A stretch of DNA of 32,000 bases from Acaryochloris marina S15 (GTDB taxonomy: Bacteria > Cyanobacteriota > Cyanobacteriia > Thermosynechococcales > Thermosynechococcaceae): positions 5,190,001-5,222,000 of the forward strand of contig NZ_CP064923.1 of the NCBI RefSeq assembly GCF_018336915.1. The letters are read 5' to 3'. The notes below the pieces were generated by a model. The model was not told where the DNA came from, ran no database searches, and was given only the letters and a program-made list of their open reading frames with translations. This document shows positions 1-32,000 of this stretch, piece by piece (position 1 is the first letter of the stretch; every line of letters starts with the position of its first letter). The position numbers and the translations under genes were made by a program.

Positions 1-29
1 GATGGCGAAAGCAGACACGGTATCGTGCG

Positions 30-1436
30 GTGGTCTATGATCCTAATCTTCGCTGCTGCCCTCTCATGATCTCTAAGGCAATCAGTCGTTATTTAGACCG
101 CTATGCCGAACCTATTGTCAGCATTATTCAAGATGAGTGGCTATCCACCCTCGACAAAACCTATCAATTTGTCCTCGTCCTTCCCCTCTTTGATGAAGCC
201 CTCAATTGTCTAGAGAGCATCTTGCCCCAAGACACTCACAACACCCTGGTTATTGCGGTGGTGAATGCTGCAGTGGATGCAGATATAGCTGCGATTCAAC
301 GGACCCAGGCATTCCTAGCCCAATTTTATCCTCACCCCCAGCTCCCCTTTACATCTGTGGATCAACCCTCGGGGAATACCCTGCTGCTGGTAGATTACTG
401 CACTCCCCCTCGACAACTTCCTCACAAACAGGGGGTAGGGCTAGCCCGCAAAATTGGGGGTGACATTGCTCTAGCCTGTATTGCAGCCAAGACCATCAAA
501 ACACCTTGGATTTACTGTAGCGATGGGGATGTGCAGCTACCGGAAGATTACTTTGACACGCCCAACTTTGGCCCGGATGTGGCTGCCGCCATTTATCCAT
601 TCAGGCACCACCCCCACCATTCAGATATTCTGCAATATGAAATTTCGCTCCGCTATTACGTTTTAGGATTAGCCCAGGCCGGTTCGCCCTATGCTTTTCA
701 CACTATTGGTAGTTTGCTGAAAATCAATGCTGAGCACTATGCCAAAGTCCGAGGTTTTCCCAAACGTCAGGCGGCGGAAGACTTCTACATGCTCAACAAG
801 CTGGCTAAAACAGGTCAGGTCATTCGATTAAAACAACCTACTGTAACCCTGTCTTCCCGGTCATCCCATCGAGTCCCCTTTGGCACGGGAGCAGCCATGG
901 TTAAACTGTCCCAGAAACCAGGCCTTTACTTATACCATCCCCAAATTTTTAGAGAATTGCAGGGTTGGCTAGAGCTGGATCAATGCTTATGGCAAGAGCT
1001 GCGACCCCATACACTACCTGACGCAAAGATGCATTTACAAGCATGGTGGGAACAAAAAAACCTAAAGCCGTCTTTATTAGAGACCTTGCTACACCTCAAA
1101 GTTGATCAAGCCCTCCAGCAAGCCTTCCAGCAGTGTCAAGATTTTCCTCATTTTCAGTTTTACCTGAGGGTTTGGTTTGATGCCTTTCGAACCCTCAAAT
1201 TTTTGCATTATCAAAGAGATCACTATTGGCCATCTCTACCGCTTCCAGAAGCGATCACTTTGCTCAGGCATTCCAATCCACTCAATCTATCTCAGAGTAA
1301 ATCGCATCAATCTACTGAAAATAGGCCAAATCTGCTGCTGTCTTCTCCAAAAATTCTCGATATTATGCAAGACTTATGCACGCTAGAGTTGCAACTACCC
1401 ACTCATGTAGGTCCTACTCAAAGTCTCAATCCATAG
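30..1436 (+). CDS. conserved hypothetical protein, GT-A (family-2-like) glycosyltransferase fold, tentative
   Basis: 468-aa ORF (GTG at 30, alternative ATG at 66). It has a DxD-like acidic motif (..IYCSDGDVQLPEDYF..) and a later ..AAEDFYMLNKLAKTG.. block. No TM segments. Fold assignment is by motif resemblance only. Confidence 0.4.
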   Translation: MVYDPNLRCCPLMISKAISRYLDRYAEPIVSIIQDEWLSTLDKTYQFVLVLPLFDEALNCLESILPQDTHNTLVIAVVNAAVDADIAAIQRTQAFLAQFYPHPQLPFTSVDQPSGNTLLLVDYCTPPRQLPHKQGVGLARKIGGDIALACIAAKTIKTPWIYCSDGDVQLPEDYFDTPNFGPDVAAAIYPFRHHPHHSDILQYEISLRYYVLGLAQAGSPYAFHTIGSLLKINAEHYAKVRGFPKRQAAEDFYMLNKLAKTGQVIRLKQPTVTLSSRSSHRVPFGTGAAMVKLSQKPGLYLYHPQIFRELQGWLELDQCLWQELRPHTLPDAKMHLQAWWEQKNLKPSLLETLLHLKVDQALQQAFQQCQDFPHFQFYLRVWFDAFRTLKFLHYQRDHYWPSLPLPEAITLLRHSNPLNLSQSKSHQSTENRPNLLLSSPKILDIMQDLCTLELQLPTHVGPTQSLNP

Positions 1437-1753
1437 TGAGAACAATACCTATATCAGCCCACTCATTTCAACAACGTTTTCAATAGACGTTGATAGGATA
1501 AATCGGAATCTATAGAGACCTTACAAATCAGGGTGATATGACTGCCAACCTAGTGGTCCCTCAGGTACGCACAAATCGGTAAAACTTTAGCAATACCAAT
1601 CCAGGCTACCGCCTGACCTATATCTGAAAGACTTTGTCCAGTGAGTTGTTGGAAGTGTGGCAATAGAAATGATTCGAGGACGGGAATTAATCGCTCACTA
1701 AGGCAATACGTGCAAGTGATATATCTGTATAAATCTTAAGGGGGTTCGCAATA

Positions 1754-2326
1754 ATGAAAGATCAGGAATATACACTTAGCATTCTCAAGATGGTTATCAT
1801 CAATGATTTAGAGAACCATCACATAGAAACCAGACAAGATTTAGAACGACTTGAATCCAAGCGAGATCAGTTGGTTTGGGAGATAGCCACTAAAATCTAT
1901 ACCTACAGTGGCCATAAAGTTGAGCTATCTACGGTTCGTGACTTGGTTACGATTCATCTGAAACAGAAAAGACGCCAAGTTTCTGCAGCCCAACATCTGG
2001 ACAGACATCCTCAGCCAAAAACGCCTATACGTTCCAATGTAGACTCCGTAAGATGGATATTTCTGAAGACGTGTTCAATCATTTGTAACTATACAGATGT
2101 CAATGCCCATCGAGTCAGTATGGCTAGCCGGATTGCCGATTTCGCTGATGAGAAGGAATTGACTCAGATTATCCGGGATCTAGAAGAAGTTTTTGATATT
2201 AAACTCCCCCATCAAGCGACGACCCAGATGAAAACGGTTCAACATCTAGTGGACGTGATTGGCTGCCAAATCAAACTCCAGTCTGACTATACAGCCGCTA
2301 ACTATGAATCAGCCATAGCAATATAA
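1754..2326 (+). CDS. hypothetical protein with C-terminal acyl-carrier-protein-like domain lacking the phosphopantetheine serine
   Basis: 190-aa ORF with an SD-like AAGGGGG 9 nt upstream of the ATG. The C-terminus ..RIADFADEKELTQIIRDLEEVFDIKLPHQATTQMKTVQHLVDVI aligns by eye to the ACP core ..[41 protein letters not shown], with DSLD replaced by DEKE. One hand-counted 60-nt line gave 35% GC. Confidence 0.5.
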   Translation: MKDQEYTLSILKMVIINDLENHHIETRQDLERLESKRDQLVWEIATKIYTYSGHKVELSTVRDLVTIHLKQKRRQVSAAQHLDRHPQPKTPIRSNVDSVRWIFLKTCSIICNYTDVNAHRVSMASRIADFADEKELTQIIRDLEEVFDIKLPHQATTQMKTVQHLVDVIGCQIKLQSDYTAANYESAIAI

Positions 2327-2450
2327 AATCACGCAGAAATTACATCAGAGTCATGCAAAAACCAAGTTTAGGGCGATAGATCCGTCCCCCTAATAGGGCA
2401 TAACTAGAATCAGATGTATTTCTGCCAAGAAAACATCACCACAATTTCAG

Positions 2451-2483
2451 AAAGCCCCATGACTAGAGTTGCGGGGCTTTTTA
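2451..2483. terminator. hairpin plus T-run between convergent genes (putative bidirectional terminator)
   Basis: AGCCCC (2453-2458) pairs with GGGGCT (2473-2478). It is preceded by AAA and followed by TTTTT, and sits between the stop at 2326 (+) and the stop at 2492 (-). Confidence 0.5.
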
Positions 2484-2491
2484 TCTTGATA

Positions 2492-2923
2492 TTAGTTTTT
2501 AGATAAAGGCTGTGAGAGTTCAGAGGAGTCTGGCTGCCGCGCCAGCTGTTGCTGGGCCAGCCAGTATCCCATCACAATTCCTAAACCGCTACACACTAGA
2601 TCTAGCGCGTCCAGGGAGCGAGTCGGTGCAAAAAACTGAGCCCCTTCTTCTGCTAAAGTCCATCCACTAAACGCGAGTACCCATAGGGGCAAACGATAAC
2701 GGCCTAATCGTAGGATAAAGGGATGTAATAGACGATGGCCTAGATAAGCGGCCACGCCATAGAGAATGACATGGCCCAACTTGTCATAGTAGGGAATGAC
2801 AGCCAGTTGAGACGGTAAATTTCCGGTATAGGCTAAAACCAATATCCAGCCAAACAGGGCGGCATAGAGAAGGGCTAGCCCTTTTAATCGCGGTTGCGAT
2901 CGCAGTTTCGAGGACATCAGCAA
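2492..2923 (-). CDS. VanZ-like family membrane protein
   Basis: 143 aa with about 4 hydrophobic helices. The YYDKLGHVILYG motif (DKxxH) is typical of VanZ-like proteins. Confidence 0.6.
   Translation of the reverse strand: MLMSSKLRSQPRLKGLALLYAALFGWILVLAYTGNLPSQLAVIPYYDKLGHVILYGVAAYLGHRLLHPFILRLGRYRLPLWVLAFSGWTLAEEGAQFFAPTRSLDALDLVCSGLGIVMGYWLAQQQLARQPDSSELSQPLSKN
2896..2903. repeat. HIP1 palindrome GCGATCGC
   Basis: perfect octamer read in sequence. Confidence 0.95.
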
Positions 2924-3002
2924 GCGGAAGTAGATTTAGAGGAGACTCCAATCTAGCCTCCGCTCTTGTTGAGTGCCCAGTATGAGGCGAAGCGAGGCCA
3001 CC

Positions 3003-3269
3003 TTAAACGTCGTAGACGCGGCACTCCTCAGCATTAGGGTTATCATCACAAAAGTCTTCGAACTGAGAAGGCTGTTCTTGCACTTTCTGATGAGAATATT
3101 CGGCTTGTAGCTCTTCAACAATATCCCAGGCCACTGCACAGGCTTTGGAAGTCGCACCTTCGCTAGCGCAAGTTTCACGAGCTTGGCTTAAAGCATCTTC
3201 CATGCGCTTTTCCATGGCTACAGGCTGCTCAAGGGTAGGAGTAGCCGTTTTCTCTAAAGTAAGGGGCAT
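3003..3269 (-). CDS. cp12: CP12 (Calvin-cycle GAPDH/PRK regulator), paralog 1
   Basis: It has an N-terminal Cys pair (CASEGATSKAC), the core AWDIVEELQAE and a C-terminal Cys pair (CDDNPNAEEC) followed by RVYDV. The start could instead be the internal ATG at 3215 (MEKRMEDAL..). Confidence 0.85.
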   Translation of the reverse strand: MPLTLEKTATPTLEQPVAMEKRMEDALSQARETCASEGATSKACAVAWDIVEELQAEYSHQKVQEQPSQFEDFCDDNPNAEECRVYDV

Positions 3270-3457
3270 TTTGAATCACATTCCTATCATTGTGGTCAGA
3301 GTTGAGTCTTATTGAAGTAAAATCATCACTCTGAGAACTTCTCCTCTAACCTAGCTAGGCCATCCTCCTACCGACAGCGGTAGAAACCCGTAACTCCTCG
3401 ATCGGTTTATTCGGTAAAGACAAAATTAACTCAGTATTAGTACCGACCGATTGCACC

Positions 3458-4336
3458 CTAAACCATGGCTAAAATCTGCTCAATCATTCCCTGGGCTTGT
3501 GATGCATATCCTCCTCCAAACAAGTTGAAATGATTAAGGATGTGATACAGGTTGTAGAGAGTTTTACGCTGTTGATAGCCCTTATCTAAGGGCCAAGCCT
3601 CTTGATAACCCCTATAAAAGGCAGGCGGGAATCCCCCAAACAGCTCGGTCATGGCAATATCCACTTCTCGATCGCCATAGTAGGTGGCCGGGTCGAGGAT
3701 AATCGGTTCGCCCCCATGGCTGAAAGCCGCATTCCCTGACCACAGATCGCCATGTACCAAAGATGACTCGACAGGGTGGGTGAGCAATGCGGGAATTTTA
3801 TCCACTAAGGCATCCCCCTGGCGAAACTGTCCCCCGTGTCGTTGGGCCAGCTGGAGCTGGTAGCCAATCCGATGTTCAGCAAAAAATTCTCCCCAATGCT
3901 CAGTCCAGGGGTTGCGCTGAGGGGTTGCGCCAATCGTGTTGTTCTGATGCCAGCCAAAGCCTTGATCATGGGCTTGGCGATGCATCGCAGCCAGTTGTTG
4001 TCCCATGGCGAACCAAGTCTGGGCATCGCCATGGCCTAAAGGAATCCATTCTAGGATGATGTAACTTTGTCCTTCAGCAGCACCCCATCCTAAAGGCTTC
4101 GGCACCCGAATACTTTGGGAAGCCTGCATGTCTTTGAGACCCTCCGCCTCCGCTTCAAACATCGCCACTTTGCTGGCCTGATTGAGCTTGACGAAATAGT
4201 GTTCCTGGCCATCACTCACCTGATACGCCTGATTGATACTGCCACCGCCGACGGAATTGCGAGTTGCGATCGCAAATTCCTGCCCTTGCACCTGACTAAT
4301 CTGGTGCTGAATCTCAGTCCATACAGACATACCCAT
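3458..4336 (-). CDS. fructosamine/ketosamine-3-kinase family protein
   Basis: 292 aa. It has the kinase-like catalytic region ..LVHGDLWSGNAAF.. and ..DPATYYGDREVDIAM.., typical of the FN3K family. AGGAG at 4337-4341 fits the third-codon ATG (4330) better as the true start. Confidence 0.85.
   Translation of the reverse strand: MGMSVWTEIQHQISQVQGQEFAIATRNSVGGGSINQAYQVSDGQEHYFVKLNQASKVAMFEAEAEGLKDMQASQSIRVPKPLGWGAAEGQSYIILEWIPLGHGDAQTWFAMGQQLAAMHRQAHDQGFGWHQNNTIGATPQRNPWTEHWGEFFAEHRIGYQLQLAQRHGGQFRQGDALVDKIPALLTHPVESSLVHGDLWSGNAAFSHGGEPIILDPATYYGDREVDIAMTELFGGFPPAFYRGYQEAWPLDKGYQQRKTLYNLYHILNHFNLFGGGYASQAQGMIEQILAMV
4266..4273. repeat. HIP1 palindrome GCGATCGC
   Basis: perfect octamer read in sequence. 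Confidence 0.95.
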
Positions 4337-4351
4337 CTCCTAGACCCTGAC

Positions 4352-4385
4352 AGAAAAAAGACAACCTCAATGAGGTTGTCTTTTC
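4352..4385 (-). terminator. intrinsic terminator downstream of cp12 paralog 2
   Basis: Near-perfect palindrome AAGACAACCTCA/TGAGGTTGTCTT (4358-4382). On the minus strand the stem is followed by a T6 run (complement of A54-A59). It lies 38 nt after the cp12 stop and only about 16 nt before the fructosamine-kinase start. Confidence 0.7.
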
Positions 4386-4422
4386 GAAGAAGCTAATGAA
4401 TCAATACCTTAAGCTGGAATGC

Positions 4423-4650
4423 TTAGTCATCATAAATCCGGCACTCAGCAGCATCGGGATTATCATCACAATATTTCTCGAGGGAGTTCTTGTCTTCATT
4501 ATTGTCTTTGCGCTGGTGGGACGCTTCTGCTTGCAGCTCTTCCACGGCATCCCAGGCTGCTGCACACTCACCAGAAGTAGCGCCACTCGTATCACAAGTC
4601 TCTCGGGCTTGTGTTAGTTCATTTTCAATTTTTTCTTGAATATTGCTCAT
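4423..4650 (-). CDS. cp12: CP12, paralog 2
   Basis: 75 aa with CDTSGATSGEC, AAWDAVEELQAE and CDDNPDAAEC followed by RIYDD. This is the canonical two-disulfide CP12 layout. Confidence 0.9.
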   Translation of the reverse strand: MSNIQEKIENELTQARETCDTSGATSGECAAAWDAVEELQAEASHQRKDNNEDKNSLEKYCDDNPDAAECRIYDD

Positions 4651-4882
4651 AGGTCAATTCTCAACCACTCTTATCTATGTGTTTATCTGAGCGAACGACA
4701 GTATTTGTTACTGCAGTTAGGTCATGCAAAGGAGCTTCTGGCTTAATGCATTTAGTGTAACTATATCTCACAGTAATTGACCGAACCGAGAAATGAGGTC
4801 CCCTTTAACACTGTTTTAGGAATGTCTTAGCAATGGGCTAGATCAAGCTCTCAGCAGAGCAAAGCGGTTATTGCTGCATTAT

Positions 4883-4898
4883 TGTAAATAGGGTTACA
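4883..4898 (+). promoter_or_regulatory. TGTA-N8-TACA palindrome (NtcA/CRP-family type), upstream box
   Basis: Read directly as TGTA aatagggt TACA. It is centred 32 bp upstream of the second box. Confidence 0.4.
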
Positions 4899-4914
4899 CA
4901 ATTTTTTACGAAGC

Positions 4915-4930
4915 TGTAGCGCAGCCTACA
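4915..4930 (+). promoter_or_regulatory. TGTA-N8-TACA palindrome positioned as in NtcA-activated class II promoters
   Basis: Read directly as TGTA gcgcagcc TACA. Counted from the core TAC (ending 4929), 23 nt follow before TATACT (4953-4958), which matches GTA-N8-TAC-N22/23-TAN3T. Confidence 0.5.
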
Positions 4931-4952
4931 ACCTATTTATGGCAAGCATAGA

Positions 4953-4958
4953 TATACT
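4953..4958 (+). promoter_or_regulatory. -10 hexamer TATACT (TAN3T)
   Basis: It lies 23 nt downstream of the TAC of the 4915-4930 box and about 30 nt upstream of the ATG at 4989. Confidence 0.45.
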
Positions 4959-4988
4959 TCATGAGTATCGAAGCTAGCGGAGTCTGAC

Positions 4989-5132
4989 ATGACTACTATC
5001 TGCGACAATACCGACCAAACAGAGCTCTTGCGATTCTGGGTTCGAGAACTGACTCACTTCTCTCCCCATGAAGTGGATGCAGTGGTAACAGCCCTAAGTC
5101 AAGAAAAGGCCACTCTCAATCCTGCTTCTTAA
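4989..5132 (+). CDS. small protein (47 aa), not in supplied ORF track
   Basis: ATG at 4989 is preceded by GGAG (4979-4982, 6-nt spacer). The ORF reads MTTICDNTDQTELLRFWVRELTHFSPHEVDAVVTALSQEKATLNPAS with TAA at 5130-5132. It is flanked by the promoter-like elements above and a terminator at 5164-5203. Confidence 0.45.
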   Translation: MTTICDNTDQTELLRFWVRELTHFSPHEVDAVVTALSQEKATLNPAS

Positions 5133-5163
5133 GCTGGATAGTGCCAAATCATGACTCGTCATA

Positions 5164-5203
5164 AACCGATGGTTTGAGCCTCTCACCCATCGGTTCGTTT
5201 TTT
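5164..5203 (+). terminator. intrinsic terminator after the 47-codon ORF
   Basis: 9-bp stem AACCGATGG (5164-5172) / CCATCGGTT (5187-5195) with a 14-nt loop, followed by CGTTTTTT (T6 at 5198-5203). Confidence 0.6.
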
Positions 5204-5272
5204 CTCAAACCCCCATTTCCGTGGTTGTTCAACTCTGTTAGACTGCTGGGGTTATACACTCGGTCTTTCTCG

Positions 5273-6361
5273 TTGGTTTCTGCGGGTCAATCCTATCGAT
5301 TACTCTTTGTCTCTACACCCTTAGGCCCTTTAGGATCCGGGGTAGGGGGAGGTGTAGAACTCACTCTACTGAATATGCTGGATGCGTTAACCCAGCAGGG
5401 TCACCAAGTCCAAGTGCTTGCCCCTCAGCAGTCTCGGCTGCCCCAAACTGAGGTAATCACCGTAGCTGGATCTCCCCAAATTCCAGCCCAAACCCAAACC
5501 CGGCAGACTCCAATTCATCTTCCTGAAAACTCAGTTCTAGGCAATATGTGGTTGCAGGTTTTGGCCCTACAATCCCAGTTTGATCTGATCATCAATTTTG
5601 CCTATGATTGGCTCCCTCTCTACTTAACGCCTTTTTTAGAAACTCCTGTTGCTCATCTGATCAGCATGGGGTCCCTCTCCGATGCGATGGATCAAATGAT
5701 TGGTCAGACTGCTGACCAATTTCCCCAGTCCATTGGTGTCCATACCCGAGCCCAGGCGAATACTTTTCCCTTCGCCCAGCATTGCTATCCTGTGGGCAAT
5801 GGTTTCAATTTAGATCTCTACACATTCACCCCTGATCCAAAAGACTATTTATGCTGGCTGGGACGCATCGCCCCTGAAAAAGCCTTGGAAGATGCGGTAG
5901 CCGCAGTCGATCAAACAGGCCAGACCCTCAAAATTATGGGCCATATTCAAGAGCAAGCCTATTTTGATCAAATTCAGGCTCAATTTCCCCATGCCAACAT
6001 TGACTATCTAGGGTTTCTCGATACCACTGCAATGCAAGAAGTCTTGCGCCATAGTCAAGGCTTGTTAGTGACACCGCGCTGGGTGGAAGCCTTTGGCAAT
6101 GTCGTCATTGAAGCTCTAGCCTGCGGTGTTCCAGTGCTTGCCTATAATCGAGGCGGTCCGGCGGAAATCATCCAGTCCGGCAAAACAGGCTGGTTAGTGG
6201 AACCTGATAGCGTCGATGGCTTAGTAGCAGCCATTCATAAACTGCCCAAGATTGATCGACAAGTCTGTCGCCAGCAGGCCGAGCAGGAGTATTCTCTGAC
6301 GGCCTTTGCCCAGCGCCTTGAGCAGTGGTTTGACCGAATTCTGTCTCAACCGGGTCAATAA
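5273..6361 (+). CDS. GT4-family (GT-B) glycosyltransferase, possibly UDP-glucose:tetrahydrobiopterin glucosyltransferase-like
   Basis: The N-terminus ..YRLLFVSTPLGPLGSGVGGGVELT.. and the C-terminal E-x7-E region ..EAFGNVVIEALACGVPVLAYNRGGPAEII..GWLV are typical of GT4. The track start (TTG 5174) lies inside the terminator hairpin, so I prefer the in-frame TTG at 5273 (5225 is also possible). The specific substrate is from memory of the family only. Confidence 0.75.
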   Translation: MVSAGQSYRLLFVSTPLGPLGSGVGGGVELTLLNMLDALTQQGHQVQVLAPQQSRLPQTEVITVAGSPQIPAQTQTRQTPIHLPENSVLGNMWLQVLALQSQFDLIINFAYDWLPLYLTPFLETPVAHLISMGSLSDAMDQMIGQTADQFPQSIGVHTRAQANTFPFAQHCYPVGNGFNLDLYTFTPDPKDYLCWLGRIAPEKALEDAVAAVDQTGQTLKIMGHIQEQAYFDQIQAQFPHANIDYLGFLDTTAMQEVLRHSQGLLVTPRWVEAFGNVVIEALACGVPVLAYNRGGPAEIIQSGKTGWLVEPDSVDGLVAAIHKLPKIDRQVCRQQAEQEYSLTAFAQRLEQWFDRILSQPGQ

Positions 6362-7255
6362 ATGAAAGCCTGTCAGATCCCTCCTTTTGTGCAGCCGGGC
6401 GATGACCTCTGGGTAACAATGCCCAGTGGCACCCTCAGAGAACGGCAGGATTTTGATCAAGGGGTATCGGTGTTGCGATCGCAACACTACATCGTCCACC
6501 TTTCCCCAAACGTCACCGCCCAGTGGGGCTATCTCGCAGGAACTGATACTCAGCGAAGACAATCCCTCACTGCAGGTCTTAAAGGCGACTATACAGGCAT
6601 CTTTTGCGGCCGGGGCGGCTATGGCGGAGCTAGGCTTTTAGAAGAGTGGGAATGGCCCCCTTCCCCTCCCAAATGGCTGGTGGGTTTTTCCGATGTTACG
6701 GCTCTGCTTTGGGGACTTGCCACCCAAGGAGTCGCTAGTGTTCACGGTCCCGTCATGACCACCTTGGCCCAGGAACCAGACTGGTCCCAGCAGCGACTTT
6801 TTGATTGGCTTGCCGGTCGCCCCATTCCAGCCCTGACGGGCAAAGGCTGGGGGCAAGGCAAAGCAACCGGTATTTTATTGCCCGGAAATTTGACGGTGGC
6901 AACCCATATCTTGGGAACGCCTCTCTGCCCCCATCTAGACCAGGTGATCTTGGCCTTAGAAGATGTGGGGGAAGCTCCCTATCGGCTGGATCGAATGCTG
7001 ACCCAATGGCGCATGAGTGGGGTATTTAAGCAGGTAAAGGGCATTGCCTTAGGGCGCTTTAGTGATTGCAACGTCCCTGCCGGGATTCCCAGCTTAACGG
7101 TGGAAGAAGTCCTCCGAGATCGCTTGGGGGATTTAGATATCCCGATTGTGTCAGATTTACCCTTTGGCCATGGCGCTCCCAACGCGGCCCTACCTGTGGG
7201 CATACCCGCCCAGTTGGATGGAGATCAGGGCCTGTTGACCGTTGGCACTCCCTAG
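6362..7255 (+). CDS. ldcA: LD-carboxypeptidase (peptidase S66, muramoyltetrapeptide carboxypeptidase-like)
   Basis: It has the nucleophile motif GFSDVTAL, then ..LEDVGEAPYRLDRML.. and ..LPFGHG.. (Ser-Glu-His triad context). The ATG directly abuts the TAA of the upstream gene. Confidence 0.85.
   Translation: MKACQIPPFVQPGDDLWVTMPSGTLRERQDFDQGVSVLRSQHYIVHLSPNVTAQWGYLAGTDTQRRQSLTAGLKGDYTGIFCGRGGYGGARLLEEWEWPPSPPKWLVGFSDVTALLWGLATQGVASVHGPVMTTLAQEPDWSQQRLFDWLAGRPIPALTGKGWGQGKATGILLPGNLTVATHILGTPLCPHLDQVILALEDVGEAPYRLDRMLTQWRMSGVFKQVKGIALGRFSDCNVPAGIPSLTVEEVLRDRLGDLDIPIVSDLPFGHGAPNAALPVGIPAQLDGDQGLLTVGTP
6475..6482. repeat. HIP1 palindrome GCGATCGC
   Basis: perfect octamer read in sequence. Confidence 0.95.
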
Positions 7256-7321
7256 GAATCTTGCCTAAGTCTCCAAACCAGTACGCTATCGTAACAGGTA
7301 GAGACCATAGGGACCCTAGGC

Positions 7322-8140
7322 ATGAACGAGCTGAGGCAGGCACTCGAATTAGCGACCGAGGAAGAATTACAAGACCTGACAGATTTGCTGTTTCGTCGCA
7401 AATATAACCCCCTAGATTATTTGCGAGAACCCACTCCTGGGCAAGTTCAAGCGACCAATCGCCAAGAGTGGTTAGCGGCCATCGAAAACCGCTTTCGCTT
7501 TGTGGCCGCCGATGGGTTTACGGTTCTGAAAGGGCAAACGGAAACTTTGAACTATCGCCAGATTTTGGTGCAAGTCAGCCGCCATTTGAAGATTCAGTAT
7601 TCACCCACCCTCTCCACCACAGATTTAGAAGCTGAGATCTACTTGCATTTGATCAAAGAAGCTTGGCAAAAATTACCCAAAAATCAGCAGGAGCAGCTCC
7701 GACAGCGGATCCAAACGGCGCTGGCTGATACTCCTGGGACTCCCTTGCCCGTCAACTGTCAAACGGATCCCCGGCGCTGGCTGCTGGAAGGAAGCAGCGC
7801 TTTAGCCGTATCATCAGTGTTGCGCCCCTTGCTGTTAAAGCAACTGGCGCGGCAATTTGCGGCTCAGATGGCAGTGTATCAAGTGGCTCGACAAGCAGCC
7901 CCCCAAATCGAAGGACAGTTAGCGGTGCAAGCAGCCCGACGCGGTATGGCTTGGAATGCAGCTCGATATGGGGTGATGCGCGGGGCATTGACGGTGGTGA
8001 GTTCAGCCCTTTGGGTTGGCTTATTTGCAGACCTGGGTTGGCGTGCGATCGCAACCAACTACGGACGGGTCATTCCAGTGATCTTTACTCTGGCCCAAAT
8101 TCGTTTAATTCGGGGGGAAACCTCTTGGCAATCTGTTTGA
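7322..8140 (+). CDS. conserved hypothetical protein, YaaW/UPF0174-like (tentative)
   Basis: 272 aa. The N-terminal ..EEELQDLTDLLF.., the mid ..NYRQILVQVSRHLKI.. and a hydrophobic C-terminus ..GWRAIATNYGRVIPVIFTLAQIRLIR resemble the layout of E. coli YaaW as I remember it. Confidence 0.45.
   Translation: MNELRQALELATEEELQDLTDLLFRRKYNPLDYLREPTPGQVQATNRQEWLAAIENRFRFVAADGFTVLKGQTETLNYRQILVQVSRHLKIQYSPTLSTTDLEAEIYLHLIKEAWQKLPKNQQEQLRQRIQTALADTPGTPLPVNCQTDPRRWLLEGSSALAVSSVLRPLLLKQLARQFAAQMAVYQVARQAAPQIEGQLAVQAARRGMAWNAARYGVMRGALTVVSSALWVGLFADLGWRAIATNYGRVIPVIFTLAQIRLIRGETSWQSV
8045..8052. repeat. HIP1 palindrome GCGATCGC
   Basis: perfect octamer read in sequence. Confidence 0.95.
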
Positions 8141-8152
8141 GTATGATTCGAA

Positions 8153-8875
8153 ATGTCCACTGATCCCCATTCCTGGTTGGCTCCCTCTCACTTCATCATG
8201 TTGGCCCTATTAGGGGGCTTTGGGTTAATCCACAGCGGTTTAGCTTCCCTGCGGATGGCAGCAGAGAAGAAATTAGGGGCGCGGCTCTATCGCGTTATCT
8301 TTGCCTTAGCAAGCATCACCGCTGCGGTGATTGTGATCGGCTATTTTCTGAAGCATCGCTACGATGGGGTCCAGCTTTGGCAGCTTCAGGGCACCCCAGG
8401 TTTGCCAGGCTTGATTTGGGCCTTGTCAGCGATTTCTTTTATTTTTCTCTATCCCGCCACCTTCAACCTGCTAGAGATTGCAGCGATTCAGAAGCCCCAG
8501 GTCTATCTCTACGAAACCGGCATCATTCGGATTTGCCGCCATCCCCAAATGGTGGGCCAGGTGATTTGGTGCATAGCCCATTTACTTTGGGTCGGGACTT
8601 CCTTTAATTTAGCGACCTGCTTGGGATTAATTGGTTATCACTTGTTTGGCGTTTGGCATGGCGATCAGCGATTAGCCAAACGCTATGGTGACGCATTCGA
8701 GGCAGTCAAGGCACGCACCTCCATCGTGCCCTTTCTAGCCATTGCTCAGGGCAAGCAAACCTTCAAGCTCCAGGAATTTTTAAAGCCTGCCTATGTTGGG
8801 GTGGCTGGCTTTATTTGGCTATTTTGGATTGCCCATCCCCTGATGATGCGTGCAGCATTCAGCGTTCGCTGGTAG
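8153..8875 (+). CDS. NnrU-family membrane protein (Z-ISO-like)
   Basis: 240 aa with 5-6 predicted TM helices. It has an ..ICRHPQMVGQVIWCIAHLLW.. motif of the NnrU type. Confidence 0.65.
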   Translation: MSTDPHSWLAPSHFIMLALLGGFGLIHSGLASLRMAAEKKLGARLYRVIFALASITAAVIVIGYFLKHRYDGVQLWQLQGTPGLPGLIWALSAISFIFLYPATFNLLEIAAIQKPQVYLYETGIIRICRHPQMVGQVIWCIAHLLWVGTSFNLATCLGLIGYHLFGVWHGDQRLAKRYGDAFEAVKARTSIVPFLAIAQGKQTFKLQEFLKPAYVGVAGFIWLFWIAHPLMMRAAFSVRW

Positions 8876-8920
8876 CATAATTTCAGCCTTTCCCATCGTC
8901 TTTCCTAATCTCCCTTGAGC

Positions 8921-9271
8921 ATGCTGCCTGCGATTCAAACCCGTACCTTTGCCCCCGAAGTGTTGCAGTCCGAGACTGCCGTTTTAGTCAACTTTTGGGC
9001 TCCTTGGTGTGGCGTCTGTCGTTGGGTGGAACCGTTACTGATTCAGGTCCAGGCGGATTACGACTCGGAACTCAAGGTTGTCGCTGTCAATGCCGACGAA
9101 AATTTTGCCATCGCCAGCCAATATCGCCTCACTAATATTCCCAGTCTGCTGCTATTTCACCAGGGGCGTCTGGTCCATCGAATGGACCACTTTTGCGATC
9201 GCACCGAAGCATTGCGATTGTTAGAGGCAGCGCTAGATCAGATTGTTCCATCGCGATTGTCTGCGGGGTAA
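8921..9271 (+). CDS. thioredoxin-family protein with atypical WCGVC active site
   Basis: ..VLVNFWAPWCGVCRWVEP.. has a thioredoxin-fold length and a cis-Pro context (..TNIPSLLLF..). The track start is TTG 8915; an ATG lies two codons later at 8921. Confidence 0.8.
   Translation: MLPAIQTRTFAPEVLQSETAVLVNFWAPWCGVCRWVEPLLIQVQADYDSELKVVAVNADENFAIASQYRLTNIPSLLLFHQGRLVHRMDHFCDRTEALRLLEAALDQIVPSRLSAG
9195..9202. repeat. HIP1 palindrome GCGATCGC
   Basis: perfect octamer read in sequence. Confidence 0.95.
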
Positions 9272-9401
9272 CCTAACTTTACATCTCTAAGTATTTAAAA
9301 ATCGAATTTGACAGGGTACCTCAAACAGTGTTTGGGTATAAGGTTCGATTGGTTAATCTTAAGGATTGCGGGTCGAGAAAGGGCCTGATATTGTGTAACA
9401 A

Positions 9402-9417
9402 TGTAAATTGTTTTACA
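9402..9417 (+). promoter_or_regulatory. TGTA-N8-TACA palindrome 38 nt upstream of ndhF start (candidate CRP/NtcA-family site)
   Basis: Read directly as TGTA aattgttt TACA, embedded in a cluster of TGTAA/TTACA pentamers (9394, 9402, 9413, 9421). There is no correctly spaced TAN3T -10 downstream. Confidence 0.25.
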
Positions 9418-9454
9418 AACTGTAAAGTTTTTTGTATCGACAACAGCGTCAACG

Positions 9455-11518
9455 ATGGATTCGTTATATCAATTTGCTTGGCTTATCCCTGTATTGCCAC
9501 TCGGCGGTGCATTTCTCGTAGGTTTAGGGTTAATCTCCTACAACAAACAAACGAACGCCCTCCGTCAACTCAATGCGGCCTTTATTGTGTCCTTGATGGG
9601 AGCGGCAATGGTCCTCTCCTTTTCGATTCTATGGAGTCAGATTCAGGGTCATGCGCCCTATCTGATGACCTTCGAATGGGCTTCAGCGGGTGACTTTCAT
9701 TTGACGATGGGCTATACCATCGATCACTTGACCTCTCTCATGCTGGTGGTGGTGACCACAGTTGCCTTCCTAGTAATGATTTATACCGATGGGTACATGG
9801 CTCATGACCCCGGTTATGTAAGGTTTTATGCGTATTTAAGTCTATTTAGCTTCTCCATGTTGGGGTTAGTCCTTAGCCCGAACTTGGTGCAAATTTATAT
9901 TTTCTGGGAATTGGTGGGGATGTGTTCCTACCTGCTGGTGGGATTCTGGTATGACCGGAAACCTGCTGCCAATGCCTGCCAAAAAGCATTTGTAACGAAC
10001 CGAGTGGGGGACTTTGGGTTACTCCTCGGCATCTTGGGCCTGTATTGGGCTACTAATAGTTTTGAGTTCGACATCATGGGAGAGCGTTTGCAATCCCTGG
10101 TGGCGACGGGCGAGTTGAGCGGTGTGGTTGCGGCCATCTTCGCCATCTTGGTGTTTCTGGGACCCATGGCGAAGTCAGCCCAGTTCCCCCTCCATGTCTG
10201 GTTACCCGAAGCCATGGAAGGTCCTACCCCCATTTCTGCCCTGATTCACGCTGCAACCATGGTTGCAGCCGGGGTATTTTTGGTGGCTCGGATGTTCCCC
10301 GTGTTTTCGGACATTCCCACCGCCATGCAGTTTATTGCCTGGACCGGAGCGATTACCGCCTTTATGGGGGCCACCATTGCAGTGACCCAAAACGATATTA
10401 AGAAGGGTCTGGCCTACTCCACCATCTCCCAATTGGGATATATGGTCATGGCCATGGGCATCGGTGCCTACTCTGCGGGCCTCTTTCACCTGATGACCCA
10501 TGCCTACTTCAAGGCCATGCTGTTCCTAGGATCTGGTTCTGTGATTCATGGCATGGAAGCTGTGGTCGGTCATAACCCAGTCCTAGCGCAAGATATGCGT
10601 CTGATGGGCGGCCTGCGCAAGTACATGCCCTATACCGGCATCACCTTTTTAATCGGCTGCTTAGCCATTTGCGGTATTCCTCCCTTTGCAGGTTTTTGGT
10701 CTAAGGATGAGATTCTCAGTTTGGCCTTCGAAGCCAACCCAGCCTTGTGGCTAGTAGGTTGGCTGACGGCAGGACTCACAGCCTTCTATATGTTCCGAAT
10801 GTATTTCTCCACCTTTGAAGGAGACTTCCGGGGCAATATCAATGCCTTGCGTGAACAGATTGATGGCAAGTCTCCGGCTCTCAACTTTGGTCCTGGTGCC
10901 ATGGATCCTCGCGAGTTGACCATGGTGGCTGAGCCTGAGTCGGATCACCATGACGATCACCACCATGCGGATGAACCCCATGAATCACCGATTACCATGA
11001 CCTTGCCGTTAATGGTGTTGGCGATTCCCTCTATTGCCATTGGCCTATTGGGAATGCCCTTTAACAATCGGTTTGAAGCCTTTATTTATGCCCCCGGAGA
11101 AGCCAATGCAGCCCTAGAGGCAGCAGCTGAGTTTGAATGGTCCGAGTTTCTGTTGATGGCCGGCAATTCTGTGGGTATCGCCTTAATCGGGATTACCTTG
11201 GCGTCTTTGATGTACCGAACTCGGCAAGTGGATCCGGCTGCAATCTCAAATCGGTTCCCCACGCTATATGAGTTCTCCCTCAATAAGTGGTTTATTGATG
11301 ACCTTTACGAACGCACTATCATCAAGGGCTGTCGCCGGATTGCCCGCCTGGTTCTAGAGGTCGACTTCAAAGTCGTGGATGGCATCGTTAACTTTGCTGG
11401 ATTCCTAGCGGTATTGACCGGTGAAGGTCTCAAATACTTAGAAAGTGGCCGCCTCCAGTTCTACCTTTTCATCCTCTTTATGGCAGTCTTGGGGATCTCG
11501 ATTGCCACGGTCATCTAG
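9455..11518 (+). CDS. ndhF: NAD(P)H-quinone oxidoreductase (NDH-1) subunit 5, NdhF1-type
   Basis: 687-aa polytopic antiporter-like subunit with ..WELVGMCSYLLVGFWY.. and ..QFPLHVWLPEAMEGPTPISALIHAATMVAAGVFL... Its length and the absence of a cupA/cupB neighbour fit the NdhF1 type rather than F3/F4. Confidence 0.95.
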   Translation: MDSLYQFAWLIPVLPLGGAFLVGLGLISYNKQTNALRQLNAAFIVSLMGAAMVLSFSILWSQIQGHAPYLMTFEWASAGDFHLTMGYTIDHLTSLMLVVVTTVAFLVMIYTDGYMAHDPGYVRFYAYLSLFSFSMLGLVLSPNLVQIYIFWELVGMCSYLLVGFWYDRKPAANACQKAFVTNRVGDFGLLLGILGLYWATNSFEFDIMGERLQSLVATGELSGVVAAIFAILVFLGPMAKSAQFPLHVWLPEAMEGPTPISALIHAATMVAAGVFLVARMFPVFSDIPTAMQFIAWTGAITAFMGATIAVTQNDIKKGLAYSTISQLGYMVMAMGIGAYSAGLFHLMTHAYFKAMLFLGSGSVIHGMEAVVGHNPVLAQDMRLMGGLRKYMPYTGITFLIGCLAICGIPPFAGFWSKDEILSLAFEANPALWLVGWLTAGLTAFYMFRMYFSTFEGDFRGNINALREQIDGKSPALNFGPGAMDPRELTMVAEPESDHHDDHHHADEPHESPITMTLPLMVLAIPSIAIGLLGMPFNNRFEAFIYAPGEANAALEAAAEFEWSEFLLMAGNSVGIALIGITLASLMYRTRQVDPAAISNRFPTLYEFSLNKWFIDDLYERTIIKGCRRIARLVLEVDFKVVDGIVNFAGFLAVLTGEGLKYLESGRLQFYLFILFMAVLGISIATVI

Positions 11519-11570
11519 CGTCCATTCCTGCCTCGTCGTTGCTCAATCCGTCGAATAGAGATAGCGGTTC

Positions 11571-13175
11571 ATGAATCCAGATACATTCCCTTGGCTGTCA
11601 ACACTGATTTTCTTCCCCATTGTGGCCACTGTTGCCCTGCCCTTCATCCCTGATCCAAAGGGTAAAGGTGATCCCATTCGCTGGTATGCGTTGGTGATTG
11701 GCCTCATTGATTTTGTCCTCCTGGTTTACGCCTTTTACACCCAGTACGACTTTGCTGAGTCTGGGTTACAAATGGTGGAACGCTATGACTGGCTCCCTCA
11801 ATTAGGCGTGCAATGGTCCGTTGGGGCCGACGGCTTATCCATGCCCCTGATTTTGCTAACGGGATTTATCACCTCCTTGGCAATCCTGGCCTCCTGGCCC
11901 GTCACCTATAAACCACGACTCTTCTATTTCTTGATTCTGGCGATGTACGGTGGCCAAATCGCGGTGTTCGCCGTTCAAGATCTACTAGTCTTTTTCCTGG
12001 TCTGGGAATTGGAATTGGTTCCGGTGTATCTGTTGCTCTCAATTTGGGGGGGCTACAAACGGCTGTATGCAGCGACGAAATTTATTCTGTATACCGCCAT
12101 CAGCTCTCTATTTATCCTGGTTGCCGCCTTGGCGATGGCCTTCTTTGGTCCCGATCTAACTTTTGACCTGCAATCCTTAGCGGCCAAAGACTATCCGTTA
12201 ACGTTTCAATTGCTCTGCTACACAGGCTTCCTGGTGGCCTTTGCCGTCAAGTTGCCGATTGTGCCTCTGCATACTTGGTTACCGGATGCTCACGGGGAAG
12301 CCACGGCTCCTGTCCACATGCTGCTGGCCGGAATTCTCCTCAAGATGGGGGGCTATGCGTTAATTCGCATGAATGTGGAGCTACTCCCTGACGCCCATGC
12401 CTATTTTGCCCCCGTTCTGATTATTCTGGGGGTGGTCAATATTATTTACGCTGCCCTCACCTCCTTTGCCCAGCGAAATCTCAAACGCAAGATTGCCTAT
12501 TCGTCCATTTCCCATATGGGCTTTGTCCTGATCGGAATTGCCTCCTTTACGGACTTAGGAATGAGCGGTGCTGTGCTGCAAATGGTCTCTCACGGATTGA
12601 TTGGTGCCAGTCTCTTCTTCTTAGTTGGAGCGACCTACGATCGCACCCACACTTTGATTCTGGAAGAGATGGGAGGTGTGGCCCAGAGCATGCCTAAAAT
12701 CTTTGCCATGTTCACGACCTGTTCCATGGCGTCTTTAGCCCTACCTGGGATGAGCGGTTTTGTTGCTGAACTGATGATCTTTGTTGGCTTAGCCACAAGC
12801 GATGCCTATAGTCTGGCCTTTCGCATACCCATGGTTATTTTGGCGGGTATTGGGGTCATTCTCACCCCGATTTACCTGCTGTCCATGCTGCGGGAAATCT
12901 TCTACGGACCTGAAAACAAGGAACTCACGTCTCATGAGAAGCTGGTCGACGCAGAACCCCGGGAAATCTTTGTGATTGTCTGCCTACTCGTCCCTATTAT
13001 TGGTATTGGTCTCTATCCCAAAATCATTACCCAGATTTACGATGCCAAGACCACACAGCTGGTCGCCTATATTCGTCCCTCTGTGCCTTCTATTGCTATG
13101 CGAGAAGCAGCTACAGTCGCATCTGTATCCGATGTTGAGATGGAAAGCCCTTACCAAGCTCCCGCGATTAAGTAG
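11571..13175 (+). CDS. ndhD: NAD(P)H-quinone oxidoreductase (NDH-1) subunit 4, NdhD1/D2-type
   Basis: 534 aa with ..[33 protein letters not shown].. and ..[15 protein letters not shown]... It lies directly downstream of ndhF. Confidence 0.95.
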
Positions 13176-13223
13176 GCTACTCTCCACTTCATACCTAAAA
13201 TTAATTTATTTAATAGGTATACT

Positions 13224-13254
13224 AACCCCCACACTGAATTTCAGAGTGGGGGTT
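13224..13254 (+). terminator. hairpin after ndhD (putative terminator, weak T-tail)
   Basis: AACCCCCACaCTG aattt CAGaGTGGGGGTT, about 50 nt after the ndhD stop. It is followed by CTCTGA, so the U-tract is poor. Confidence 0.45.
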
Positions 13255-13303
13255 CTCTGATAACAGTCATAATCCATTCACTGGGGAAGTTGGGAGAAAC
13301 CTC

Positions 13304-13729
13304 TCAACGCATTATTTGATGCTGAATTACACTTGGATCGAATTGAGGTGCATAATCAGCCAGATATCCTACGCCTTTCAGTTGATGAACAATACTCCAC
13401 ACTAAGTTATGGACATCGTCATGATTTAGACCACGTCGGCCCAGGGCAGGACTAATCCGTAAGCAGTCATAAAGCAAAGCAATGAGGTAGTTAGGATCGC
13501 AAGGCAAATCACGCTGGTGGCAATCGCAACAAAAGAGACACGCTACGACGTCATACCAGTACTGCTTCAGGGATAAATCAAGGAGAACATTTACAAATAC
13601 GCAAAATATAGGTTTCCACCCTACTTCTTCAGCTAACACAGCAATCTCTTCTGAGATGTCATCCTCTGTTGCCTCATCTTGAAATTTTGGGTTTGCAAGG
13701 ATCTTGATAATTTGTGGTTGAAGCTGCAA
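13304..13729 (-). CDS. hypothetical Cys-rich protein (orphan)
   Basis: 141-aa ORF with a TTG start in the track. It contains ..ACLFCCDCHQRDLPCDPNY... One hand-counted 60-nt line gave 37% GC. I recognise no family. Confidence 0.45.
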   Translation of the reverse strand: MQLQPQIIKILANPKFQDEATEDDISEEIAVLAEEVGWKPIFCVFVNVLLDLSLKQYWYDVVACLFCCDCHQRDLPCDPNYLIALLYDCLRISPALGRRGLNHDDVHNLVWSIVHQLKGVGYLADYAPQFDPSVIQHQIMR

Positions 13730-13849
13730 TTGCCATAGTCTCTAGTGATTCACAATAATTTTGGAGGCTGACCTCCAGTAAATCAACACTGGAAGCCAAT
13801 TATTCATGCAAAAGACAAGCTGCGATAGCCAAAATACCTGATAATTGCC

Positions 13850-15001
13850 ATGGTCTCTGATGTTTTGCAATGCGCTATGGCTGCTAAGACAAAAAAACAG
13901 TCCTCGAAAACAGTCGAGCCTCAAACTGCCGTTCTGCGACAACATGCCGAGCAACAGTTTGCAGCAGAACTCGAAGAACTTCGCAAATCTGATACGCGCC
14001 AACGTCCAGCAAACTGGCAGCTTTCTCCATGGGCCGTTTCCACCTATTTATTGGGGGGCACCTTAGAGAATGGCTTTGAAGTCTCAGCAAAATATATTGG
14101 CAATCGGCGACTGATGGAAATCGCTATTGCCACACTGACAACGGATCGAGCCCTTTTGCTGTATGGGGTTCCCGGTACGGCCAAGTCTTGGGTATCGGAA
14201 CATTTAGCGGCTGCGATCGCAGGAGATTCTACCTTATTAATCCAAGGGACTGCAGGCACCAGCGAAGATGCCATTCGCTATGGCTGGAACTATGCAAAGC
14301 TCTTAGCAGAAGGGCCATCCCTAGATGCGATCGTGCCTAGCCCGTTAATGCAATCCATGGATCAGGGCAAAATCACCCGCATTGAAGAACTGACACGCAT
14401 TCCTGCTGACGTTCAAGACACCTTGATTACCGTTCTCTCTGAGAAGACCCTGCCCATTGCCGAACTTGGAGAAGAGATTCAAGCCACCCAGGGGTTCAAT
14501 GTGATTGCCACCGCTAACAACCGAGACAAAGGGGTGAATGATCTCTCTAGCGCTCTGAAACGCCGTTTTAACACTGTTATTCTCCCCTTACCCGATGACG
14601 CCGATTCTGAAGTCAGAATTGTCCAAGAGCGAGTTAAAAGCTTAAAAACAGCCCTAGAACTACCCGCTGAAGCCCCTGCCTTAGCTGAAATTCGACGCGT
14701 TGTCACCATTTTCCGGGAATTACGCAGCGGCATGACGGAAGATGGCAAAACCAAGCTCAAATCTCCCAGCAGCACCCTAAGCACCGCAGAAGCCATTTCT
14801 GTCGTCAATAGCGGCTTATCTTTGGCCGCCCATTTCGGTGATGGTTCCCTCCAGGCCCATGATTTAGTCTCTAGCTTGGTTGGAGCCGTGGTTAAAGATC
14901 CAGTTCAAGATCAAGTGGTGTGGAAAGAATATCTTGAAACCGTGGTTAAAGAGCGAGACAACTGGAGTGACTTATATCGAGCCAGCCGCGAGGTTCTCTA
15001 G
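13850..15001 (+). CDS. MoxR-like AAA+ ATPase
   Basis: Walker A is of the MoxR type (LLLYGVPGTAKS). A degenerate Walker B/sensor region follows (..ITRIEELTRIPADVQDTLITVLSEK..), then ..FNVIATANNRD..LSSALKRRF... An alternative ATG start is at 13877. Confidence 0.7.
   Translation: MVSDVLQCAMAAKTKKQSSKTVEPQTAVLRQHAEQQFAAELEELRKSDTRQRPANWQLSPWAVSTYLLGGTLENGFEVSAKYIGNRRLMEIAIATLTTDRALLLYGVPGTAKSWVSEHLAAAIAGDSTLLIQGTAGTSEDAIRYGWNYAKLLAEGPSLDAIVPSPLMQSMDQGKITRIEELTRIPADVQDTLITVLSEKTLPIAELGEEIQATQGFNVIATANNRDKGVNDLSSALKRRFNTVILPLPDDADSEVRIVQERVKSLKTALELPAEAPALAEIRRVVTIFRELRSGMTEDGKTKLKSPSSTLSTAEAISVVNSGLSLAAHFGDGSLQAHDLVSSLVGAVVKDPVQDQVVWKEYLETVVKERDNWSDLYRASREVL
14213..14220. repeat. HIP1 palindrome GCGATCGC
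   Basis: perfect octamer read in sequence. Confidence 0.95.
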
Positions 15002-15852
15002 CATTCAGGCTGGCATTGAGGGCAAAAATGAGTGGAGCGACCGACAAGCTTGATCCGTTCAATAGGTTGACCACAAGTCCGACAAGGCTGACCTTGGCGT
15101 CCATAGACCCAGGCCATGCCACCATAATTCCCATTCACCCCTTTGAGATCTCTAAAATCACTGAAGGTGGTACCGCCTGCCCCAATGCTGGTCGATAAGA
15201 CGTCCACAATCGCAGTTCGCAACCGCTGCACCTGTTCCATCTGCAGCTGGTGACATGGCATCGTCGGACAAATCCCACTCATAAACAAGGCTTCATCCGC
15301 ATAAATATTGCCCACTCCTGCCACCAAGGCCTGATCTAACAGAGCGCTTTTAATAGAACGCTTACGGCCTTGCAGGGATTTACCCAAATAATCGATGGAA
15401 AAATCTTTTGAGAAGGGTTCTGGCCCAAGCTTCTGCAGACCACTAATAATTTGCTTAGGATCTTCAGTGGGGGCCACCCACCACATTTGTCCAAAGGTTC
15501 GCTGATCGACAAATCGGAGTTCGCGATTATTCGCAAAAAATAGACGCACCCGAGTATGCTTCTGTACTGGCTCATCTTGGGCCAACCAGAGCAATTGCCC
15601 TGTCATACGCAAATGCACACCCAGCCAGCTCGGCTGACGATGAGTAGCTAAAGACAGCTGGCTTAGTAAATATTTGCCACGTCGCATCCATGCCAAAAAG
15701 GTTGCAGTTTGCAACCCTTGGATAAATGCTTGCGGAGACTGAGGATGGGCAATGGTTCGCGGATAGAGAACCTCGCCACCCATGATTTGCATCCCAACAG
15801 TCACCTTTTCTAGGCCAAGCCGCACTGTTTCTACTTCAGGTAGCTCAGGCAT
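14998..15852 (-). CDS. mutM: formamidopyrimidine-DNA glycosylase (Fpg/MutM)
   Basis: It has the N-terminal MPELPEVETVR, the H2TH region and a C-terminal zinc finger CRTCGQPI..FCPQCQ. Confidence 0.95.
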   Translation of the reverse strand: MPELPEVETVRLGLEKVTVGMQIMGGEVLYPRTIAHPQSPQAFIQGLQTATFLAWMRRGKYLLSQLSLATHRQPSWLGVHLRMTGQLLWLAQDEPVQKHTRVRLFFANNRELRFVDQRTFGQMWWVAPTEDPKQIISGLQKLGPEPFSKDFSIDYLGKSLQGRKRSIKSALLDQALVAGVGNIYADEALFMSGICPTMPCHQLQMEQVQRLRTAIVDVLSTSIGAGGTTFSDFRDLKGVNGNYGGMAWVYGRQGQPCRTCGQPIERIKLVGRSTHFCPQCQPEC

Positions 15853-15893
15853 TAAAGCAGACTGTTGGGACGAATAGTAGACACGAAGGTAAG

Positions 15894-16154
15894 TTAGCCT
15901 TCTGCTTTGGGAGCTGCAGCAGGCTTCTTAGCTTTTGCCTTGGGTGCCTCAACCTCTTCGAGTTCGTGAACCCCGAAGTTATTGGTGTTGATACCAGCAG
16001 CAGTACCACTAATCCCGTTGTAATTACAGGTATCGAAACGAACGATCACAGGATATTTAATACCACTTTTATCAACGGAGGCAACGGTGCCGATTTCACG
16101 AAACCAGTAAGACTCCGGGCGGAGAATTCTAACCTTAGAACCGCGTTGAACCAT
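15894..16154 (-). CDS. psaE: photosystem I reaction centre subunit IV (PsaE) with Lys/Ala/Pro-rich C-terminal tail
   Basis: [51 protein letters not shown] is the PsaE SH3-like core. An extra 18 aa ([18 protein letters not shown]) follow. Confidence 0.95.
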
Positions 16155-16306
16155 GAATCTTTTACCTTATTGAAATTGCAAACGAAGCATTGATCTCAGA
16201 CTACTATGGTCTCGGTGCAGTCCTAACCCAAAATCTATAAAATTTTATAACTGTCATAAAAATTGATGACTTTATCGTTCACTGAGATGCTTTTTGGGGA
16301 TCCTAA

Positions 16307-17479
16307 TTACCGATAAACCGGCAACGTAAAGTGAAAACCACTGCCATGATCGGGAGCAGAATCCACCCAAATCTCACCGAAATGGTTCCCTACAATCCGT
16401 TTGCAGTGAGCAAGTCCCATGCCATACCCAGACTGGTCTTGATCTCGATCCAAACGATACTGGTTATCAAAAATATATTGTTGCTTTTCCTGGGGAATCC
16501 CTAAGCCATTGTCGCAAATGCTGACCTGCACCTTTTGGGTCGTCCGATGCACAACCAATAGTTTAATCTCGCCCCCCTCCGGCGTATATTTCATCGCATT
16601 ATCCAGCAAGTTGAGAATCACCTGCTGCACCTGATCAGCATCAGCATGGACGTTGGGGATATCGGGTGGAATATCGCTTTCTAATACCTGTGACTTAGTT
16701 TTGAGGGTATTCTGTACCCTTAAGATAATCTCTTGGCAAAGTCCACCTAAATCCAGTTGCTTAGGATGAATTTTAAGGTCGGGCTCACTTCCTTGGGAGG
16801 CTTCCAGTAAATTGGTGATCATACGCTCAATGATTTGGGTTTGGGTATGAGCATGCTTAACCAATCGTTTCAGCAGAGCCGGAGATAAATTGCGGATGAT
16901 CTCATTATCCTCATCCCATTGTCCTGCTAAGGTCTCTAAAGCAATGATCGCTGCCGTTAACGGGTTGCGGAGGTCATGGGCCAACATGGTAATCATGCGA
17001 TCCTTGAACTTGAGCTGATCCTGCAACGCTGCATTCTCTTGTTGCAGTCGAAACATTTGATCCGATAGCTGCATCAGTTGGGCAGCATCAGCAAAAGAGG
17101 TTGTGTCGTCGTCTAAGGTAACCTGATCTTTCAGCAATTCATTCTCAGATAAAGCATGTTGCCAATAGGGCCAAGACTCTTCCAACTGAGCGACCAAGTT
17201 GCTGCCTGCCAAAATATGCCGAGGCTCAGGCCGAATTTTGACTAACGCTGGCGTTGCCACCAGTTTGTAATACTCCACCAAGTAGGGTTGTTCAGAGACT
17301 TCAACCACATGCAGGTCGAAATCACAATCTGGTTTCAGAGTATCTAAATATTGCGATATTTGATGAATCTGTTCTTTAGCCGTTGTGCGTTTATCCACGA
17401 ACAACAGCAGCTGTAGTGAAGCATCAGACTTAACTACAGATTGTAGATGTTCAGTGTGGGTCTCGGAAGATGATCTCAT
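16307..17479 (-). CDS. sasA: adaptive-response sensor histidine kinase SasA (KaiB-like N-domain + HK)
   Basis: It has a KaiB/thioredoxin-like N-terminus (..LLLFVDKR..PYLVEYYKLVATPALVKI..) and the H-box MLAHDLRNPLTAA. The N box is LLDNAMKYTP and the G boxes are DNGLGIP and GYGMGLA. It ends ..FHFTLPVYR. Confidence 0.85.
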   Translation of the reverse strand: MRSSSETHTEHLQSVVKSDASLQLLLFVDKRTTAKEQIHQISQYLDTLKPDCDFDLHVVEVSEQPYLVEYYKLVATPALVKIRPEPRHILAGSNLVAQLEESWPYWQHALSENELLKDQVTLDDDTTSFADAAQLMQLSDQMFRLQQENAALQDQLKFKDRMITMLAHDLRNPLTAAIIALETLAGQWDEDNEIIRNLSPALLKRLVKHAHTQTQIIERMITNLLEASQGSEPDLKIHPKQLDLGGLCQEIILRVQNTLKTKSQVLESDIPPDIPNVHADADQVQQVILNLLDNAMKYTPEGGEIKLLVVHRTTQKVQVSICDNGLGIPQEKQQYIFDNQYRLDRDQDQSGYGMGLAHCKRIVGNHFGEIWVDSAPDHGSGFHFTLPVYR

Positions 17480-17666
17480 TCCGGTAGGTAGCTCAGGACA
17501 GAATAGACATGGGAGTTAAAAAAAACACAATCCTCAGAAGTAAGTCACATATGCTGACTTAACTTCATATTAATTGACAACGCCCCATACCGGATCAGGC
17601 CAACCATAGATATCGAGGTTTAAACTCTTAAACACTACTTTTTTTAATGCCTTGCATCCGCCCATT

Positions 17667-20600
17667 CTAGCGCCGAGTACAGGGATTTGTTACATCAGGG
17701 TGTCGCTGTTGGTAAGTCTGTAACCATTGGCATCCTTGCTGTAAGAGTTGAGGGAGGGTTCCAGTTTGCCAGATCCGAATGGCGTCATCTTTGCCCACTG
17801 TCATCAAAGACTTGCCATCCGCTGCAAATTGCAGACTATACACGGCCCCTTGATGTCCCATCAATTCTGCTAATTGTTGCCCTTTAGAGGTCCAAATTTT
17901 GACAATCCCATCTTGCCCAGCCGTTGCCAGACGCTGTCCATCGGCACTGAGCACCAAGCGAAGAATATCGTTGGGATGACTCTGAAATTGCTGCTGCAGC
18001 TGGCCTTTACCCGACCAAAATTTAACAGAACCATCTTTCCCCACCGTCACAATCTGCTTGCCATCAGGGCTAAAGCGGACATCACTAAGCCACCCTTGCT
18101 GGGCATCAAATTGCCTCAGCTTTTTACCAGAAGGTGTCCAGACCTTGACTTGCCCTTCTCTACCAGCCGTCACCAGTCGCTTGCCATCAGGGCTAAATCG
18201 GATCGCCCATAGGGGCTGGGTAGAGGCTTCAAATTGTTGATGGTCTTGGGACTGAAAATCCCATAGATGGACGGTCCCATCATTGGCCGCCGCCGCTAGC
18301 ATCTCACCCTTGGGAGCATAGCTGAGGGAATACACTCCTTTTTTATCAACGAGATGGTCCTCTAATTTACGGCCCTGTAAATCCCACATGCGGACATAGC
18401 CATCTTCACCCGCTGTCGCTAACCGCTTTTGATCAGGACTGAACACAACATCGTTGCCTTTATTGTGGGCTTGTTTTTCCCACAACAAGGTTCCATTTTT
18501 CTGCCACAGCCGCAACATGCCATCCTTGCCCGTTGTCGCCACGGTGTCTTGTTGGGGGTGCAGCGCGATACTCCAAATACTCTTATGCTGGCCTGCCCAT
18601 TGTTGCTGGCCAGCTAGGTTCCATAAGTGGAGGCTGCCATTTCTGCCTGTGGTCAGCAGACTTTGACCATCTGGGCTAAAGCTAGCGCTACTCACCAATC
18701 CAGAATGTCCTTTTAGCTCTGCCAATTTTCTCCCAGCAAAGTCCCAAACTCGAATCGTACTATCTTCCCCTAGGGTCACCAATTTTTGTCCTGTGGGGCT
18801 GGCATCAATCAGATATAGAGACGTTTGACTGCCTCGCCAGACATTCAAAGGTTGGGTACTAGACGCACTCCACAGACGAATCAGGCCATCGGTGCCGACC
18901 ATAGCAAACCGTTGATTTTGCTGGCTTGAAGAAGAGGTCCCAGGCGCTGTATCGGGGAGAAAGCTCACACTGTTTAACTTGAGGTTGGGATTGATTCGGC
19001 TTTTCCATTCCCTCAGTTTCTGTCCCGATAGCGTCCAAGCCTGCATCGTACCGTCTGTCCCAACGGTCACCACGGTCTGTCCATCGGGATTAAAACTCAA
19101 ACTACTCACAGAGCCATTATTGGCCGTGAACTGAGCCAACTGCTGACCAGCTTGACTCCAGATATAAACCCGACCATCGGTAGCAGCGGTAGCAAATTGG
19201 TCACGATTAGGGCTAAACCGAATACTTCTAAGTCTGCCAATCTTCTGTTGGGCTGTTGACTTGAGGTCACCTTCAGCATCCCAAAACTGGAGCTGTCCCA
19301 CCGGAGTGATGGTCAAAACCTGGTCATTTTTGAGGAATGCTGCAAACCGGATGCCTTTAGGATTGGCTTGAAACGCTTGTAGCTGCTCACCCGTTGGGGA
19401 CCAAATTCGGACATAGCCATCTTTTCCTGCGGTAATCAGTTGATCGCCGCCAGGACTAAAGGAACCACTATAAATGCGTCCCTTATGCCCCTGCCAGGTA
19501 TTCGTTTCATACATATTGTCCAGAATGCTCTGGAGGACAAACAGGGGTTTGACGGTGGGATAGTCTTGCAGCTGGCGTTTAGTAGGGACTAAGTCTTGCA
19601 GTTTTTGGCCTAGCTCAATCGCGGACTGCAGGGCCTGTAGCTGATTCGTGGGGAATTGCCGGAGAGTAATCACCCCTTCCTGTTCCAAGGACAGACTTTG
19701 CTGAGATTCTTGCAGATCTCGCCCCGTACGAATGCCAACTGCAATCGCCAAAACGGAGATACCGGAGACCAATGCCAAGGCTGCGATCGCAACTCTGACA
19801 ATTCGACGGGCCTTGCCATGGGCCTCCGTCAAAATATGGTTGGCCTCTTCCATAGCTTTCTTGGACTGGCGCTCGGTGGCGAGGCTGACTTCGACTTCTT
19901 GCTTGTCAGCGTTCTGACTCGCGCTTAAAAACTGATAGTCCTGGTCACTTAAGCTTTTGGTATTGGACCAGGCCAAAGCCTCCCGTAAGGCTTGACCTCG
20001 AAGAAGCCGGGACATATCTTGTCCGTCAGACTGCAACCAAGACTGCATCACATCGGCATAGGGCCGCAATTGCGCCAATTGCTGCTCGACCCAAGTCAGA
20101 TCAAAGATTTTTGCATAAATGCGATTGTGAATATAAAGCTGCCCTTGTTGCTGAATCACCAAGCCCGACAACAGGAGCTCCATTTGTTCAGAACTATTGT
20201 CTGTGGGGGTACCCACTTGCCAATCGGGTTGGTCTAGCAGCTTCTGATAACTGCCGAGCAGCCGTCCCGCTCGCTTTTCATTTTGCAGCAGGCGATTGCG
20301 AATGGTGCGGAGGTGCTCTGGTTCATCTTGGGCCTCCCAACTATGGAGAATTTGCAATTGAACCAAATCGGTCACAACCTGCGCTTCATCGCCTGGGGGA
20401 ATAGCAGAACCCGTGGTCAGGAGCTTACACAGCTTTTGGGTCAAAAAAGGTTGCCCATTCGTCCAATCTAAAACGGCCTGTACTAGCTGTTCTGGGTGTT
20501 GGGACACATCACTCAGTCCTACCGTCAGCGGCCGAGCTGCTGCGGATTGAAACCCACGGAGGTGAATCGCTCGGCCAATATTAAAAGGCGTACGCTGCTG

Positions 20601-21218
20601 GTCTTGAATTAGTTGAGAGGGGGTAGCGACGCCGAACAGAGCAAAGGTGAGGCGCTTAAAGTCATCGCGATCGACCCGACTGTTGTAATGGGCGCGCAGC
20701 AGGGCAAAGAAATCATCGGCAGAAAAGCTGAGGCTGAGCAGGCTATCAACTTCATCAATAAAGATCACCATGTTCTGGGGGACATGGACAAACAGCACCT
20801 GTTCAATAAAGTCCGTCAGGCGTTGGGCGGGGGATAACAGGGTGCGATCTCGCCACCAAGACCGCAAATGAAACTTGTCCCCCAGCTTAAATTCGCTGAC
20901 CAATGCCCCAATCAGACTGGCATACCACTGCTCTGCGGTAATATTCTGGCTGCCAATTTTAGTGACATCAATGGAGGCGCAGGCAAACCCTTCCACGGTC
21001 AAGCGCTTCATGGTATGCACACGCAAACTGGATTTGCCCATCTGACGAGCTGTGAGTACGTAGCAAAATTCCCCTGCTTTTAGGGCTTGATACAAATCAC
21101 GATCGGCTTGGCGGACGACATAGGTCCGGGCATCAACGGGTAAACTTCCCCCCACTTGATAGGGATTGATCGGCGACGTATCAGTCGTCCAGTCTGAGAC
21201 AGAGGTATCCATAGGCAA
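17667..21218 (-). CDS. AAA-like (AAA_35/STAND-type) NTPase - coiled coil - single TM - 14x WD40 repeat protein
   Basis: 1183 aa. Walker A is ARQMGKSS (21027-21050) and Walker B is VIFIDEVD (20745-20768). A hydrophobic helix [24 protein letters not shown] spans 19731-19802. I counted 14 WD-type blades by their ..(R/K)(I/V/L/F)W.. ends (aa ~577-1152, nt 17763-19490). Confidence 0.85.
19783..19790. repeat. HIP1 palindrome GCGATCGC
   Basis: perfect octamer read in sequence. Confidence 0.95.
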
Positions 21219-21277
21219 ACCATAACCAGCGATGGGCAGTCCCTAGGGGAAGCACCCATAGTCACAAAATATCACCC

Positions 21278-23866
21278 TCATTCCCTGGCCCCTTGCTCTG
21301 CCGCCACCGTTGCAAAATATTGACGATAGAGATCGCAACGGGGTTGCGCCCCATTCCCAACCAGTTGAATGAGACCTAAACTGTGCAGCTTAAACAACAC
21401 AGAGGGTTCTAGAGAGATAGCCTGTTCAGCCGTAACAGCGGCAATAAAGGATTTTGCCAATTGTTGATGCTGTTGCAAATTCCACCAATGGCCCCTTAGA
21501 TGATCGCGGAATAGTCCTGCTTCCGTCGGAGCTGTTTCCAGCAGTTGGTCTAAACTCATATCTCCCTTGGCAACGTGATACAGGGCCAGTCGGATCAGAT
21601 AGGGATGGCCACCTATGAGGGTTTGAAGCTGGGTAATCTGAGCTTCATCCCAATCCAAGTGATGTAGCTCTGCCAGTTGGCTAATTTGCGCTAAAGAGAA
21701 TTCTGGTAAATCAATGGGTAAGCCGACATTAAAGGGGGACTGATTGGTGTTGAGGGGAATATAGACCTCAGTTGCATGAACGACGATAAGCCGCAATTTC
21801 TGCCAGATTTCTTGGTTTTTGGCTTCTTCATGCCAAGCCCGCAGCAAACCAAAAAAGTCGCTGGCAATCTCAGGATATTCAAACACTCGATCCACTTCAT
21901 CGAGGGCCAAGGTCAAGGGGCCATCTAAATCAGGCAGAATATACTCTTCGAAATAAGCGGTGCAATTGTATTTACTGCCAAAAATGTCGTCCCAAGTTTC
22001 AGAAATTCGATTGGGCAAACGCAATCTGCGACTGACACTCGCACAGAGCCACTGCAAGAGCTTGTCCAGATCCGTAAATACCTTGCCATCCGCCAATTGC
22101 AAATTTAACGACACCGTATTCAACCCTTGGCTGGAGGCTTCATGGAGAATTCTAGCCATAAGTGAAGTTTTACCCATTTGCCGAGGAGCTTTGATGCGAA
22201 TTAACGACCCAGGTTGCACTACAGTTTCCGCACAGCGGATTTCAATGGGGGGACGCTCAATATAAAACGCCGATGCTACATTCACCTGTCCTTCTGGCAA
22301 TTCTGGCTCAGCGACGGGTAATGGGGGCGCATCGGATTTTTGCTTGGGTGGCGGCACCGTGGGGAATGAACCCGAACTCACTTGTTCAGCGGTTCGAGTC
22401 ACTGAAGCACTGGCATCCAAGGTTGCCAAAATGTCTTGGACCAGGTTGGGCGTATCGCTGGCCGATCGCCAAATGCGCTGCTGCAGCCGATGCAAATATC
22501 CTCGTAATTCGTAATTCAAGGAACCATCCATCGGCAAATCAACCCGAATGGGCACAATTTGAGGTCGCTGTTCCGAACGACTCTGATGCAATGCTTTGAC
22601 CGCTCGCACTTCCTGCAGCATCAACTCGCTATGGGCCGAGGCCCGAGACAAGAGCAAGACATAAAAGTCACAAGCCTTGAGAGCGTGATCAATATGCTGC
22701 GCCCAATTCTCTTTTAGCTCCAGGCTCTGGGTAGACATAAACGGCTGATAGCCTGCCCCTTTAACCGCTTCAAATAAGTCCTTAGCAACCTGCAGCTCGG
22801 GTTCCCGATTCAACGCACTAATAAAAACCTGGCTAGTCACTTCCGCCAACGGTTGAGTCGCACTTTCCGGATCAGCGGCAAGGGAATCTGATCCTAAGGA
22901 GCCCTTGGGGAAATCAGCCGGACGAGCCACTTGCGGGGTGGTTTGATAGCTACGTTCTACAGTGGGGTCAGCATCGCCAGCCCAAAAGTTTTGTACGGGC
23001 GATCGCAAGATTTTGCCAACTTTTTGGAACCATCCTGACGAGGGTTGGGCTTGGAGTTCTTTTAAGACCTCTTCTGCAGATTGATACCGATATTGAAAGT
23101 GGTAGCGGACCATTTGCTGTAGCACATCCGCAAGGGCTGGGCTAACAGACACTTCTTCCTGCCAGTCAATCTCGCCCTGGGCTGTTTGGGTAAATTGGGT
23201 CGGGTTTTTACCAATAAAGGCCTCAATCCCAATCATGCCTAAAGCATAAAGATCGCTATTCGCTCGGGGACGGCCCTGGGCCTGTTCAGGAGCCATATAG
23301 CCAGGGGTGCCAATGGCAATCGTTCCCCCAACCGGTAAGGGTTGATGGGGATCACTACTCAGTTCTTTACGCAGCTGCTTGACGGCACCAAAGTCGATCA
23401 GGACCAGCCGACCATCCTGCTGCCGACGAATAATATTTTCTGGCTTGATATCGCGGTGAATGACATTGAATTGGTTAATGAAGGCCAGAATCGACAAAAT
23501 ATCCTGCAGGAGTTGAGTGACCTGTTCTTCTGACCATTGACAGCCCTGGGGTAATTCTTTGCGCAGTAAGTGACCGGGGATATATTCCTGAACGAGATAA
23601 AACTCTTGTTTTTCCTCAAAATAGGCTAATAAACGAGTAATCTGATCATGACTTCCTAATTTCTCCAGCATGACGGCTTCCCGCTCAAATAGAGACCGTG
23701 CTTTCGGTAAAAACTCAGGATCTCGTTTCGCCGGCTTGAGATGCTTGACCACACATTGGGGGCGATCGGGACGATGAATATCCACAGCCAGATAAGTCTG
23801 ACCAAAACTACCGCCGCCTAAGGTTTCCTGAACTTGATATCGTCCACCGAGGGTTCGACCGAGCAT
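21278..23866 (-). CDS. Ser/Thr protein kinase - TIR-like domain - AAA-like (AAA_35/STAND-type) NTPase fusion protein
   Basis: 862 aa. The kinase has GGGSFGQ, VVKHLK, HRDIKPEN (23435-23458), DFG and GTPGYMAPE. The TIR-like block is aa ~346-466 (22469-22831): QVFISALNRE..ACDFYVLLLSRASAHSELMLQEV..IVPIRVD. The NTPase has Walker A APRQMGKTS (22163-22189) and Walker B LTLALDEVD. Confidence 0.85.
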   Translation of the reverse strand: MLGRTLGGRYQVQETLGGGSFGQTYLAVDIHRPDRPQCVVKHLKPAKRDPEFLPKARSLFEREAVMLEKLGSHDQITRLLAYFEEKQEFYLVQEYIPGHLLRKELPQGCQWSEEQVTQLLQDILSILAFINQFNVIHRDIKPENIIRRQQDGRLVLIDFGAVKQLRKELSSDPHQPLPVGGTIAIGTPGYMAPEQAQGRPRANSDLYALGMIGIEAFIGKNPTQFTQTAQGEIDWQEEVSVSPALADVLQQMVRYHFQYRYQSAEEVLKELQAQPSSGWFQKVGKILRSPVQNFWAGDADPTVERSYQTTPQVARPADFPKGSLGSDSLAADPESATQPLAEVTSQVFISALNREPELQVAKDLFEAVKGAGYQPFMSTQSLELKENWAQHIDHALKACDFYVLLLSRASAHSELMLQEVRAVKALHQSRSEQRPQIVPIRVDLPMDGSLNYELRGYLHRLQQRIWRSASDTPNLVQDILATLDASASVTRTAEQVSSGSFPTVPPPKQKSDAPPLPVAEPELPEGQVNVASAFYIERPPIEIRCAETVVQPGSLIRIKAPRQMGKTSLMARILHEASSQGLNTVSLNLQLADGKVFTDLDKLLQWLCASVSRRLRLPNRISETWDDIFGSKYNCTAYFEEYILPDLDGPLTLALDEVDRVFEYPEIASDFFGLLRAWHEEAKNQEIWQKLRLIVVHATEVYIPLNTNQSPFNVGLPIDLPEFSLAQISQLAELHHLDWDEAQITQLQTLIGGHPYLIRLALYHVAKGDMSLDQLLETAPTEAGLFRDHLRGHWWNLQQHQQLAKSFIAAVTAEQAISLEPSVLFKLHSLGLIQLVGNGAQPRCDLYRQYFATVAAEQGARE
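22999..23006. repeat. HIP1 palindrome GCGATCGC
   Basis: perfect octamer read in sequence. Confidence 0.95.
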
Positions 23867-24000
23867 ACTCTGTAATGCTTATGTGAGAGGTGTACTGTCT
23901 TTTCTCAACCACTACAGACCATCAACACAGTTGATCAGGGATCTGTACTAGACCTATTGTCACGCGTTTGGCGAGCAAAGAGGAGGTTGGATTGTCGGCA

Positions 24001-24045
24001 AATACCAAAACCCAACCGTATCCTAACTGCTTGAGGATACGGTTG
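24001..24045 (-). terminator. intrinsic terminator (minus strand) downstream of the acidic/basic protein locus
   Basis: Perfect 12-bp stem CAACCGTATCCT (24013-24024) / AGGATACGGTTG (24034-24045) with a 9-nt loop. On the minus strand it is followed by GGTTTTGGTATT. Confidence 0.55.
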
Positions 24046-24106
24046 TAGTGATTTTGACATCGGCTTGATTAAGACTCTCAGTAGGAGGCCAGATCCTGCA
24101 GGTCTT

Positions 24107-24256
24107 TTAGGGACGCCGCATCATCGGTCTAACGGTTTTGATTCTGCGAAATTGACGCTTTTGGGTCGGGGAACGACGCAGGGTAGGACGAATGCGCCGC
24201 CCCGTTGACTTCATCCGCCGCCGATTCGTTTTAAGGCGCTTCCCTAAAGATTTCAT
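24107..24256 (-). other. 49-codon Arg/Lys-rich open frame: a separate micro-ORF or the frameshifted C-terminal tail of the upstream gene
   Basis: ATG (24254-24256) opens MKSLGKRLKTNRRRMKSTGRRIRPTLRRSPTQKRQFRRIKTVRPMMRRP with a stop at 24107-24109. The same frame is open back to ~24370 and reads ..GKVKSKRVQPSARRLKILRKKIKFNRRP.. It lies between the upstream stop (24331) and the terminator (24001-24045). Confidence 0.3.
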
Positions 24257-24330
24257 GGGGCGACGATTGAACTTGATTTTTTTACGAAGTATTTTGAGGC
24301 GACGAGCACTGGGCTGAACGCGCTTGGACT

Positions 24331-25029
24331 TTACCTTACCCGTCGAGTTCCTGGCTTGAGGCGATACCGTTTCTTTTGCAAGGACTTATTGTTCTGAAGT
24401 CTAGTCTTGCGAACTAAGCCTTTTGGCTGTTTGGAGGGAGATTTAATGGCTTTAGTGGGAACCAATACCTTGGGACCCGCAGGGATTGCTTCTGGAACTG
24501 CGGGTAATCCTTCCTCAACAGGTTCGGCTAAACCAGGGTCTGGATGTTCACCAAAGTCATCATCGGGTGGGAATGCATTGTCATTCCCAGAAGCCCCGAT
24601 CCCAATGAGGGGGCCTTCAGTACCGATATTGATATTGACATTGATGGCAGGACCGCTAGAGTCTTGCGTCTCTTCTACCAAGGCTGTGTCATCTGCGTTA
24701 GCAAATTCATCTTCTGCAAGGGAATCAACTGCCACAGGGGAACAAAGTTCAGTAGGTTCTAGGCCTTCTTGAGCATCCTCACCAGTTGCTTCAACTTTGG
24801 TTTCCTTACTTTCGCTCATCGTGGGCAGACAATCTTCTGTGAGCAATTCTTCAGTTAACTCAGATGGTTCAGTTCCCAAAGAGATAGGAATGTCTTCTGT
24901 TGGGGTGGGATTAGCCTCGGAGGCGAGACTAGCGAGGGGATTCATCCCAACCACCAGGCAAGCCATTAGAAATACTTGCAGTTTGTTAGGTGCAGGATGA
25001 GCAGAGCCAGCCGTTTGTTTCAGCATCAT
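24331..25029 (-). CDS. secreted, highly acidic low-complexity protein with basic C-terminal tail (hypothetical)
   Basis: 232 aa. It has a signal-peptide-like N-terminus (..KLQVFLMACLVVGMNPLASLASEA) and a long D/E/P/T-rich region. The last ~45 aa are K/R-rich (..KQPKGLVRKTRLQNNKSLQKKRYRLKPGTRRVR). Confidence 0.6.
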   Translation of the reverse strand: MMLKQTAGSAHPAPNKLQVFLMACLVVGMNPLASLASEANPTPTEDIPISLGTEPSELTEELLTEDCLPTMSESKETKVEATGEDAQEGLEPTELCSPVAVDSLAEDEFANADDTALVEETQDSSGPAINVNINIGTEGPLIGIGASGNDNAFPPDDDFGEHPDPGLAEPVEEGLPAVPEAIPAGPKVLVPTKAIKSPSKQPKGLVRKTRLQNNKSLQKKRYRLKPGTRRVR

Positions 25030-25120
25030 TACAGTTCCTTGTAGTCGTCAGCGTTGAGAAGAATTAGCTTGTACTGTTCTCTTAGGACCAACACGGTTGG
25101 TTTATGCACGCTGCTGAACA

Positions 25121-26356
25121 TTGGGATACATGCAACCTCGGACTGCACTGCTGGCAATCTTTTCCACCTTTCTGCAACTTGAGACCGATCATGTCCAAAC
25201 TTGGGCCAGTGATTCAAAGCTGCGTCGCAGTATGCAGATCCACCTTGAGCAATCTCAGAAAGCCGATCTGTCGGCGAAGTTTTGGTCCCTGTACTGGCAT
25301 AAGCTGTGGCGAGCGGAATTTCAGCCCGACTCGCAGCAGGTTTCGGCAGGCCATTTATCGGCTTATTTACAGGAAACTTGTTATTGGACCGCCCAGAAAA
25401 CGGCGACTCGGTTTAGCAGCAGCCGCTATGGGGTGAGTGACTATTTTCAAATCGCCATGGCGCAGGTGGACAAGATCCTCAAGGGCTTCAATTCCGATCA
25501 AGGCTTTAATCTGCAAAATTATGCCAGCGCCACCTTCGCCAGCTTAATGCGGGAAACGCTACGGCAACGCCGCGAAATTGATATTTGCAGTGATTGGGCT
25601 TTGCTACGAAAGCTAAGTCAGAAGCGGCTGGTCGAAGCCTTGAAAAATAATGGTTTGCCTCAAGAAACGATTGATAGTTATGTTTTAGCCTGGACTAGCT
25701 TTAAGGCAATTTATGTTCCTGAACAGGCGACGGGGACTCAGAAATTGGAGAAACCAGGGGCTGCGGTTTGGGTTGCGATCGCAACTCAATACAACCAAGA
25801 ACGCACCACACAATTACCCCCGAATACTGCTGCCATCACGGTTGAGGATCTCGAAGCCATCCTAATGACCTGTACCAAAGCAGCCAGAGCCTACCTCTAC
25901 CCATCCCAAATTTCCATCAATACACCCAGACCGGGACAAGACGCGGGAGAATTCCTGGATCAATTGCCCAATACAGAACAGACATCCTTACTAGAAGAGA
26001 TGATCGCCACAGAAACGATACAAACAAGACAAAACCAGCACCAGCAAATCGGCAAGGTCTTAACAGCAGCCATTCAGGACTTGGATCAGCCGTCTCAATC
26101 ACTTTTGCAGCTCTATTACTCCCAAGCCTATACCCAACAGCAAATTGCCGAGAAATTAGAGATGAAGCAATACACCATTTCCCGGCGATTAACCAAGCTC
26201 CGCAAGACACTGTTGACAGCTTTAGCCACCTGGAGCCAAGATACTCTGCATATTTCACCCGACTCGGACGTACTCAAAGCTATGAGTTCTTCCCTGGAAG
26301 AATGGCTGACGGGACACTACGGTGAACCTGCCCCCACTGCCCCTGCATTAGAGTGA
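25121..26356 (+). CDS. sigma-70 family RNA polymerase sigma factor, atypically long (411 aa)
   Basis: It has a region-2-like block (..DYFQIAMAQVDKILKGFNSDQGFNLQNYASATFASLMRETLRQ..) and a region-4 HTH (..LLQLYYSQAYTQQQIAEKLEMKQYTISRRLTKLRKTLL..). The two are separated by a long non-conserved linker of well over 100 aa. Confidence 0.8.
   Translation: MGYMQPRTALLAIFSTFLQLETDHVQTWASDSKLRRSMQIHLEQSQKADLSAKFWSLYWHKLWRAEFQPDSQQVSAGHLSAYLQETCYWTAQKTATRFSSSRYGVSDYFQIAMAQVDKILKGFNSDQGFNLQNYASATFASLMRETLRQRREIDICSDWALLRKLSQKRLVEALKNNGLPQETIDSYVLAWTSFKAIYVPEQATGTQKLEKPGAAVWVAIATQYNQERTTQLPPNTAAITVEDLEAILMTCTKAARAYLYPSQISINTPRPGQDAGEFLDQLPNTEQTSLLEEMIATETIQTRQNQHQQIGKVLTAAIQDLDQPSQSLLQLYYSQAYTQQQIAEKLEMKQYTISRRLTKLRKTLLTALATWSQDTLHISPDSDVLKAMSSSLEEWLTGHYGEPAPTAPALE
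25775..25782. repeat. HIP1 palindrome GCGATCGC
   Basis: perfect octamer read in sequence. Confidence 0.95.
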
Positions 26357-27510
26357 TGATCATGACGTCTGATTTAGCCTTATTTGACTCTACTTATTTA
26401 GAAATTGATGCCGCGATTCAATCGCGATGTTGGCAACAGAGCCTAGGGGCAGCGCCCAATCGCTGGCAGACCTACTTGCATTTGATCTGTTTGGAAACGG
26501 TGCTGCCTTGGTTGCGGGAAGATCATAATTTACGGTCAATCTCGGCCCTGAAGTTACCTTCCTTGCAGAGTATTTGGGCAGTAGTAGCGGGAACCCCTAT
26601 TCAAGTCGGCTCGCAGAAACTGGTGTTGATTCCCACGGAAAGTATCGATTTAGATGAACTGCGGGTTCCCCAAGAATGGGTGGATATTCCCGACTGGATA
26701 GCAGATTACTATGTGGCAGTGCAGGTCAATCTGGATGAGGGCTGGGTGAGATTAGGGGGATTTACCAAACACTTACAGCTCAAAGGACAGGGGCAATACG
26801 ATTGGCGCGATCGCACCTACTCTCTCAACGATACTGATCTCACCCCAGATCTGAATGTGCTCTGGTTAACTCAGCAATTCAATCCCCAAGAGGTCACTCA
26901 AGCAGCAGTTAATCCGTTGCCAGCACTCTCCAAGGTACAAGCTGATCAACTTATTCAACGGCTCGGCAATGCAGATATCGTTACTCCTCGCCTATCCATT
27001 CCTTTTGAACAATGGGGCAGCTTAATAGATCACGGTGGTTGGCGACAGCACTTAGCGGCACAACGATGCGGCATCACTGAACAGCTTTCAGTGGGGCAAT
27101 GGCTGCAAACGGGGATGACAAATCTGGCGCAACAGATGGGCTGGCAATCTATTACGTTACAACCCCAACTCTCTGCTGCCCGAGGCGATCAACCCTCAAC
27201 ACCAATTGCAGCGATTGCGCGACAGTTACAGATTGAGGGTCAGCCCTATGAGTTGAATATCTATGCAGTGGAAACTGATTCAGCGTGGCGGTTTGAACTT
27301 CGACCTGTAACTCCTGGTGCCATGATTCCAGCCGGTTTTGTGCTGCGATTACTAACGGAAGACCTTGAATCTTTTGAGGGGAATGAGGATCAAGCCTCTG
27401 AGTCCGTAGATCGGCTCTATATTGATGTCGCTTTGGAGTCTGGGGAAGGTCTAGTTTGGATAACAGAACCACAATCAGACCTGTATGACCAAGAAATTCT
27501 AAGGTTTTAG
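26353..27510 (+). CDS. DUF1822-like protein (cyanobacterial, function unknown)
   Basis: 385-aa soluble ORF. Its start codons (GTG 26353, ATG 26356, ATG 26362) overlap or abut the sigma-factor stop (TGA 26354-26356). The DUF1822 assignment is from my memory of that family and its habitual sigma-factor neighbour; it needs an HMM check. Confidence 0.6.
   Translation: MMIMTSDLALFDSTYLEIDAAIQSRCWQQSLGAAPNRWQTYLHLICLETVLPWLREDHNLRSISALKLPSLQSIWAVVAGTPIQVGSQKLVLIPTESIDLDELRVPQEWVDIPDWIADYYVAVQVNLDEGWVRLGGFTKHLQLKGQGQYDWRDRTYSLNDTDLTPDLNVLWLTQQFNPQEVTQAAVNPLPALSKVQADQLIQRLGNADIVTPRLSIPFEQWGSLIDHGGWRQHLAAQRCGITEQLSVGQWLQTGMTNLAQQMGWQSITLQPQLSAARGDQPSTPIAAIARQLQIEGQPYELNIYAVETDSAWRFELRPVTPGAMIPAGFVLRLLTEDLESFEGNEDQASESVDRLYIDVALESGEGLVWITEPQSDLYDQEILRF
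26807..26814. repeat. HIP1 palindrome GCGATCGC
   Basis: perfect octamer read in sequence. Confidence 0.95.
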
Positions 27511-27556
27511 ACGATGTAGCTTATTCACATAATTGAATAAGCTACATCGTCTAAAA
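27505..27556. repeat. perfect 23-bp inverted repeat with 6-nt loop overlapping the stop codon of the DUF1822-like gene
   Basis: TTTTAGACGATGTAGCTTATTCA (27505-27527), loop CATAAT, TGAATAAGCTACATCGTCTAAAA (27534-27556). I checked every position as complementary. There is no clean U-tract on either strand. Confidence 0.9.
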
Positions 27557-27657
27557 TATTCATGCAAATTGAATACTTCACTCGGGCACGTTAAGAGTAC
27601 AGGCTGGTACAACCTTCCTACATTTTGTGCCGAAGGTAGAGTCCTGTGCAGACTTGA

Positions 27658-28521
27658 ATGAGTCATCCAACGCCTAATATTTTGCGGTACTTCGACCATC
27701 CTATGACTTCCCCCTCACTTACCGATATTGAATCCGCTGATGTGGACAAGGTTGATGCTGCACTTCAATCGATAACATCTAGCCGTTTAGATGAAGCAGA
27801 AACTCTGTTGCTAGGCGTTATTGCCAATACACCATCAGACTATGCCAACACTGAAGAGACTGGTGATGTCATCTCCATTAAGTTCTGGGACGAGACTACC
27901 TTTATTCACTATGTCACCTGGGAAAAACATCACGGGCGCGCAAATAAGACTATCAAATGGCTGAGTAACGCTTATCCCCGTGCCTACTTCCATATGGGAT
28001 TTCTCTGCGTAAAGCATCAACAATTCGACAAAGCCATCGAGTACCTTGAGAAAGGCCAAGCACTCGAACCCAAAAATCCCAAATTCTCCTGTGAAAAGGC
28101 AAAAGCCTTGGTGAGTGAAGGTCGCAAAGAAGAAGCACTCGCCCTTTATGGGCAAATCACGGAAATCAGTGCATACGTTAGCGCCCATGATTTAGCCATC
28201 GCTCTGCGTGGTCGTGGGTTTGTGTTGATTGAAATGGGTGATCTCGATAATGCAGAATTGGCATTTCAGTCTTCACTCAAGATTGAGTCAGACAATGAAG
28301 TCGCACTGAATGAATTAAGCTACATTAACCACTTACGCCAAGGCGGTGCTGCAAGCTCTACGGAAACCATACTATCCACTAGCCTCGATCTATCAAACTG
28401 TAGGGTATGTGGTCAGCCGTTCGATGAAGGCGTCGTTGTCTCATTCAAAGGATCACCCGTTAGCATTTGCCAGCAGTGCCAACAACATCTGACAAAAAAA
28501 TGGTGGCAATTCTGGAAGTAA
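27658..28521 (+). CDS. TPR-repeat protein with C-terminal CxxC..CxxC zinc-ribbon-like motif
   Basis: 287 aa. TPR-like helices include ..AYFHMGFLCVKHQQFDKAIEYLEKGQALEPKNP.. and ..GDLDNAELAFQSSLKIESDN... The C-terminus has CRVCGQPF..ICQQCQQH. An alternative ATG is at 27703. Confidence 0.65.
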   Translation: MSHPTPNILRYFDHPMTSPSLTDIESADVDKVDAALQSITSSRLDEAETLLLGVIANTPSDYANTEETGDVISIKFWDETTFIHYVTWEKHHGRANKTIKWLSNAYPRAYFHMGFLCVKHQQFDKAIEYLEKGQALEPKNPKFSCEKAKALVSEGRKEEALALYGQITEISAYVSAHDLAIALRGRGFVLIEMGDLDNAELAFQSSLKIESDNEVALNELSYINHLRQGGAASSTETILSTSLDLSNCRVCGQPFDEGVVVSFKGSPVSICQQCQQHLTKKWWQFWK

Positions 28522-28544
28522 GATATAAACCTCAACCTCAAACT

Positions 28545-28907
28545 ATGAATGTTGTCGAGACTCTTCAGAGGTTACTAGAGCGCCAGAAAACTGAAAGGGA
28601 TATTGGCGAATTCGACGTTGAGCTTGTCTCACTCGGTCATTGGACAAGCGATATAGACTATGTCACCACGGAGCAAGAGCTATGTTTGGTACTGGGTCAG
28701 CCTATTTATAGTGGTTTAAGATCTGAACAAGAGACAGATCTTAGCCCTCAAAAATACTTCTTTGAATACCAGAGCGCATTGCGATATGTGTGGTGGGAAC
28801 ATGGCGATCTTGAAGTCTTGCTGATGATCACTGGGCATGATGCAAATACATTACAACTGATTCGCATCGCCATATCCAGTATTTCTCTATCAAACTCTAT
28901 CGAGTGA
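28545..28907 (+). CDS. hypothetical protein (orphan, 120 aa)
   Basis: The track ORF 28467-28907 overlaps the TPR gene. The in-frame ATG at 28545 (MNVVETLQRLL..) avoids that overlap. I recognise no family. Confidence 0.45.
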   Translation: MNVVETLQRLLERQKTERDIGEFDVELVSLGHWTSDIDYVTTEQELCLVLGQPIYSGLRSEQETDLSPQKYFFEYQSALRYVWWEHGDLEVLLMITGHDANTLQLIRIAISSISLSNSIE

Positions 28908-29058
28908 CAAAATATCTCTGAGGCGAACCTAGAAACGTAGTGAATAGGTCTCATTCCTGAATATTGCCAACCTCAAAAAAATCCTCTTTCACTGAGATTA
29001 TTTCCATCTGATTACCCATTAAGACAGAAGCCAAGATCGAGGCTAGCTTGAGTCACTA

Positions 29059-29514
29059 TTAGTAATTAAAATTCCGTGCATCTCCTACAGAACTTTTTTG
29101 GAACCATTCTTCCATTGAATACTTAAATTCATGAGGGATAATGAGCCTACCATCGCCTGGATGAAGAACTAGAAATGGCTCCAGATCCTTTAACACACGA
29201 ATAATCGGTAAAAAGTCTTCCAAATATGCTCGTTTTACCGTGATGCACGATACCGGATCATTGCATATTTTATAGGTCAAAATTCGACCATCAATATTAT
29301 CCGGCTGATACCAATAATTAATCCATGCCAAGGGTGGAGTTGTTCCCTCAGCATGATTATGGCTAAATCCTGATGCGGCACAGAGAAGTTCAACGATATG
29401 GGAGCGACTGCCAAATGGCAATACTACCTCCTCATTTAATTCTGATATTCTCTGACTGGAAGGAATGTTCAAGAAGCTATTAGCCACTCTATAAAGGGAA
29501 AGACTTACACCCAT
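29059..29514 (-). CDS. hypothetical protein (orphan, 151 aa), low GC
   Basis: The ORF starts 3 nt after the stop of the 29518-29919 ORF. Three hand-counted stretches (one of 40 nt, two of 60 nt) gave 32-42% GC. I recognise no family. Confidence 0.5.
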   Translation of the reverse strand: MGVSLSLYRVANSFLNIPSSQRISELNEEVVLPFGSRSHIVELLCAASGFSHNHAEGTTPPLAWINYWYQPDNIDGRILTYKICNDPVSCITVKRAYLEDFLPIIRVLKDLEPFLVLHPGDGRLIIPHEFKYSMEEWFQKSSVGDARNFNY

Positions 29515-29517
29515 AAT

Positions 29518-29919
29518 TTAGTCATCACAAATCAGCTCTCCCCTGGCCCAAAAAGATTGCACCTTTTGCCACTCTCGTGTCGATTGAGGACCAAGATACT
29601 GCTCAATCTTTTCAGATTTGCCTATGTCAACTACATTAGTATTTTGCAAATCCTCTAGCAAACCAACAGTTACTGCTTCTTGGACCTCGGCATCCCCGTC
29701 ATCACACCACGTTTCAATAACTCTACAAACCTTTACCAATTCTGCGGTTGAACCACTCGCTATTAATTTGGTTATGTGCCTCGCCAAATCACTGAGTATG
29801 AGATAGATCGGTAGTGATTCTTTTTCGTCATCCCATTTTGCTAAAAACTCATTCCAAACGGGTCCAAAGGTTGGGGTCGCCTTAAGCATCGGGGTCATCA
29901 TCTCAATTCGTGTAATCAC
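29518..29919 (-). CDS. hypothetical helical protein (orphan, 133 aa), low GC
   Basis: It starts 22 nt after the dnaE-N stop, with AGGAG 9 nt upstream of GTG 29919; ATGs lie a few codons later. It contains ..LPIYLILSDLARHITKL..GDAEVQEAVTVGLLEDLQN... One hand-counted line gave about 38% GC. Confidence 0.5.
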   Translation of the reverse strand: MITRIEMMTPMLKATPTFGPVWNEFLAKWDDEKESLPIYLILSDLARHITKLIASGSTAELVKVCRVIETWCDDGDAEVQEAVTVGLLEDLQNTNVVDIGKSEKIEQYLGPQSTREWQKVQSFWARGELICDD

Positions 29920-29941
29920 CTCCCAAATCTCCTAGACACGT

Positions 29942-32000
29942 TTAACTAGCCTGCTGTAAACCTGCCTGCCAAGGCAATGGTAACTGCTTCAAACTCAACC
30001 CTTCCTCAAAAATCTGCTGAATCGGATACATCTGTCCATCCATCGTCATAAACTGATGTTCCGCCGTCGCTTGAATCGTCGAGCCATCTTCCAGGGCATA
30101 TTCAAACACCTCCTGCTGGCCGCGATGGTGCCATTGAGCAATCGGTTGCGTATACAGATGTCCTCGCTCATCAATCGAAAAGACTTGACATTCAATTTGC
30201 TCCTGTACCACCTGGCCAATGGGCAGCCAACCATACTCCAACGTCAACACAGGCGTGTCATAGCTCAGACAATATTCAGCAAACAACACCATTTGCTCGA
30301 ACAAATCTTCAGAGATTTTTTTGTCAACACCCTTCTTGAAAGCCCCTTCAATGAAGATCTCCCGATGTTTCTCCATCTCCGCCACTTTCTTTTTACCCAT
30401 CGCCCGTCGCAACAGGTCAGCTTCTCCCAGAGAGTAGCCCGCCATATCCTGAGCAATCTTCATGATCTGCTCCTGATAGACCATAATGCCATAGGTCTCT
30501 TCTAGGATCGGCTTGATCAATTCATGGGGATAATCAATCTTTTCCCGCCCATGTTTACGGTTAATAAATTTGGGAATCAGCCCCGCATCCAAAGGACCCG
30601 GTCGATAGAGAGCCAGAATCGAAGAAATATCCTCTAAGTTAGACGGCTTGAGATCTTTGACGACCTGGCGCATCCCCGAAGACTCTAACTGAAAAATTCC
30701 TTCCAATTCTCCCCGTGCTAACAGTTGAAATGCTTCTGGGTCATTCATGGGTACCCGATCGATGTCTAGATCGAGCTGCCGATTCTTCTTGAGCAAGTCG
30801 GTTGTTTTCTGGATCATCGTCAGGTTTTTGAGGCCCAAGAAGTCCATTTTTAGCAGGCCCAAAGATTCCAAATCTTCCATGAAATACTGGGTAATCACCG
30901 CGCCCTCGTTATTACGCTGCAGGGGCACCAGTTGATCCAAGGGTTCTGAGGCAATTACAACGCCCGCTGCATGGACCCCAAAGGTTTTGTTGGTGCCCTC
31001 AATCCGAATCGCCATATCCAGCCAGCGGCGCACAATCTGATCCTTGTCGTATCTTTCCTTAAACTCCGGGGCTGGCGTTTCGTCTGAAATCATTACCTTC
31101 AGCTTTGCCGGTTTTCCTCGGGCCACCGGAATCAGCTTCGCCATCCGATCGGCATCCCCATAAGGAATATCCAGCACTCGGGCCACGTCTTTGAGTACTG
31201 CTTTGGAAGTCATGCGGTTAAAGGTGATAATTTGCGCCACCCGATCTTCGCCATACTTGCGGGTAACGTAGTCAATCATTTCTTCCCGTTTTTCGATGCA
31301 GAAATCCGTATCAACGTCAGGCATCGACTTCCGTTCTGGATTCAGAAATCGCTCAAATAGCAGGCCATGATGAACGGGATCGATATTCGTAATCCCTAAG
31401 GCATAGGCCACCAGAGAACCTGCAGCACTGCCTCGCCCTGGTCCCACAGGAATATTATGGTCGCGGGCATATTTGATGTAATCCCACACCACCAAGAAAT
31501 AAGTAGAAAAGCCCATCTGCTGGAGCATCTCTAGCTCGTATTCCAAACGTTCCTTATAGACATCCGTCACCTCTGGGCGGGCTTTGCATTCGCACCGCTC
31601 CAATAGGCCATCCCAGGTCACCTCTTCCAGGTAAGTTTCAGCAGTATAGCCTTCCGGTACTTCGTAGTCAGGACTTTGGGGGTCGCGGAAGATATCGTAG
31701 GTTTCGACCTTTTCAGCTACTTCTAGGGTGGTTGCGATCGCAGTGGCAATCACGTCATCCTCTAAGTGGTCCCGAAACATCAAAGCCATCTCGTCAGCAG
31801 TTTTCAGATACTCAGTACCGCTATAGCGAAGACGCTTGTCTTCTGTAATGAGCTTGCCCGTCTGGATACAAAGGAGGGCATCATGGGACTCCACGTCATA
31901 GCAAGAGATAAAGTGGGAGTCATTAGTGGCAATTACCTTAATATCCAGTTCCTGGGCAATGCGCACCAGCTCCACATTCACCACCCGATCTTCCTGGGAA
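29942..32000 (-). CDS. dnaE: DNA polymerase III alpha subunit, N-terminal split half (DnaE-N) ending in split-intein N fragment; 5' end outside window
   Basis: Pol III alpha motifs are present (..[23 protein letters not shown].., ..MPDVDTDFC.., ..[11 protein letters not shown]..). The extein ends ..LFAEY and is followed by CLSYDTPVL.. The ORF stays open to the window edge; the M at 31984 in the track is internal. Confidence 0.95.
29945..30271 (-). mobile_element. DnaE split intein, N-terminal fragment (IntN, 109 aa)
   Basis: [59 protein letters not shown].. parallels the Synechocystis/Nostoc DnaE IntN ([33 protein letters not shown]..). The Cys1 codon is at 30269-30271. The protein stops inside the intein, as in trans-splicing dnaE. 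Confidence 0.9.
31734..31741. repeat. HIP1 palindrome GCGATCGC
   Basis: perfect octamer read in sequence. Confidence 0.95.

Follow-up and report, generated by a model that had tools for sequence, protein, structure and literature searches.

A two-gene module of cyanobacteria that divides kinase, TIR and WD40 domains between paralogous AAA_35 NTPases: a candidate split NLR-like switch

Do two neighboring genes of Acaryochloris marina S15, whose products combine related NTPases with entirely different partner domains, work as one device, and if so, which half would receive the signal and which would execute the response? The window analyzed here is a stretch of 32,000 nucleotides (contig NZ_CP064923.1, positions 5,190,001 to 5,222,000), and all coordinates below are counted from its first nucleotide. 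In the ORF list, both genes lie on its minus strand with gene A upstream. An initial annotation had proposed that they encode an NLR-like conflict system split over two proteins, and its residues, motifs and coordinates for both genes all proved correct when we re-checked them against the sequence and Pfam. The locus is laid out as follows.

21278..23866, minus strand: gene A, 862 aa, ATG start; kinase-TIR-AAA_35, the effector half, without a sensor domain
21219..21277, minus strand: A-B spacer of 59 bp in the sequence, or 65 bp with the B start at ATG 21212
17667..21218, minus strand: gene B, 1183 aa, TTG start; AAA_35-stalk-TM-WD40, the receptor half, without an effector domain

The alternative ATG of gene B at 21212, two codons downstream of the TTG, gives an 1181-aa product, which is the form called in four independent assemblies. 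A consensus scan of the spacer found no terminator-like or promoter-like sites, the counts being at background level. The neighbors of the pair in the window are the housekeeping genes sasA, psaE and mutM, with no defence island. Compared with the closest relatives, dN/dS is 0.025-0.155 for all segments of A and B with measurable dN, and all of these segments are under strong purifying selection.

Gene A belongs to an orthologue family of ~860 aa proteins that share 50-93% identity across cyanobacteria, and two domains precede its NTPase.

23060..23839, minus strand: Hanks-type Ser/Thr kinase, aa 10-269, Pkinase E=1.3e-38, catalytic residues intact
22373..22831, minus strand: TIR domain, aa 346-498, matched by Pfam TIR_2 and TIR

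The Hanks-type kinase described previously, with K41, D139, DFG and GTPGYMAPE, is borne out by a Pkinase score of 133.3 bits (Pfam cut-off 31.7) and by conservation: among 30 orthologues H137, R138, D139, K141, N144 and D158-F159-G160 are invariant and K41 is nearly so, and the orthologue alignment also conserves P193-E194 of the GTPGYMAPE motif. The middle block, called TIR-like before, is a TIR domain above the Pfam thresholds, since TIR_2 (PF13676) matches aa 347-445 with E=2e-12 (48.1 bits, cut-off 28) and TIR (PF01582) matches aa 346-498 with 31.3 bits (cut-off 21.3). S350, G372, D400, S413 and R441 are invariant in 81 homologues, and position 419 is Glu in 57 and Gln in 22 of these. E419 (nt 22610-22612) aligns with what we take to be the Glu of the TIR_2 consensus motif 'S.w c..E l', and is the putative catalytic Glu of a TIR domain that may consume NAD+. 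As for catalogued defence proteins, the NCBIfam Thoeris ThcB4 model scores 23.6 bits on A with a cut-off of 220, and the best 25 of the 43 PADLOC-DB v2 matches of A (PD-T4-6, mad6, MkoA and others) all fall within the kinase domain (aa 1-333), so that no model among these best 25 covers the NTPase or the TIR domain. The sole PADLOC-DB v2 match of gene B is its WD40 region, leaving the B NTPase unmatched.

The element common to both proteins is the NTPase module.

21311..22300, minus strand: A-type AAA_35 NTPase, aa 523-852; P-loop core, helical domain with GGHPYL, winged helix
22163-22189, minus strand: A Walker A, APRQMGKTS (K566)
21890-21910, minus strand: A Walker B, LALDEVD
20091..21155, minus strand: B-type AAA_35 NTPase, aa about 22-376; helical domain with GGQPFL, winged helix
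21027-21050, minus strand: B Walker A, ARQMGKSS (K62)
20745-20762, minus strand: B Walker B, FIDEVD

AAA_35 (PF14516, 'AAA-like domain') matches A over the full model (E=2e-151, 503.9 bits) and B at aa about 22-270 (E about 1e-27 to 1e-28, 97-100 bits, model positions 4-246), where it is the sole Pfam family matched in the NTPase region. With a gathering score of 27 bits, the AAA_35 assignment made for both proteins holds. In the A-types, APRQMGKTS and LDEVD are invariant (81/81) and GGHPYL is kept in 80/81. In the B-types, RQMGKSS and F.DE.D are invariant (64/64), as are the G, P, F and L of G-Q-P-F-L, with Q in 59/64 and a preceding Gly in 55/64. With both Walker motifs invariant across the 81 A-types and the 64 B-types, both NTPases look active. 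The AF2 models (pLDDT 76.5 for the A module; pLDDT 80.5 and pTM 0.70 for B) show in both modules a helical bundle followed by a helix plus beta-hairpin unit.

That the two modules are paralogous, as the initial annotation had read from the shared DFFxLLRA, PFN(V/I)G and G(H/Q)P(Y/F)L blocks, is supported by the presence of these blocks in both, by BLASTP (23% identity, E=1e-11) and by profile-profile comparison in hhalign (probability 99.1%, E=9e-19 over 316 columns, from the core through the helical domain to the winged helix). Specific to the family, the PFN(V/I)G loop is kept in A and B, and its flanking basic residues differ between A-types and B-types. The two modules diverged anciently and do not stem from a recent duplication.

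Whether these NTPases are of the STAND type, as had been stated, depends on where the class is bounded. In Foldseek, the A module retrieved 2qen, ORC2, Apaf-1, NRC3, Avs4 and Roq1, and the B module retrieved ORC2, 2fna, Cdc6, CED-4, Avs3/4 and Roq1; the PF01637 archaeal ATPases and ORC/Cdc6 ranked highest, and the E-values of Apaf-1, CED-4, NRC3, Avs and Roq1 were similar. TM-scores were only 0.3-0.6. The models thus place the predicted A/B fold between ORC/Cdc6 plus the archaeal PF01637 ATPases on one side and Apaf-1, CED-4, Avs and the plant NLRs on the other. The best structural matches, ORC/Cdc6 and the PF01637 'Walker-type ATPases' (1w5s/1w5t, 2qby, 2fna, 2qen), resemble A and B in having an AAA+ core, a helical lid and a winged helix, and ORC/Cdc6 paralogues work as hetero-oligomers; unlike A and B, these proteins lack effector or sensor domains, and no sequence relationship to them was detectable beyond E about 0.1. 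A classic NACHT or NB-ARC identity is ruled out, because the Pfam nSTAND, NACHT and NB-ARC models match neither module and Foldseek favours PF01637 and ORC/Cdc6. The STAND definition of Leipe et al. 2004 reportedly comprises a Walker A of the form GK[ST], a Walker B of the form hhhhD[DE] and, C-terminal to the core, a winged helix preceded by a helical domain that bears a GxP motif. Both modules have such a P-loop (APRQMGKTS and LDEVD in A, [SA]RQMGKSS and F.DE.D in B), and both have the winged helix after a GxP-type motif (GGHPYL in A, GGQPFL in B), which we take to be a STAND-like trait. The label is therefore approximate: the Walker, GxP and winged-helix features stand, but the fold is intermediate between ORC/Cdc6 and STAND. 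PMC8195603 mentions a 'Npun2340/2341' family within the MNS clade, to which A and B may correspond.

Beyond its NTPase, gene B continues into a membrane-anchored repeat array.

19737..19946, minus strand: long stalk helix (aa about 425-485) that leads into one TM segment (aa 476-494)
17769..19496, minus strand: 14 WD40 blades, aa about 575-1150, predicted extracytoplasmic

In the AF2 model the stalk is one continuous helix (423-483 in the 1181-aa numbering). The one TM helix and 14 WD40 blades noted earlier were both recovered: the TM segment has a Kyte-Doolittle 19-mer score of 2.66, the WD40 match reaches E=2.8e-94 (306 bits, 12 stretches in Pfam), and we counted 14 blade-end motifs, which would fit two 7-bladed propellers. 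A TM-grade segment is present in 40/58 B homologues, and K+R residues beside the TM average 3.85 on its N-terminal flank and 2.05 on its C-terminal flank. Some B relatives carry PG_binding_1 after the TM, or WD40 and Amidase_3. Because the TM helix is conserved and peptidoglycan-binding or Amidase_3 domains follow it in relatives, the WD40 array is probably extracytoplasmic, facing the periplasm or the thylakoid lumen. The earlier reading of the array as the sensor arm of an NLR/STAND protein is thus kept in part: the array is there, but its probable location is unlike that of a cytosolic NLR sensor. B homologues downstream of A-type genes share 46-92% identity, and the WD40 array gave no domain-level sign of positive selection in the comparison with the closest relatives, where dN/dS of gene B is at most 0.085 with dS near saturation.

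The separation of effector and sensor onto the two paralogues, proposed for this locus, generalises across the family. A-types end within 15 aa of the NTPase module and its winged helix (n=72), B-types have only 41-95 aa ahead of Walker A (n=64), and no sampled relative has effector, NTPase and sensor on one chain: A is effector plus NTPase, and B is NTPase plus C-terminal domain. Within this division both ends are swapped. The A N-terminus may be a kinase, a cNMP cyclase, a trypsin (preceded by a Trypco1 gene), a caspase or an unclassified, possibly HTH-like region, and a TIR follows this head in all cases sampled. The B C-terminus may be WD40, TPR, PG_binding_1, CHASE2, CHAT, trypsin, GUN4 or Amidase_3 among others, including PBP-like, REC and HisKA/HATPase domains, with WD40 and TPR the commonest. 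The tripartite plan of NLR/STAND proteins (effector, NTPase, sensor) would then be shared out between two paralogous AAA_35 NTPases, with gene A as the output half (a swappable enzyme head, here an active-looking kinase, then TIR and NTPase) and gene B as the input half (NTPase, stalk helix, TM helix and variable C-terminal domain).

Some of the B C-termini are enzymes (CHAT, trypsin, Amidase_3), so B is not purely a 'sensor' across the family, and the polarity could be the reverse, A sensing or setting a threshold in the cytoplasm and the B C-terminus acting on the envelope as effector or scaffold. The B relatives with Amidase_3, trypsin, CHAT or PG-binding domains after the TM helix point this way, as does the reading of the hypervariable C-terminal domains of MoxR-vWA systems as effectors (PMC7159879). 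However, the B protein here ends in WD40 without an enzymatic domain, the commonest B C-termini are the classic ligand-binding arrays WD40 and TPR, and A has no recognisable ligand-binding domain, so we regard this inside-out polarity as very unlikely.

A-type and B-type genes are found together in other genomes as well. We drew on at least 585 A-type stretches in species-representative genomes and at least 559 B-type stretches in metagenomes. In GTDB representatives of other species, a same-strand B-type gene lies downstream of the A-type gene in 54/73 evaluable cases (74%); 32 of these B genes are within 400 bp of A, and in 12 of the 32 the frames overlap by 1 bp or abut. Reciprocally, an A-type gene lies upstream in 47/65 evaluable B-type metagenome loci (72%), and in 3/4 sampled B-type proteins with other C-termini. 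Synteny in other genomes is thus established in both directions. Gaps in orthologous pairs range from -1 to about 300 bp, and a TARA pair with 65% identity and the same architecture, set in other genomic surroundings, has frames that overlap by 4 bp. Two or three B genes often follow a single A. With >6500 clusters at E<=1e-10, the B-types form a very large family, and two members of such an expanded family might be adjacent by chance, with no functional link. Same-strand B genes upstream of A, which serve as an internal control against chance clustering, were found in one case only versus 54 downstream among the GTDB species representatives; together with the overlapping or abutting frames and the linkage of 74% from A to B and 72% from B to A, this effectively refutes chance adjacency, to which we assign almost no credence.

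The module is distributed patchily and in multiple copies, A-type genes occur on 39 cyanobacterial plasmids, and two loci abut type I R-M systems. The A-B locus exemplifies a two-gene module that is conserved and mobile in cyanobacteria, and the same pairing is present in hundreds of cyanobacterial genomes and plasmids. The distance matrices of A and the adjacent B correlate with r=0.88 in a mirror-tree comparison, a value confounded by shared phylogeny.

Linkage is compatible with A and B being co-regulated and physically independent, each forming its own homo-oligomer in one pathway with no mixed NTPase ring, for example if B signalled to A by a second messenger, phosphorylation or proteolysis. 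The modules are about 20-23% identical, and the complete Walker motifs of each mean that each could be self-sufficient. In addition, 5/10 A genes of the kinase type lack a B within 6.7-10 kb (three in Thermosynechococcus, one Synechococcus-like, one in Leptolyngbyaceae), suggesting that A may work alone or with a distant partner, and a CHASE2-type B was found without A. Yet the strict complementarity would leave A without input and B without output unless the two communicate directly, the frames overlap or abut, the order is A then B (54 versus 1), several B genes follow one A, and the PFN(V/I)G loop is kept in both with A- or B-specific flanking basic residues. On this evidence, we consider such independence rather unlikely.

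The model that we prefer is an NLR-like switch split over two chains, which would co-assemble via their NTPase modules and thereby cluster the TIR domains; we judge it about equally likely to be right or wrong. In this model, a ligand or envelope event would engage the B array, the signal would pass along the stalk to the B NTPase and change its nucleotide state, and B would then nucleate co-assembly with A through the homologous NTPase modules, as NAIP does for NLRC4 and sensor NLRs do for helper NLRs, and as in the mixed assemblies of ORC/Cdc6 paralogues. The clustered TIR domains would become active, cleaving NAD+ or producing a signal, the kinase would fire, and the cell would arrest or die, by abortive infection or programmed cell death. 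The predicted A-B hetero-oligomer is consistent with the Foldseek result that both modules have the same structural neighbors, including the hetero-oligomeric ORC/Cdc6 and the oligomerising Apaf-1, CED-4, Avs and NLRs, and the putative role in abortive infection, cell death or immunity is the one suggested initially. Points against the split-switch model are the housekeeping neighbors, the kinase-type A genes without B, the Gln at TIR position 419 in 22/81, the lack of PADLOC-DB v2 models on either NTPase or the TIR among the matches listed, the WD40 array showing no domain-level positive selection, and the enzymatic C-termini of several B-types.

A more tentative extension, which we think possible and doubtful, is that the pair forms a transmembrane two-chain NLR-like receptor, whose extracytoplasmic propellers sense an envelope event and whose B chain nucleates a resistosome-like membrane assembly with A. 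The event sensed could be phage adsorption or injection, damage to the wall or signalling by a neighboring cell. That would make the family a large, modular 'outside-in' receptor system of cyanobacteria for innate immunity or cell death, with several interchangeable sensor NTPases feeding a single executor NTPase.

The same architecture could serve transmembrane signal transduction other than immunity, in response to envelope or environmental cues such as the state of the cell wall, communication between cells or, in filaments, developmental cell death, with the kinase, cyclase and the like as ordinary signalling outputs and the TIR as a scaffold or a generator of NAD-derived signals. Consistent with this are the kinase, cNMP cyclase and unclassified, possibly HTH-like N-termini of A, the CHASE2, PG_binding_1, PBP-like, REC and HisKA/HATPase C-termini of B, the housekeeping context next to sasA, the TIR domains that lack the putative catalytic Glu, and the lack of positive selection on the sensor. 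Against it, a TIR is always present, a caspase or a trypsin with Trypco1 occurs as an alternative head, and the module is plasmid-borne, patchy, multi-copy and sometimes beside R-M systems. TIR, caspase and trypsin with Trypco1 are treated as hallmarks of conflict systems by Kaur et al. 2020 (PMC7159879). Weighing both sides, we find a purely non-immune function improbable.

How does the module compare with known systems? The A-B family is large, modular, partly plasmid-borne and uncatalogued in PADLOC-DB v2, and we found no paper mentioning PF14516 in the literature searched. Its closest precedent is the nSTAND2 operon, a predicted counter-invader system in which both genes encode STAND-type NTPases for which a toroidal hetero-multimer was proposed (Kaur, Iyer, Burroughs, Aravind 2021, eLife, PMC8195603). 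As in A-B, two NTPase genes are adjacent; in nSTAND2, effector and repeat domains are attached to one partner, the systems are proteobacterial, and one partner has eroded NTP-binding motifs and a GT4 or HEPN domain (PMC8195603). A-B differs in that both Walker sets are invariant, the effector is a TIR plus kinase, and the other partner is membrane-anchored. Membership of the A module in nSTAND2 was rejected, as WP_094198012.1 (aa 1-321) compared with the A-type profile gave an hhalign probability of 0.9%. The initial statement that no characterised system with this split architecture was known should therefore be narrowed: a two-STAND operon had already been predicted, but in a different family.

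In eukaryotes, NAIP-NLRC4, RRS1/RPS4 and the NRC network are sensor and executor NLR paralogues that co-assemble via their NOD modules; several sensors feed one executor, the genes are often adjacent, and TIR domains are activated by induced proximity. The likeness to A-B is an analogy only, AAA_35 being neither NACHT nor NB-ARC, and eukaryotic NLR partners usually each keep their own repeat domain, whereas A-B is divided completely and has a transmembrane sensor half. Avs, bNACHT and the cyanobacterial Apaf-1-like WD40 STANDs (Lee et al. 2026 preprint, 10.64898/2026.01.04.697583) share the structural neighborhood of A-B, and single-chain STANDs place effectors such as TIR or proteases at the N-terminus and TPR or WD40 sensors at the C-terminus (10.64898/2026.01.04.697583). 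Unlike A-B, the Avs, bNACHT and Apaf-1-like proteins are single polypeptides and cytosolic, and among the PADLOC-DB v2 matches listed none of their models falls on the A or B NTPase.

The MoxR-vWA ternary systems, VMAP and iSTAND, whose core consists of MoxR, vWA and either VMAP or an inactive STAND (Kaur et al. 2020, eLife, PMC7159879), are enriched in multicellular cyanobacteria and resemble A-types in their heads (trypsin with a neighboring Trypco1, caspase, cNMP cyclase, TIR) and B-types in their hypervariable C-terminal domains, including peptidoglycan-associated ones after a TM (PMC7159879). The A-B core is unlike theirs, with two active-looking AAA_35 NTPases and no vWA partner. A MoxR-like AAA_5 gene does lie in the window at 13850-15001, on the plus strand and separated from the pair by sasA, psaE and mutM, and a VWA gene lies roughly 10 kb off, past relA, in related contigs; given this strand and position of the AAA_5 gene, membership in a MoxR-vWA ternary system was rejected.

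Mycobacterial PknD joins a cytoplasmic kinase through a single TM helix to an extracellular beta-propeller sensor. There sensor and kinase share a chain, whereas in A-B the chain with the TM helix has an NTPase and the soluble paralogue bears the kinase. The pair is experimentally tractable, with two genes, clear mutation targets (K566, K62, E419, D139) and natural head and tail swaps, and it bears on how multicellular cyanobacteria couple envelope surveillance to cell death. To our knowledge, the STAND immune systems so far described in bacteria recognise invaders within the cytoplasm; if the model is true, A-B would be a bacterial counterpart of the sensor/helper NLR pairs with its sensor across the membrane.

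Gene A, the kinase-TIR-AAA_35 gene proposed as the effector half, and gene B, the AAA_35-WD40 gene proposed as the sensor half, occupy the window as follows:

21278-23866, minus strand: gene A, an ORF of 862 aa
17667-21218, minus strand: gene B, an ORF of 1183 aa when read from a TTG start
59 bp of sequence: the spacer between genes A and B

The two ORFs, their strand and their spacing are as described in the initial annotation. An alternative ATG start, two codons into gene B, gives a 1181-aa product, and this start is called in four independent assemblies whose gene A is identical to that of the window. Pfam searches recovered all four domain types that had been proposed. Gene A contains Pkinase (aa 10-269), TIR_2/TIR (aa 346-498), which scores above the gathering thresholds and confirms the identity of the middle block, and a full-length AAA_35 domain (PF14516; aa 523-852, E=2e-151). 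Gene B contains a partial AAA_35 match (aa 24-270) and WD40 repeats, and its first 578 aa match no Pfam family other than AAA_35. We counted 14 blade-end motifs and found a single TM-grade hydrophobic segment (aa 476-494) in gene B, in agreement with the 14 WD40 blades and one TM helix previously assigned. The residues singled out in both proteins are all present and are conserved among homologues. A promoter and terminator scan was uninformative, with counts equal to the shuffle background.

The paralogy claimed for the two NTPase modules holds: they share 23% identity by BLASTP (E=1e-11), profile-profile comparison matches them with a probability of 99.1% (E=9e-19, 316 columns), and the homology spans the whole ~330-aa unit. 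They are ancient paralogues rather than products of a recent duplication. For the analysis of homologues, A-type genes were defined by >250 bits to the NTPase of A and B-type genes by >200 bits to the first 400 aa of B; cross-matches between the types reach only ~50-75 bits. Walker A and B are invariant in both types, and both NTPases carry a GxP-type motif (GGHPYL or GGQPFL) as well as the PFN(V/I)G loop that is specific to the family. Neither NTPase looks inactive, unlike those of the nSTAND2 and iSTAND systems.

A sequence search for solved relatives returned none for either module (best E=0.14 for ORC2 and E=0.23 for MobB). Membership of nSTAND1, NACHT or NB-ARC was rejected: in Pfam, the N-terminal part of B matches AAA_35 alone, and the P-loop matches of gene A are AAA_35 and one weak, sub-threshold AAA_22. 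The AF2 model of the A module (pLDDT 76.5) matched PDB 2qen (an archaeal Walker-type ATPase), Aeropyrum ORC2, Apaf-1, NRC3, Avs4 and Roq1 in Foldseek, and that of the B module (pLDDT 80.5, pTM 0.70) matched ORC2, 2fna (SSO1545; target TM-score 0.61), Cdc6/ORC, RuvB, CED-4, Avs3/4 and Roq1. Because of these matches, the earlier assignment to STAND-type NTPases should be refined: ‘STAND-like’ is a fair description of the modelled module, which would sit at the border between ORC/Cdc6 and STAND. STAND NTPases include an ‘MNS clade (Npun2340/2341 family)’ (Kaur et al. 2021, PMC8195603), which we suspect to be the AAA_35 pair family, its name pointing to two adjacent Nostoc punctiforme genes.

PFN(V/I)G is the most conserved family-specific motif of both NTPases, and its loop lies at these positions:

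Gene A: aa 705-716, nt 21719-21754
Gene B: aa 205-216 in the 1181-aa numbering

In B-types, basic residues usually flank the motif (R207 in 46/64 and R/K214 in 48/64, about 72-75%), whereas in A-types they are never present. The arginine fingers of AAA+ proteins sit at the position of these residues. The asymmetry is intriguing, but we leave it unexplained and do not count it as evidence because the loop is poorly modelled (pLDDT around or below 50 in both AF2 models).

No A-type runs on for more than 15 aa beyond the end of its NTPase/winged-helix unit (n=72), and B-types always start 41-95 aa ahead of Walker A (n=64). The effector-NTPase-sensor plan is absent from A or B alone and complete in the two together, and the placement of the effector on one NTPase and the repeats on its paralogue, proposed from the window, holds across these samples. 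Several heads, all followed by TIR, alternate at the N-terminus of A-types: Ser/Thr kinase, class III nucleotide cyclase, caspase or trypsin-like protease, the last with a Trypco1 gene ahead of it; further A-types have, ahead of TIR, an unclassified and possibly HTH-like region without a Pfam match, or nothing. The C-termini of B-types are WD40, TPR, PG_binding_1, CHASE2, CHAT, trypsin, GUN4, Amidase_3, macro, REC and HisKA/HATPase. Two or three tandem B genes stand behind a single A in 9/53 loci. In two of the loci fetched (L032 and L033, from Floridaenema and Phormidium), a single A precedes two WD40-type B genes, of which only the second has a TM segment, and this difference suggests that soluble and membrane-bound sensors may serve one executor. 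Relative to the two closest relatives, dN/dS is 0.025-0.155 in every segment of A and B with measurable dN. The WD40 propellers have a dN ~2-3x as high as the NTPase modules. No positive selection was seen on the array (dN/dS ≤0.085, with dS near saturation).

The gene A family (kinase-TIR-AAA_35, ~860 aa) is well defined and occurs in Acaryochloris, Thermosynechococcus, Synechococcus PCC 6312, Cyanothece PCC 7425, Lyngbya and others. In a scan of one genome per GTDB species, the TIR-AAA_35 part had at least 585 relatives, and 80 loci were fetched. The predicted synteny was found in both directions. Of the 73 evaluable A-type genes, 54 have a same-strand B-type downstream. It is no more than 400 bp away in 32, and in 12 of these 32 the frames overlap by 1 bp or abut; only one B-type lies upstream on the same strand. 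For the reverse direction, we fetched 80 metagenomic B-type loci, and 47 of the 65 evaluable ones have a same-strand A-type upstream; three of four sampled B-types with other C-termini also come after a TIR-AAA_35 gene. On a TARA Oceans contig, a kinase-TIR-AAA_35 gene (65% identity) and an AAA_35-WD40 gene share a 4-bp overlap among neighbours wholly unlike those of the window. A conserved third gene in loci with A and B 0.4-4 kb apart was considered and rejected, as the intervening genes differ by locus (macro-domain, 5-FTHF-cyclo-ligase-like, Uma2-like and secreted proteins), and in Microcoleus loci the macro-domain and cyclo-ligase-like inserts are on the opposite strand; these genes are insertions, not a third component. 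Because of the two-way linkage, the TARA orthologue and the variable insertions, we conclude that the A-B pair is a conserved operon-like module. The distance matrices of A and adjacent B correlate with r=0.88, reached by 0/2000 permutations, a correlation that shared phylogeny alone could explain.

The 5-formyltetrahydrofolate cyclo-ligase-like gene recurs beside the modules, between A and B in L052, L062, L065 and L067 and at 2389-2985 in L087; in L052 and L062, the macro-domain gene joins it in the A-B interval, on the opposite strand. These genes are possibly tied to ADP-ribose or NAD-derived chemistry. On the chromosome of Thermosynechococcus sp. TA-1 (L172), the gene A orthologue has no B-type within 8 kb and is followed by a small HATPase_c_2 (anti-sigma-kinase-like) gene.

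In the AF2 model of B, a single unbroken ~60-residue helix runs into the hydrophobic segment. A TM-grade segment is at the same position in 40/58 B homologues, its sequence not conserved, and some WD40-bearing B paralogues are without one. The segment has more basic residues on its N-terminal flank than on its C-terminal one (3.85 vs 2.05), which fits an N-in, C-out orientation. Some B relatives have PG_binding_1 immediately behind the TM helix, and a Nostoc plasmid protein runs in the order NTPase, TM, ~14 WD40 blades and Amidase_3 and contains just this one TM helix. Both domains act on peptidoglycan and follow the TM, which argues that the post-TM part of B, including the WD40 array, is probably extracytoplasmic.

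The surroundings of the pair include the following features:

13850-15001, plus strand: MoxR-like AAA_5 ATPase gene
24331-25029, minus strand: low-complexity ORF rich in Pro and Glu, with a hydrophobic segment at its N-terminus, immediately upstream of gene A
25121-26356, plus strand: sigma70_r4-like gene
26353-27510, plus strand: DUF1822 gene, overlapping the preceding gene by 4 bp

One side of the A/B locus holds sasA, psaE and mutM, the other the sigma-like/DUF1822 pair, and no defence island is obvious here. The sigma70_r4-like/DUF1822 pair is kept in all four related assemblies, and the gene calls in the Pro/Glu-rich interval vary among assemblies with identical gene A (149+176, 305 or 232 aa). 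A link of the MoxR-like gene to A/B as a ternary system was rejected on the basis of its opposite strand, its distance and the intervening sasA, psaE and mutM; on related contigs, a VWA gene lies ~10 kb from gene A, past relA. A split-intein N fragment at 29942-30250 (minus strand), the C-terminus of the dnaE-N ORF, is that of the well-known cyanobacterial split DnaE. Elsewhere, A-type genes are present on 39 cyanobacterial plasmids, some mobilisable or conjugative, and Nostoc ATCC 53789 and Tolypothrix PCC 7601 have plasmids with the intact pair. On the chromosome, type I R-M systems directly adjoin the module at two loci, alongside an SLFN/AlbA_2 gene at one and a DUF1016/YhcG gene at the other. 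Phage-encoded copies were sought in IMG/VR, where no A-type relative was found. A divergent pair there (L169, 7491-11071; 38% identity) consists of TIR+AAA_35 then AAA_35+TPR, and its neighbours are a pectate-lyase-like ORF of 851 aa and an unannotated one of 1543 aa; the contig is classed as viral, a doubtful origin.

The best-supported reading of the pair is a split NLR-like switch, whose mechanism and biological role are both inference. The arguments for the mechanism are indirect: the complementary architectures of A and B, the constant placement of A before B with frames that overlap or abut, the several B genes that can follow one A, the family-specific loop common to both, and structural kin that oligomerise, several as hetero-oligomers. 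B would be the receptor and A the executor; the two would co-assemble via their paralogous NTPase modules, and the TIR domain would be activated by induced proximity. Counted against this model are the enzymatic nature of some B-type C-termini, the replacement of the putative catalytic Glu of TIR by Gln in 22/81 homologues, and 5/10 kinase-type A genes without B within 6.7-10 kb. The two-protein switch of the initial annotation is partly supported: its testable parts (domains, paralogy, synteny) survive, and its fold class, topology and precedent in nSTAND2 need refining.

The closest published concept is nSTAND2, a two-gene operon whose two STAND modules are predicted to form a hetero-toroid (PMC8195603). 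However, nSTAND2 is a separate, proteobacterial family with one inactive partner, and identity with it was rejected on profile comparison and on the Walker motifs, which are intact in A as well as in B. The MoxR-vWA ternary systems of multicellular bacteria have an effector repertoire and Trypco1 in common with the A/B module, but their core components are unlike those of the module (PMC7159879). Neither the TIR nor the NTPase parts of A/B are matched by a PADLOC model (for A, among the best 25 of 43 matches), and the literature searched contains no paper mentioning PF14516 and no description of the A/B pair. The nearest functional analogues are NAIP-NLRC4 and the plant sensor/helper NLRs. On the basis of these comparisons, we class A/B as a paired NLR-like system that is based on the AAA_35 NTPase and has its sensor half in the membrane-spanning protein.
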